Assembly: GCA_040285825.1 (NCBI GenBank)
Contig: JAUPSS010000007.1
Location: 1,466,624 to 1,530,623, forward strand
Direction: 5' to 3'
Length of the DNA: 64,000 nucleotides
Origin: Eukaryota sp. TZLM1-RC
Lineage: Eukaryota; Protista; Metamonada: BaSk clade
This document shows positions 1-64,000 of the stretch, in pieces (position 1 is the stretch's first letter; each line of letters opens with the position of its first letter). A program made the translations under genes and the position numbers. The notes beneath the pieces were generated by a model. The model made no database searches. It saw only the letters and a program-made list of their open reading frames with translations, and was not told the origin of the DNA.

Positions 1-46
1 TGCGTGCTGCTGCAGCTAAGGGTTAAACACGACTACAACCAGGACA

Positions 47-1003
47 TTACCTGGCAATAATGTTGCTCCAAAGATCCAAATGACTCAGAGTGAAATTGCG
101 ATCCAGAGCACGGGCGAGAGCACTAGCGCCTTCGGCAGCAATGTTGTTGCCACGAAGACACAAATGAGTCAGAGTGGAATTGCTCTCCAGAGCACGGGCG
201 AGAGCAATAGTGCCTTCATCAGCAATGTTGTTGCTCCAAAGATCCAAATGACTCAGAGTGGAATTGCCCTCCAGAGCACGGGCGAGAGCACTAGCGCCTT
301 CGGCAGCAATGTTGTTGCCACGAAGATACAAATGAGTCAGAGTAAAATTTTTCTCCAGAGCACGGGAGAGAGCAATAACGCCTTCATTGGCAATGTTGTT
401 ACAACTAAGATCTAATTGAGTCAGAGTCGAATTCCTCTCCAGAGCACGGGAGAGAGCAATAACGCCTTCATTGGCAATGTTGTTACAACTAAGATCTAAT
501 TGAGTCAGAGTCGAATTCCTCTCCAGAGCATGAGCGAGAGCAATAGCGCCTTCATCGGTAATGTTCTTGCAACTAAGATCCAATTCAATGATAGAACCAT
601 CAACCAAACCCTCAACACCCTTCTTTACCTCATCCCCCAATCCATCCCAAATCACATTCGACTTGATGTCTTCCAAAATTTCTTCCTCAGAAGGGGGATG
701 GTGATCATCAATATTGTTCAAAGGTTGATAACAATGGCACCCACTCAACAACGCTTCTTCGAGGTCAGCAATTCTGGTTTCTAAATCAGAATTAGTGCTA
801 CTCAATAGAGTAATTTGATTTTCCAGCTGAAACTGGATTTGGTCCTCCAGCTGATAGTTCCTTGATACTTCATGCGGAGACACTGCAGTTCTGCAGGAAG
901 GACAGGTTTGATTCAAACCCAACCACTCATCAAGGCACGAACGGCAAAAGGAATGGCCACATGAAAGAGAACGGGGTTCAAGAAGCACCCCTCTTGTGAA
1001 CAT
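47..1003 (-). CDS. RING-like finger plus ribonuclease-inhibitor-type (28-aa) LRR protein; may continue past the left edge through a 35-nt intron at 16-50
   Basis: CGHSFCxxC...CPSCR partial RING (first CxxC missing), a coiled segment, then about six LxxLxLxxNxIxxEGxxALAxAL repeats. The stop codon lies within GTAATG...TTAACCCTTAG on the minus strand, a possible intron. Confidence 0.85.
   Translation of the reverse strand: MFTRGVLLEPRSLSCGHSFCRSCLDEWLGLNQTCPSCRTAVSPHEVSRNYQLEDQIQFQLENQITLLSSTNSDLETRIADLEEALLSGCHCYQPLNNIDDHHPPSEEEILEDIKSNVIWDGLGDEVKKGVEGLVDGSIIELDLSCKNITDEGAIALAHALERNSTLTQLDLSCNNIANEGVIALSRALERNSTLTQLDLSCNNIANEGVIALSRALEKNFTLTHLYLRGNNIAAEGASALARALEGNSTLSHLDLWSNNIADEGTIALARALESNSTLTHLCLRGNNIAAEGASALARALDRNFTLSHLDLWSNIIAR
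60..590. repeat. 84-bp tandem repeats encoding the LRRs, including a 168-bp higher-order duplication
   Basis: ccagagcacggg...agagca recurs every 84 bp; units are near-identical in pairs. Confidence 0.9.
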
Positions 1004-1114
1004 ATCTGGATGTTCACCTATGGGTGAGGGAGAGAGGAGAGAATACTTTTTCTTTTTTGAATCGAATTTGAGTTCATTACAACAATACGATCGTCAGTGA
1101 GAGAAATTGTTTTA

Positions 1115-1260
1115 CCAAGCTACCTTTGTAAAGCCGCCTTGATGAAAATTCGTAAAAATTTTATTTTTGATTTTGTGAATCGCTTTCCAGAAAAAATTGA
1201 TCTTATTGAAAACTGTAACAGCTCTTATCTTATTTCTTTGTAACAAGAAGGATTTGTTTT
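1115..1260 (+). mobile_element. Degraded internal fragment of an RT-REL non-LTR retrotransposon (family C-like)
   Basis: agctacctttgtaaagccgcc...gtgaatcgctttccagaaaaaatt resembles 56385-56520. Confidence 0.55.
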
Positions 1261-1606
1261 TTATTTTGTTATAGATTATGGTGGATTGCTTGATAATAAG
1301 GAATTGGAGAATGAAATCTCTAAAGTTATGTCTAAGCAAGAGTTTGATGAATTATATCCGGCTATTGCAAGATTAACTTATCGTGAACTTAAGAACGTAG
1401 TTACTTTATTATTCATTATTCATTATTTTTTATTTTTTATTTATTTTTTAGTTACTCTATTCAATACGTTTTTGATTATATAAATAAACAGTTAGTCATT
1501 TCAATGTTGTTTTTGTTGACTAATTCATAAGCACTAACGTTCTCGTGACTAAAAAAATATTCAAACAACATTTTCAGGAATAATTCTGATGGTTCATTTT
1601 TTGTTT

Positions 1607-1924
1607 TTAATAAATCTCTTTGACAAACCATTTTGAAAAATAACAATCATTTTTAATAACATTCAAAATCATTAATTTTATAAAGTTTCCACCGGAATCA
1701 TTGATTATCACTAGAACCTTTTTTTCTGGTGGCATATAACTATCAAATGTTTGATATTTTGTTTTAATATATCCATTGTTGATTGAAAGTATTGTTGCAC
1801 TATTTATATTATCAATTGTATAGAGATGATCGTAATCGGATAGTGATTTAGAATAAAATTGAAAATATGTTTTACGATGATGATAAAATTCAATAAAATT
1901 ATCTTCATAATATTTTTCTATCAA
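1607..1924 (-). CDS. Small very AT-rich hypothetical ORF, possibly a relic
   Basis: 105-aa ORF rich in N/I/K/Y, no motif recognised. Confidence 0.25.
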   Translation of the reverse strand: MIEKYYEDNFIEFYHHRKTYFQFYSKSLSDYDHLYTIDNINSATILSINNGYIKTKYQTFDSYMPPEKKVLVIINDSGGNFIKLMILNVIKNDCYFSKWFVKEIY

Positions 1925-2235
1925 CAGTGAGATAATTTAATTTTGGATTCATTCAAAGTTTACTTAAATGTACCATTCTTTTGTCAAATAAACGAGATGT
2001 TCTTTTCCAAGCTAAATCATTATAAGCTATTATATTAGTTTCATTTGTTTTAACTTCAACAATTGATCAACATGGTGATAAATTGATTGGTACATCATAT
2101 CTAGATCTACAATATAGATGAACAGCCAGAGATATTAATAGAATGACGAATAGAACAACAAACATTGTTGATGAAATTGTGCAAATACATTAAACAAATT
2201 ATAATTGCTCCTTTTCCTCATTAATTGTTCATTTA

Positions 2236-2340
2236 TTATTTACATAGAAAACACTGAATCATATTTGTTACACAATCAACACAATCAGTATGTTCACATT
2301 TCAAAACAACAAATTCATCATCATCTGAACAAATTGGACA
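2236..2340 (-). pseudogene. C3HC4 RING finger at the C-terminus of a disrupted small gene
   Basis: Manual translation CPICSDDDEFVVLKCEHTDCVDCVTNMIQCFLCK*; upstream frame is broken. Confidence 0.6.
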
Positions 2341-3479
2341 GATATCATTGTATTCAAATGATGGTTTGAAAGATTTTCTGTACAAATTGTGTGTATATCA
2401 TTACTTACTACTTCGAGCCACAATTATTGTAGTGTATCAACATTATGCTCAATAAAATCATGTAATAAACAATCATGTTGCGCAGATTTTCACTCACGTA
2501 TTCATAACATAGCAAGAGTACAATATTTATTTGAATATTTCTACTGAATCTATTATTTTTTCAGGAAATGGTTTTCCTGTAAACACCCAAAAGAACATCA
2601 TTGATGTGTTTTCTGAATTTTTATCAATTCTAAATTTTTTGGTGGTAAGTTTCTAAAATATAGATTCCAATCTAAGCCAAGATTCACTTAACAATTATAT
2701 TAAACAATTTCTTCCTGAGTTACTTGATTGTTTGGGGGTCATGTCTTGAATTCTTGCATCCAATAAGCTGATGGTGGTATATTATTTTAAATTTTTTTAT
2801 TAATATCATCTCAACAGATTATTCGTTCTTGCAATTTCCATCAATTGTTCCCTTTCTGACAAAGCATTGAAATCGTCATCAATTTTTAATTGTCTCTATT
2901 TTTTCTGCAAACAAAACATCTAAATATTGATTCAACGGCAAAACCCACACAACAATAAATAGTTTCATCAGGAATTTGCCCCTTTGTTATTTCAGTCACT
3001 AAAAGTCGTAATTTAGGATTTTCACACTAATATTATCGGGTAAATTATCATTAACCTCTCGTCTCCATATATCTTTCATTTTTCCCCACCATTCTTAAAT
3101 GTCTTTTCAAAATAAACATTGTGAAAAAATGGTCATTCGTATGATTACATGAGTTGCATGTAGTCTTTATGTGCTTGATGTGATCAACTTGTGATCAAAC
3201 TTTGTATGAAAATGTGAGTGAGTAATGTTGGCTATGTGTTATTGGTCAATACAAACTCATAATTAAATTTACAATTGATTTTGTATATATTTGAATTAAT
3301 TGAGTTTACTAATTTCTAAACATTAAATTTAAATAATAGTAAAAAAATAAAAAGTATACAATTGCTTGTTGCAAATTAATAAAACCATAAATTCAACAAG
3401 CACTTTTATTACAAAATCAGTACGCAAAACTAGATGATCTATTGATCAAAAATACTGCACCAAAAAAGCTAAAACAATT

Positions 3480-4200
3480 TGGCATAGTTTTCATTTGAAA
3501 TCCCCATTTCTTATATGACAAAAAGACTCCACACTTGACAAAAAATCTTTGAATTGTAATTTCCATATGAGTGTTTTAAAACGCTGTTGAATGTTATTGT
3601 GTTTTCACACTTTCTGTGAAAACATGCTTATGCACATGCGATACAAGGCAGGTTTGATGCATAAAGAAATGATTTTTGTATTCTGTTTCACTGACAATCT
3701 TGAAAACAACAATGTATGTACTGAAAAGAATACTGTTCAATGAAACTTTATTACGAAAGAATCTACATCAAGAAGAAATTGGGTAGAATATCTATTTCCA
3801 GGGGCCACATTACATCTCATGTTTTTGAATATGTAAATGCTGCTACAATAAAAGTGTGTCAATTACATATTATTCAAATACTGGAAACTATTTGAATTAT
3901 TTTAAACAATTGGTTTGTTGCTCCAAGTGAAGAAGCAAAGGGAATCCAGTACCCATTAGTTAAGAGAGTTGCCAAGGTGATGGAGGAAATAATTCTAGTT
4001 GTATTTTGTAATAAATTATAATTATAATTTATACACTATTGAATATCCAATCAGTTTTTTTTTCTTAAAAAATTGAAGAATAGTTGAAATAATTCTGGCT
4101 GTTTAAAATCAGTCATGAGTGGAAATCGATGACTTCGTTTAAGAAGTGAGTGAATCTGGATCTATTAATACAATACCAAAGAAATGATCTGCGACTGAGG
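3480..4200 (+). mobile_element. Highly degenerate DNA transposase relic, possibly hAT
   Basis: LLCFHT (CxxH-like), YPLVKRVAK and LKSVMSGNRxLRL resemble hAT catalytic and dimerisation motifs; 3585-3780 recurs inverted at about 13527-13735. Confidence 0.35.
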
Positions 4201-4757
4201 AACCATTGAAGTTTATTGATTTTGATTATTTTAGTTTCTTTTTTTCTTTAATTAAACGATTTTAGGTATTACCGCATTCCAAGCATTTTGAACATTCTTG
4301 ACGCAAGTTGTGATTTTTTTATAGATCTTATTTAGATATATATTTATTTATGGGTTGCGTGCACTCACAGACATCAAAGTGTTCGAAATATTTGCAGAAA
4401 CTGTTTTGAAAAAATACAAACAATACGATTCAAACACAAACGAGGACCGAAACGATTCTTTTTTCGTTTTTTTTACCAGATTTTAAAGTCATAAAATCAA
4501 ATTATGGAAAATTTCCAAAATGTACATACATAGATATAGCATATGGATAGGAGGATCTATTGATGCAATTGGTGTCACCCTGGGCTTCCTGATACTGAGT
4601 TGAAATAATTGACACCAAACAATCAAAAACTTGCAACAAGACATGAACACTTCACAGTAAAATGCAACTTGGGACATGTTGAGCGATTTTGAAAAAAAAA
4701 TTGTGAATAGTAAAAAAGCTTTATTAAGTCGGTAAACTTGACTGACATCATAAACAA

Positions 4758-6290
4758 TCAATCAAACACCTTGTTGACGTCAGCAATCAAATCTGATAGA
4801 TTGAGCTTGGTAGGTGGTTCCTCATGACATAACTGGTCAACTTGAGACAGTTGACCAAAATTACCATCAAAAATTGATTTGATAACAAATTCTCTCCCAA
4901 AAAACCGAATGAATTTTTTAATTATAGTTTTACAAATAGTTAATTGTTGAACAACTTGACTTTCTTCGAAATTTTCAAAATTACCTGTTTGTGTCGAGAT
5001 CTCTACTGAATGCAGAGCAGTCGAAATCCCCCTTGAAAATTTCTTCTTGTCAAACACAACATTCGCCCATCCACCAAAAAACTCTCTCAAAATTTTATTG
5101 AACATTTTCTTTTTGCTTTGCAAATATTTGAGCTCAATTATCGAATTTGTTATTGGAATTTTGGCTTTTTCTAAATTATTATCATTATTGAGTTTTTTCT
5201 TGAAAACCAAACTCCAAGTTGAAAAATGTCTCTTTTTCAAATACTGGAAATTATTTCGCTTGATGATGGAAAATTTCCGAAAAATTACTAAATTATCAAA
5301 ATAGCATCGCCAATTTAAAAGTGAATTGTGTTGAAATTTTTCATTATTTAAATCAAAATATCTACAGTTCAGCTCATTAAGTGCTTGACCAGCCAAGACC
5401 AAAGGGCCAGAAACAGCAGGACTACGGTCATAAAAGGAAGTAAACATGGTCTGATTAACTTGCTGAGACTGTATCACGTCATCTTTAATTTTTTTGAACC
5501 TTTGTTCTGACCGTGATAAAAGACCGCGTTTATTTTGTTTTGAATCACTAGTGAGTTGTTGCCAATGAGAAAAATATAATTTCATTATTTTAAAAAACTG
5601 TTGGGAAATGAATGATTCTAAATTTAACATCTGAAAATGAACAAAGACCGATCGATCGGAAATTTTGGTTGGTAGGTCATGATTAGTCAACAAAGAGCTC
5701 ATATCGTCTTTTACAGAGTCATTGTCAAAATTTGATCCAAAATTTGGTGGTTTTATCAGCGACCTCCATTTACAAAAAACACTAGATTTAAAATTAATAA
5801 ATTTAATAATTAATTGAAAATCTTTAATTAAATCAGAATAGTAATTGAACAAATGAATCCACTTATAGAAATAAGGCGAAAGAATGGACAAATCACCATC
5901 GTATGACGTGGCATCATGAGCTGATGACGTAATCTGTAATGACTTTTGAGAATTCGTATCAACCAAATTAGACAAAGTGCTGATTGTGTCAGAAATTGTT
6001 TCAAAGGTTTGTTGTAGATGCAAAGCTTCACCAGGATTTCTGTTAGCAAAGCTTTTCCTTCTGAAAGGTTTGGATCTTGGCGTAGAGAGTGCATGTTTGT
6101 GAGAAGGGGACTGTTGGTTGGAATGGGACGTGCGAGGGGTCCGGGGGCTGAGATAACGGCTCTTGATGGACTGGAATCGTGCAGATGAAGGAACATATGG
6201 AAGCAATGATGATGTCTTTGGTGATAAAAGAGGAAGCTTGGGAAGTGTAGGACTACACTGTCTCTGGTGAATGATATCTTCAATAGTCAT
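4758..6290 (-). CDS. Hypothetical protein with Sfi1-like (centrin-binding) Trp repeats
   Basis: 510-aa ORF; S/P/R-rich N-terminus; spaced FxxW motifs (FCKWR, YFSHW, HFSTW, FFGGW). Confidence 0.55.
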   Translation of the reverse strand: MTIEDIIHQRQCSPTLPKLPLLSPKTSSLLPYVPSSARFQSIKSRYLSPRTPRTSHSNQQSPSHKHALSTPRSKPFRRKSFANRNPGEALHLQQTFETISDTISTLSNLVDTNSQKSLQITSSAHDATSYDGDLSILSPYFYKWIHLFNYYSDLIKDFQLIIKFINFKSSVFCKWRSLIKPPNFGSNFDNDSVKDDMSSLLTNHDLPTKISDRSVFVHFQMLNLESFISQQFFKIMKLYFSHWQQLTSDSKQNKRGLLSRSEQRFKKIKDDVIQSQQVNQTMFTSFYDRSPAVSGPLVLAGQALNELNCRYFDLNNEKFQHNSLLNWRCYFDNLVIFRKFSIIKRNNFQYLKKRHFSTWSLVFKKKLNNDNNLEKAKIPITNSIIELKYLQSKKKMFNKILREFFGGWANVVFDKKKFSRGISTALHSVEISTQTGNFENFEESQVVQQLTICKTIIKKFIRFFGREFVIKSIFDGNFGQLSQVDQLCHEEPPTKLNLSDLIADVNKVFD

Positions 6291-6524
6291 TACAATTGTG
6301 AGGTGTCATTAGGTGTGGTGGGGGAACCAGAAAATAATCTGAGTCAAATTCTGCTGCAAATCATTCTCAATTCAATTCTATTGCTGAGATTCAACCCATG
6401 TTAAATTGATCTGATAGTATTTATAATCTAAGTTCGTTTGTTGGTTTAAATCATAAACTCTTCAAATTAATATTTAAAGAATTGAATATTTAATTGGGCA
6501 ATAGCTGAAATCGATAGAATGTTG

Positions 6525-7190
6525 TGCCTCACTACGACTTTCACTTTAGCAACATCTGTTCTACAAATTTATGACAATCTCTACTGATTCTGTCTGAACG
6601 TTGAATATGAGATTTCTAGGTATGAGATATGAGATTTATGGACTAATAACTTACCTCATAATTTTCTTAATGAATTTGAAAAATTACAACTACTCATTTG
6701 TTAAATTGTAAACACTTTATTACTTTTAAAAGCCGGGTTCACGATGATGTCAGAGTTCAATTATATTGTATGTGCACGTCTCATAGAATTGAATCTTTTT
6801 TAGAACCTCTGCTGTCAAATCTGTTTGATGCTGAAGATGATTTTCACCAGAATGATAGAAATGATTTCATATTAGCTGGATCAATGGAACCTTAATACTG
6901 ATGTGAAACTTTTTAAAATTGGTGCAAAACAGATATCGCTACGTCTTTCACTTTAGCAACAACCGTTTCACGAATTTTTGACAATCTCTACCGATTCTGT
7001 CTGGACTTTGAATATGAGACTTCGTACTTTTAATTGTAAACATTTTAAAGCAAGGTTGACGCTGCTGTAAGAGACCAATTAGATTGTATGTGCAAGTCTC
7101 ATAGACTTAAAACCTTTTTGAAACCTCTGTTGTCAAATCTGTTTGATGCTGAAGAAATTTTCCACACGACTAATAGAGGTGATGTCATAT
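6525..7190 (+). mobile_element. Two tandem degraded fragments of family A non-LTR retrotransposon (CCHC/REL region)
   Basis: HLLNCKHFITFKSRVHDDVR...LEPLLSNLFDAEDDFH matches 31070-31260; the segment occurs twice. Confidence 0.8.
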
Positions 7191-8858
7191 TATATTATAT
7201 GTCATATTATACCTCAATATTGTTGTGTGTGCAAAACAGATATAGAGGTTTATGAAAATAATGTGATGTTCATTGATGCGACGATAGTACATGTGGAAGG
7301 TCTGTATTCCTTTGCGGAACAAATCTAGATACAAAATTGTCCTGAACATTGGCTAAAATGTGTGAACCCTATGAACATCATCTGGATGATTTGCTTTGTT
7401 TGCTGGGTTATTGAGATGTTGATCTATAAGATGTTCAATGGCTTCCAAACTTGTTATCAGTAATTCTCCTGTTCCTTCCATTAACTTTGAAGAATCATGT
7501 TTTTGTTAATTCGTATTATTAGATATTTGTTTCTCTTTTTAAGTATTGATGAATATCGAGATCAACTGTCATCTCTTTAACCGAAGTTTGAACAAAACCG
7601 TTCGGTTTTTCTTATTCAGAATTTTTTCTTTTCTCCAAACTTGTTATTCAAGAAAACTGACCCATATTTTAGCAGTTCACATTGCCATCTATTGAATTTT
7701 ACAAAATTTTCAACAAAAAAGAACAAATTTCTTAACCAATTTTCTTTTCCTCAATTCGTCATTTTGCTGAAATCATATTTTTGTAGCATCGAATTAGCTG
7801 GTCTAGATTTTTGCAAATCCACAAATTAAGGATAGTTTATTGATAGATGTAAAAATTTCATTCTCAAATTGCAAAACGTTCGTTTGAAAAAGCAGGTTGA
7901 TATTGCTTGTTTAGTTTCATCGTAGAGTGAAATTGTGATGAAAAATTTGTAACACATTCTCAGTATCACTCATCTTATTGATCCGGTTAAGTTTGATGGC
8001 AATGTCAATTCGTGCTTGTGCGACACAATTACTGCACATCATTACTGTAAGTAACTCATAAGTTACACCATGTTTACCATTTACCGAATTTCACTTTTAC
8101 GATGTTTTTCGGGGCCAAACGAACCCTGCATTTTGTGTCATTGTATAGCTGACATAAATTAGATTTTACCCCTGCTATTCAAGCTAATTTTCGTATGGCA
8201 ATTTCCAAATGTTCGTCTTTCTCACAGAATCAATAACCAAATCGCACTGGTACTGTCAATTGGCTACTATAAAAGACACAATATGATGTTTATTGCATTT
8301 AATTTGCACTATTAGCATTGTAGAAGAACGAAAGTCTTGAATTGTTTGGTCGATTACCTGAATCTCCAGCAAAAACTGTTGCATTGTTGGAGAAGCAGTG
8401 TCTGAAGCTAATCGCCATAGTTGTTTCCTTTCATTATTAAACAAAGTTAGTAATTGCAAAAGCGAGAAATGAATGAGCCTCAGTTTTATAAGTAGATTGC
8501 TGCTTTCCTATTTTGAACAAAAAAAGTAACGGTTGACTATTTTAGTACAAATTGAACGAGAAGGCCCTTTTTTATTATTATAAGACTGGTAGACTCGCCG
8601 AAAATGAGAAGGCACATTGTATGTTCTCAATCACTATCAGAGTCCTGACATAGTTTTTAACTTTTATTCCATAATAATACAACTATTAAAAAACAATTAA
8701 ATTTGATTACGAAAACCAAGTTCATAAACTGTGATGTCAATATTTTAATTTTCCAGAACTTGGAAGAAGAAGATTTATTTATTTACTTAAATGGTAAATC
8801 CAAACAAAACAATACTTACAAAAAGATTTATTATCCAATAAACCGAAACAAAAAACCT

Positions 8859-10977
8859 CTAAAAAACTCTCAAGTCGCGAACTTCATTAATAATGTCAAA
8901 GGCCTTTCTTAAAACCGAAAGTCTCTCGTTCAGAGCTTTTCTTCTTGCCGCCACCTCAGGATCTTCAGCTAGCAACTGCTCAAACATATCTTCCTTATAA
9001 AGATATTGAACTAACTCATTTTGCAGTGTTTCCTTAGTCTCATTAATCAAAAATGCCATAATTGTTTTGGGAACAGTATCACGAACTTTCTTTGCGACCA
9101 ATGTGAAATAAGATTCCAAAAGCCTTCCAATTAGCTCAGTTGCCATGTGTTCATGATCCCCCAAAGGTCCCGTTAGTTTAAGAGAAGAAGGAACTTCATC
9201 TGTCGATGTTGACTGTCTTCTTGATTTTGATGACGTAGCAGGTGGAGAAGTTGACTGTTTTGAACCAAAAAAGCCAAATATTCCTGAACTACTTGCATCA
9301 ACCTGCTGTTTTGGTTCTGGTTTTGCATTTTTTGATTCCTTCTTTGACCCACTATTTGGTGGAGCAGGTTCACTGGCTTGTTGTCGACTCTCAACTTTTT
9401 GATCAACCAAAGAATTAATTGCACCAGAGGCCCCCAAAAAATCAGGATGATTAGTATTGACATATGCCAACTCAATTTTAATCAAATCAGAAATCATTTT
9501 CTTAGTGGGAGTCAAGCACTTTCTCAACAGACTTCCAGCGACTTCTAATATCCGCTCAGTCAGATACGTGAATCTTTTCAGCTCGGCACTTGGACATTGT
9601 TGAGTGATTCTGAGCAACTCATGATAAACAAGTTCAACAATCCTAAGAGCTGGTGACTCTAGTCTAGAAATTTGACGCTTAACTAATAATTCAAATGATT
9701 CTTCAGGAATGAACAAAGAAGTCCTAGGTCCCGTCGCATTTCGTATGGCAGTTCTTATATCTTCACGTTTCAGTTCATCATTAGAAGCAACTTTCTCTAT
9801 TTGTCTAGCCAAAATGTCATGAAAGACATAAGCAATACGAGCACCACCATAAAGTTCATTTGTAGCCACATCAGAGAGCTTGCCATCTATTGAAGCATTG
9901 AAATCAGTGGCATAATTGGTAAGCAACTTTAACAACAACGCGCCCTGATTATGACTTCCCACCAATTCTTCCCCGCCTAGATTCTTCAGCTCATCATTTA
10001 CAGAATTCAACATTTGTCTGACTTTGTCTTTAATCGAAGGTAAAGTTTCATGTATGTGGTTCATTAGAATGTAGTTGAGGGCTTTTGCTAGGAAAGGTGT
10101 GCCTAGTTTGTTTGCAATTGTTCTATATTTGGGATGGTTTTGAAAGAACTTTGCTTCATCCTTGAGTGCTTCAGATATATTCTTATCAGTGCTTATGTCT
10201 GCCTGAGAACGATTCACAACCCCCACAAATCCTAATCTTAACTGTACCACTTTCCCGGTAAGGATATCCAAAGCATCTGTGCCCTGGTCCATAATGTCAA
10301 GTTTCGTGATAACACCCAAAGTCCTTTTCCCTTCTGGATCCACGTGTCTGGCTAGTTGGAGGGCGTCAGAGTTCGCGAGGTCCTGGTTAGCAGCTGAGAC
10401 AGCGAGGATGATGGCATTTGGTTTCTGAATGTAGTGTAGGACCAAGTTTCGAATCTGTTGCTCAATATCAGCAGGTTGGTCATCAATGGCAATCTTGGTG
10501 ACACCAGGAGTATCTACAAGAGTCAGCGGGACAACACGAGGAGAAAAGATCTTGAGGTTGATGGGAACAGGTGAAATGGCCTTGCCTTTACCTAAGAGTC
10601 TTGTGGTCTCAGCAGCTATTTCATCCCGTATAGCAGAAAAGTCACGGTATACCTGGTCTGGACGGTGAAGAAAAACACCATATTCCTCACCTGTGCTTGG
10701 GATGAGTTGAAGGATAAGAGGTCTTCTGGTACAGATACCACTACCACGAGGTAGGAATGAGGCTTGGCAGATGTTTTCGAGAACAGAAGACTTGAATTAG
10801 GGGTAAAAGTGGGAAACAAACCTTACCGGAACTTTGAGAGCCAATAACGACAATTTGAGGGAGATCAATGTATGATTCCACACCCACTGAAGTAAAGATG
10901 TCTTGGAGCTTGTTAATTACAGGTATAAGTTTTTCCATTCCAGTAAAAGTGCGAGCATCAGACTTGGATTTGGACAT
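8859..10977 (-). CDS. Dynamin-related GTPase (Dnm1/Drp1/Vps1 type, no PH or PRD domain), about 695 aa; exons 10977-10822 and 10790-8859
   Basis: [14 protein letters not shown]|SSVLE P-loop joined across a 31-nt intron (GTTTGT...CTAATTCAAG, 10791-10821); [28 protein letters not shown]-terminal GED. Confidence 0.95.
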
Positions 10978-11084
10978 GGTGAAAAAGGCCTAGTATAAGG
11001 ATATGAAGTGAGTTGTTGCGAAGCAGAAGTCCTTGAAGGTTCGTAGAGCTGATTTTGTCAGAGTAAACCCTGCAAACTTTTTGA

Positions 11085-11199
11085 TCATCTGTGAATTTCA
11101 TCGGAAATGCATACATCATGTAGCATTCCTCCATTCCCTTATACGGTTTCCTTTTCAGGATCACAGCGCCCGAAGGCAATACATGGATACAAACAACTA
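11085..11199 (-). ncRNA. Candidate Fanzor omega-RNA scaffold
   Basis: Directly after the Fanzor stop codon: GCC-UUCG-GGC (11168-11177), UCCU-GAAA-AGGA (11149-11160), GGAAUGC...GCAUUUCC stem (11103-11129), closed by CUGUGA/UCACAG (11161-11166 with 11089-11094). Confidence 0.6.
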
Positions 11200-12900
11200 T
11201 CACTCTCTCACCTCCCTTCTAAATGTCTCTGGTCTGATCCCAGTAAAATGTTCAGAAATCGCAATCTCTAGCTGATTTCTTGAAGCGGAAATGTCACTAG
11301 ACCAGCGTTCATCACATCTAGGACATTCAAAGTAAGCATTATTGATTCTTCGAGTATCTTCATGATACACCTTCCTGTGATGTACCTTGCAACAATTGGT
11401 TTTGGCAGATGTCATGTATTCATCTCCAACCTTCACATTGGCAAAGTATTTCTTTACTTCTGTCAGAAACTTCTTAGTTGGGGCTTTGGTGGATTTTCGA
11501 GAAGGTCCATTACCACCATTACCAAACCAAATAATAGTTTCCCTGTTATTAGCTAGTCTCTTAATTTTGTTCACAAAATGAATGAACCTTTTTTGTCTTC
11601 TTATCACAAAATCTTATTTCGTCTCAAAATTCTCTCTGTACTATTGGTCAAACCAAAGAAATTGTTTACTGCTCATCATTCCTTATCAGTGAAGCTATTT
11701 CAATGAGATACCTGTTGAAGCTCTCAACGGAATAAGTGTTCACAGAGGATTGAGTGAGTGGCTGGGGAAAATCAATTACTTTTGCTTTCGGATTCAGTAG
11801 AATTCCAGATTGTTCAACAATTACCCTATTCTCTTGTGAACAATGTCCAGTTGTCCAACCACATAAATTTGAATGGTTTGGATCAACCGCCACGAAAAAA
11901 AGGTCTTCTCTGATGGGAAGATCCTGCGAGCAATCTTGAGACCGTCTAGCAATTTTCCTCGGTCGGTTAGCTCGCCCATTTATTCTCTTATTTCGTTTTC
12001 TAGTGGACTCTCTGAAATAAGGACGACTTTGACCCAATGCTTGAATTTCAGAATTTTTTCGCCTGGTGCACGTCTTTTTGGGTTTCTTTGAAAAAGTGAA
12101 GCGCAATGAGAGTCCATTGCTAGAAACTGAGAAAGTTTTGAATTTTTTCTTGTTAAAAAACTTAAAAGGGTTCCGTAATAATTGTTGGTTAGGATTCAAT
12201 TTTTTGAAATATTCCAGAGCTTGTTGATTAAAAGGAACAAACCCTGGAACTTTGGTGGCAATTGGGGATAAGGCATGTCTTCGAAATACATTTGGGCATG
12301 TACTTTCTAGACGATGTAAAATTGACAATCCCCAATGGCTTATCAACCAACAATTATAAACAGTGACATCCAATTCATCACGCCTCAGGGCACGCGTAAA
12401 CAAATCATTAGATGTTACTGTTTGGTTCCAAATTTCGGAAATATGAAAATGATATTCATCATACCATTGTCTTAAATTTTCAGAAATTGTGGAACCGCAA
12501 ACCACACAACTGGCATACTTTGATGGAGCAGGACACTCCATCAGAACATTAGAGACTTATGTTGAAACAAGAACTTTTTCAAATAGTTGATGAATGGTGG
12601 TTTGTAATTGTCATATTTTAGACAATGCATTCACATAAAATGAAACAGAATAATGTGGACTTGAAAAGAGTGTCTCATTGATTACTAACGGTATTGGCAA
12701 CAAAGGAAAAAAGGGAATGATATTGTTTCCTTATCCAAATTGAGCAGATCATTTCATTTGTTCATTTGATTAAGGATCTCCTGAAGTTGAGTAAGTTGAA
12801 TCGTGGAAGTTTTCAAATGTGTTGATTCCAGGAATTCTGCTGTGAATTTCACTCCTGTTTTCAACTTTCTCAATGTCTTCTCACAGGCTGCAAGAGACAT
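11200..12900 (-). pseudogene. Fanzor1 (TnpB-related RNA-guided RuvC nuclease), compact type, disrupted
   Basis: RuvC-I FVAVDPN, IIWFGNG...KAP, RuvC-II GDEYMTS, CC...CPRC zinc finger, RuvC-III WSSDISASRN, terminal RPETF. Frameshifts at about 11607-11670 and stops in 12541-12900 (candidate ATG at 12900). Confidence 0.85.
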
Positions 12901-13982
12901 GTAGCGTCATTTGACAAAGACAATCATGATCTCCATCAATGGGCTACCTCACTTAAATACACCTACTGCTTTCACAGAACAAAGCCTCGCGACTTGATGT
13001 ATCTAAGTGGATCTACCAAATTTTACTAAGCTATTTGTAGATCGGTCTCAAAAGTTTTTGTTTTTGTATGCTCAGGATATCTATTCATCTCCTCAACAGA
13101 GCTTTTGGGCAAATGTATCTTTCCGGCCACAATTCCGCTTTTTTCTTAATTTAAATATTTTTTGCAGCGGAAATATCTCTGTCATATACTATTTTCAATG
13201 TCAAAATTGGAAAATCTGAAGTTTGAAACCAGACCCAAAATCTGATCTTCCAACCTGAGCAACCTTCTGCGGTCTTTCTCATTTCCGTACTCCGACTTTG
13301 GGATGCATCTGTAACTTCACACACATGATACTCTTAGTGTCATGATTCGGGGACAGAAGGGTAGACATCACGATTGCCATCAGTTCAGCAGCCTTGCCTA
13401 ACGCATCTTGGATTTCTATTCCGTAAATCCTGTACCTATCGGTTATTGTAAGTGTTTCGTTTGACTCAATCACTTTTTTGATCTCAATGTTCATGGATTG
13501 GCTTGATGTCTTCACCGTTGTACTTTCTTCTTGATGTAGATTCTTCCGTTATAAAGTTTTACTGGACAGTATTTTTTTCAGTACATACATCATCTTTTTT
13601 GCCAACACTATTGTTTTCAAGATTGCCATTGAAACATAATACATAAATCATTTCTTCATGTATCAAACCTGCCTTGTATCACTTGTGCATAAGCATGTTT
13701 TTATTGAAAGTGTGAAAACACAATAACATTCAACTTATAAGAGTAACTGTCCGTCATAAAAAGGCATTTCAATGGCGACTTGTTTCACTACTTTTTTGGA
13801 CTGGATTTTTAATCAATTTTGTAGCACTAGCGGTGGATGGACAGATTCTAGATGAATTTGACAATTTTCATTGATCACGCACCTGAATATCGTAAGCGTT
13901 GAGCTGACAAATTTCCAAACATTTACCTAAAAAATAATGAAAAGTTTTACAATCGCACATAGAGAATCAAGTTTGACATAAC

Positions 13983-14400
13983 ATGAGTCAATTCAACAGT
14001 GATTCAAAGAAATGGCTGCCGATACTATCTGAATTCGACTTTGATATAGTCCATGAACCAGGTGAAGATAAGCACTGGGCAGATATGCTATCAAGGAATA
14101 TTGATTTAGATCAAAACGAGGAAACTCCTTATATCTGTATTATAAAAATACCAGATACTTTACTTTCGAATTACGAGATACTTCCACTAGACAATAATTC
14201 TTATTCGGACTTCGAAGATATCCCATCAATCTCATCTCTAAGTAGACACCAGGACCTTCCTATTGTTTCTTCTTGGTTCTCTAAAATAAAATCTGAACAA
14301 CAAATAGCCACAAAAAAAGACCCTCTATTTGAGAAAATGCAATTTTAGATGAAAATACTCAAATTTGGAGAAATAAAAAAATACAATTTTAATTCCAAAA
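13983..14400 (+). mobile_element. Ty3/gypsy LTR-retrotransposon pol relic (RNase H end to integrase linker)
   Basis: KWLPILSEFDFDIVHEPGEDKHWADMLSR matches the RW..L.EFDF.I.H.PG..N..AD.LSR motif. Confidence 0.75.
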
Positions 14401-14419
14401 AGCCGTGAAAATCATCCTC

Positions 14420-14772
14420 ATCATCAAACAGATTTAACAACAGAGGTTCCAAAAAGGATTCATTTCTATGAGACTTACACATACATTATAAATGGTCTCT
14501 TACAACATCATGAACCTTGCTTCTAAAAGTAATTAAATGTTTACAATTTAACAAATGAGTAATTGTAATTTCTCGAGAACATTTACAAATTAAATTATGA
14601 GGTAAGTTATCAGGCCAGATAAGGGAACGAAGTCTCATATTTAGAGTCCAAGCAGAATCGGTTAAGAGAGTACCATAAACTTGAGAAATTGTTGTTACTA
14701 AGGCAGAAGAAGTACTGTCACACATATCTTGTAAAAGATTTGCAAGAGCGGGATTCTTTTTCTTGGCCAAGC
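14420..14772 (-). mobile_element. Family A non-LTR retrotransposon internal fragment
   Basis: LAKKKNPALANLLQDMCDSTSS...HLLNCKH...VHDVVRD is nearly identical to 30860-31210. Confidence 0.9.
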
Positions 14773-15224
14773 GAATTTCTATTTCTCAAAATTGACACAA
14801 TTAAGACAAAATTTATGTCATTTTGCCACTATGTCCTGCAAACAAAACTGAGGAATACTCTGACAAGAATAAGTTACATCATTGATGTATGTAAGTTACC
14901 TACATACGGTTCTTATTGATTGAGTCAAGTGAAGTTGTCCTTCAAATTTCAGTGTAAATGATGTGAATGAAAGCCTACTTGTCAGAAAACTTTTTATTTA
15001 CAAACTAAGAATGAAAAACGAACATTAAAAATTTTCATCAAACACTAGACAAAACAATAGTCAATTTTGTCAAATAAATCCAGACCTTCAAAACCATCAA
15101 GTTGCCAAAAATGCCTACATTAAACGGTGTAATTAGTCTGGGTATTAAATACTCTGGAGCAAGCTAAGTTTTTGAGTCGTTTTTAAGCATGTCAATTTTT
15201 GAAATAAATTGTCTCAAATATATA

Positions 15225-15810
15225 TTAAAAAAATAGATTTCTTCATTCAAACATATTTTCATGCAGAAGGATTGACCCTGCGATCAGGTCAAATTCCTTT
15301 TGTTACTACATCAAGGTCAACAACGAAGCTTCATCTGTCGATCCATGTCAAAATATTAAACGTCTTCAGTCCAATGCAGAAATACCTGCATCTGTTCGTA
15401 GCCTTGTTTAAAAAGAACTCAGAAAACATGATCTAATTGCCAATGTTGACAAATATGATATGTCTGTATTCTTACTCCAATTTCATCAACGCATCATTGA
15501 TTAGGGCATTTGTTTACTTGACGAACAGAAAAGATCTGTAAATCGTTGATGAAAATGTAGTAATAATGCAGACATAGCTTATTTATCAACATTGACAGAG
15601 AGATGATGTTCGCAAAGTGTCTTGGTCCTTCAGGGACAAGACGACGAACAAAAGCAGGTATTGCTGCATTGTACCCAAGACGTTTGATATTTTGACATGG
15701 ATCGACAGATGAAGCTTCGTTGTTGACCTTGATGTAGTAACGAGTGGAAGGTGGCATCTTAGTAGCGTCAATCCCTTGTGAGAAGGCCTACTTGAATGCA
15801 GAAATTAGTT
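15225..15810. repeat. Diverged inverted duplication of about 220 bp
   Basis: gttactacatcaaggtcaacaacgaagcttcatctgtcgatccatgtcaaaata at about 15302-15355 is present reverse-complemented at about 15688-15741; similarity extends into the flanks. Confidence 0.85.
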
Positions 15811-15949
15811 CACAATTTTTTTGTAAAATAAAATCAACATCTAAATAATCCATCTATCCAAAAAGAAAATAACTAGATGTAACTCTTTCATCAGGAGTTT
15901 TGAGACAAAGCAAAACATCAAAGACCATCTTCATCATCCACTCAAAAAT

Positions 15950-16700
15950 AATAAACACAGTTCTATTTTGCCAAAGAAAATGTTGAAATTTCTGTTAGTA
16001 CTTCTCTTTACAATCAATTTAAATGTGCAAGAAAGCGTATAGCCGTGGGAGTAAGCGAACCAAATAGAGGAAAAACCTATGGATAGAAATTGTATTTTGC
16101 ATGCTGTTGGCTGGAAAATTTGAATAAAGGTTCATTTAAGTTTGATTCAGAAATTTTTAACATCTGAAGAGGGTTGTAAATTTCAGAATACGAAAGCCTT
16201 TCAAATGAGGCATTACAAGGATCGACAGACATTACATCCGAAAAACTGAAGGTTTCATACAATCCAGGTAAAACGACATCACCTCCATTATTGTTATGGA
16301 AATCACCTTCAGTATCAAACAGATTTGACAACAGAGGTTTTAGGAAGGATCAATTTCATGTGACTTGTCGACACAATGTAAGTGGTCTCTCAGGCATTGT
16401 GAACTTTGCTTCTAAAAATAATAAAACGTTTACAATTGCATAAATGAGTAATTGTAATTTCTCGAGAACATTTACAAATTAAATTATGAGGCATATTATC
16501 AGGCCATATTATCAGGCCATATAAAGGAAGGAAATCTCATATTCAAAGTTCAAGCAGAGTCAGAAAAAAGAATGTCATAAACTCGAGAAATTGCTGTTAC
16601 TGAGGTAGAAAAAGGACTATCACCCATTTGTTGTAAAAGATTTGAAAAAATGGGGTTCTTTCTCTTCGCCAAGCCATCTAACATCATTATCCAAGCTATC
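15950..16700 (-). mobile_element. Degraded 3' half of a family A non-LTR retrotransposon
   Basis: SNLFDTEGDFHNNNGGDVVLPGL...DVMSVDPCNAS...QHAKYNFYP matches the family A REL domain. Confidence 0.8.
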
Positions 16701-16970
16701 ACAAATCTTTAAAAATTTTTGTTGGGGTTTCATCCCAAAAATGTAATTATAAAAGAGGTCCCTTCAATCGAATTAGAGAAGGTTTAACTAAACATCATGC
16801 AGATGAAGATTTTGTGGAGAAAATACTGGTGCAATAAATTGCGTGTCATCAGTTGTCTGTATCAGTCACATGTGAAGGTTTGCGTGGACGATTTTCCTTT
16901 TGGAAAAAGTAACACGTGGGCATTTGCTGGCATTTGATTTCTCTGACTACACCCTCCACTATGTTCATAA

Positions 16971-18623
16971 ATGTCCACAGACATTATATTCCTTGATGAC
17001 AAGAATGAACACACAGATCATACTGAACCACTAACACGGTTGTTTCCCTCTTCAGCAGAACTAGCACATGCACTTAGCCTTCCCACAGTGTTCAACCTTA
17101 ATGTTTTTCTCACTCAACAAGGCCAGCTCATCACTCGTTACAACACAGACTTTATTCATCACAAAAAAATAGGAAAAGGTGGATTTGGTGACGTTTTTCT
17201 TGCTCAATCCCGCCTGGATAACCTCTACTATGCTGTCAAGCGTATCTCCTTCTCACAGTCATCCCTTAATTTCGACAAGGTTTTACGTGAAGTCCGTATT
17301 CTAGCTAAGCTCAGCCATCCTCTCATTGTCCGCTATTTTTCTTCGTGGATTGAACCTATCCTGGATGACCCTGACCCCAACCCTGCTCTCACCTCCCGCC
17401 CTTCTTCCCCTCAGTCACTTTCGCTCTCAAGATGGTGCCTGTACATCTCCACTGAGCTCTGTGCTCCTTACACCCTCAAACAACTTCTTGAATCTCCTTC
17501 CTCTTTCTCTCATCCCAAGTCTATCCCCCAACTCCAGAAATCCCTTCTCCTTGCATTGAACTACCTTCATTCTCAAGGTGTTGTTCATAGAGACATCAAG
17601 CCTCTCAATGTTCTTTTCCAACTCACTTCGTCCTCAGCATCAGATGAACCGAGACTACTACCAAAGTTAGCTGACTTTGGTCTTGCACAAGACACTCTAC
17701 CTACAAAAACTTTCATTGAAGTCACTAATCAGGATAACACGGATGGAACCTCTTCTGTTCTTGGTACGCCCTGGTATGCATCACCTGAGCAACTAGAAGG
17801 TTCAAAATCAAGCTTTTATTCTGACATTTTCTCCCTTGGTCTTGTGTTTTTTGAGCTTGAATATGGACCTTTTTTAGGTTCACAAAAAGCTTTATTGTTT
17901 AATAAAATGCGGCATGGAGAATGCGTTTTTGAAGAAGACGATGATTCGGAAATTAGATCAATAATAGAGCTCATGACACATGTCACCCCTGAGAAGAGAT
18001 CAAGTGCACGTGACTTACTCAATTTGGAATATTTTGCGAATATTTCGTTTAATTTTGATGATGGGATCAAACTTTCGCCACCAATTGATGAAGCAAATTT
18101 TGAACTTCCTGCTGCAAATAATTCGAATACGCTGTCTGAACTAAAAACAATGACGTGTTCAATGATCTCTTCTTGTCAAGATTTGTCATCTAATGATTGC
18201 CAATCAATTCTGATTGTCTATCAAGCATTGGTTTATTGTCAACAATTATACCAATTTTCTGAAAAATTAGCTTCTGTTTATCATTTTTCTCAACTCTTTA
18301 TTAATGAAATTGAAAATAATTTCAGTGATGAAATGTTGAATAATTCCTTGTCGAAATTAATTAATAATTTGTTTGAAAATGATGAAGAATTATCTAAATG
18401 TTTTTCAACAAATCCCGAGCTAGCTGACAGAGTGGAGAATTTTAAAATTTTTGTTGATTCATTGGATGAGCTGTCAGATTCCAGAATTTTGGAAATTTTG
18501 GGATCTTGGGCAAATATCCACTCTAAACATTTGATCAAACAAAATAATAGAGATTCAATTAACTTTTCTTTTGTTACTGATATTGAAAGACTTGTGACAA
18601 GTTATTTGGACAATGATCCTTAA
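16971..18623 (+). CDS. eIF2-alpha kinase-like Ser/Thr kinase (PEK/HRI/GCN2 family)
   Basis: IGKGGFGDV, YAVKRI, REVRILAKLSHPLIVRYFSSWIE followed by a kinase insert, HRDIKPLN, DFGLA, GTPWYASPEQ. Confidence 0.85.
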   Translation: MSTDIIFLDDKNEHTDHTEPLTRLFPSSAELAHALSLPTVFNLNVFLTQQGQLITRYNTDFIHHKKIGKGGFGDVFLAQSRLDNLYYAVKRISFSQSSLNFDKVLREVRILAKLSHPLIVRYFSSWIEPILDDPDPNPALTSRPSSPQSLSLSRWCLYISTELCAPYTLKQLLESPSSFSHPKSIPQLQKSLLLALNYLHSQGVVHRDIKPLNVLFQLTSSSASDEPRLLPKLADFGLAQDTLPTKTFIEVTNQDNTDGTSSVLGTPWYASPEQLEGSKSSFYSDIFSLGLVFFELEYGPFLGSQKALLFNKMRHGECVFEEDDDSEIRSIIELMTHVTPEKRSSARDLLNLEYFANISFNFDDGIKLSPPIDEANFELPAANNSNTLSELKTMTCSMISSCQDLSSNDCQSILIVYQALVYCQQLYQFSEKLASVYHFSQLFINEIENNFSDEMLNNSLSKLINNLFENDEELSKCFSTNPELADRVENFKIFVDSLDELSDSRILEILGSWANIHSKHLIKQNNRDSINFSFVTDIERLVTSYLDNDP

Positions 18624-18842
18624 TGTGACGCATTCGCTGGGGATTATTCTATTTGGATTCATTTAGAAAAGACTTTAAATACCGCCTTGCAATAATGTCG
18701 TTTATTTTGTGGTAAGAGACCTTTTAGCAATATCAAAATATAAATCTACTTTTTCCAATTCAGATGTCTTTGATCATTTTTATTTCCACATATAAAAAAT
18801 TCAGAAAAAAAATTTAGATAAATACATTCTATTCACAACAAA

Positions 18843-19673
18843 CTACTTATTAGGAATTTTCATTCGAAGAGCACTAATGGTGGTCCAATCAATCTTTTTT
18901 CTAAAAACAGGTAGCTTTCTTCTAAAGGATTTCATTACACGATCATTAACAGTTTCCCATAAATTACCTACATTAACGAGATAATCAACCTCAAACTTAC
19001 GAATGTGCTTCGCAATGGACTCTGCAGAAACTTCGCTTAGGGTGACTTTTGTTTCAGATTTGGGGTTTTTTCCTCGAAGGTGGACGTTTCCTGATTCAAA
19101 CATGTGAACATATGGCATGACGTTTGGTGAAACTGTGGCGAGATCAGAGGAGAACAAAAAGCGGGAAAACCAGTGACCAGCATAAGAGGAGGCCTTGTTG
19201 ACATTGGAACAGGCGAACAGAATCTCAAAGGGACGATCATTGAGATTAACAATGGTATAGACACCCTTCTTGTAGTATTCTTCCACGTACTGGTTAAGAG
19301 TGGTAGTAAGATCACCGACAAGGGAGGCATTGGAGTTGTTGACAAGCTCTGGGTCTAGCTCTTCCACTTCAGAGATCGTGAGTTCTTCTGATAGTGTGAC
19401 CACCTTGGTACCGGTAGTATCAATGTACTGCTTAGGTGACATTTTAGTTGATGCTGATAAAATACAGGAAACATCATCGCTTTCGACTATATGACCATAT
19501 TGTTCCGCTCGCTCGAAATTGAAGACAGTGGGTTCAACAGAGACACCGATTTGAGTAAGACAATCATCTATCTCACGAAGTTCATTTGGGGGAGATGCAA
19601 CAACGAGATCCTTGATGATATCATGCAGATCATCATCAGAATGTTCAAATTCGGAGGAAGATGACGAAGACAT
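18843..19673 (-). CDS. CAPZA: F-actin capping protein subunit alpha
   Basis: SPPNELREI, YAGHWFS, VHMFESGNVHL, MKSFRRKLPVFRKKIDW. Confidence 0.9.
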   Translation of the reverse strand: MSSSSSSEFEHSDDDLHDIIKDLVVASPPNELREIDDCLTQIGVSVEPTVFNFERAEQYGHIVESDDVSCILSASTKMSPKQYIDTTGTKVVTLSEELTISEVEELDPELVNNSNASLVGDLTTTLNQYVEEYYKKGVYTIVNLNDRPFEILFACSNVNKASSYAGHWFSRFLFSSDLATVSPNVMPYVHMFESGNVHLRGKNPKSETKVTLSEVSAESIAKHIRKFEVDYLVNVGNLWETVNDRVMKSFRRKLPVFRKKIDWTTISALRMKIPNK

Positions 19674-20068
19674 GGGGTATTATGTTGTGGAGAGGTAAAT
19701 CAAACAGTACAATTGTTTTTGCTTTTCATTTTTTGTTTTCTTTTATTTATTTTCACATTGAGCTAGCTAGAGATTAGTCGAACATCAAAAACAAGTGATT
19801 AGAAACAGAACTAGTCTATTTTGGTCAAATGTAACACTCACCAATTTATAATCTGAATCATTGTCTGATGGTTCCATCTATTTATCTCAAACCACCTTGC
19901 CCAAACTCTGCTGTTTCTACCCAAAAAATTTTGGGCAACCAAAAGATCACAGCATTTCTGAATTGGACATTGATCTTCAAAACTTACAAATCAATGTCAT
20001 GAACATCTACAAATTGTTTTGAGACTAACTAGACATTATATAGACATTATTATTTTTTATTTTTTTAG

Positions 20069-20665
20069 TGACATTGTTTTCAATATGGCACAAACTGCAA
20101 GAATATCGCGTATCAAAGAGCCTCTGCTGAAGGAAACACTTTCTCTGAATAATTTTGGTTCTGATGATAGAGGTGATGTATACTGTGATTGGATTGATAA
20201 TTCTGAAGCTATTGTTGACTTTGTCTCATGTAATGTTGCAAATGATGCTTTGGTTCACAGAAGAAAACTCAATCCTGTGAGTGCTCTTGATTTTAAAGCA
20301 AATGAAAAACACAGAAAATGAGATAAAGATATTGAAGAGGCTAATGCTGATAGAAATACACAGCTGGTCTTTATTGCTTTCCCATTTTCGATAAATGGAA
20401 GATTATCAGCCGAAGCAGGAAATTTTTTGAATGACTTCCAAAAAATGGTCCAAGAAAAAACAATGAAAAGATTTGACATTTTTTTATGGCGTTCACGGAT
20501 TCAATTTGCCATTATTAATAGATTACCTCGGTTTTTCAATCGAATGAGACAAGTTTTAGCTAGAGAGCAATCAGATCAAGATTTTGTAGAGGAAATTTTG
20601 GTTCAATGATAGTCGTCCCATTTGTTATGAGTTAATTTAATTAAGTGTGCAAATTCAATAAATGA
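20069..20665 (+). mobile_element. 5'-truncated family B non-LTR retrotransposon (REL domain and 3' UTR)
   Basis: KEPLLKE...RGDVYCDW...VDFVSCNV...AFPFSINGRL; same 3' tail (ttaagtgtgcaaat..aataaa) as 58761-59368. Confidence 0.9.
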
Positions 20666-21152
20666 AATATTTCAATCTGCAATGATCTTTGAAGATTTGA
20701 AAGAGCCCTGTATAAACGAATAATAGGTTGCTTCTGCTACATTAAATTGCAAATCTCACACCCACAATCCTTGGTGCGAGGGGTGCGAACTTTTCAATCT
20801 CCACCAACACTGATGTAAACTTCTCAGCAACAAGACAGAATCAGCCCCATAATTAATTGTCAGTTGCGTCACAGACCATACCTTTAAATTTCAACTTTTC
20901 ATTTTGGAATTCCAGGACAATCGAATTCCAAGGTATGTAACAGAATCAAATACTATTTTTAAAAATTCTAATCTAGCACTGATCTGGTATCACTCTTTCA
21001 ACATCTTTCGTGTTATTTATTTTCATTTATATTTCTCCATGCAAAAACAACTACAATTAAAACTGTTTGTGATCCAAAACTTTTGACATTTATCAACTAT
21101 CTGTTCATTCACATTTATGTACACTTAAAGACAATAAATCATCACATCTACT

Positions 21153-21941
21153 TTACACATTCTTCTTTACTTTAGAAGCAACAACAGATGCAAAAGATCT
21201 TTCAAAAGCAGCTGGTGGTTTCAAACACAAAGGAGAGGGATTCTTCTGTACAATGCCCTCTGCTTCCAGTGTCTGTAGTCTTGGCTCATTCAGTTCGCTT
21301 GGACGTTGTTTAGGAAGCGAAGCTTCCACTTGCAGAACATGCTCAGTTGGATGTTGCTCCACGGCGTTAGATTCATCATAATCCTCTTTTAAAATACAAT
21401 TGACAGGTTTCCCGAGAAGAACAGTGTCTGGGGCTTGGAGGAAAGTGAATGCTGACTGAGCATCCCTGACAGTGTGAAACTTAATGTACCAGCATATACC
21501 ATCAAGATAACACTTCAAAGGAACAAATGATTTGTCTTTGAACAAACTCAAAACATCTTCCTTGGTACATTCATTAGGAACTTCTCTCAACATGATGAGG
21601 TTTCGGCGCATGACACGAGGTCCGACTGCATAACGATTTCCTACACGTTTTAACTGCAGCTTCTGGCTTTTGCTAATAGCTTGGGCAATGTAGTGTATAT
21701 CTCGAGACAACTTCTTAACCCTGTTGAAAGAACTGATGTGATCCAGATCAACAAAACCAGAGGTGTCCATTAAACTTTTGAGATAAGTATCTCTTGCCAG
21801 ATTTTCTGAGGAGAAATAGTATTCGATTTGCCGCTGAATATCCTCAAGCATTTGGCACTGTTCAGGGAGCAAAAGGGGGGAGGTGGGGTGAAGTGAAGGA
21901 CAATTGTGGGAAATTCGTAGGATTTCAAAATTTAGGGACAT
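21153..21941 (-). CDS. La-related protein (La motif plus RRM, LARP4-like)
   Basis: QIEYYFSSENLARDTYL...GFVDLDHISSFNRVK, then IMLREVP...WYIKF RRM; the true start may be the ATG near 21851. Confidence 0.85.
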   Translation of the reverse strand: MSLNFEILRISHNCPSLHPTSPLLLPEQCQMLEDIQRQIEYYFSSENLARDTYLKSLMDTSGFVDLDHISSFNRVKKLSRDIHYIAQAISKSQKLQLKRVGNRYAVGPRVMRRNLIMLREVPNECTKEDVLSLFKDKSFVPLKCYLDGICWYIKFHTVRDAQSAFTFLQAPDTVLLGKPVNCILKEDYDESNAVEQHPTEHVLQVEASLPKQRPSELNEPRLQTLEAEGIVQKNPSPLCLKPPAAFERSFASVVASKVKKNV

Positions 21942-22216
21942 TAAGTACCATCAAAATTAAATCGAACAATAAACTTTAAGAAACAAATAAAACACAGATT
22001 GACACTTCAACAAAATAGAAAAAATATCCTTCAACATTCTTCGTTGAAGTGCACCAATTATGTCTTCGATTTTTTGAACTATAAATTGCACGATTTTCGT
22101 AACGTAATAATAAACATTACAATAGACAACATTTTTCAATGAAGAAAAAAACTCCATTAACATTTCAACATTATTGTTATTTCTGATGTCATCAAGATTC
22201 GATTCCACAAAAATTA

Positions 22217-22288
22217 CTCGGTTACGGGGAATCGAACCCCGGCCTCCCGCGTGACAGGCGGGGATACTCACCACTATACTATAACCGA
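22217..22288 (-). tRNA. tRNA-Asp (GTC)
   Basis: TCGGTTA/TAACCGA acceptor stem, AGTATAGTGGTGAGTAT D arm, CCCGC-CTGTCAC-GCGGG anticodon arm, GGTTCGATTCC T arm; T-run terminator just downstream. Confidence 0.97.
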
Positions 22289-24041
22289 CTGGCTGTAGCC
22301 AAGGATGTTTCGTTAGAGGGGTAATTCCTGCAATTATATGTTCCTGGAAAAGTTTTCTAAAAAAACCGTGATGATGCAAGACTTGTTGCATCATTATTGG
22401 AAAACATAAGAGAATAAAAGCATCATTGATCTGAAATACCGTGTTACTAACTCTTAGTCATGTGAATCATTGCTGTCATTATCAGTGTTGAGTCAGGAGG
22501 TCTAATGTAGGCACAAGATGACACTTTGTTCTTTTTTCTCTACATTTTTTTGAGCGTTCAAAAACATACACAACATAACTATTACATCCAAAGATCAATC
22601 ACACCACCCATCATTTGACTGGAAACACAACTCAGGGACTGGATTTGTTTTATTTTATTTTATTTTATTCCGTAGCTCCATTTTAAGAAAATAAATTATT
22701 GATTATTGAAGATTATTCTTTATAACAAACAATTGCAAAGTTTACAGAAACATTACTGTATCAAGTTTTGCAACATCAAATCAGAACTATCATGCAAAGG
22801 ACATGAATTTCCAAAATTTGTTTAGTTGATAGAAAAGCCCGTTTCTGAACTCAGAGACCTTGTGTAATGACCAGATACTAATATGATTTATTGCAAAATA
22901 TTGCGTTTTCAAATGCTGCCAACCATACCGCCAAATACTACTAAAGATTCTTCAAACATTGAGCTAGCATCATTGTATATTTAGCTGTTCATACAGTTTT
23001 CTTTTGGTTACTTTTCTAGAATTTCCCATAACTCTTCCGCTTGAACCATGTAGTTTTCTCCTGATTTTTAATGAAAGACATCATTGTGTTTGGTAATTAA
23101 CTTTATGTTTACTTAAATTTACTAATGGTTTATACTTCAAGAATGTGTTTGCACAATTTTCCATCAATTTTACCTAAAATAACCCACATTTAATTCTGAG
23201 GAGAATTGACTGAACAACATTTTCCGTGGAAAAATAATTAGTTATTTTGTTATACATTAATTAATTTTTTTTAATTAGTTATGTAATATGTACACAATAC
23301 CTCATTTTTTCTCGCGCACTTGCTGAATATAGTGAGAAAAATCTTTTACTCTAAGCAATCGAGATCGAGTGTCAAAGTCTCTTAAATAATCAATAATTGA
23401 AGAATTGAAGAATTCATTCAATCAGCGTCATGTGGAAAGCGGTTGCAAAATTCAAAAACAAAGTTTCTCCATCCACCAGGAAAAGCAACTTGACAAAGAA
23501 TCAAAGATTTAGTGAGATCAAAACCACCAAAACCAGTTGATGAAAACACAAGACTTCGATTTAGTTCAGGGTTGACAACAAACAAAAAAGAGAGAGATGC
23601 AAAAGTGATATATTTGGAGGTGTGGTTCTTGAAATGTGAGTATTTGAATTAAATTTGAATACCAATAAAATTAAAAATTTGTCAGGGGGCAAATGTACCA
23701 GAGTGACAAGCCTTTGAAATTAATAACTTAATGTGCTTTTCCATTTCAGATGAAGAAAATGTATCAAGTTCAATGAAACCTAATGAGAACCTAATTTTAA
23801 AAAAAGACCATTCTTCAGTAATCTTGGGAATATTTCCAAAACAGCGACCAAGGAAACAAAAAGCATCTGCAGAAAGTTCAAAATCAATAGATTAAAATCA
23901 GTGATGTAGTGTAAGGCTCTATTGATATCATCAACATGACTATTTTCAGAAACTTATTGTTTCCACTAAGAATGTACATAATTTTGATGAGAGCACAAGC
24001 GGTATTGACATCAACATTTATTCACAAACTGTGGTTTCAAT

Positions 24042-25841
24042 CTAAAGCTGCATTACATCAATGCCTTCAATTTCTCTACCATCAAACAACTCAGCAGTTA
24101 CCTTGAACACAACGACGTCTCCTTCCTTACAACACGAGCCCGAACATTTACAGAGTCTGGAGCGAAGAACAGAGAAGGTCAAATCATCGTATTCGTCGGG
24201 TTGTTCATCAGTACAATGATGAGGATTGGTTCCGTACAACTCATCTTTAGGATGAATGTATGGAGTGGAAACAGAGTTACGGACCTTCCAAGTTCTGTAT
24301 GGGGCAGTGCAAAACTCAAAATCCTCATCGAAAATGTCATCATATTTTACTGCTTCACGAGACTTACGGACCCAAACTCTAATGGTAGCGGGATCGATTT
24401 CGCGAGGATCAAACTCTTTGTGGCCAAGAATTGCAAAAGGAACAACACCTCCAATCCACAAATTACGGCAAGAAAGATCGTTGGGACATTGATTGGGGTA
24501 GATATCTACGAAAACCCTGCGAGGACGTTCAGGAGGACAGACATCAGGTTCCATACAGATCTCTTCACACTTGTCGAAATAGCAGTTTTTCATGCAAGTT
24601 AAACGCTTCTTGTAACACTTGGAGAAGCTGGGAGTCATGCACTTCTTGGCGCAAAAACCAATGCACTCAGGGCACTTCTCAACTGGAGGTTTAGGGGGCT
24701 TGGGATCAACGGGATCTTTATGCTTGGGACACTCAGGAGTAGGAACCTTTCCGGGATGTTTATAGCACTCACAGCTCTTGAAAGCACATCTAGATGATTC
24801 GAGTAGAGCTCCAGTTCTCAAGAGTTCTTTATACCAAGGAGGACAGAAATGGACATTAGGATCAGAGCAATACCATCTTACTTCAAACAATTCATGGTTT
24901 CTAGCCAAATGATCAATAAGTTCTGCGTACTTGCCTGTTGGGAAGGGAATGCGTGTACAATCAGCATGAATTTCCTTAAGGAATTGCCAATCAGACTTCT
25001 TGCACAGAGGTAATTCATTGAAAAGGTTGTTATCAAGGTATAGGAACTGGAGATGCTTCAAGGAACAGAGATTAGGTAGTGGTGATCTGAGGTGGTTCTT
25101 TGAAACACGTAGATGTTGAATGCTTTCCCATAACTTCTCAATGGAGAGGGGAAGGGTTCCGAAGAGGTGGTTCTTTTCAACACTGATAGTTCTGAGGAAC
25201 TTGAGGCATCCAATAGCTGGATGGAGAACGCCAAATAGATTGTTTTCTGATAGGAACAGGTGCCTGACAACCTTTTGATCTTCGCAATCAACTCCTTCCC
25301 AGCGACAGACATCCTTACCAGAAAGCCAGTTACGACGACTAACCCATTCATCACCTTGAGCTGCGAAATAGATCGCGCGAAGGGCATCAGCTTCGGAATA
25401 GTCCTTGCAATCAATTGGTTTGACCTTGACTTCTACAGGAGGCACATCGAAGTGCTTCTTACCAATACAGACGCGGCTACGTTTGCTGTCGATAACTTCA
25501 ACAGGAGAATGATCTGTGAGGACTCCATACTTGACGACCAAATTTTCTGAAGTGGATGATGTTACTTCCAATAAGGTTGTTCCATCCTTCCTTCTTGTTA
25601 GAGTCCCTCCACATGGCTCTAATACAGCAATCCAGGGTTGGAAGACTAATTGGTAGTGAACTTCAACATCATGAGCTGGCTCCTTGAACGAGAAGATTAA
25701 CTTTTCAGCTTCAGGTTTCGCTGGATTATAGACCCTAACCCAGTCATCATGGTTGACTTCCACTTTGTAAGTGGGATAATAATGGTCTGGCTTGTAGGCC
25801 AAGGCCACTGCTGCAAATACGAAGAACAGAAGGCACTTCAT
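24042..25841 (-). CDS. Secreted protein with plant-type LRRNT/LRR, Cys/Pro-rich linker and a prokaryote-like C-terminal domain
   Basis: Signal peptide MKCLLFFVFAAVALA; NWLSGKDVCRWEGVDC cap; LxxLxLxxNxLxGxLP repeats; C-terminal DIYPNQCPN...VVPFAILG...IDPATI...DGREIEGID. Confidence 0.8.
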   Translation of the reverse strand: MKCLLFFVFAAVALAYKPDHYYPTYKVEVNHDDWVRVYNPAKPEAEKLIFSFKEPAHDVEVHYQLVFQPWIAVLEPCGGTLTRRKDGTTLLEVTSSTSENLVVKYGVLTDHSPVEVIDSKRSRVCIGKKHFDVPPVEVKVKPIDCKDYSEADALRAIYFAAQGDEWVSRRNWLSGKDVCRWEGVDCEDQKVVRHLFLSENNLFGVLHPAIGCLKFLRTISVEKNHLFGTLPLSIEKLWESIQHLRVSKNHLRSPLPNLCSLKHLQFLYLDNNLFNELPLCKKSDWQFLKEIHADCTRIPFPTGKYAELIDHLARNHELFEVRWYCSDPNVHFCPPWYKELLRTGALLESSRCAFKSCECYKHPGKVPTPECPKHKDPVDPKPPKPPVEKCPECIGFCAKKCMTPSFSKCYKKRLTCMKNCYFDKCEEICMEPDVCPPERPRRVFVDIYPNQCPNDLSCRNLWIGGVVPFAILGHKEFDPREIDPATIRVWVRKSREAVKYDDIFDEDFEFCTAPYRTWKVRNSVSTPYIHPKDELYGTNPHHCTDEQPDEYDDLTFSVLRSRLCKCSGSCCKEGDVVVFKVTAELFDGREIEGIDVMQL

Positions 25842-26445
25842 CTGAGGTTACAATGGTGTTTCTTGAATTTAAATGTTACTGTAGATATTTACAGTTACTC
25901 TACAGCAATAAAGTTACAGTTAATGTGACGTATTCAGTAGACCTATTTCGCAAAATTATTCAAGGATGAGGGATTTGAATCACCATTTCCCTTTTCTAGA
26001 AATTTGAGGTGAACTGCTTTCTAAATCATTAGAATAAACAAAACCTTGAATTACATTTCCTTATTTTGGTTGAGCGACAGTTAATGACATTTATTGAAAA
26101 CTATTGCGTGTCAATTTGTCAAAATTTGAGTTATTTGAGCTCTTTTTTCATCTTTTGGTGTGATTGTTTTTGCTAAATCAGTATAATTTGATATTTCTTC
26201 ATTTTGTTTGATTAATTCAACAGTCGACATTTCAAAGGGAATAAATCTATCTTATTTTCTTTTTTTCTTTTTTCTTTCTGTTTCAAGAATTGTTTAGGAC
26301 AGATCCATTGCATCAATTCTAAGTTCATCTTTTGAATAATTTGAAAATAACCAAAGAGAGGTGTATTTAGATTTGGTATTATTTATTGGAAACAAAAACA
26401 TTCAGTTAAACAATTGTTTAAAAAACATATTTACAAAATAAATTT

Positions 26446-27386
26446 CTACTTACAAGCTTCAGTCAAACTATTGTCACGCTCAATATCGAAAGAGAACCAC
26501 ATAGGAAAAACATATTGCTTGAGATAAGGTAAAAACATCTTTTTCCTAAAATCATTATGCTTAAACCCATCAACTTTTACCTCAGCAAATCTCCCCTCCT
26601 TTTCCAACGTCCTCACCCCCACCAAGTCCTCTACATAAACCTTGGTCTCCTCACGGGGTTCTGTGATCCTAGAAGAATTAGCCTGGAAGAAGCAAAAAGC
26701 TCCGGAGCAAGGTGGTATGATGACCTCATCCATGGGAGACCAAAAGGCGAGGAAGAATTCTAGAGAGAGCAAATTGTCCTTGTAGGTTTGGTTGAATACC
26801 TTTTCGTTATCCAATTCAGAGAGGAATAACGACTTGTTGACATACCTTTCCAGTTGATAGGGTGACTTCCAGTACTGGGCGAATGAGAAAGCCTTTTGGA
26901 CATGTGGATCGTATGGAATCTTGGCGATAATTTCTGATATGTAAGGAGATAACACTTTGGGGATGCCGAATTGGCCACCATGGACTCCTGAGATTAGTTA
27001 TAAGAAAGAAAAAACACACCAGCAAGAGAGGTAAAGCTAATCACTTTTGGTCCAATGTCATTGTACTTTTCAATATATCCCCGAAATATAAGGGTTCCCT
27101 GACTGTGTGCTACAGCGTGAAAGCCATCTACTAACTGGGGGTCGGCATTGAGTCGCTCCCAAAGAAGATCTACTTGCTCCCAAACAGGAATGAGAAAGCT
27201 GTCCCAAAAACCATTGCCTATCTCAGCATTGTGAATGTAAACTTCGTCAAAGTAATGGTTATGGATAAGATCGGCAAGTTCTTCCATACTTTTGGCAGAA
27301 TCAACAACACCATGAAGTAGGACAACAGGAGTGAGAGCAAAAACGTTAGAAAGACAAAGAAGTAGTAGCAGAATCGGCGTGTACAT
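26446..27386 (-). CDS. PPT1: Palmitoyl-protein thioesterase 1-like, 302 aa; exons 27386-27020 and 26987-26446
   Basis: Signal peptide, PVVLLHG, AHSQG nucleophile, SLAG|VHGGQFG joined across a 32-nt intron (26988-27019), FAQYWK, DEVIIP. Confidence 0.9.
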
Positions 27387-27708
27387 GAGAATTGTTTGGA
27401 GAATTAATCACAATTCGCATTTTTTGGTAGTGTTGCATGAATATTACCAGATGCGTTCGCCTGTTTTCCATCAGACGTTCTGCTAGTGTCCCGGAATTTC
27501 CTGGTTGGAATAAATTTTCACTTATTTGATCAAAAATAATCTCCACATTGACTCCAATTACTTCCACAACGATCTAAATGAATCAATCGCCATGATCAAA
27601 TAAAAAAATGTCTTGTTCCATTTGACAGGATTTTGCAGATGCAAACGGATAATTTAAGCCAATTCACTCAGTTCGTATTTAGCATAGGAACTAATTCATG
27701 TGCGTCAT

Positions 27709-28567
27709 AAATAAATTTATTGAATTTGCACACTGAATTAAATTAATTCAATACTAATGGGACGACTATCATTGAACCAAGATTTCCTCTACAAAATCTT
27801 AATCTGCTTGCTGTCTAGCTAAAGCTTCTCTTATTCGATTGAAAAACCGTGGTAATCTGTTAGTAATGGCTAATTGAATCCGTGAACGTCATAAAAATAT
27901 ATCAAATTTTTTCATTGTTTTTTCTTGCACCATTTTTGGAATTCATTCAAAAAAGTTTCTGCTTCAACTGATAATCTTCCATTTATCGAAAATGGGAAAG
28001 CAATAAAAACAAGTTGTGTATTTCTATCGACATTAGCCTCTTCAATATCTTTATCATATTTTCTATGTTTTTCCTTTGCTTTAAAATCAAGAGCAGCCAC
28101 AGGATTAAGTTTTCTTCTGTGAACCAAAGTATCATTTGCAACATTACATGAGACAAAGTCAAAAATAGCTTCAGAATTATCAATCCAATCACAGTATACA
28201 TCACCTCTATCATCAGAACCAAAATTATTCAGAGAAAGTGTTTCCTTCAGCAGGGGCTCTTTGATACACGATATTCTTGCTGTTTGTGCTATATTGAAAA
28301 CAGTGTCTCTAACAGCATCATGTAATGAAGATGGATAAGTTATCAATTTGGAGCAATTCAGAGCATGGTGCAAAGTGAGTTGAGGTGAATTCGAACAAAT
28401 ACATTTTTCTTTTGATAATAATTGATTAATGGGGATATTCAAATATAATCTCATTTTTGTTACAAATGCTTCATTAGTGGCACACAATCCAAATCTTCGT
28501 GGTATAATGGTTACAAAAAGTGAAGACTCTGATGATTTGTTTTCACAAACACCCTTTTCCAATAACA
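27709..28567 (-). mobile_element. 5'-truncated family B non-LTR retrotransposon with 11-bp TSD
   Basis: CIC...HALNC zinc finger, HDAVRD, REL motifs; flanked by ATGTGCGTCAT at 27698-27708 and 28568-28578. Confidence 0.92.
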
Positions 28568-28619
28568 ATGTGCGTCATGTGGCTATGCTCGAATAATTTA
28601 AATAAATTTTCTTTTAAAT

Positions 28620-31600
28620 TCTACTCAAAAATTGACAAAAATTGAAAGAACTGAAAAAATGAAACCACTGCCATTAAAAGGTTCTAGAAAAATGTTCGAT
28701 TTGTGGTATCAGTGGTCATAATTCGAGAACGTGCCCTGAGAAACAAAAAAGAGAATTTGAATTAAAATCTGCTCACCAAATTCTCAAATGTTCTGTTCCA
28801 GCTGTTGCCGTTGTGAAAGGTGCTGAAAATAATGTTTCTGACGATCAACAGTTAAATGCTTCTAGTGTTCCCTCTTCTTCCCCTTCTGAAAACAGTAATT
28901 TTTGTTGTCCATTTTGCAAAAAAGATGTTGCAGATTCACGAAATGGTCGAAAACTTCTGTTTTGTACGAATTGTAAAGCCGTTGATACCGTAAGACCCCC
29001 GATCCGGATCCCAGTAGAAATAAGTCCCGCCAGCACAATCCCCTTCTCAATGGAAATGAGAAATTTTACTTCTGAATTGAAAAATAATAAGTGGAATATT
29101 TCATCCTTCTGGAAATATTTTGCTAGAAAAAACAAAAATTGTTTTAAGAAAAAAATTTGGAAATAGAAAAATTGTAAAATCAAAAATTTGCCGTAAATTG
29201 TGCTTACGTGGTCGTTATGGTGCCGCAAAGCAGTCTTTGTTTTCCTCTTCTTTGGCTGATGCAAACTCTGATACCCTTGAAAAACTTCAAAAGTTGCATC
29301 CTCAAGAAAATTTCAAGTGCAGCAAGCCTGAAGTGTGTCCTTTTTGGATTGAAAATCCTATTACTGCAATTGAAGTTCTTAAAGCTATTCAAAAATTGCC
29401 AAAGGGGAAAGCAGCAGGCCCATCTGGAATTTCTTTTGATCTGTTAAAAATAGCGTGTTCCAGTGCTCCCGAAATTGCTGATGATCTAGCCCACTATTTT
29501 CAACAATTGATTGTTTTGAAAATTAATCCTCCATTTGAATTACTCGCAGGACGTCTGATTGCTTTAGTAAAGCCTGGAAACGGAATCAAACCTGATGGAA
29601 TACGCCCAATTGCTGTTGGTGAATCTCTTTCTCGTTTGCTAGCATCAATTGTCTTCGATCGTGTCAAAGACAAAGCTTCTACATTTTTGAATCCTCATCA
29701 ATTTGGAATCAAAACAATTGATGGTGCTTCTGTTGCTGCTATTGCCTCTGATACCTTTTTTAATGCAGAAGAAAATAATTTTATTTTTAATCTCGACTTT
29801 AAAAATGCTTTTAATTCTGTAAAGCGAGAAGCAATTTTTGAAGTTATTAAATCTGACTTTCCTGAGTTATCGAGTTTTTTCTACCATTTTTATGGGAAAG
29901 AATCAGATTTAATTTTTAATTCATTTGGTCTTAAATCATCTTCTGGAGTGAAGCAGGGAGATCCTTTAGGCCCATTATTGTTTTGTTTAGCTATTCACAA
30001 AACTTTAAATATCATTAAGCAAAAATACCCTTCTATAAAAATAGTTGCTTATATGGATGATATATCCTTGATTGGTTCATTTGATTTACTAGAATTGGTT
30101 GCTCAAGAAATTGCCGATTCATATGAAAATATTGGGCTTCATCTTAATGCCAGCAAATGTCTTCTGATTGGCTCTTCTGCTCAAGACCTCGTGATAAACG
30201 AATCTATTGTCCCTTTTACTAATTATAGTAGTGATGCTTTTAAGTTCCTTGGTTGTTGGTTAGGAAATGTGCCTCAAATTCAGAATGAATTGCAAGTTAT
30301 TTTGGAAAAAATGAAAATTGAACTTGATTCAATTTCTTCTTTAGATATAGAAAAGCATATTAAATTTTTCATGCTTAAAATTTGCTACACTGGGAGAATA
30401 ACCCACATTTTGAGATCTTGTGCTCCTTCCATAGCATTAGATTTTTGTCGTTCTTTTAATTCATTGAGAACAGAATTTTTGCTGATTTATTGGATGTAGA
30501 ACCAGGAATGTTGAAAAGCCATTTATTTTCTTCAGCAAATTTGGGTGGTATTGGTTTTACTAAATCTTCAATTTTGTGTCAATCAGCATTCTTGGGTGGG
30601 GGCAAAAATTTTATTTATGAATTTTCTCATAGATTTCCTGATGATTCTCATCTGTTAGTCCCCAATTGTAGTCCCTATTTGTATGAGTTATCTTGTGAAC
30701 TTGAAAAATTACCGCCACAAATTTGGACCAAATGTTTTCCTCAATCAATTCAAGAAATTCCAATCCGATCTCTATTTAATTTACAGTTTTGCTGTAAAAA
30801 GCTTCAACAAAAATTGTCAAAGATTTTTGAAAGCTTGGATTTTGATGTTAGACTTGGCTTGGCCAAGAAAAAGAATCCCGCTTTTGCAAATCTTTTACAA
30901 GATATGTGTGACAGTACTTCTTCTGCCTTAGTAACAACAATTCCACAAGTTTATGGTACTCTCTTATCCGATTCTGCTTGGACTCTGAATATGAGATTTC
31001 GTTCCTTTATCTGGCCTGATAATTTACCTCATAATTTAATTTGTAAATGTTCTCGAGAAATTACAACTACTCATTTGTTAAATTGTAAACATTTTATTAC
31101 TTTTAGAAGCAAGGTTCATGATGCTGTAAGAGACCAGTTATATTGTATGTGTAAATCTCATAGAATTGAATCCTTCTTGGAACCTTTGTTGTCAAATCTG
31201 TTTGATGCTGAAAATGATTTTCATAAGAATAATAGAGGTGATGTCATATTACCTGGATTAGATGGAAGCTTCATTTTATTGGATGTAATGTCTGTTGATC
31301 CTTGTAATGCCTCAAATGAAAGGCTTGTTAATTCTGAAATTCATAATCCCCTTTCAAATGCTGAAAATTTTAAATTCAAAAAATACAATGAACCTTTGTC
31401 CAAATTGGCCAGTCTACAGCATGCAAAATACAATTTGTATCCATTTGTATTTTCCCTTTTTGGTTCACTTGCACCAACTGCTTTTACGTTTTTTTGGATG
31501 ATTTTGAAATGATTGTAAAGAGAAGAACTGGCAGAAATTTCAACAGATTGTTTTGGCAAAATAGAATTGTGTTTTCTATTTGTAAGGGGATGTTGAAGAA

Positions 31601-31730
31601 GGTTTCTGATGCTTTGCTTTCTCTTGGATCTCACTATGAGAGAGTTGCATCTAGTGTTTTTGTTTTGGGAGAGATGGATTTTTTAGATGTTGATTTATAG
31701 GTTTAGAATAAAATTAAATTTAAAAAAAAA
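28620..31730 (+). mobile_element. Near full-length CRE-like non-LTR retrotransposon (family A): zinc knuckle, RT, CCHC, REL endonuclease
   Basis: ATG at 28659, CSICGISGHNSRTC; RPIAVGE, LDFKNAFN, GVKQGDPLGP, YMDD; CKC...HLLNC, VHDAVRD, RGDV...LDVMSVDP...KFKKY; A-rich tail at about 31720-31730; four frameshifts, each in or beside a homopolymer run. Confidence 0.93.
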
Positions 31731-32029
31731 TTTCTTTTACATTTTGTTTCAGAATTTGTCACATCATTTTTTCCAACATTGGGGCATGTTCGATCATTAT
31801 GTCCTTGTTGTCGACACTTTGAGCATCTGTAGGAGCGTGGCTTCGTTTTTGAACAAACTTTGTTTTCATCGTGATTTTCTAAAAATTGTTGATCAGAAAT
31901 TTTTTTGTCCAAAAATGAAGAGAGAAGAGGTTGAGGAGGAGAGGTGGAAAGGACGTCTTGAGCATCTTGTTGTCTATCGTTCTTTCTTTTGACTCCATTA
32001 GAATCAGAAACTGATTCAGGCATCAACAA
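31731..32029 (-). pseudogene. Fragment with a CCHC zinc knuckle, probably the N-terminus of another retroelement, interrupted by the family A 3' end
   Basis: YRCSKCRQQGHNDRTCP; the frame runs into the family A tail. Confidence 0.55.
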
Positions 32030-32332
32030 GAAAGAATAGAAGCAATGGTCACAGTTCAGCCAGGTTTTAAGTTAAACGGTTTTATGTAGTGGAAACAAAT
32101 CCAAAATTCAAGATTACATATTTTAATAGTTTCTATCAATTATTTTCATTGGAAAAAAGAGTCCAATATTTAAAAAACAAACTATTGATAAAGTTATATT
32201 GAAAAGACCACCAATCGTACGGTGAGTAGTTCAAATCAGTTCCAACAGATGAGAATCCGAAATTTGAACAAATTCCATCTAGTGTTCTTCTGTTATACCC
32301 TTTCCATCTTTTAAACACGTCATCTGTACTCA

Positions 32333-32701
32333 ATGGAAGTTGAAGAAAGCTTAAGACGTATTACATCACATCCCGGAGTCTCTGGTGTCCTTATAATAAA
32401 CCAGGATGGTATCCCTATTAAGACATGGAAGCTTGACTCTGAGAAGGCAGTTCATGTACGATTACTTCATTCTTTCTTATCCTAGTTTGCCTCTGTCTTT
32501 TCCCCGTTTGTTCAAAAAGCCCAGTCCCTTCTTACATCATGTCCAGTTGATAAAGAATCAGTATGTTCGTCTTATCTACTCTTATCACATTCTGATGATC
32601 AGCAACTAAATCTCATAAGGTTGAGGACAGACAAGAACGAAATCATTATTACCCCAGATGTATCTACTGGTTACGTTATGATCACCTTACAAGATTGGTG
32701 A
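32333..32701 (+). CDS. DYNLRB: Dynein light chain, roadblock type, 98 aa; exons 32333-32455, 32486-32560, 32603-32701
   Basis: Spliced translation MEVEESLRRITSHPGVSGVLIINQDGIPIKT...QLNLIRLRTDKNEIIITPD...YVMITLQDW; GT-AG introns of 30 and 42 nt. Confidence 0.9.
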
Positions 32702-33521
32702 TGTTGTTAATAAATCTTTGTAATATTTATGTCTCAGTCACTTAATCCACTGACACCGCACCCTGAAATCACACTTCAACCTTCATGTTTATCTGTGCTT
32801 TCCATGTAATGGGGAATTTGGATCTTGCACCATGACTATCACTGTCATTGAGTTGTTTTAGAAACAATTTTTTCAATGGCATTTATGGGTGAAATCCAGG
32901 TATGTCAATATGCTTTCAATGTGTCCTGCATCATGATTTCTATTGGATTCCAAAAACCATTCAAAAAACCATCAGAATAGTTCGAATAGTTTATTATACC
33001 ATTATATATATTTTTTGTTGTGTCAACAATAATAAAATATTATATATATTATATTAGAATATTTTATACAGTATTATTAAAGAAATTAGAATCATTATTA
33101 AACAATGAACAACCCTGATCTCCAGTTTTAGGATATTATCATGTCGTCTTGTGTGTGGACTACTCGATAAAACTGAATTGGATTACTTTACCACCTCCAA
33201 CGTTCCATCTCTGAGTATGTTTTCTATATATGGTAATTAACAAAAAACTCTGATGTTATAAATTGCATAAAACATTAGCCGTTTTTGAGACCGGAAGTGT
33301 GTCTAGTATTGAAAACACAACTGGTAAGTATATTTTACTGTCTGTTACGTCGTATTCTCTGTGATATTGGTAGCAGTTCCCGTGAGCCAAATGTTAAAAC
33401 AAGATGACATCAGAGGGTGGTTGAGAGGAAACAGTTTGCTATGGTGATTGTCGATCACAAAACAAAACAGTTATCAAATGATATTCCTTATTAGGAACCC
33501 TTCATTCACAGTTCAAAGTCA

Positions 33522-36019
33522 ATGGGCTCAAGCTTGTGTGTGGCTTCACGTACTGATGATGGAGTCTCAGTTTTCAATGATGAAACCGGTCAGGATTGCA
33601 ACATGTGTCCTCAATCTGCATCCTGTCATCAATCAAAATGTCGGAGAAGTACATCGTGTGTTTCTTGTAACCAGCTTCCTCGAGCTGATTCAGAAACTTT
33701 GTGCAAGAACCCACAGTCTTTCCTTGTAAACACCCCTACTATTCCTTCTACATTATGTTCATGCGATGCTCTAAACGGTGCTCTGGCACCAAGAGTTCAG
33801 AAAGTCAAGGTATACTTTTCTAACAATGATCAATCACATGAAGAACACTTTGAGTATCCTCTAGACACCATGCCTACCCATCGCTCTCTTCGCACTCTAC
33901 TTTCCCGTAAACTGAAACAAGTTCCAGATATGTTTGCTGAAGATGGGTGTCAAATCGGCCAAAACTGGCATGTACAACTTCTCCTAGCCCGATACCAACT
34001 CAAACATCTTCCTTGTCGTCAACTTTCCCTTGTTGTCCATGCTCGTCCTTTTGCTGATAACCATCACTTCACTACCCCCGCAATCGCCACTGCTGTTTCT
34101 AGAAAGAAATCAACTAGTGAAGCAGTGAGAAATTGTTTTTACAATGTTCGAAGTCAACTCTGCACTTCTCCATGCGCACTTTTTCTCTTTTATTCAGGGG
34201 TTCATGACACTTCTGAAATTCATTCCACTCTCACCACCCTCTCTCCTTCCACTCAGTTCATAGGTGCTACTACCCATAATTCTGTTCTTACTGAACGAGG
34301 GCTTGAACGTGGAGTATCTTCTGACTCTCCGGTGTTTTCAATGTTGGGTATTCAAGATCGCACCTTGGGAAATTATTTTGCTGAATATGTGGAGTTTACA
34401 GAAGATCCTGATTTGCTATTTGCATCTGTCAAAGATTTATGTCTTGAAATGCAAAAGAAAATTCCCTCACAAACACCATTAATATCTATCTTGACGATTC
34501 CAAATGATGAAACTACTATAATAAACGCAATTGAATCAGTTTATGGACCAAATGTCCAGCTTTTTGGATGTTGTGCTGCTTCTGACCATGCTACTGGTGG
34601 TTTAATGTCAATTGTTTCGTCGAAAAGCACAAGCATAAAGCAAATTGCTTTCCTTTTCATTTACTCCTCATGTCCTGCTGCATGTAAGCTCTCCACTGGA
34701 TTTGCACCTAGTTCAGTTTGTGGTGTGGTTACGAAGGCCAATGGTAAGCGAGAAATTGTAGAGATTGATGGTAAACCAGCTGCCAGTGTCTATGCAACCT
34801 GGGCTCCCAGAACCATTCAACATTTATTAGAACCAGAAGTACAAGAATCAATTCAAAAAGAGCAAATAACAACTTCTATACTAGCTGATACCAGCCTGTT
34901 TCCCTTGGGTGTGCTGGAAGATCAGCTTGGTGAAGATGAGGTGTACAGGATGATCGTGCCTGCTTACCTTACCCCAGAGCTATCATTGGTGGTTTACGCT
35001 GACATCAAGGAAGGTGAAGAGATAACCTTAATGTGCTCAAGTCGGAAACAAATAGTTCGACGGTGTCAATCTATTAGAAGACCTATAGAGAACGAGCTTT
35101 CGTCCATTTATGGTGGATTACTCCAATGGTGTGCTGCTGTTCAAGGAGTTTGTTTTGCTTTTGCTTTTGCTTACTCTAGGCAATGAGTGAGATTGAACTT
35201 GCAACAGATGTTTTCCAATCTTTAAGGTCGATTTATATGGAATCTCCGTTTCTAATGGCTTTTCCCTATGGTGAAATTGGCAAACTTGATGGCTTTGGTA
35301 CGCGTAACAGGCATTTCAACCTAACATTTGGAAGTCTTTCCTTTGGTAACCCATGCCCTGTCAATCAAATCTCTGATAGTGCTTCATCCTCATCGGGAGA
35401 ACTTGCCATGCTGTTCAGCGACATACAAGACTCGACTAGGTTATGGTGTGAATACCCTGATGAAATGTCTATCGTGTCTAAAATGCATGATGAAGTCTGG
35501 TGTAAGGCGTTGAGAGACCCGGCATTTAAAGCTTATGTGGTCAAATCAGAAGGCGACTCCTACTTTATTGTGAGTTCCTGTGTCACTGCTCTCACTAGTC
35601 TAGCATTATACATTCAATTTCAGCTTATGGTTGCAGATTACCCCTCAACAATTCTCAATGATCCTTTACTAAAGCCAATTACTGATGATAAAGGAGCTAT
35701 AATATTTAGAGGGGTCCGTCTGCGGTTTGGTCTGGATGTAGGCACTTGTACTTCTGTCCGATGTAACACAGTTGATCCGAATAGACTTGATTTCTTTGGT
35801 CCTTGCGTAAACAAAACTAGCAGAATTACTTCAATGGCAACTGGGGGGCAAGTATTGGTAGGAAAAAATGCTTACGATAGACTTTGTGATTTTGATTTTT
35901 GTATTTTTGGAGGAGGAAGATTTATTAATAGAGGGCATGTTAAACTGAAAGGTATTAAAGAGTCTGAGCCGATATGGGAGTTGCAATTATCTAGGTTTAA
36001 AAGGCGAACCTATATTTAG
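33522..36019 (+). CDS. FIST (N and C) sensor fused to a class III adenylyl cyclase, about 820 aa; exons 33522-35147 and 35180-36019
   Basis: FIGATT, FGCCAASD, VEIDGKPAASVY, PYGEIG, HFNLTF FIST motifs; LFSDIQDST, VKSEGD, DFFGPCVNKTSRI cyclase motifs; a 32-nt intron (35148-35179) joins the two ORFs in frame. Confidence 0.85.
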
Positions 36020-36699
36020 GTTTTATTTTTTTTATTTATAAATTGTACATGATTTCTGTTGCTATATTGATGAGGAAAATACAATGCATCCTTGTAATCA
36101 GTGGTACTTAATAACGCATTATCATTATTTGTCTGTCTACATACTAATTTGCAAAAATTCTTATTATTTTCTATACAGCAATTTTTAAGCAAATTATTTT
36201 TGATAATTGTTCATGAGACCATTGGCTTGATGTTTAGCTATTTTGAGGAGTTAAAACATTCCGCTATCCACCTCTCCATTCTTAAGAAACTATTCTCTCA
36301 GGTTCCTTTGAGTTGAGAAATGAATGGTACCATTTGTTAAACAACAAACCATCAATTACATGTTCATTGTAGTTGAACTAATTGTGTCTCTCTCATATCT
36401 CCTCCTCCTTTTCATCTTGGTGTTTTCCGTTGCAAATTCTGCTTCACCATTTTTGAAAACAACGAAAATCCAAATTGCTTAGATCAACCCACTTAATTGA
36501 GATTCTATCAGATGGAATGTTTTCTTGTGCTTCCCCTTTATTATTGACAAATCAACATTATGTCAAAACGCAACAGGGAAATGATGAGAAAATTCTTATG
36601 GTGTAGAGAAAAAGTGATTTGAACTAGAACATCGAACTTTGTGTTCTGTCATTGTGTTTAATAAAAATTTTAATTAATTTTTTTCTTGATTACCATACA

Positions 36700-36960
36700 A
36701 AGGTTGCATATTGTTTGTACTAGTCACAGACATTTTATGAAAAATATCGTCTTTTGCTTCAGGATCTAAGATATTCAGTGTTAGGGTACTCAACTGACCC
36801 CAAACAAAAAACTTCACCTTTATTGTCAATGGCAGCATAAATACCATTATGCCCATCTATAAAAACAATATTGGTCAATTCCTCTGTTTCTAATGGATGT
36901 GTTATAAAAATAGAAATGATTTCCCATTTATATTTCCCAAACATCGCCATAGGCATGAAT
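36700..36960 (-). pseudogene. Relic of the RCC1-repeat gene family
   Basis: NIVFIDGHNGIYAAIDNKGEVFCLG matches NIVSISGSNGVFAAID..GKVFVWG in the paralogues at 54073 and 59432. Confidence 0.6.
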
Positions 36961-37744
36961 AACAAATAAATATTCACGTTAACTAAAATCTTGAAAATAA
37001 AATCTATCAGCCCTTTTGCTTTTCGGTGAATCTTCCACATTAAAAATACACACGATTGATTCTATTTATCAGTTGCTTGCTTATTAATTTTTGTTTACTT
37101 GATTTGTGTGCTTACAGATGTTGTCTTGAAATGAAATTTAATGAATTAATTATTTAATAATAAAACAATAGTTTTGTGGTTTGTTAGTTGCTCGATTGTG
37201 AAACTGTTTTGTTACTAAAAGATAAGAAGTACCACTTCCTTGATGGTGGTCGGACACAGTTTCATTACCAGGTTAATGAAAACCAAGTTTTCTTGATAAC
37301 CAATCGACCAATCGTAAGAAGTAAGTATATTTGAAATTCAATGAAGCACACTACAGCCCTTAAATTGCAAAGAATGGTAGAGTATAGTACTAAATGACTG
37401 GTTTCAATAATGAAATCATAATGATAATGGAGTTGTGAAAAAAAACTTTTTTCTTTCAATCTCTATGAAAATATCCCCGCAAACAGAAACATCATATTGA
37501 GACCCATGAGAAAGCAAACATCGAATTCCTCTTCATCAGCCCCTTGAAAATAGAAAACACAATCTCGAGATCTCAAAATGTGTACTAGTATAGTTTTTAA
37601 AATGATATGAATGATCCTGACCCCATTGAATAGCTTATTTTGCAAACTTTTTAATTGACCTCTAGGATAGTAGCTCAAGTTGTCATATTTCCCAGATTCC
37701 AAATGTATATGGTCTATTATTAAATGATCATCAATAGACAACTG

Positions 37745-38500
37745 TATTCAGGATGAGGAGTTTTCTGTGACCATGTAGTGTGCCAAATGATTTGATTTGT
37801 CGTTGTGGTCAGCTCATTAATCTGAATCATTCATTTAATTGCAAATTTAATAAAACATATCGCTCAGTTGTTCACGATGCTGTTAGAAACCAACTATACG
37901 CTATGTGCAAAAGTCATCACAGTGAAGCTTTTGTTGAACCACTTGTGCGAAGGTTGTCATCTGAAAATGAAGATGAAAATACTTTTGGGAAACGCCGTGC
38001 TGATTTAATTACCCCTGCGTCTGATGGTGTTATTAAAGTTGTTGATGTTGTCACTGTTGATGTTTGTAAAAACTCAGCAATTGATTTTGCTAAAGGAGAT
38101 GAAACTCTACTTTGCATTGCTGAAAAGAGCAAAATCAAAAAGTACAATGAACCCTTATCTCAGCTAGGGCGTGTTGAGCATGTCAAGTATCAGTTGGTTC
38201 CATTTGCTGTTTCTCTTTTTGGTAACATTGGAATATCTGGAAATTTCTTGAAGGTTTCAGAAGTTTAATGAAAGGAAAGAGCAGGGAAAGAATCGACTAA
38301 ATTTCTAAATTTCTGGCACAATAGAATTGTTTTCAGTATTCTTAAAGCAATTCCAGAAATGTTGACCAAAGCACTGTTACAATTAGGAATAGAGTATGAA
38401 AATCGCGCGCTAAAAAGATTTGATGATGTTGATGCGTGTATTGAGGATATTGAGTTCTAGTTTTTTGTTTAATGTTTTCTTAGCGTTGAAAATCAATTTC
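37745..38500 (+). mobile_element. 5'-truncated RT-REL non-LTR retrotransposon (family C-related)
   Basis: CRC...HSFNC, VHDAVRN, RRADL...VVDVVTVD...KIKKY, PFAVSLFG; ends attgagttctag like the copy ending near 57450. Confidence 0.88.
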
Positions 38501-41500
38501 AATTTAGAAAATAGCTTAAAATAGATTTAATAGCTTGACGGTATTTAGTCAAAGAAAACAAACACTACAAGGAACTGATGCTGATAAAAGTAATTGGTAT
38601 AGTTTTTAACATAGTTGTTTATCTTCTTTTGATTATTTGAATACAATTTTTTATTTATCGAATGAGCAAGAAACTATTATCAAGGACTACCACTTGCAAA
38701 AGTCTGTTCCTACAGGAACTGATTACTATGCGTAGCGAGTACCAACAGCAATGTCAAGAAGTTAATCAGCTCCCATTTTACACAAAATTTGCAGAGTCCG
38801 TTGCTCTTGCTTTTGTGGAAAACACAAGTCAAGAAATTGCACAAACAATCAAAGGCAATGAAAAAATTGGGGCAGATGGTTCTGAAATAAATCAGAATTC
38901 ATTCATAGATTTTTGTCTAGTAAAACCGAATTTGAGTGTCTTTTATAAGGCTGTTCATGCTAGCGACGAAGGATAAAATGATGACAAAATTATTCAATGA
39001 TGTTATTCAACAAATCGCCCCTACATATATTAATTTCGTTATAACTGATGGAGCTTCTAAAAATTTAAATGCTGCCATCAATCAAGCAAAGAAACCACCA
39101 TATTCGGTTTTCATTGTATTCAGAAAAAACTAATCATTACACTAATTCCCTGGCTTAAAGCAGCACCTATAAAAAGACAAAACACTTACCATTGTTGTGT
39201 AATTCAAGTTGTTACTCCAAATGAAGATAATGGTATGAAGATGTTGCAGAGTGGGAGAGGTATGGATTGGTTGTGCTATTCACACATTAAATTCTTTTTT
39301 AATTCTTTTTATTCTTTTTATTTTTTTTATTCTTTTTATTCTTTTTTCAAAGATAAATGTGCTGCTAATACCAAACAGAAACTTCAATCACTTGAAATGT
39401 TGTTTTAAAAGGCTGCCTTGGTGGTCATTTTCGTGTTAAATAAACCTTTTATTAAGAAGCTGATGAAAAAGAATTGGAGCTCTGAAAAAAAGCAGAAAAA
39501 CAATTTCACTTACAACATTTTTATACACTTTTTTTAATTTTTTTAATTTTTTCCATCAACAACACGTTGACCAAATCTGAGTATAGTAATTAGAATGAAT
39601 GAGTGGACAACGTAAAAAAAGTCGGCTAAAAGTAAATCGATGATGCGTACTTTTTTGTAGACTTTTTGAACTTTTCGCTCATTTTAACCTGGTATTCTCC
39701 CATTAATTCTACCATGAAAGAAGACAGGTGGGATGTTACTTTGTCTTCTGACACATGGCGAATTAACTATGCCTGAGAAGAAACTCGGTAACAATTGAAA
39801 ACCAATAGACTATTGCACTATTATATTATACAATTTTTGTTGTTTTTGTTTGATTCTTTTGTTTCATCAGATGAATTAAATTTACCCGAGTCAATTGGAA
39901 CCTTTTGAACTATTTTGTAGACTTTTTGAGGCCACTCATCATTTTGATGCTGATGCTGGACAGTTTGACGCCAATTATGGGAAAGCTATATCGTCATTTG
40001 GAAATTGAATGTCACCGAATTGGCAGTCAAGAATTGTCAATTATATCAATTGAAGAAAAGAACAGATTGATACAGAGGTTCAAGTTCAGAATCGATCAAC
40101 TTATCAGTGATTCTCACAAAGCTGCTTTCTGTTTAAATCCAGAATTCAGAGATATTGTAACCAAGGCTCAATAGTTTGTATAAATTGTTCGAAGAACAGC
40201 ATGGCATAAATAGAAAAATCCGACCAGTGGTCTGAAAAAAAGTAATAGGGATGGGGCACTTTGAACAGACAGAAGTTTTTCTTACTGCGAATGCCAAGCC
40301 ATGTTTGGTGGTTGGTGGTGTAAGTACAGGAGTCAAACAGACTTGGCTAAGTTAGCAATAAAGCTTCTTAGTGAGTGGTTCCATTTGCTGTTTCTCTTTT
40401 TGGTAACATTGGAATATCTGGAAATTTCTTGAAGGTTTCAGAAGTTTAATGAAAGGAAAGAGCAGGGAAAGAATCGACTAAATTTCTAAATTTCTGGCAC
40501 AATAGAATTGTTTTCAGTATTCTTAAAGCAATTCCAGAAATGTTGACCAAAGCACTGTTACAATTAGGAATAGAGTATGAAAATCGGGCGCTAAAAAGAT
40601 TTGATGATGTTGATGCGTGTATTGAGGATATTGAGTTCTAGTTTTTTGTTTAATGTTTTCTTAGCGTTGAAAATCAATTTCAATTTAGAAAATAGCTTAA
40701 AATAGATTTAATAGCTTGACGGTATTTAGTCAGAGAAAACAAACACTACAAGGAACTGATGCTGATAAAAGTAATTGGTATAGTTTTTAACATAGTTGTT
40801 TATCTTCTTTTGATTATTTGAATACAATTTTTTATTTATCGAATGAGCAAGAAACTATTATCAAGGACTACCACTTGCAAAAGTCTGTTCCTACAGGAAC
40901 TGATTACTATGCGTAGCGAGTACCAACAGCAATGTCAAGAAGTTAATCAGCTCCCATTTTACACAAAATTTGCAGAGTCCGTTGCTCTTGCTTTTGTGGA
41001 AAACACAAGTCAAGAAATTGCACAAACAATCAAAGACAATGAAAAAATTGGGGCAGATGGTTCTGAAATAAATCAGAATTCATTCATAGATTTTTGTCTA
41101 GTAAAACCGAATTTGAGTGTCTTTTATAAGGCTGTTCATGCTAGCGACGAAGGATAAAATGATGACAAAATTATTCAATGATGTTATTCAACAAATCGCC
41201 CCTACATATATTAATTTCGTTATAACTGATGGAGCTTCTAAAAAATTTAAATGCTGCCATCAATCAAGCAAAGAAACCACCATATTCGGTTTTCATATAG
41301 TATTCTATATATTCAGAAAAAAACTAATCATTACACTAATTCCCTGGCTTAAAGCAGCACCTATAAAAAAAGACAAAAACACTTACCATTGTTGTGTAAT
41401 TCAAGTTGTTACTCCAAAATGAAGATAATGGTATGAAGATGTTGCAGAGTGGGAGGTATGGATTCGTTGTGCTATTCACACATTAAATTCTTTTTTTAAT

Positions 41501-44500
41501 TCTTTTTTTATTCTTTTTTTATTTTTTTATTCTTTTTTTATTCTTTTTTTCAAAGATAAATGTGCTGCTAATACCAAACAGAAACTTCAATCACTTGAAA
41601 TGTTGTTTTTAAAAAGGCTGCCTTGGTGGTCATTTTCGTGTTAAATAAACCTTTTATTAAGAAGCTGATGAAAAAGAATTGGAGCTCTGAAAAAAAGCAG
41701 AAAACAATTTCACTTACAACATTTTATACACTTTTTTTTTATTTTTATTTTTTTTTAATTTTGATTGTATACCATCAACAACACGTTGACCAAATCTGAG
41801 TATAGTAATTAGAATGAATGAGTGGACAACGTAAAAAGTCGGCTAAAGTAAATCGATGATGCGTACTTTTTTGTAGACTTTTTGAACTTTTCGCTCATTT
41901 TAACCTGGTATTCTCCCATTAATTCTACCATGAAAGAAGACAGGTGGGATGTTACTTTGTCTTCTGACACATGGCGAATTAACTATGCCTGAGAAGAAAC
42001 TCGGTAACAATTGAAAACCAATAGACTATTGCACTATTATATTATACAATTTTTGTTGTTTTTGTTTGATTCTTTTGTTTCATCAGATGAATTAAATTTA
42101 CCCGAGTCAATTGGAACCTTTTGAACTATTTTGTAGACTTTTTGAGGCCACTCATCATTTTGATGCTGATGCTGGACAGTTTGACGCCAATTATGGGAAA
42201 GCTATATCGTCATTTGGAAATTGAATGTCACCGAATTGGCAGTCAAGAATTGTCAATTATATCAATTGAAGAAAAGAACAGATTGATACAGAGGTTCAAG
42301 TTCAGAATCGATCAACTTATCAGTGATTCTCACAAAGCTGCTTTCTGTTTAAATCCAGAATTCAGAGATATTGTAACCAAGGCTCAATAGTTTGTATAAA
42401 TTGTTCGAAGAACAGCATGGCATAAATAGAAAAATCCGACCAGTGGTCTGAAAAAAAGTAATAGGGATGGGGCACTTTGAACAGACAGAAGTTTTTCTTA
42501 TTGCGAATGCCAAGCCATGTTTGGTGGTTGGTGGTGTAAGTACAGGAGTCAAACAGACTTGGCTAAGTTAGCAATAAAGCTTCTTAGTGAGTGGTTCCAT
42601 TTGCTGTTTCTCTTTTTGGTAACATTGGAATATCTGGAAATTTCTTGAAGGTTTCAGAAGTTTAATGAAAGGAAAGAGCAGGGAAAGAATCGACTAAATT
42701 TCTAAATTTCTGGCACAATAGAATTGTTTTCAGTATTCTTAAAGCAATTCCAGAAATGTTGACCAAAGCACTGTTACAATTAGGAATAGAGTATGAAAAT
42801 CGGGCGCTAAAAAGATTTGATGATGTTGATGCGTGTATTGAGGATATTGAGTTCTAGTTTTTTGTTTAATGTTTTCTTAGCGTTGAAAATCAATTTCAAT
42901 TTAGAAAATAACTTAAAATAGATTTAATAGCTTGACGGTATTTAGTCAGAGAAAACAAACACTACAAGGAACTGATGCTGATAAAAGTAATTGGTATAGT
43001 TTTTAACATAGTTGTTTATCTTCTTTTGATTATTTGAATACAATTTTTTATTTATCGAATGAGCAAGAAACTATTATCAAGGACTACCACTTACAAAAGT
43101 CTGTTCCTACAGGAACTGATTACTATGCGTAGCGAGTACCAACAGCAATGTCAAGAAGTTAATCAGCTCCCATTTTACACAAAATTTGCAGAGTCCGTTG
43201 CTCTTGCTTTTGTGGAAAACACAAGTCAAGAAATTGCACAAACAATCAAAGACAATGAAAAAATTGGGGCAGATGGTTATGAAATAAATCAGAATTCATT
43301 CATAAATTTTTGTCTAGTAAAACCGAATTTGAGTGTCTTTTATAAGGCTGTTCATGCTAGCGACGAAGAATAAAATGATGACAAAATTATTCATTGATGT
43401 TATTCAACAAATCGCCCCTACATATATTAATTTCGTTATAACTGATGGAGCTTCTAAAAATTTAAATGCTGCCATCAATCAAGCAAAGAAACCACCATAT
43501 TCGGTTTTCATATATTATTCTATATATTATATTCAGAAAAAACTAATCATTACACTAATTCCCTGGCTTAAAGCAGCACCTATAAAAAGACAAAACACTT
43601 ACCATTGTTGTGTAATTCAAGTTGTTACTCCAAATGAAGATAATGGTATGAAGATGTTGCAGAGTGGGAGTATGGATTCGCTGTGCTATTCACACATTAA
43701 ATTCTTTTTTCAAAGATAAATGTGCTGCTAATACCAAACAGAAACTTCAATCACTTGAAATGTTGTTTTAAAATGCTGCCTTGGTGGTCATTTTCGTGTT
43801 AAATAAACCTTTTATTAAGAAGCTGAGGAAAAGAATTAGAGCTCTGAAAAAGCAGAAAACAATTTCACTTACAACATTTTATACACTTTTTTTAATTTTT
43901 GTTTATTTTTTTACCATCAACAACACGTTGACCAAATCTGAGTATAGTAATTAGAATGAATGAGTGGACAACGTCAAAAGTCGGCTAAAGTAAATCGATG
44001 ATGCGTACTTTTTTGTAGACTTTTTGAACTTTTCGCTCATTTTAACCTGGTATTCTCCCATTAATTCTACCATGAAAGAAGACAGGTGGGATCTTACTTT
44101 GTCTTCTGACACATGGCGAATTAACTATGCCTGAGAAGAAACTCGGTAACAATTGAAAACCAATAGACTATTGCACTATTATATTATACAATTTTTGTTG
44201 TTTTTGTTTGATTCTTTTGTTTCATCAGATGAATTAAATTTACCCGAGTCAATTGGAACCTTTTGAACTATTTTGTAGACTTTTTGAGGCCACTCATCAT
44301 TTTGATGCTGATGCTGGACAGTTTGACGCCAATTATGGGAAAGCTATATCGTCATTTGGAAATTGAATGTCACCGAATTGGCAGTCAAGAATTGTCAATT
44401 ATATCAATTGAAGAAAAGAACAGATTGATACAGAGGTTCAAGTTCAGAATCGATCAACTTATCAGTGATTCTCACAAAGCTGCTTTCTGTTTAAATCCAG

Positions 44501-47500
44501 AATTCAGAGATATTGTAACCAAGGCTCAATAGTTTGTATAAATTGTTCGAAGAACAGCATGGCATAAATAGAAAATCCGACCAGTGGTCTGAAAAAGTAA
44601 TAGGGATGGGGCACTTTGAACAGACAGAAGTTTTTCTTACTGCGAATGCCAAGCCATGTTTGGTGGTTGGTGGTGTAAGTACAGGAGTCAAACAGACTTG
44701 GCTAAGTTAGCAATAAAGCTTCTTAGTGAGTGGTTCCATTTGCTGTTTCTCTTTTTGGTAACATTGGAATATCTGGAAATTTCTTGAAGGTTTCAGAAGT
44801 TTAATGAAAGGAAAGAGCAGGGAAAGAATCGACTAAATTTCTAAATTTCTGGCACAATAGAATTGTTTTCAGTATTCTTAAAGCAATTCCAGAAATGTTG
44901 ACCAAAGCACTGTTACAATTAGGAATAGAGTATGAAAATCGGGCGCTAAAAAGATTTGATGATGTTGATGCGTGTATTGAGGATATTGAGTTCTAGTTTT
45001 TTGTTTAATGTTTTCTTAGCGTTGAAAATCAATTTCAATTTAGAAAATAGCTTAAAATAGATTTAATAGCTTGACGGTATTTAGTCAGAGAAAACAAACA
45101 CTACAAGGAACTGATGCTGATAAAAGTAATTGGTATAGTTTTTAACATAGTTGTTTATCTTCTTTTGATTATTTGAATACAATTTTTTATTTATCGAATG
45201 AGCAAGAAACTATTATCAAGGACTACCACTTGCAAAAGTCTGTTCCTACAGGAACTGATTACTATGCGTAGCGAGTACCAACAGCAATGTCAAGAAGTTA
45301 ATCAGCTCCCATTTTACACAAAATTTGCAGAGTCCGTTGCTCTTGCTTGTGGAAAACACAAGTCAAGAAATTGCACAAACAATCAAAGACAATGAAAAAA
45401 TTGGGGCAGATGGTTCTGAAATAAATCAGAATTCATTCATAGATTTTTGTCTAGTAAAACCGAATTTGAGTGTCTTTTATAAGGCTGTTCATGCTAGCGA
45501 CGAAGGATAAAATGATGACAAAATTATTCAATGATGTTATTCAACAAATCGCCCCTACATATATTAATTTCGTTATAACTGATGGAGCTTCTAAAAATTT
45601 AAATGCTGCCATCAATCAAGCAAAGAAACCACCATATTCGGTTTTCATTGTATTCAGAAAAAACTTATCATTACACTAATTCCCTGGCTTAAAGCAGCAC
45701 CTATAAAAAGACAAAACACTTACCATTGTTGTGTAATTCAAGTTGTTACTCCAAATGAAGATAATGGTATGAAGATGTTGCAGAGTGGGAGAGGTATGGA
45801 TTGGTTGTGCTATTCACACATTAAATTCTTTTTTAATTCTTTTTATTCTTTTTATTTTTTTTATTCTTTTTATTCTTTTTTCAAAGATAAATGTGCTGCT
45901 AATACCAAACAGAAACTTCAATCACTTGAAATGTTGTTTTAAAAGGCTGCCTTGGTGGTCATTTTCGTGTTAAATAAACCTTTTATTAAGAAGCTGATGA
46001 AAAGAATTGGAGCTCTGAAAAAGCAGAAAACAATTTCACTTACAACATTTTATACACTTTTTTTAATTTTTTTAATTTTTTTTCCATCAACAACACGTTG
46101 ACCAAATCTGAGTATAGTAATTAGAATGAATGAGTGGACAACGTAAAAAGTCGGCTAAAGTAAATCGATGATGCGTACTTTTTTGTAGACTTTTTGAACT
46201 TTTCGCTCATTTTAACCTGGTATTCTCCCATTAATTCTACCATGAAAGAAGACAGGTGGGATGTTACTTTGTCTTCTGACACATGGCGAATTAACTATGC
46301 CTGAGAAGAAACTCGGTAACAATTGAAAACCAATAGACTATTGCACTATTATATTATACAATTTTTGTTGTTTTTGTTTGATTCTTTTGTTTCATCAGAT
46401 GAATTAAATTTACCCGAGTCAATTGGAACCTTTTTGAACTATTTTTGTAGACTTTTTGAGGCCACTCATCATTTTGATGCTGATGCTGGACAGTTTGACG
46501 CCAATTATGGGAAAAGCTATATCGTCATTTGGAAATTGAATGTCACCGAATTGGCAGTCAAGAATTGTCAATTATATCAATTGAAGAAAAGAACAGATTG
46601 ATACAGAGGTTCAAGTTCAGAATCGATCAACTTATCAGTGATTCTCACAAAGCTGCTTTCTGTTTAAATCCAGAATTCAGAGATATTGTAACCAAGGCTC
46701 AATAGTTTGTATAAATTGTTCGAAGAACAGCATGGCATAAATAGAAAAATCCGACCAGTGGTCTGAAAAAAAGTAATAGGGATGGGGCACTTTGAACAGA
46801 CAGAAGTTTTTTTCTTATTGCGAATGCCAAGCCATGTTTGGTGGTTGGTGGTGTAAGTACAGGAGTCAAACAGACTTGGCTAAGTTAGCAATAAAGCTTC
46901 TTAGTGAGTGGTTCCATTTGCTGTTTCTCTTTTTGGTAACATTGGAATATCTGGAAATTTCTTGAAGGTTTCAGAAGTTTAATGAAAGGAAAGAGCAGGG
47001 AAAAGAATCGACTAAATTTCTAAATTTCTGGCACAATAGAATTGTTTTCAGTATTCTTAAAAGCAATTCCAGAAATGTTGACCAAAAGCACTGTTACAAT
47101 TAGGAATAGAGTATGAAAAATCGGGCGCTAAAAAAAGATTTGATGATGTTGATGCGTGTATTGAGGATATTGAGTTCTAGTTTTTTGTTTAATGTTTTCT
47201 TAGCGTTGAAAATCAATTTCAATTTAGAAAATAGCTTAAAATAGATTTAATAGCTTGACGGTATTTAGTCAGAGAAAACAAACACTACAAGGAACTGATG
47301 CTGATAAAAAGTAATTGGTATAGTTTTTTTAACATAGTTGTTTATCTTCTTTTGATTATTTGAATACAATTTTTTATTTATCGAATGAGCAAGAAACTAT
47401 TATCAAGGACTACCACTTACAAAAGTCTGTTCCTACAGGAACTGATTACTATGCGTAGCGAGTACCAACAGCAATGTCAAGAAGTTAATCAGCTCCCATT

Positions 47501-49179
47501 TTACACAAAATTTTGCAGAGTCCGTTGCTCTTGCTTTTTGTGGAAAAACACAAGTCAAGAAATTGCACAAACAATCAAAGACAATGAAAAAAATTGGGGC
47601 AGATGGTTCTGAAATAAATCAGAATTCATTCATAGATTTTTGTCTAGTAAAACCGAATTTGAGTGTCTTTTATAAGGCTGTTCATGCTAGCGACGAAGAA
47701 TAAAATGATGAAAAAATTATTCAATGATGTTATTCAACAAATCGCCCCTACATATATTAATTTCGTTATAACTGATGGAGCTTCTAAAAATTTAAATGCT
47801 GCCATCAATCAAGCAAAGAAACCACCATATTCGGTTTTCATATATTATTCTATATATTATATTCAGAAAAAACTAATCATTACACTAATTCCCTGGCTTA
47901 AAGCAGCACCTATAAAAAGACAAAACACTTACCATTGTTGTGTAATTCAAGTTGTTACTCCAAATGAAGATAATGGTATGAAGATGTTGCAGAGTGGGAG
48001 TATGGATTCGCTGTGCTATTCACACATTAAATTCTTTTTTAATTCTTTTTATTCTTTTTATTTTTTTTATTCTTTTTATTCTTTTTTTAATTCTTTTTAT
48101 TCTTTTTTTATTCTTTTTATTTTTTATTCTTTTTTTATTTTTATTCTTTTTTTCAAAGATAAATGTGCTGCTAATACCAAACAGAAACTTCAATCACTTG
48201 AAATGTTGTTTTAAAAGGCTGCCTTGGTGGTCATTTTCGTGTTAAATAAACCTTTTATTAAGAAGCTGGTGAAAAAAATTGGAGCTCTGAAAAAGCAGAA
48301 AACAATTTCACTTACAACATTTTATACACTTTTTTTATTTTTTTTTATTTTTTTCTAGTTTGAATTGTATACCATCAACAACACGTTGACCAAATCTGAG
48401 TATAGTAATTAGAATGAATGAGTGGACAACGTAAAAAGTCGGCTAAAGTAAATCGATGATGCGTACTTTTTTGTAGACTTTTTGAACTTTTCGCTCATTT
48501 TAACCTGGTATTCTCCCATTAATTCTACCATGAAAGAAGACAGGTGGGATGTTACTTTGTCTTCTGACACATGGCGAATTAAGTATGCCTGAGAAGAAAC
48601 TCGGTAACAATTGAAAACCAATAGACTATTACACTATTATATTATACAATTTTTGTTTGATTCTTTTGTTTCATCAGATGAATTAAATTTACCCGAGTCA
48701 ATTGGAACCTTTTGAACTTTTTTGTAGACTTTTTGAGGCCACTCATCATTTTGATGCTGATGCTGGACAGTTTGACGCCAATTATGGGAAAGCTATATCG
48801 TCATTTGGAAATTGAATGTCACCGAATTGGCAGTCAAGAATTGTCAATTATATCAATTGAAGAAAAGAACAGTTTGATACAGAGGTTCAAGTTCAGAATC
48901 GATCAACTTATCAGTGATTCTCACAAATCTGCTTTCTGTTTAAATCCAGAATTCAGAGATATTGTAACCAAGGCTCAATAGTTTGTATAAATTGTTCGAA
49001 GAACAGCATGGCGTAAATAGAAAATCCGACCAGTGGTCTGAAAAAGTAATAGGGATGGGACACTTTGAACACACAGAAGTTTTGTTTACTGCGAATGCCA
49101 AGCCATGTTTGGTGGTTGGTGGTATAAGTACAGGAGTCAAACAGACTTGGCTAAGTTAGCAATTAAGCTTCTTAGTGAG
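38195..49179 (+). repeat. Five-copy head-to-tail array of a 2.14-2.27 kb unit (LINE 3' end plus degenerate hAT transposase)
   Basis: Units begin at 38195, 40376, 42592, 44731 and 46909 (tggttccatttgctg); identical cttagtgag|tggttcc junctions. Confidence 0.95.
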
Positions 49180-49420
49180 GTTTCAGCGGATTTCGAAGCA
49201 GAAAGAAACTGCTCCGATTTCAAGGTCGTGTGTACTAAAGAAGATCTAGATTAAGCAGCGAGAAAGAATAGAGCACCATGAAGAAAGTACTTTGATGAAC
49301 TAGAACTGATGTTGCAGAAATTGAAGCAGTCACCTTGGAAGATACACATGATGAAATAGAAATGGTGAAAAACAAAGAAATCCTCATCGTGTCAAGATTT
49401 CGCCAAGAACAAGGGTAGCA
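47385..49420 (+). pseudogene. Degenerate hAT-superfamily transposase (last array copy, the only one with the C-terminus)
   Basis: GADG, ITDGAS, WIRCAIHTLN (CxxH), PLIILMLMLDS.TPIMGKLY, HKxAFCLNPEF, KLAIKLLSEVSADFEAERNCSDF dimerisation motif. Confidence 0.8.
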
Positions 49421-49424
49421 CAGC

Positions 49425-49522
49425 CTAGTTTATTTGTAGTTTTTAGTGAGTTTCTACAAGTAATTAATGGGGAAATTCACATAAATACACGATCAATTTT
49501 CGTGTGGAATAATTACAAAAAA
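49425..49522 (-). ncRNA. Candidate omega-RNA scaffold of the second Fanzor
   Basis: After the stop codon: GUAAUUA/UAAUUAC stem enclosing ACACGA/UCGUGU (49460-49516), then a UUGUAG/CUACAA hairpin (49434-49459). Confidence 0.4.
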
Positions 49523-51924
49523 CTATCTACACAGACACTGAGGCCTTTCATTACCACTCATTCTAGCTTCAGCAATTGCAAACATATTCAGAAAAGCCAG
49601 CTTATTTCTATTGAAAAGCTTTGTTGAGCCTTTGTTACTGAGTTTGCAACTCTCACTATTACAAGTCAATAAACCATGACATATAGTAACAGGAGTCTTT
49701 TCTCTTCTATACAATCTGGAATTTGTTACTCTCAAAAACGTAGCAACTTTTTCAAAACAAACAGGACATTTTCCTGAAGTGAAAGCTTCATTAATCATCA
49801 ATACTTCAAATCCATTTCTTTTCAGAAATTGAATCCATCCAATTCCTCTAGTAGGTCTCTGATGTTTCAAATTCTTGGAACCTTTTTTTACCATAACCAC
49901 CCATCAGTATTAAAGTGTCTTTCGGATTGCCAAACTGCTGAACAAGGCTTTTTAACAACCAACTTTCAGTCTTTTGCTTGTGAATAAAAGCTTGCATTTT
50001 ATGAATGCTCCACAAGTCAAGACTATAAAAGTCAATTGTCAAACAAACTTGCCGAAGTTTGGCAAACCACAAAGTTGGAAAAATCTATAAAAGTTGCTGA
50101 ATTGGTAGCAAACGCAGATAATTCGGTGTTTGCAACTTCAATTGTCATTTCGTAAGACTCTATCATCTGGTTCCTGTCGTAATCTACCTCAGTATACTTT
50201 GTCGCCCATCGTTTTTGCTTTTCATTCATCTTACTTTTCAAAGACCAGGACATCTGAGTCATTCTTAACCATTTGTACTTCTTGTCTTGATTCATCACCC
50301 GACTATTTCTTTGCTGTTCAGATTCATGTTCAGGCACCACCGTTAGTTCTTCATCAGTCTTTCTACTCCCAAAATACAATAAATCACGTTTTCCAGGATC
50401 ACAAACAACAATTTGTTTGTCTTGAAAAGCATCAATATCAACATCATGAATATATAAATCAGAAACACTGGCCTTGTTGTCTGGCTTACATTTCGGACCT
50501 TGTAAATCCCGACGAACAAATTCTACTGCAATATTAAATCCATCTGTGTGGATAATGTTGTTGAATTTATAGCTCTTCTGTTTGAACATTGGCTGGTTTA
50601 AATCGAGAATATTAGACCAAAAGTCAAATTGCTGAGGTGGTTTGAATTTCGTTATCTGGGCTAATGTATTGGACATTTTTAATCTCTGATCAGGCAACAA
50701 ATCATCCGTCAATGTTTGTTTAATAATTGTCCATATTGTTCTTGTATCAATAGGAAAATATCCAGGGCCTACAGTGGTTGAAACAGCAGAAATATGATAA
50801 GGTTTTTTCTCTCTACTGGAGATATATTGGGCAATTGTAATTGCTGGTTTTAGGAATATTTGAGGATCTTTTTCAACAGTGTCTGCAAGAAAATGAATTT
50901 CAACTGGAAATATATTATCAACTAAATTCTCGTCAGTGACCAAATTCTCAATTTGACAAGTAAATGGTTCAATAAGACCTTCAAATATGTCTCTAAGTTC
51001 ATTATTTCTTATATCATGTTGTTCGCATAAAGCGAAAAATTCATCATTCAGAAGGTCTGAAATATTTTCAGGATGATGAAACAAAGAACTCAAGCATTCT
51101 CTATCATAAACTAAAAACAAGGTTTTGAATTGACGAAGCCTAAATCTATATAGTGAAATAATTGTAGATAATGGTGTTGAGTATCCACCCAGTTTATGCA
51201 TTTCTGCTAACACATTTTCCACATCTACTTTGTCAAAGTAAACATTAATAAATCGATTAATATGTTTTTCATAATTTAGTTTCAAATTGTTTTCAAAATT
51301 GGTAAACATTACTGGGGCCATATACTGAGGTGGTCTACTGAAGCCATCAGTTGGAAATCGTGGAAAAAACTCAGGCCTATATCTCAAATGGTCTACATAA
51401 ATCAATGTTATGTTCAACTTTTGTTGTTCAAAGGTGGTCGATAATCTATAATCTACTTCACCATAAACAAAGTTTTCAAAATCCTGTGGAAATGCACTCT
51501 TTGGTTTCACCATTTCTTGCCCAGAATACTCAGCTGAAATATAACGAATTCTGGCCATTAATGATTCATGTAGTTGGGCAGATATTCGTGGTAATGACAA
51601 ATTACGTTCAAAACAAGACTGTAAATACAGCTTTAAGCAAAATGTGGTGTGAATACGTAACTGTTGAAATTTTACAGCAGTTTCTCTCAATTTGCGTATC
51701 ACATTTGAATGTTTGACCATTGAGTTTACGGTTGCTCGAATGGTTTTATAAGATGATAAAATAAATTTGTCTTTCTGAAACAGCACGAAAAGTTTCAGAC
51801 AAAGGATACAATCATGAAGCCCATATTGAATCGAGTTTTGTATCAGAGGAGAAGTAGCTAAACAATCAATTGGCAAAATATGGGAAAATTCCTGATGAAG
51901 TTTGATTTTCTTTTCATTTATCAT
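49523..51924 (-). pseudogene. Fanzor1 (large type), split by two frameshifts, with RuvC-III Asp replaced by Asn
   Basis: YKTIRATV...HTTFCLKLYL N-terminus; IHTDGFNIAV; RuvC-I VVCDPGKRDLLY; LILMGGY...RPTRGIG; RuvC-II INEAFTSGKCPVC; CHGLLTC; FNRNKLA; terminal ERPQCLCR; frameshifts near 50070 and 49890. Confidence 0.9.
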
Positions 51925-52279
51925 TTTATATGCCAGATTGCCTAATCCATGTCCGATGGGTATTTTTATGAATTCATGGTTTCATTAAGAATTAGTGTTC
52001 AGAATTACTTATGATTGTCGCACTTTACCCAAGTGGCTCAAGTGACTTGAGCAAAAACATTTTTTCGCTAGTTTGTTTAAACATTGATTTTGCTTATTGA
52101 AAATTCTCTTTTTAGTTTCTCCATGTCTTTTTTTAGCAATATATGAGGATGATCTTGTTTAAGAAACTTGTGATGGGCAGTTTCTTTCGTTGTGGCGTTC
52201 TACGCTTTTTATTCTGGTGAATTCTTCAGTTCATCCCATTCTATTTTTGCCAGTTTTCCTTTGATTAAGAGCAGCTTTA

Positions 52280-52900
52280 TCTAGACAGCAAGCACAGAAG
52301 ATTTTGTAGATGAAATCTTGGTTCAATATAATTCGTCCCATTAATTATCAACTAATTTCACTCAATTCGCAAATTGAATAGATAAAATGATTTTAAAAGC
52401 AATTTTTCTATTTAAATCAATTTATTTTGCAATTTATTTTTGATTTTGCTTTCATTTCCCAGTAATTATGATAATTTAATGTTATCTATCAACTTTTTTG
52501 ATGTACAATTGTTGTGCTGAAAACAAAATGTTTTTTATCTTTTTTTAACTGGAATTTTTATTGAGATAAAGAACCCATCTAGAATTCAATATCCTCCAAA
52601 CAAGCGTCACTATTACTAAACCTACTCACAGCTTTACGTTCATATTCTACACCAATAGCTGAAAGTACCTTTGAAATCGTTGTTGGAATAAGCTTGAAAA
52701 TGCAAAAAACAATTCTATTCAGTCAGAAAGTGGAATTACACAACTTATCACAGCATTACGTTTGTATCTTCAGGGTACACTTAATGTCGAGAAATGCATT
52801 TGATAATACCTTAGGAATAGAATGATTCAGTCATTAACGAAAATTTCAAAAAAGTGTTACTCAAGAGGTCTGGTAAAACAATGAATTAATATTCCAATTA
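52280..52900. mobile_element. Cluster of LINE 3'-end relics (family B on +, family C on - and +)
   Basis: gattttgtagatgaaatcttggttcaa (family B tail); ctagaattcaatatcctcc (family C tail, reverse complement); aggtctggtaaaacaatgaatt. Confidence 0.65.
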
Positions 52901-53230
52901 AAAAAAGTCATTAATGATCTTCCAATTTTATTACTATCTGCGTTGGTTCAAAGAAAAACAATGCTGAATTGCAAAGAGACTTCATTCGACCAAATTGTGA
53001 ACATACCCGGTAAAAACAGACAATAAAGCCAATCTATCTGACAATACAATTCAAAATATAGAAACAAGATAATTTTCACCAGAAAAAAAGAGGTGATACC
53101 CTGCTCTCCCCATTATTGCAATGATTGTTAGATCTAATTCCGGCACCCTAAATGAAAGGTTGCTACTGCTGTAGTCAAATATTCTCTGGGAGATTCCTTC
53201 CTTGTTCGTTTACGGTATTCAGTGACTCGA

Positions 53231-55536
53231 TCAGATCCCTAAAACACTAAAAATTTTTTTAATAGAATCACTAAAACTATGTTTAACAGAATACTGAATC
53301 CACCACGGAAAACTAGATAATTCAACTAAATAGGAATTCTGACATAGTTTAATAGATGTAATTAAACCTTGATTATAAAGTTCTGTTGGAGAGAGGGGAG
53401 AATGTGACATCAAGAAGTCACAATAAACCTTCAAATGGATGAATTTCAAACAAGGAAAGTGTTGTAAAGTGTTGTTTGTGGGACAACGGTCTGTTTTCAG
53501 TTCCTTCAAGTTTGGTGACTGCGTTTCTGTCTGGAGTTCTTCCAGACCTATTACTTCCAGCCTAACAATGGATTGAGGTAAACGGCTTGGTCCATATCTT
53601 CCGCGCTCCCAATCTGCAATGATTACTAATTCTTTCAATGATGTAAGATAGCTTAAATCACTAGGACAATATCCAATACAACTCAGTTTTACTAGAGAAG
53701 TGGGGAATGGTTCCACATATGAAATAGAGTCCAAGCTCCCACGCCCACGACAATCAAAACGAGCTTTCATATTCTCGACATTGGGGAAAATAGAAAAATT
53801 AAAACTGAAGTCTTGATAAGACAACAAGAGAACATCAAGCTTCTTGATATTCTTGAAGACGGCATTGTCGTCTGCACCCCACAATCGACAATGCAAATCA
53901 CAAATATTGTCATTTAAATTTAAATCTTCAAGATCTTCTGAAAACATCTCATTTTGAATTGGATGAACATTAAACACTTCTTTAGCTAATTGAGCTACCC
54001 TTTTACTAATAGCACATTTGGTGAAAAATCTTGCTTTAATATAAGGAATAACAAAAAGGCTTTGCAAATAATTCAAATATTCCCAAAAACAAGTTTAATT
54101 AGACCACTAAACATTCTATTCAAGGGTCGTTTTGGAAACTCAAAACTGCCAAGTATCTCAGAACCAATTGATAATTTGATTGGATGTGGTCGATCAATCA
54201 CATCATCTGTACCAAAAACCTTCATGCCCCAAGCCCAAACAGAGTTTTTGTTGTAGGCAAAAAGAAAGTTTTCGTCAACAGAAACACCTTCTATATTGGT
54301 GAAAGCTTCAATACATCTTGGTTCTTCAGTATCTTCGTAATAATAAGATATATTACTCGTCCTACCCCAAACAAAAACTTTTCCATTATTGTCAATGGCA
54401 GCACAAACATCCCATGAACCGCAAATAGAGACAATATTGCTTAAACCTGGGATTTTCGTGGGTTTTTCATTGAATATGGGAATATTATCAACAGTATCAC
54501 TCTGGTTAAATTGCCAAACAGCACCACTACCATCTACAAGTAAAATGTAATTACAGAATAATCTTCGATAGCAAAACGAACCCTCTAATGGTGCTTTGAG
54601 GGGTAAATGCTTGGCTACATGTAATTTGCAGATTGTATTATCTGTGTATTTTGAGCTTTTGCAGAAGAACACTTCACCAATTTCATCAATGGCTACAAAA
54701 GCATCATCATGAACACTAATAGAAACAACATTATTGAGACCTTCAATTAATGAAAATGAAAAACAATCTTTCAATATTACAACCTGACCATCGTGGGTCA
54801 AAGCATGAACACAATACTTACCACTACAAACTTCCTTAAAATTATAAGGAATATTGATTGGAGTAATTGGCATTGAAAGATCATCCTGATTCCCACCCCA
54901 ACCATAAAAACTACCTGAAGAAGTGATGGCAAAGGAGCATGATCCACAACAGACGATGTTTATTACATCATTTAATGGTAACTTGACTGGTGATTTGATA
55001 AAATTAGGTCCATTATAGAGGACAGACTCATATCGATTACAGCCCCAACCATAAACCTCACCAGAATATGTGAGCAAAAAGGCATTGCCACAATATCCAA
55101 CAACAATAGACTTAACTCCCACAGTAGTGTCCGATCGATCGGGAAACGGTGCTGGGGCCTTCTCACATGGAGAGCTGTCACCTATCACAGGTTCTGATGA
55201 GGATTTTTGTAAAGAACATCCATCACACCCAATAACATCTGAAGTTGAATCGGATTGAGGCTCACAAGGATGAAGAGGAGAGGTAGATTGAGAAGCAGTG
55301 CATGAAACGGGGGACAACGACGGGTGATTGATAGAACGAAGAGGAGGAGAAAGTGATTCTTCAGCAGTGGAGGAGAGCTCCGTGATTGATGGAATGGAGT
55401 GGTGAGATACATCCAACAGAACTTCCCCAGAGGTGATTCCGGTTCCGTTTGATTGAGGTGAAACCGAAAACTCGGACGCGATATTGAGAGGATATGTTGG
55501 ACTACAATGGCCACGAGGTTCAGTGGGAGAGCACAA
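53231..55536 (-). CDS. RCC1-repeat plus LRR-like protein, split by a 1-nt frameshift at about 54085
   Basis: GEVYGWGCN, GKVFVWG, SVWAWG RCC1 blades; both ORFs are collinear with the 59432 paralogue; the frameshift lies in a T run. Confidence 0.8.
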
Positions 55537-55659
55537 CTACGAATTGCTATCACAGCAGAAGTTGTCGCAGTTGTTGTCATCTTGGTTGTAAGTCATTGAC
55601 CGTAAAAATACGATATTTGAGACTTTTGTTTACAGAATCAAATACAACCTATTTTACCT

Positions 55660-57480
55660 TTGCTGCAAAAGCATTTTCCTGAAGTTGATCCTTTTTTCTA
55701 TTCATTTTATGGAAAATCATCCACATTGGTCTATGAAAACTTTGACCTGCTTTCGTCTTCAGGTGTTAAACAAGGTGATCCACTTGGTCCTTTTTTCTTT
55801 TGTCTGGCAATTCATCCATTAATGTGCGAATTGAAAGAAAAATTCCCAGAAATAGATATTGTAGCATATATGGATGACATTTCTGTAATTGCTCCTATTA
55901 CAATTCTGAAACAAATAGCAACTTTTATTCAACAGCGTTATGAAGATATTGGTCTCTCATTGAATATCTCCAAATGTTTGATTATTGGCCATGAACCAAT
56001 TGATTTTTTCATTAATGATGTCAATGTCCCCTTTATCAATTATGATCAGTCTGGTTTTCGTTTTTTGGGTTGTTATCTCGGAAATATTGATGAAGTCAAA
56101 GGCCAACTTTCGACTCTGTTGACTCAATTTGGAAATGAATTAGAATCAATAGAAAATTTAAATATTGAGAAAACATTTGAAATTCTTTTTCCTAAAAATC
56201 TGTTATTCTGGAAAATTTACTCATATTTTGAGATCAACATCACCATCAATTTCATTGGAGTTTTGTCGCATTTTTAATGAACAAAGAACCAATTTTTTAG
56301 TAAAATTATTGGAAATTGATGCATCTCAGTTGCGAAGCCACATTTTTTGTGGTACAAATTTTGGTGGTGTTGATTTTCATAAATCCAGCTACCTTTGTGA
56401 AGCTGCCTTTATTGGAGGTGGAAAGAATTTTATTTATGAATTTGTGAATCGTTTTCCTGAAAAAATTCATCCCATTGAAAATTGTGGCAGCTCTTATCTT
56501 TTTTCTTTGCAACAGGAAATTGAAACTCTTTCACCCAATATTTGGGCTAAATGTTTCCCTTCTGATATTGTGGAACTTCCTTCAAGAAGCTTGCTCTCCT
56601 TACCACTGACTTTTGCAAAATTGCAGAAAAAAATCTTGAAAGTTTTAGAAAACTTGGATTATATTGTACGTCTTAGCTTGGCTAAGGAAAACAATCCCGT
56701 TTTTGCAAACTTTTCGATTGATCTTGAAGACAGTTGTTCAAGTTGCCTAATCTCCCAAATACCCAACATTTATGGCCTTCTACTTAATGATCACCAATGG
56801 ACCACTGCAATGAGAATGAGATGTTTTCTATGGCCTTGTTCATTACCAAATGATTTAATTTGTCGCTGCAAGAGTGTTGTTACGCTTTCCCATATTTTAA
56901 ACTGTAAGTATTTTATAACTTATCGCTCAATTGTTCATGACTCAGTTCGTAAGCTGTCTTCAGATCAAACTGATGATTAATTTGGTAAAACAAGGGCAAA
57001 TTTAGTAGCTCAAGAGAAAAATGGTGTTATCAATGTTGAGGATGTTGCTTCAGTTGATGCTTGCAAAAATTCTGATACTCGTTTAGTGTATTCCGCAGAT
57101 TAGCCGTTATCTAACGCCGAAAAAATGAAGATAAAAATATGAAGAACCATTTGCACAGTTAGGTAGAGTGGAACATTAGAAATATCAGTTTGTGCCTTCT
57201 GCAATTTCCCTTTTTGGCAATATTGGTTTTTCAGAGATACACGTTTTTGAAAATTTCACAAAAGTTTTACTGAATAGGTCTGGTAAAACAATGAATTCCA
57301 CTTTCTGGCTAAATAGAATTGTTTTTTGCATTTTCAAGTCTATTCCAACAATGATTTCAAAGGCACTTTAAGCAATTGTTGTAGAATATGAACGTATCGC
57401 TATCAGTAGGTTTAGCAATAGTGAAGTTTGTTTGGAATATATTGAGTTCTAGATAGATGTTTTTTTCTCAATTAAAATTC
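55660..57480 (+). mobile_element. 5'-truncated family C CRE-like non-LTR retrotransposon (RT, CCHC, REL), degenerate
   Basis: GVKQGDPLGP, YMDD, CRC...HILNC, VHDSVR; disrupted REL domain; ends attgagttctag. Confidence 0.9.
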
Positions 57481-58760
57481 CGTTACCTAAAAAAACTATT
57501 AATCATTGTAATCTACACCTCTCAGACTTCTTTTAAGAAGATATAGATTGACATAAAAACATTGCTGCCGGTGATATGGAACAATCTGTAGTTATTAAAA
57601 TTATAGATCAATTGGATTTTATAGGCTCAAATGATAATAGAATTCCTGATTGCACCACAGTTTGGTATGGTCGCGAGACATCGTCTGTCCCCAGTTGCTG
57701 AAATCAAAAGCACCGATACATACTAATCATATTTGCGTACCCTTGGTCCTCACAATACCAGGAAATGAAAAGTGAATTCCAATTCGAAATCTTAGACTAA
57801 TTTCCCTGCAGCTAATTCTTATAGCTCTTGGACGAGCTCTAGCAGAGGGAAAAGATAGTGTTGTACTGTACACATTTAGTCTAGTATAGACTTCACTAGT
57901 GATGGCCTTAATAAGGGGCAGTGAATATTAAATAAATATTCTTATCTCTATTCCTCTACTTCATATGTCTAACCTTACAGCATCTCAATGTTGCAAAATG
58001 TTAAAATCAATATGACGATCAAAATGAACATGGTTCAGTAGTGATTGTAGTATTGAGTAGTGAGGAAAGGTTTTGATTATTTCATGTCTGTTGGTCCAGC
58101 AATTTTGAAGAATCATATTTTTTTGATGTTCAAACTTGGCGGTGTTCATTAACATATTTGACCAAAACTGCATTTATTGGTGGTGGAAAAAACTTTGTAT
58201 TGGAATTTTCTACAAGAAATCCTTCTGCCGAAAATCTTCTTGATACTACAATTAGCCTATTCCTCGATAACGTATGAGAAGAAATATCAAGTTTATCTCC
58301 CGATTTATGGCAATCATGTTTCCCATATCTATTCAAGACATTCGAGACAGAAGTTTATTCATACAAATTTGCGTTGAAAAAAAGCTCCAACGACATCTTT
58401 TGAAAAAATTTGAACGCAAGGACTTTAATATTTGACTTTGCACGGCTTACCACAAGAAAAGAAAATCCTACTTTTACAAATTTTTTAATTGATTTGAAGG
58501 ACAGTTCATCTACAGTTTTGTTGAATCAAATTCCCCAGAAATCATAGAAATAAAAGAAATTTTTTATTTGAATCAGTGATTTTGCTTTCATTTCTCAGTG
58601 TTTATGATTATTGAATATGATCTATCAACTTTCACCATGATGTACAATTGTTGTGCCGAGAACAAAATGTTTGTATAATTGTGTGTTTTGTAAATTGAAG
58701 CACATGGTGTTCAGGATGTGGAGTTTCAATTGTGCATTTTGTGTTTTCATATTTGCCGTT

Positions 58761-59368
58761 AGATGCTGTTAGAGACACTGTTTTCAATATGGCACAAACT
58801 GCAAGAATATCGTGTATCAATGAGCCCCTGCTGAAGGAAACACTTTCTTCGAATAATTTTGGTTCTGATGATAGACGTGATGTATACTGTGATTGGAATG
58901 ATAATTCTGAAGCTATTGTTGACTTTGTCTCATGTAATGTTGCAAATGATACTTTGGTTCACAGAAGAAAACTTAATCCTGTGAATGATCTGGATTTTAA
59001 AGCAAAAGAGAAACATAGAAAATATGATAAAGATATTGAAGAGGCTAATGTCGCTAGAAATACACAGCTGGTTTTTATTGCTTTCCCATTTTCGATAAAT
59101 GGAAGATTATCAGACGAAGCAGAAATTTTTTTGAATGATTTCCAAAAAATGGTTCAAGAAAAAACAATAAGATTTGATATATTTTTATGGCCTTCACAGA
59201 TTCAATTTGCCATTATTAATGGATTACCACGGTTTTTCAATAGAATAAGAGAAGCTTTAGCTAGAGAGCAAGCAGATCAAGATTTTGTAAAGGAAATCTT
59301 GGTTCAATGATAGTCGTCCCATTAGTATTGAGTTAATTTAATTAAGTGTGCAAATTTAATAAATAAAT
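58761..59368 (+). mobile_element. 5'-truncated family B non-LTR retrotransposon with 11-bp TSD
   Basis: Open REL-domain frame; flanked by TATTTGCCGTT at 58750-58760 and 59369-59379. Confidence 0.92.
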
Positions 59369-59431
59369 TATTTGCCGTTGAATAAAATAAAATAGTGAAT
59401 CGACTTGAAAGTTGTTGGGATATCCTCCTTG

Positions 59432-62131
59432 ATGAGTCACATCCAAGAGCATCATAGCTTTTCTCGTGTTGACCATATTGATTCCCACTCCTCAACAGAG
59501 CGAAATGGCCAGGACTGTGCCAACCCTTCTATCGATTTTCTATCCGATTGCCCGGATACATGTCACAAAGGCAGAACCTCAAGGCCAAGTAGCTCTACCC
59601 GAACCAATGCTGATCATCCAAGCAGCATCGGGTTCACTTCAAATGATCCAGAATTACCATCTACTCATTATGTTTTCAGGAATCGTGACTCATCTCCACG
59701 CTTGCCATGTAGTACTGGTCCTACTGTTGCATGTTCTCAAACTGACTTTGAACCAGATTCAATTGCTTATGGTGACAGTCTCCCGCAGTGTTCCCATTCA
59801 CACATTATGCGGAATCATTCAGATGAGAACAACCAAGAAACATCACCATTTCCCGATCGATCGGAAAGAATGGTTTGGATTAAATTGATTTCTAATGCAT
59901 ATCGCCATACTCTTTTTCTTACATATTCTGGTGACGTTTATGGTTGGGGATGTAATCATAAAGGTCAAGTTCTTCATAATGGACCCCAAATAATCAAATC
60001 ACCACTTAAACTGCCAATAAACGATGTTTCATTTATTTCAACTGGTGTTGGTTACTCACTTGCCCTCTCTTCTGAAAGAAAGCTGTACGGATGGGGTGAT
60101 AATTATGAAAACCAAGTAACTGATTCTAGCTTCTATTCACTTCCAATTTCCCTAATCGATATTCCTTACAACATTAAGGAAGTTTATGGTGGTGAGGATT
60201 GTTCATTTGCTTTGACTACTGAAGGAAACGTTGTTAAATGGGGTAATCGAAAATCTTTTGAATTGGTTGAAGGCCTCACCAATGTTGTTTCAATATCTGT
60301 TAGTCGCCATTCATTTGTAGCACTTGATACAAATGGGGAATTATTTCACGTGAGTTCCACCAAACGCTCCAAGGTATCCGTTTTTCCTAAGCAATCAATT
60401 TTTAGTTCTTTCCACTATAACGTTGAATGTCTACTTGTTGTTGATTCAAATGGTGATGTTTGGGAGTTTGATCAGATTAATGTTGATTACTTGAGCGACA
60501 AACCTACTAAAATCCCAGGTTTAAACAATATTGTTTCTATAAGTGGTTCCAATGGTGTTTTTGCTGCCATTGACTTTTATGGTAAAGTTTTCGTGTGGGG
60601 TAGGTTAAGTAGATTAGGATATTGTTATGAAAATAGTGAGGAACCAAGGCAGGTTGAAGCCTTCACTGATATAGAAGGTATCTCAGTAGGTCATGATTTT
60701 CTTTTTGCTTTTAACAAAAGTACTGTTTGGGCTTGGGGCAAGAATGATTTTGGTCAATTAGGCATCGGTGATTTGGTAGATCGACCTACAGCGGTCCCAG
60801 CATTTTGGGCTGAAGTTCATGGCAGTTTTGAATTTCCAAAACAACCTTTGGATAGAATGTTTAGTGGTCTAATCAAATTAATTTACTTTGAATATTTAGA
60901 TCATCTGAAAAGAGTCTTTGGTAACCATCCTTATACAAAAGCCAGATTCCTCATCAAAAGTCCAATTAGCAAAAAAGTCGCAAAGTTTGCCAAAGAGGTG
61001 ATTAATGGTTTTGAATTTTTAAAAGATCCCCAAGAATTAATTTTAAATGAAAATATTTGTGATTTACAATTGTGGTTTTCTACTTATTACAGTGGTCCCA
61101 AAGTAATCAACACTAGAATTCAAAAACTTGATGTTTACTATAACTGGGTGAATTACGCTCCACAATTATTGTCATTTTTCCCACATTTAGGGGTTCTTAA
61201 GCTTAGTCGACGTTGCAGTTTTGCCGGTAGCTCTTTGAATTTGGCACATTTGTCCAACCTTAAATGTCTAGAACTTGATTATCCATTTGTGATAAAAGGA
61301 CTGCCCACTACACTAGTTAAGTTAATGCTTAAACATCATGACATTGAGTTTACTGATTTAAGCTACCTTACATCATTACAAGATTTGGTGGTGTTGGCAA
61401 GGCCAATTTCTGAAAGGGTCACCAAGGCAGAGTTTTCTCTACCTCGATCCATTATTTGCCTAGAAATATCTTCTTTGATTTTTGTCAATGTTGAATTACG
61501 ATTACCAAAATTGAAGGAATTGAAAATTCGTGACAGTGTTCCTACCAACATTACTGAACAAAACTATCCTTCTTTAAAATTCGTTCAATTGATAACTCCT
61601 AAGATACGATGTCTTCCAGATTCTTCATTATTTCCAACAAAACCTATTAGTCAAGGTTTTTTGAAATCAGTTAAACTAATCAAGAATGATTATTTAGTTG
61701 AATTATCTTGTTTTCCCTGGTGGATTCAGTATCCAACTACAGTGTTTGAAGCTTACAACCGAGAAGTCATGTTACACATAGCGGTTTGCTTTGACCACGG
61801 CCGTGGAGTTGATAAAGACCCTCAACAAGCCTTATACTGGTATCATGCAGCTGCTGATGGTGGTAATGCTTGTGCCATGAACAAGTTGGGTTTGTTATAT
61901 TATAGTGGAAAAGGTGTTGAACAAGACTATTTTAAGGCTGTTTCTTATTTTGAAAAATCAGCCGAATTATGGAATCGTGATGGAATGTTCAACATGGCTG
62001 AATGCTGTGAATTAGGTAGAGGTACAACTAAAGACCTTCACCAAGCTATGAAGTGGTATCAGGAGGCCATGGATTATGGCCATCCAGTAGCTAGTGAAAT
62101 TTTAGAACGTTGCAGAGGAAGGTTGATCTAG
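59432..62131 (+). CDS. RCC1-repeat plus LRR-like plus SEL1-repeat protein
   Basis: GDVYGWGCN, VWAWGKNDFGQLG; LxxLxL repeats; C-terminal GRGVDKDPQQALYWY, GKGVEQDYFKAVSYF, GRGTTKDLHQAMKWY; first ATG at 59432. Confidence 0.88.
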   Translation: MSHIQEHHSFSRVDHIDSHSSTERNGQDCANPSIDFLSDCPDTCHKGRTSRPSSSTRTNADHPSSIGFTSNDPELPSTHYVFRNRDSSPRLPCSTGPTVACSQTDFEPDSIAYGDSLPQCSHSHIMRNHSDENNQETSPFPDRSERMVWIKLISNAYRHTLFLTYSGDVYGWGCNHKGQVLHNGPQIIKSPLKLPINDVSFISTGVGYSLALSSERKLYGWGDNYENQVTDSSFYSLPISLIDIPYNIKEVYGGEDCSFALTTEGNVVKWGNRKSFELVEGLTNVVSISVSRHSFVALDTNGELFHVSSTKRSKVSVFPKQSIFSSFHYNVECLLVVDSNGDVWEFDQINVDYLSDKPTKIPGLNNIVSISGSNGVFAAIDFYGKVFVWGRLSRLGYCYENSEEPRQVEAFTDIEGISVGHDFLFAFNKSTVWAWGKNDFGQLGIGDLVDRPTAVPAFWAEVHGSFEFPKQPLDRMFSGLIKLIYFEYLDHLKRVFGNHPYTKARFLIKSPISKKVAKFAKEVINGFEFLKDPQELILNENICDLQLWFSTYYSGPKVINTRIQKLDVYYNWVNYAPQLLSFFPHLGVLKLSRRCSFAGSSLNLAHLSNLKCLELDYPFVIKGLPTTLVKLMLKHHDIEFTDLSYLTSLQDLVVLARPISERVTKAEFSLPRSIICLEISSLIFVNVELRLPKLKELKIRDSVPTNITEQNYPSLKFVQLITPKIRCLPDSSLFPTKPISQGFLKSVKLIKNDYLVELSCFPWWIQYPTTVFEAYNREVMLHIAVCFDHGRGVDKDPQQALYWYHAAADGGNACAMNKLGLLYYSGKGVEQDYFKAVSYFEKSAELWNRDGMFNMAECCELGRGTTKDLHQAMKWYQEAMDYGHPVASEILERCRGRLI

Positions 62132-62549
62132 TAGTTTTGTCCTTGAATTGTTCAATTCACTCAATCTTCAAGTTTTGAATTATGTGCAAGTTACGTTTTT
62201 CCAACTTCATTTCTGAAAATCATTTTGATTTAAAGTCAGATTTGAACATCACAAAGGGAAATAAATAATGAAATTTTCATTCCAGTAGGAATAAAAATCA
62301 TGTTCAGTAGTTTAAATTGCAACATTCACAATACAATTATTTTGGTTAAATATATAATCTTGAAAATACCTTGCATTAAGTTCCATTTAGAATTTAGTGG
62401 ATCTGCTTCATTTGTTTCAGTGCATTACACTGAGGCTGTCAATTGGAGCAAATCGCATTCGTGACCATATCAAAAAGATATCATCTTCATTTTGTTGTTG
62501 AACCACTTTTTTTTCTGTTAATTTTATTTATTGAACCAACTCACTTGAC

Positions 62550-63180
62550 AAAATAAACTCATAACAAATGGGACAAAATTCATTAAACCAAAATTTCCTC
62601 TACAGAATCTTGATCTACTTGCAGTCTCGCTAAGTCTTCTCTTATTCGATTAAAAAACCGAGGTAATCTATTAATAATGGCAAATTGAATCCGTGAACGC
62701 CATAAAAAATATCAAATCTTTTCATTGTTTTTTCTTGAACCATTTTTTGGAAGCCATTCAAAAAAGTTTCTGCTTCATCTGATAATCATCCATTTATCGA
62801 AAATGGGAAAGCAATAAAAACCAGCTGTGTATTTCTATAAGCCTCTTCACTTTTTTGGAAATCATTCAACAAATTTTTATATTTCTGCTGATGAACCTCC
62901 GTTTATACAGATTTTAAAAGCAGTAAAATAAGTGGTGTGTTACCATCAGCATCACTTACTTCGATCCTTTGTTATATTTTCTATGTTTTGCATTAGCTTT
63001 ATATACAAAACCCTTTACATAATCATGTGTCCAGTTTAAGTGTCAATCCAATCACAGTAAATATTTGCTCAATCCTCAGAACCGAATTATTCAATGACAG
63101 CGTTCTGTAATCAAAGATAAAAAACTTCATATTTTTCCATTTCATGCCACATTAAAACAGTGTCACTGACAACAGCATGT
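62550..63180 (-). mobile_element. Family B 3' fragment plus an older family B-like relic
   Basis: Reverse complement of the AFPFSINGxLS...EEILV tail at 62550-62835; a more diverged homolog at 62840-63180. Confidence 0.75.
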
Positions 63181-63309
63181 TATGAAGAACCAGAACCGAG
63201 CTGACAGGAAGGAATGTAATTGGAAAAGGGACTCGATGAGTGACATTCACATTACTGTGTCTACAAATAGCAAATGTGTGTTCAGGAAGAAGTGACATTG
63301 TAGTGATTC

Positions 63310-64000
63310 AGGAATGTTGAAAAATCACTTATTTTCTTCAGCAAATTTGGGTGGTATTGTATTTACCAAATCTTCAATTTTGTGTCAATCAGCATTTTTG
63401 GGTGTATGCAAGAATTTTATTTATGAATTTTCTCATATATTTCCTGAAGATTCTCATTTGTTTGTTCCCAGTGACAGTCCATATTTGAATGAGTTATCGT
63501 GTGAACTTGATAGATTGCCACCACAAATTTGGACCAAATGTTTTCCCCAATCAATTCAAGAAATTCCAAACCGATCTCTTTTTAATTAACAGTTTTGTTG
63601 TAAAAAGCTTCAACAAAAATTGTCAAAGATTTTTGAAAGCTTGGATTTTGATGTTAGACTTGGCTTGGCCAAGAAAAAGAATCCCGCTTTTGCAAATCTT
63701 TTACAAGATATGTGTGACAGTACTTCTTCTGCCTTAGTAACAACAATTCCTCAAGTTTATGGTACTCTCTTAACTGATTCTGTTTGGACTCTGAATATGA
63801 GATTTCGTTCCTTTATCTGGCCTGATAATTTACCTCATAATTCAAATTGTAAATGTTCTCGAAAAATGAAAATCACTCATTTGTTAAATTGTAAACATTT
63901 TATTACTTTTAGAAGCAAGGTTCATGATGCTGTGAGAGACCAATTATATTGTATGTGTAAGTCTCATAGAATTGAATCCTTTTTGGAACCTCTGTTGTCA
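63310..64000 (+). mobile_element. 5'-truncated family A non-LTR retrotransposon running off the window edge
   Basis: Near identical to 30503-31195, with one in-frame stop. Confidence 0.93.

Follow-up and report, generated by a model that had tools for sequence, protein, structure and literature searches.

In Fanzors, the canonical glutamate of the RuvC-II motif is replaced by glycine or proline, and an alternative glutamate is located just upstream of the zinc finger (PMC10530073, PMC10711439). In Fanzor1 the transposon end forms part of the scaffold (PMC10711439), and in SpuFz1 elements the inverted repeats of the two ends are conserved (PMC10432273). Here, a locus of Eukaryota sp. TZLM1-RC, which is the anaerobic flagellate Skoliomonas litria, is compared with these systems; an earlier, sequence-only reading had placed the locus in a poorly studied protist, and this is supported. 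The window is the whole stretch of 64,000 nucleotides that was analysed. We consider that 11088-12542 on its minus strand is, with a probability of roughly 0.87, a dead copy of a mobile element that S. litria has in many copies and whose sole conserved gene, without introns, encodes a Fanzor1-like nuclease (663 aa) belonging to the TnpB/Cas12 superfamily.

The segment is a 5'-truncated copy of a family-A element, equivalent to positions 4636-6105 of the locus L003, and corresponds to residues 213-663 of the intronless 663-aa protein (P0083, P0094). Its DNA is 97-98% identical to five full or longer paralogous copies. The identity to paralogues (98-99%) breaks off sharply at 12542 on one side and at 11088 on the other, and the flanks differ from copy to copy. 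Both minus-strand ORFs named in the sequence-only reading are present, and ORF1 and ORF2 were used as separate search queries. ORF1 (11666-12541, 291 aa) equals residues 213-503 of the intact protein, covering part of REC/WED and RuvC-I, and is 98.3% identical to P0083 across residues 213-509 (tblastn). ORF2 (11200-11607, 135 aa) equals residues 527-663, with RuvC-II, the zinc finger, RuvC-III and RPETF, and is 97% identical to P0049 and P0083. The linker from ORF1 to ORF2 (11608-11668, minus strand) is broken: the paralogue contigs differ exactly here, and the ORF of L003 and L004 reads through. The 3' tail with the right end (11088-11199, minus strand) is complete. The proposal that the two ORFs are pieces of one TnpB/Fanzor-type gene held, as they are homologous to single proteins of 590-663 aa over the full length. 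The start proposed for the locus, 11085, was at most 3 nt from the true right end of the element at 11088, but its proposed end at 12900 and its length of about 560 codons have to be revised: the Fanzor-derived DNA consists of 11088-12542 only, with 426 codons across the two ORFs and a broken 19-codon linker, and 12543-12900, including a 48-aa ORF at 12900-12754, has no homology to the Fanzor family of the window copy.

The right end, its tail and the neighbourhood

Comparison with paralogues, which had been proposed for defining the element ends, fixed the right end at 11088, a boundary shared by seven family-A copies that all have different flanks. At this end is a terminal box, ATGCAT-N-GAAATTCACAG(A), which has one occurrence in the 64-kb window (0 expected), marks the 3' end of the Fanzor at 9 of the 12 loci and is conserved in six families from three species. 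In the window copy, CUGUGA (11166-11161) pairs with UCACAG (11094-11089) as a closing stem, with a pairing probability of 0.8-0.9. Overall, the closing stem has values of 0.8-1.0 and two compensatory base-pair changes. Because of its conservation across six families and these two changes, it is plausible from the sequence comparison that the terminal domain is an omega-RNA scaffold. A strongly structured RNA had been claimed downstream of the gene: a conserved RNA-like domain does extend from the stop codon to the element end, but "strongly" is too much for a fold energy of z = -1.5 (173 nt) or z = -2.1 (131 nt of an intact copy), and the case for a structured tail comes from the cross-family conservation, not from the fold energy. 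Rfam gave no match.

It is possible, though the less probable choice, that the conserved right end is a DNA-level signal instead of an omega-RNA scaffold, either a single-strand hairpin or palindrome used by the transposition machinery or a piece of leader or promoter kept since host genes adjoin. The sequence at the very end, GTGAAATTCAC, is near-palindromic, the last 11 nt are common to different families, as would be expected for elements moved by one machinery, and in 6 of the 12 element copies examined the right end lies 3-110 nt before a host start codon. However, the stem partner is 48-84 nt upstream of the terminal motif and covaries with it, which fits a folded transcript and the scaffold position in Fanzor/TnpB, and the RNA and DNA roles are not mutually exclusive.

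In the window, the right end is followed on the same strand, 110 nt downstream, by the ATG (10977-10975) of a host dynamin gene, whose start (10792-10977, minus strand) was read from the sequence and includes a 31-nt GT..AG intron at about 10822-10792. Upstream of the copy, at 12840-13194 on the minus strand, is a remnant of a second Fanzor family (X), which has the last codons KIVYDRDISAAKNI and a stop, followed by a 310-nt tail ending in the same GAAATTCACAG, and is cut by another repeat at 13195/13196. The remnant is a high-copy repeat (depth 30-140 vs about 2.6 for unique DNA) and 86-95% identical to copies in L002, L005, L007 and L011; a longer copy in L005 has the motifs SEFNTS...DRDISAAKNI...PERY.

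Comparison of the copies showed a constant right end and ragged left boundaries. Within the shared 2.4-3.9 kb, no TIR, TSD or conserved second gene was found, and six junction pairs showed no target-site duplications. At the loci examined, there was no sign of carriage by a eukaryotic transposon, in the form of TIRs or TSDs or of a DDE, Helitron or Crypton transposase, and the serine-recombinase TnpA of IS607, which would point to Fanzor2/IS607, was absent from all 12 loci. A DDE_3 fragment is located 1.6 kb upstream in L006 only. Three candidate features were rejected. A hairpin at 13010-13043, upstream of the copy, is no left-end signal of the element, as it is part of the tail of the X remnant. 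In L004, 10 nt at position 3160 match the right end in inverted orientation and might be a left TIR, but they are off every copy boundary and have no further similarity; upstream minus-strand models (166-205 aa) suggesting a second element gene are unconserved between families A and B, have no Pfam match and were taken as spurious.

Catalytic motifs, fold and the nearest relatives

The motifs listed in the sequence-only reading (VDPN, DEYMTS, a zinc finger, SSDISASRN and RPETF) are all present in the window copy, as are the three acidic residues of the D-E-D triad. On the minus strand, ORF1 has RuvC-I, VAVDPNH (11873-11893, Asp codon 11882-11884), and ORF2 has GDEYMTS with the alternative Glu (11407-11427, Glu codon 11419-11421) and RuvC-III, SSDISASRN (11275-11301, Asp codon 11293-11295), together with WFGNGG, the zinc ligands CCKVHH...CPRC and RPETF. 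WFGNGG occupies the canonical RuvC-II site, where the canonical Glu is replaced (Gly at the position), and the Glu of GDEYMTS, 8 residues ahead of the first zinc-finger Cys, is kept in all families; the Skoliomonas family thus has the rearranged RuvC-II of Fanzors. We also tested the published Fanzor fingerprint, DPG-x(120-160)-E-x6-CxxC-x(12-18)-CxxC-x(4-8)-D, which is not matched exactly by the pattern of the family, DPN-x156-E-x8-CC..H-x18-CPRC-x6-D. Of the spacings, that from D to E, the one separating the two zinc half-sites and the one before the last D fit; the misfits are DPN for DPG, the Glu 8 rather than 6 residues before the Cys, and CC..H for CxxC. A TDG motif is found as LLTDGP in family A (residue 195 of P0083), P0003 and P0046, with ADG or VDL in other families, and is missing from the window copy because of its truncation.

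At the level of sequence, the evidence for membership in TnpB is weak. ORF2 matched Pfam PF07282 with an E-value of 1e-4 and 22.8 bits, under the cut-off of 26.3, and in the relatives (range 21-31 bits) P0004 (28.1 bits) and P0018 (30.7 bits) pass and P0001, P0003 and P0083 fail. Against PDB sequences, ORF2 matched TnpB 9nzp (E 0.02) and ORF1 gave noise only; the family profile had a single 28-residue match in RuvC-III (E 0.2), with no solved Fanzor matched by sequence. Pfam DUF8286 had no match in the Skoliomonas proteins.

The structure prediction that had been proposed as a check was examined on a paralogue, P0049. With the AlphaFold2 model of P0049 (mean pLDDT 65.5), ranks 1-6 in Foldseek were SpuFz and PpFz (E 3e-10 to 4e-8), the best match being SpuFz 9ceu (E 3e-10), GtFz was at rank 8, and Cas12g, Cas12f and TnpB ranked below the Fanzor1 structures. 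In the VIA structure alignment, only Fanzor1 chains cover residues 69-634 (Z 12-13, 420-436 residues), and other Cas12 proteins and RuvC align with residues 390-637 of P0049 only (Z 10.5-12.8, rmsd 3-6 Å). The RuvC (RNase H-like) fold was found in the P0049 model and the D-E-D residues in the window copy, and the predicted architecture of the whole protein (WED with insertions, enlarged REC, RuvC) is closest to the solved Fanzor1. An ESM Atlas model gave TM-scores of 0.63-0.67 over 514-537 residues to giant-virus clusters with a DUF8286 and a TNB domain. The TM-scores of the P0049 model to the solved Fanzors are low (0.28-0.34), and since the model confidence is also middling, the domain placement is uncertain. 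By comparison of modelled structures, the family is of the TnpB/Fanzor type and nearest to Fanzor1, in agreement with the Fanzor1 assignment of the sequence-only reading. By analogy, the product of the family is probably an RNA-guided DNA nuclease.

It is unlikely that this is a RuvC/TnpB-type nuclease outside Fanzor1, that is, a separate eukaryotic radiation from Fanzor2 or another TnpB that is like Fanzor1 in its size and architecture. DPN in place of the near-universal DPG, the atypical spacing of the Glu from the zinc finger, the CC..H half-site, the missing sequence matches to solved Fanzors and DUF8286, and the failure to find TIRs, TSDs or an associated transposase would all suit such an origin. 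Nevertheless, all of the top structural matches over the full length are to Fanzor1, and Fanzor2 (9b0l) matches 242 columns only (E 0.027). In addition, several families have TDG where it is expected in the N-terminal part, and a long disordered N-terminus and a size of 590-663 aa are as in Fanzor1 proteins.

Damage to the window copy and its family in Skoliomonas

Compared with its paralogues, the locus is a pseudogene, a broken and front-truncated copy, and not a compact working system. "Compact" had been the description in the sequence-only reading, but the copy is 5'-truncated: the first 212 codons, including the TDG motif of the WED domain, and any upstream element DNA are missing. The stops and frameshifts that were also claimed are there as one stop codon and two deletions relative to intact paralogues, namely TAA at 11668-11666 where the paralogues have GAA, about 10 nt deleted between 11650 and 11649, and 4 nt deleted between 11613 and 11612, all three private to the window copy. 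The copy cannot make the nuclease, as the frame is broken by these changes. RuvC-III also has Ser where the family has Arg (SSDISASRN vs RDISAS). The D-E-D residues, the zinc finger and the complete right end are still present. The window's own version of the disruptions was seen in no public read set, the Logan contigs containing paralogues only, and the stop and both deletions are therefore taken from the assembly.

It is very improbable that this is instead a working compact Fanzor gene with a start upstream near 12900, in which the ORFs are separated by an intron or through an assembly error. Introns of the host can be very short (31 nt in the dynamin gene nearby), a 70-nt GT..AG interval (11669-11600) would join the frames, and the break as it stands in the window was not seen in reads. 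However, the intron model was rejected because the intact paralogues are continuous across the interval, with 14 nt more, GAA for TAA and no intron. The paralogue DNA identity also ends at 12542, beyond which the paralogues continue into an in-frame N-terminal region (LNFF...) and the window has unrelated DNA, and no homology to the N-terminal region of the family was detected anywhere in the 64-kb window.

Intact copies had been expected elsewhere in the genome, and they were found: L003 and L004 have intronless 663-aa ORFs, and direct translation of P0083 and of P0094 gives 663 aa. The closest relative of the window gene is the P0049 cluster (17 members), with 94% (ORF1) and 97% (ORF2) identity. 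A word-indexed homologue search with ORF1 gave no match and an exhaustive phmmer search was needed; phmmer with the window ORF found full-length relatives. The family had been thought small, but its profile matches about 129 of the annotated S. litria models, and further clusters occur in two sister Skoliomonas species. In the searches run, family matches came solely from three Skoliomonas nuclear assemblies and were always annotated as "hypothetical protein". The three genomes hold many divergent families, and several of these have intact, near-identical ORFs, which suggests, as far as sequence can tell, that they have recently been active. The window copy is coded in a eukaryotic nucleus, on a 3.2-Mb contig and 110 nt from an intron-bearing dynamin gene. 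The reading as a domesticated host gene or as bacterial contamination, in place of a mobile element, has next to no probability and is refuted by the copy comparison. Nothing beyond the absence of a recognisable transposase speaks for it, and many copies of 98-99% identity at different loci with different flanks, the eukaryotic contig with the dynamin gene alongside and the restriction of the family to Skoliomonas nuclear assemblies speak against it.

Proposed function and comparison with known systems

By analogy with known systems, the nuclease of the intact copies would bind an omega-RNA transcribed from the 3' part of the gene together with the tail of about 110 nt; its scaffold would be closed by the terminal CACAG stem, and its guide would be read from the DNA just past the right end. 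Cleavage of matching DNA, beside a TAM, would be by the rearranged RuvC site (the Asp of DPN, the Glu of GDEY and the Asp of RDISAS). The dead window copy could at most be a source of scaffold-plus-guide RNA, with a guide from the dynamin leader, for the nucleases of intact paralogues. Where a right end precedes a host start codon by between a few and about 110 nt, in the sense direction, the omega-RNA guide would come from the leader of that host gene. It is a quite doubtful extension of this that the skoliomonad Fanzor1-like elements are an active RNA-guided system with an undescribed mode of spread, in which the guides come from gene leaders and dead copies feed the nucleases of intact paralogues; it draws on the structured right end that is always kept, the ragged left boundaries and the lack of TIRs and TSDs.

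The window locus itself is an ordinary transposon remnant, and the family is of more interest. In a literature search we found no published report linking Fanzors with metamonads, metamonad names were absent from ten supplementary files of the Nature 2023 survey, and TnpB is not mentioned in the Skoliomonas genome paper. The Skoliomonas families add to the hosts and to the sequence space known for Fanzor-type nucleases, with sequences so distant from known Fanzors that HMM searches barely detect them, and they offer candidate nucleases with a short, well-delimited tail (P0083, P0094, P0003, P0004). Skoliomonas could also be a system for studying the biological role and mobility of Fanzor elements, since the right ends, the raggedness on the left and the positions close to genes can be traced in complete assemblies.

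ISDra2 TnpB and Cas12f (OMEGA and type V-F) share with the Skoliomonas family the RuvC fold and the order RuvC-I, RuvC-II, zinc finger and RuvC-III; in contrast, they keep the canonical RuvC-II Glu, are prokaryotic and smaller and are associated with the TnpA of IS200/605. Fanzor2 and IS607-type TnpB (Acanthamoeba polyphaga mimivirus, 9b0l) have a similar alternative-Glu RuvC and C-terminal core of RuvC and zinc finger, but the structural match is weak (E 0.027, 242 columns), no IS607 serine-recombinase gene is found within or next to the shared unit, and the Skoliomonas protein is about 200 aa longer. The highest whole-chain similarity (TM 0.63-0.67, ESM Atlas) is to giant-virus and eukaryotic proteins with DUF8286 and a Cas12f1-like TNB domain, although the Skoliomonas proteins have no DUF8286 match, score 21-31 bits with PF07282 and come from metamonad hosts and not from Nucleocytoviricota or fungi.

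Structurally, the proteins that match best, along almost the entire chain, are SpuFz1 of Spizellomyces punctatus (8gkh, 9ceu-9cez), GtFz1 of Guillardia theta and PpFz of Parasitella parasitica. The size of 590-663 aa, the disordered N-terminus and the alternative Glu by the zinc finger are like Fanzor1, whereas the identity of only 12-15%, the absence of an HMM-level match, DPN and the CC..H first zinc half-site are unlike it. Like the SpuFz1 group, the Skoliomonas elements are single-ORF and multicopy, with full and partial copies and a short structured non-coding tail to the right end, but they are constant at the right end only, ragged at the left, and no TIR or TSD was seen. In S. punctatus there are also "ghost" loci, which have ends and omega-RNA but no ORF. 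Although the Skoliomonas remnants are front-truncated and not internally deleted with both ends kept, the window copy and the X remnant resemble these ghosts in that the right end and the tail are kept and the gene is lost or broken.

State and extent of the window copy

The window DNA is eukaryotic, and its Fanzor-derived segment (11088-12542, minus strand; hereafter the window copy) holds two open reading frames, ORF1 (12541-11666 (-), 291 aa) and ORF2 (11607-11200 (-), 135 aa). These had been proposed to be pieces of one protein, and both indeed align along single family proteins; every motif named in them by the sequence-only reading was found and assigned coordinates. Taken alone, ORF2 resembles TnpB weakly (Pfam PF07282, E 1e-4, 22.8 bits with a cut-off of 26.3; TnpB 9nzp among PDB sequences, E 0.02), and ORF1 had no match in Pfam or PDB sequences. 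The dynamin gene lies downstream on the same strand (from 10977 (-)); its first intron (10792-10822 (-), 31 nt, GT..AG ends) is an example of how short introns get in the S. litria genome.

Residues 213-509, 513-524 and 527-663 of P0083, an intact protein from locus L003, are represented in the window copy, the DNA of which is 97-98% identical to L003 4636-6105. No counterpart of P0083 residues 1-212 was found anywhere in the 64-kb window. Identity to paralogues sets in sharply at 12542 and is lost at 11088. One paralogue in Logan contigs of the same organism spans exactly 11088-12542 before both sides diverge, and beyond 12542 it runs in frame into the N-terminal region of the family. It has GAA in place of the window TAA at 11668-11666, 10 extra nt at 11649/11650 and 4 extra at 11612/11613, which together give back a single frame. 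Of six aligned copies, only the window copy has the stop, the two deletions and Ser in place of the Arg conserved in SRDISAS. An intron as the cause of the ORF break was therefore rejected in favour of decay, as the GAA and the 14 extra nt of the paralogue restore the frame and the lesions are private. Reads with the window version of the break were looked for and not found, the Logan contigs carrying only paralogues, and the small lesions are read from the assembly alone. The truncation is structural.

The window locus is a pseudogene. It had been described as a compact locus extending to 12900, but the copy is without its first 212 residues, its frame is broken by a stop and two deletions, and 12543-12900 is not Fanzor DNA, paralogue identity stopping at 12542. 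The earlier observation was right in part, and its interpretation was right in kind and wrong on the state and extent of the copy.

Family members, element ends and neighbouring repeats

An exhaustive phmmer search with ORF1 matched 22 proteins, several of them 540-604 aa long with the alignment to ORF1 beginning at about their residue 145. A profile search gave 43 clusters, all annotated as 'hypothetical protein' and all in three assemblies, Eukaryota sp. TZLM1-RC, TZLM3-RCL and GEM-RC1, which are skoliomonad metamonad strains (PMC11316075). ORF1 of the window is itself listed on a 3.2-Mb contig of TZLM1-RC, which is S. litria. The S. litria genome comprises 31.9 Mb in 16 contigs and is 55% repetitive (PMC11316075); summing cluster members from the profile search, TZLM1-RC has about 129 annotated full or partial family models. 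Closest to the window copy is cluster P0049 (17 members; 94% identity to ORF1, 97% to ORF2). The suggestion that intact copies may exist elsewhere in the genome was borne out by P0083 (L003) and P0094 (L004), both intronless, uninterrupted ORFs of 663 aa. In family A, that of the window copy, the protein starts with a CX2CX4HX4C zinc-knuckle-like motif and then a Pro-rich stretch (L003 4001-4060; P0083 residues 3-16), modelled as disordered (pLDDT <50, residues 1-61); the knuckle is absent from the other families. At L001, two copies of family B stand head to head (343-2728 (-) and 4601-6983 (+), about 1.9 kb between), each with a WD40 gene about 300 nt beyond, and the pair may be an inverted segmental duplication.

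Seven family-A copies finish at ...GATGAAATTCACAG and then A (T in L012), about 113 nt past the stop, with a different flank after each; the right end of an eighth, L005, is damaged. Left boundaries, in L004 coordinates, fall at 2226 (L004 and L002), 2678 (L006), 2998 (L003), 3698 (L005 and L011, with one composite flank in common), about 3722 (L012) and 4636 (window copy). We found no terminal inverted repeat, target-site duplication or conserved second gene in the DNA common to family-A copies. Several explanations would fit the constant right and ragged left ends: truncation in right-end-anchored copying, one-ended transposition of the rolling-circle type as seen on the opposite strand, or later deletions and composite duplications.

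Several right ends lie close to host genes. In 11 of 12 element copies in the loci examined, the gene annotated next shares the strand of the element, and the window right end precedes the same-strand dynamin ATG by 110 nt (right end/host start codon 11088/10977). The distance is about 3-45 nt in L003 (6105/6143), L006 (6105/6145), L007 (5908/5936), L008 (~4389/4433) and L009 (~4386/4390). Same-strand genes 3-110 nt beyond Fanzor right ends include dynamin, a Ras/Arf GTPase, CAF1A, PDCD2 and others.

A remnant of a second family, X, occupies 12840-13194 (-), with last codons KIVYDRDISAAKNI and a 310-nt tail terminating in GAAATTCACAG, as family A does. Its read depth (30-140, with unique DNA at about 2.6) marks it as a high-copy 3'-end fragment and a possible ghost-type derivative. 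L005 holds a longer, frameshifted gene of family X at 1165-2953. A high-copy repeat (13196-13700 and 3586-3778, depth 92-144) adjoins the remnant and cuts it off at 13195/13196, and an inverted, 83% identical copy of its part 13524-13734 is present at 3778-3586. In three places (L005 2564-3698, L011 3300-4500, window 12543-13194), an X right end is followed after 300-900 nt by a family-A copy that is truncated at its front and oriented alike. L005 and L011 are one duplicated composite unit because their junction is identical; the window spacer is unrelated. Retroelement debris was seen at 13983-14770, with an RNase H/integrase-junction-like ORF (13983-14348 (+)) and an ORF (14770-14486 (-)) bearing at its C terminus a Cys/His motif of the sort typical for non-LTR reverse transcriptases; in L002, a related piece adjoins an RVT_1 gene.

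The tail and its predicted stem

The downstream RNA had been called strongly structured, but the family-A tail (stop codon to right end) is unremarkable by energy alone (z -1.5 to -2.1), whereas tails of the other families are better folded than shuffles (z -3.1 to -5.2). Support for a structured tail comes instead from comparing A, B and X of S. litria, two families of TZLM3-RCL and one of GEM-RC1, the proteins of which are only 30-50% identical. A terminal box, ATGCAT-N3-10-GAAA-N2-3-CACAG, closes five of the six; family B instead has TTCAT and CTCAG at the box positions. The box occurs once in the 64-kb window (0 expected) and at the Fanzor gene 3' end in 9 of 12 loci, with an extra match where an X-family remnant ends in L011. 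Pairing of the terminal CACAG to a CUGUG-like arm located 48-84 nt upstream is predicted in five of six families (probability 0.8-1.0); in X, the closing stem was seen only in shorter context. Two stem pairs are altered on both sides, U-A to A-U (family B) and U-A to C-G (RCL1 and GEM, of the sister species). The tail domain of the window copy is intact, with one loop base differing from L003, and the tail had no match in Rfam. These features are what would be expected of an omega-RNA scaffold that closes at the transposon end; an end signal acting at the DNA level would be an equally possible reading.

Relation to known Fanzors

Structure prediction had been proposed as a check against Fanzor and TnpB, and the best matches of the paralogue model were Fanzor1 structures. 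The AlphaFold2 model of P0049 (24-row family alignment, mean pLDDT 65.5) matched SpuFz (E 3e-10 to 5e-9), PpFz (~2e-8 to 4e-8) and GtFz (2.5e-4) in Foldseek against PDB; Cas12g, Cas12f and TnpB ranked after Fanzor1, and the first 50 matches all belong to the TnpB/Cas12 superfamily. In VIA-align, only Fanzor1 chains extend across model residues 69-634 (Z 12-13, 420-436 residues), whereas other Cas12 proteins, RuvC and YqgF-like domains cover only 390-637. The ESM Atlas model of P0083 resembles giant-virus clusters with DUF8286 and TNB domains (TM 0.63-0.67 over 514-537 residues). No divergent Fanzor1-like lineage of skoliomonads was found in the literature searched.

The family had no exact match to the published Fanzor regular-expression fingerprint, from which it differs in having DPN for DPG, Glu 8 rather than 6 residues before the first Cys, and CC..H as the first zinc half-site. 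Several families, A among them, have a TDG motif where it would be expected in the N-terminal part, and others do not. We use the label Fanzor1-like because the structure matches Fanzor1 but the fingerprint only partly; the family is probably a divergent Fanzor1-like one, a member by predicted structure and a partial match by fingerprint. Its RuvC-II has Gly in place of the canonical residue (WFGNGG), with a conserved Glu immediately before the zinc finger, which is the layout described for Fanzors.

Follow-up and report, generated by a model that had tools for sequence, protein, structure and literature searches.

The 111 non-coding bases that follow a decayed Fanzor gene on the minus strand of a contig of Skoliomonas litria TZLM1-RC (11089-11199) are probably the right-end module of a Fanzor1 element, encoding an omega-RNA, whose nuclease has decayed. 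Their position, orientation, boundary and architecture point to a template for an omega-RNA scaffold, and the stretch fits the handle expected of a Fanzor guide RNA, not a new kind of RNA. The sequence comes from assembly GCA_040285825.1, contig JAUPSS010000007.1; the window, as we use the word, is the whole 64,000-nucleotide stretch analysed, and all positions refer to it unless a fetched locus is named. Species name and strain follow PMC11603281, and we found no paper in the literature in which Fanzor and Skoliomonas appear together.

From two tetraloop-capped minus-strand hairpins directly past the Fanzor stop codon, a first-pass annotation had proposed an omega-RNA scaffold here. Its stems and its two tetraloops do lie where it placed them, in the sequence as well as in RNAfold predictions, yet the fold of this single sequence is at chance level, so that a real observation could not, from the sequence alone, carry the interpretation given to it. 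Paralogue alignments support reading the stretch as the right end of a Fanzor1-type element, non-coding and in the sense orientation. For the proposed scaffold itself, position, strand, boundary and shared end speak in favor, whereas the inner stems lack comparative support and the local nuclease gene is dead.

Sequences and comparisons

Comparative DNA consisted of 12 fetched loci, comprising S. litria paralogues and relatives from TZLM3-RCL, the deepest-branching Skoliomonas isolate (PMC11603281), and from GEM-RC. The window copy is denoted W, the fetched loci L002, L003 and so on, and the Fanzor families or subfamilies B1-B4, A and TZ3a-c. Fanzor ORF pieces were used as separate protein queries and never merged across stops. 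Arms of the closing stem described below were compared by script; MAFFT-based alifold split or misaligned the 5′ arm, which made its pair counts unusable. Fold z-scores were computed with RNAfold against dinucleotide shuffles. The features of the locus are collected in Table 1.

Table 1. Features of the Fanzor right end and its surroundings in the window
Feature	Position	Strand	Basis or remark
Fanzor1-type nuclease pseudogene, subfamily B1	11200-12541	-	Pfam TNB, paralogues, AF2 model of a relative
ORF pieces of 291 aa and 135 aa	11669-12541; 11203-11607	-	B1 pseudogene
Fanzor stop codons in tandem, TGA TAG	11202-11200 and 11199-11197	-	Sequence
Unpaired leader with UGUUUGUAU...AUGUAU	11179-11196	-	Alignments A1 and A6; partly kept in B1-B4
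First hairpin, UGCC-UUCG-GGCG	11167-11178	-	Basal CC/GG and flanks homologous to the base of the B2 hairpin
First-hairpin core, GCC, UUCG, GGC	11177-11175; 11174-11171; 11170-11168	-	U.G 11178/11167 extends the stem
CUGUGA, 5′ arm of the stem that closes the terminal domain	11161-11166	-	CUGAGA where the 3′ arm is UCUCAG
Second hairpin, UCCU-GAAA-AGGA	11149-11160	-	B1 and its near-identical copy only
Third hairpin, 27 nt, GGAAUGCUACA-UGA-UGUAUGCAUUUC	11103-11129	-	Written GGAAUGC...GCAUUUCC in the first-pass annotation; contains UAUGCAU
Right-end motif GAAATTCACAG	11089-11099	-	Final 6 nt UCACAG (11094-11089) are the closing-stem 3′ arm; element end 11089
Flank, guide-equivalent if the RNA continues	11069-11088	-	Unrelated to the L002 flank; inside the dynamin leader/promoter region
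Start codon of dynamin-family host gene	10975-10977	-	Same strand, 111 nt past the element end
Tail of unrelated Fanzor remnant, family A	12840-13150 (311 nt)	-	Ends GTGAAATTCACAG; same closing stem
Family A ORF pieces	13154-13515	-	End ...DRDISAAKNI*

The nuclease gene and its family

The 135-aa ORF piece matched the Cas12f1-like TNB domain of Pfam (E = 1e-4) and, as a query, retrieved four paralogue clusters in the S. litria genome, 63-93% identical to it. Alignment also located the D, zinc-finger and RDIS motifs in the window ORF pieces. Full-length relatives of 548-605 aa were found in S. litria, Skoliomonas sp. TZLM3-RCL and GEM-RC1; among the TZLM3-RCL proteins, 90% clusters held eight of 592 aa and four of 604/605 aa, and P0022 and P0024 had TNB scores exceeding the Pfam cut-off. 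The AF2 model of one intact relative (P0022, 592 aa, TZLM3-RCL; pLDDT 80) had SpuFz1, PpFz1 and GtFz1 as its best PDB matches with E values near 1e-15, compared with about 1e-3 to 1e-4 for Fanzor2 and TnpB. Judged by this model, the protein family is Fanzor1.

The gene in the window is a pseudogene. Compared with full-length relatives it has lost ~160 aa from the N-terminus (alignment A4), and comparison with its closest copy, L002, reveals a TAA at 11668 where L002 reads GAA, along with deletions of 10 nt at 11654 and 4 nt at 11614; with the 5′ truncation, the stop and the two deletions, an intact partner nuclease is absent from the same element. The L002 gene retains the N-terminal part but carries four other frameshifts. 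Since both the window gene and its only close copy are pseudogenes, the window copy is probably a relic. A candidate left end of the element at the start codon (12542, with an ATGGAG...CTCCAT palindrome) was rejected, because L002 continues in frame further upstream and full-length relatives have the additional ~160 residues; 12542 is a truncation point, and the window copy no longer has the genuine B1 left end.

The element boundary

From 12542 to 11089 the window and L002, which lies on another contig, are 96.5% identical over 1474 aligned columns. The alignment ends with ...TTCACAG at 11089, and from the next base on the two are unrelated, the window reading ATGATCAAAAAG... and L002 reading TTTTACTTTAC.... 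On these alignments the predicted scaffold/guide boundary is 11089|11088, within 4 nt of the guide start at about 11085 that the first-pass annotation had predicted, and the sharp drop in conservation it expected at that boundary is plainly present, with no identity past 11089. The same end recurs in B2, whose protein is 67% identical: its copies in L003, L006, L008 and L009 all stop at a homologous ...GAAATTCTCAG, and with L007 included the B2 copies have five different flanks after the homologous end. In L007 the B2 tail is deleted between GCTG and AAATTCTCAG, with the final 10 nt kept before a flank of its own (3486-3496).

On the left, homology between L003 and L009 continues for at least another 1 kb in the upstream direction and fixes no left end for B2. 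No inverted GAAAWWCWCAG, the end motif described below, was found upstream of any element in the fetched loci, nor was a classical pair of terminal inverted repeats. The terminal inverted repeat search in the window returned weak 24-nt matches only (71%), and the weak inverted repeat 10980-11003 / 12558-12581 was rejected as the element ends, as it falls outside the conserved element. Apart from a 12-nt end motif at 12840-12851, repeat searches and blastn/tblastn found no copies of the tail or the gene in the 64-kb window.

Architecture of the right end

The RNAfold minimum-energy fold of the tail contains all of the helices listed in the first-pass annotation, with the UCACAG at the element end pairing with CUGUGA 72 nt upstream. 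Across the families compared, the tails share a common plan of an unpaired leader, a first hairpin and a stem-closed terminal domain, and sister tails are clearly more stable than shuffled sequence, with z-scores of -3.6 to -4.6 for B2, -3.8 for TZ3a and -2.3 for L002. The first hairpins of B1 and B2 are homologous in their flanks and basal CC/GG (GUAUUKCC ... GGYGCUGWGA), and the UUCG of B1 sits where the 30-nt B2 hairpin has 26 further nucleotides. Because the basal pairs and flanks are homologous, the UUCG tetraloop, by this comparison, caps a helix that is shortened but conserved in position.

The GAAA hairpin and the third hairpin are specific to B1 and were absent from the other families compared. 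The two tetraloops, which had been offered as a sign of selection on RNA structure, are likewise features of the subfamily and do not by themselves make that case. The CAUGUA/UACAUG pairing suggested as an alternative or pseudoknot has no counterpart in other families, and an AUGUAU/AUGCAU variant of it was dropped after none appeared in B2 or TZ3a. Overall, with too few independent copies for statistics, what is kept is the closing stem together with the first hairpin's base, and the inner helices are unshared. No known non-coding RNA family was matched in Rfam 15 at E values up to 1 on either strand of 9000-15000.

Read as an omega-RNA, the scaffold would begin with a short leader, continue through a shortened first hairpin capped by cUUCGg and finish in the stem-closed terminal domain.

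A terminal motif and closing stem shared across lineages

The end motif GAAAWWCWCAG is common to related Fanzor1 families of S. litria and Skoliomonas sp. TZLM3-RCL. Family A ends in it in both the window and L002; in TZLM3-RCL, the 592-aa family ends in GAAAAACACAG and the 604-aa family in GAAATCCACAG, and in a very divergent 526-aa Fanzor GAAAATCTCAG overlaps the stop codon. No recognisable end motif was present at the comparable place in the GEM-RC relative (L011).

In all of the families with this end (six lineages), the terminal 5-7 bases have a pairing partner located 47-83 nt upstream. The resulting closing stem is CUGUGA/UCACAG in B1 and A, with an extra G.U pair in A; CUGAGAA/UUCUCAG in B2; CUGAGA/UCUCAG in TZ3c; CUGUG/CACAG in TZ3b; and UUGUG/CACAG in TZ3a, where a C-G pair has become a U.G wobble. 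In B2, which lies inside the B clade, and in TZ3c, a remote lineage, the fourth pair is changed on both sides from U-A to A-U. As a control, 4.2% of randomly chosen positions in these loci had a 6-nt Watson-Crick stem anchored on the end. Persistence of the stem across these sequences appears mostly to reflect common descent; the compensatory change argues for constraint, on the basis of one pair position in few lineages. Of the annotated tail, related families retain the end and the closing stem, with one compensated pair.

Two further sequence recurrences were noted. UAUGCAU occurs 17-24 nt before the end in B1 (window 11106-11112), TZ3a, TZ3b and TZ3c, in one case within coding sequence, and is not consistently helical across these four divergent families. 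In addition, GAAATACACAG was found at window positions 20363 (+), 59067 (+) and 62825 (-) and at L006 6526, inside another dispersed repeat family; the sequence following it is conserved, so no element ends there.

Genome context

The tail of the family A remnant lies upstream of the B1 element in the window, and a copy of it that is 88% identical lies upstream of the L002 element (L002 1569-1890), so two Fanzor right-end modules stand in tandem in both loci. A solo GTGAAATTCACAG is present 15 nt past the family A end in L002 (1906-1918). Ten of the 13 right ends with a defined boundary are located 5-111 nt upstream of the start codon of a host gene on the same strand.

The L009 locus contains an inverted duplication of the whole B2 element together with a flanking WD40 host gene (5344-7826 on the minus strand and 9503-11982 on the plus strand), and a third copy of the B2 right end and flank at 1-78; from the sequence, the B2 insertion is duplicated together with the host gene. 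In L004, a B3 Fanzor fragment is immediately preceded, on its own strand, by an ORF with a MULE transposase domain (507-2795).

Several features of the host genes were also recorded. Introns measure only 25-34 nt and carry a CTAAY-like branch motif that is separated by a few bases from the final ...CAG (window 10791-10821, minus strand; L009-L012), and a TTTGTTT-type motif directly follows the stop codon of most host genes (window, L009-L012). Within ~20 nt after each of the TZLM3-RCL histone genes in L010 (16774-19145) and L012 (126-437), we found GGTGTTTTTCAACAC, a 5-bp stem with a UUUC loop that resembles the histone mRNA 3′ stem-loop. Elsewhere in the window, five tandem units of ~2.2 kb occupy 38056-49179 and are mostly 95-100% identical, and an 84-nt tandem repeat lies at the window start (54-641).

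Alternative explanations

IS200/IS605 elements have subterminal hairpins that are read by TnpA, and in TnpB elements a single end serves both guide-RNA and mobilisation roles. By analogy, the terminal hairpin and GAAAWWCWCAG could be mainly a DNA signal for recognition or cleavage by a trans-acting mobilising enzyme, with RNA structure of secondary importance. This is the leading alternative; it is compatible with an omega-RNA-encoding module, but we consider it unlikely. As in IS200/IS605, a hairpin stands at the element end, and lineages keep it whatever their nuclease: the same end and stem are found in the B clade, family A and TZ3c, which are too divergent for a co-evolved scaffold, and the terminal 10-13 nt persist alone in L007 and at the solo end of L002. 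The elements are mobile, to judge by their different flanks, without a transposase of their own in the loci seen; those same loci, however, offered no HUH/Y1 candidate, only the MULE ORF adjoining one fragment, and the element ends have no inverted copy of the motif upstream. The Skoliomonas stem extends to the last base, whereas that of IS200/IS605 stops several nucleotides short of the cleavage site. Strand preference in folding is divided: B1 and B2 fold about equally well in sense and antisense, so that their folds do not tell RNA structure from DNA structure, and the L002 copy of family A folds better in antisense, whereas TZ3a, TZ3b, B3, B4 and the window copy of family A fold better in sense, with G.U pairs. 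The U.G wobble in the TZ3a closing stem would be a mismatch in DNA. In a two-tail consensus of family A, all 8 changed pairs stay paired and substitutions fall in 9 of 168 paired columns versus 19 of 154 others; the antisense consensus looks similar, so this comparison does not discriminate between sense and antisense.

A related and more doubtful suggestion concerns what reads the end. That Fanzor lineages with barely alignable proteins have it in common is unexpected under co-evolution of each protein with its own scaffold and suggests that another factor reads it; the paired GAAAWWCWCAG end, common to very divergent Fanzor1 lineages of at least two Skoliomonas species and usually placed shortly before a same-strand host start codon, may, tentatively, be recognised by a common factor instead of by each Fanzor. 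A mobilising enzyme acting in trans could be that factor, as could a step of host RNA processing or one akin to splicing.

It is improbable that the stretch is simply a 3′ UTR or terminator of the Fanzor gene, now serving also as leader or promoter of the dynamin gene, with hairpins that stabilise or end the transcript. The leader has UGUUU right after the Fanzor stop, the same type of motif that follows most host genes in these loci, and it may be an mRNA 3′-end signal, in which case the Fanzor mRNA might stop before the hairpins; the frequent location of right ends just upstream of host start codons also agrees with such a role. Host 3′ regions that were examined, however, lack comparable terminal stems or the end motif, conservation ends exactly at the stem and element boundary and not at a poly(A)-type site, and in TZ3c the stem and end motif lie inside the coding region, overlapping the stop codon.

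Quite improbable, in our estimation, is that the B1-specific stems are chance helices in neutrally decaying DNA, with only the last ~11 nt and their pairing partner functional. The folding z-score against shuffled sequence, which had been put forward as a check, is about -1 and at chance level (-0.91 for the 115 nt annotated, -1.1 from stop to end, -0.16 for 281 nt). None of these stems occurs in B2, B3/B4, A or the TZLM3-RCL families, and both B1 copies are pseudogenes, 3.5% different from each other. Against chance, the first hairpin stands exactly at the position of the B2 hairpin with homologous basal pairs, and the differences between the W and L002 tails, although few in number, all avoid the stems: two are substitutions in the leader and the third is a 5-nt insertion or deletion in the loop of the third hairpin, longer in L002, with the stem unaffected. 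Over both strands of the window (128 kb) we counted 3 hairpins in which a 3-bp stem carries UUCG and 47 in which a 4-bp stem carries a GNRA loop, and one of each type lay no more than 40 nt apart only at this place, compared with ~0.09 expected by chance, which is mildly unusual.

Finally, in a highly improbable reading, the ...YCWCAG end mimics the 3′ splice site of the host, and splicing would remove the element or its end from read-through host transcripts. It draws on the 25-34 nt host introns that end in ...TCACAG, ...CCTCAG or ...CTCCAG and on a GUAUGC in B1 that is located 26 nt before the end and would give a mini-intron of host size. Comparison with those introns led to its rejection: no suitably placed GU is conserved in B2, TZ3a or TZ3c, the one GU that is shared is lost through the compensatory U-to-A change in the 5′ arm, and no CTAAY branch motif precedes the end.

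Comparison with known systems

The preferred reading, a right-end module encoding an omega-RNA, agrees in several respects with SpuFz1 and PpFz1 (PMC10432273; PMC11423790). As in those systems, a non-coding module in the sense orientation occupies the interval from the Fanzor stop codon to the right end of the transposon, a scaffold is followed by a copy-specific flank, a first stem-loop and a variable second domain precede the guide position, and the modelled protein family has the Fanzor1 fold. In the solved Fz1 omega-RNAs, a first stem-loop of 7 bp is followed by 1-3 variable stem-loops before the guide (PMC11423790); the first hairpin of B1, by comparison, has 4 bp. The putative Skoliomonas scaffold further differs in measuring 108-111 nt from stop to end versus 75 nt, in lacking a pair of terminal inverted repeats, in placing its last bases in a nested closing stem and in being accompanied locally by a dead nuclease gene.

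The right end of TnpB elements of the IS200/IS605 and IS607 types similarly encodes the scaffold of the reRNA or omega-RNA, with the guide lying beyond the end (PMC10711439). Five nucleotides adjoining the TnpB guide pair with an upstream loop (PMC10711439), and nucleotides flanking the putative Skoliomonas guide likewise pair with an upstream segment; the TnpB pairing, however, is a pseudoknot with a loop, whereas the Skoliomonas pairing is a predicted nested closing stem. The Skoliomonas elements also differ in having no TnpA in the loci seen, a eukaryotic host and a Fanzor1 protein architecture. A right-end module without a working nuclease recalls Ghost Spu-1, which has no ORF and keeps its ends (PMC10432273), and it is resembled in this respect by the copies in the window and L002, by the family A tail and by the solo ends of L002 and L007; unlike Ghost Spu-1, these are decayed or truncated copies and not a uniform ORF-less family with both ends.

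A predicted guide RNA and its significance

We infer that RNA would be produced from such a module, bound by a Fanzor and supplied with the adjoining flank as its guide. Transcription beyond 11089 would add the flank from 11088 onward, and with the 14-15-nt variable extension that acts as the guide in SpuFz1 (PMC10432273) as an analogy, the guide might be 14-15 nt or more in length. This guide-equivalent flank falls within the 111-nt leader of the dynamin gene (ATG at 10977). Among the copies seen, none would supply a cognate protein from the same subfamily for any RNA made here.

Fanzor guide RNAs have been experimentally defined in only a few organisms. The locus and its paralogues offer a clean, sequence-defined candidate for the scaffold/guide boundary and, for a metamonad clade of Fanzor1 whose full-length genes are multi-copy in TZLM3-RCL, a conserved stem next to the predicted guide. 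The direct value of the window relic is as a marker of that boundary and as another instance in which a Fanzor end serves as the leader upstream of a housekeeping gene. If a common factor does read the shared end, it would represent a mode of spread or domestication that has not been described for OMEGA systems.
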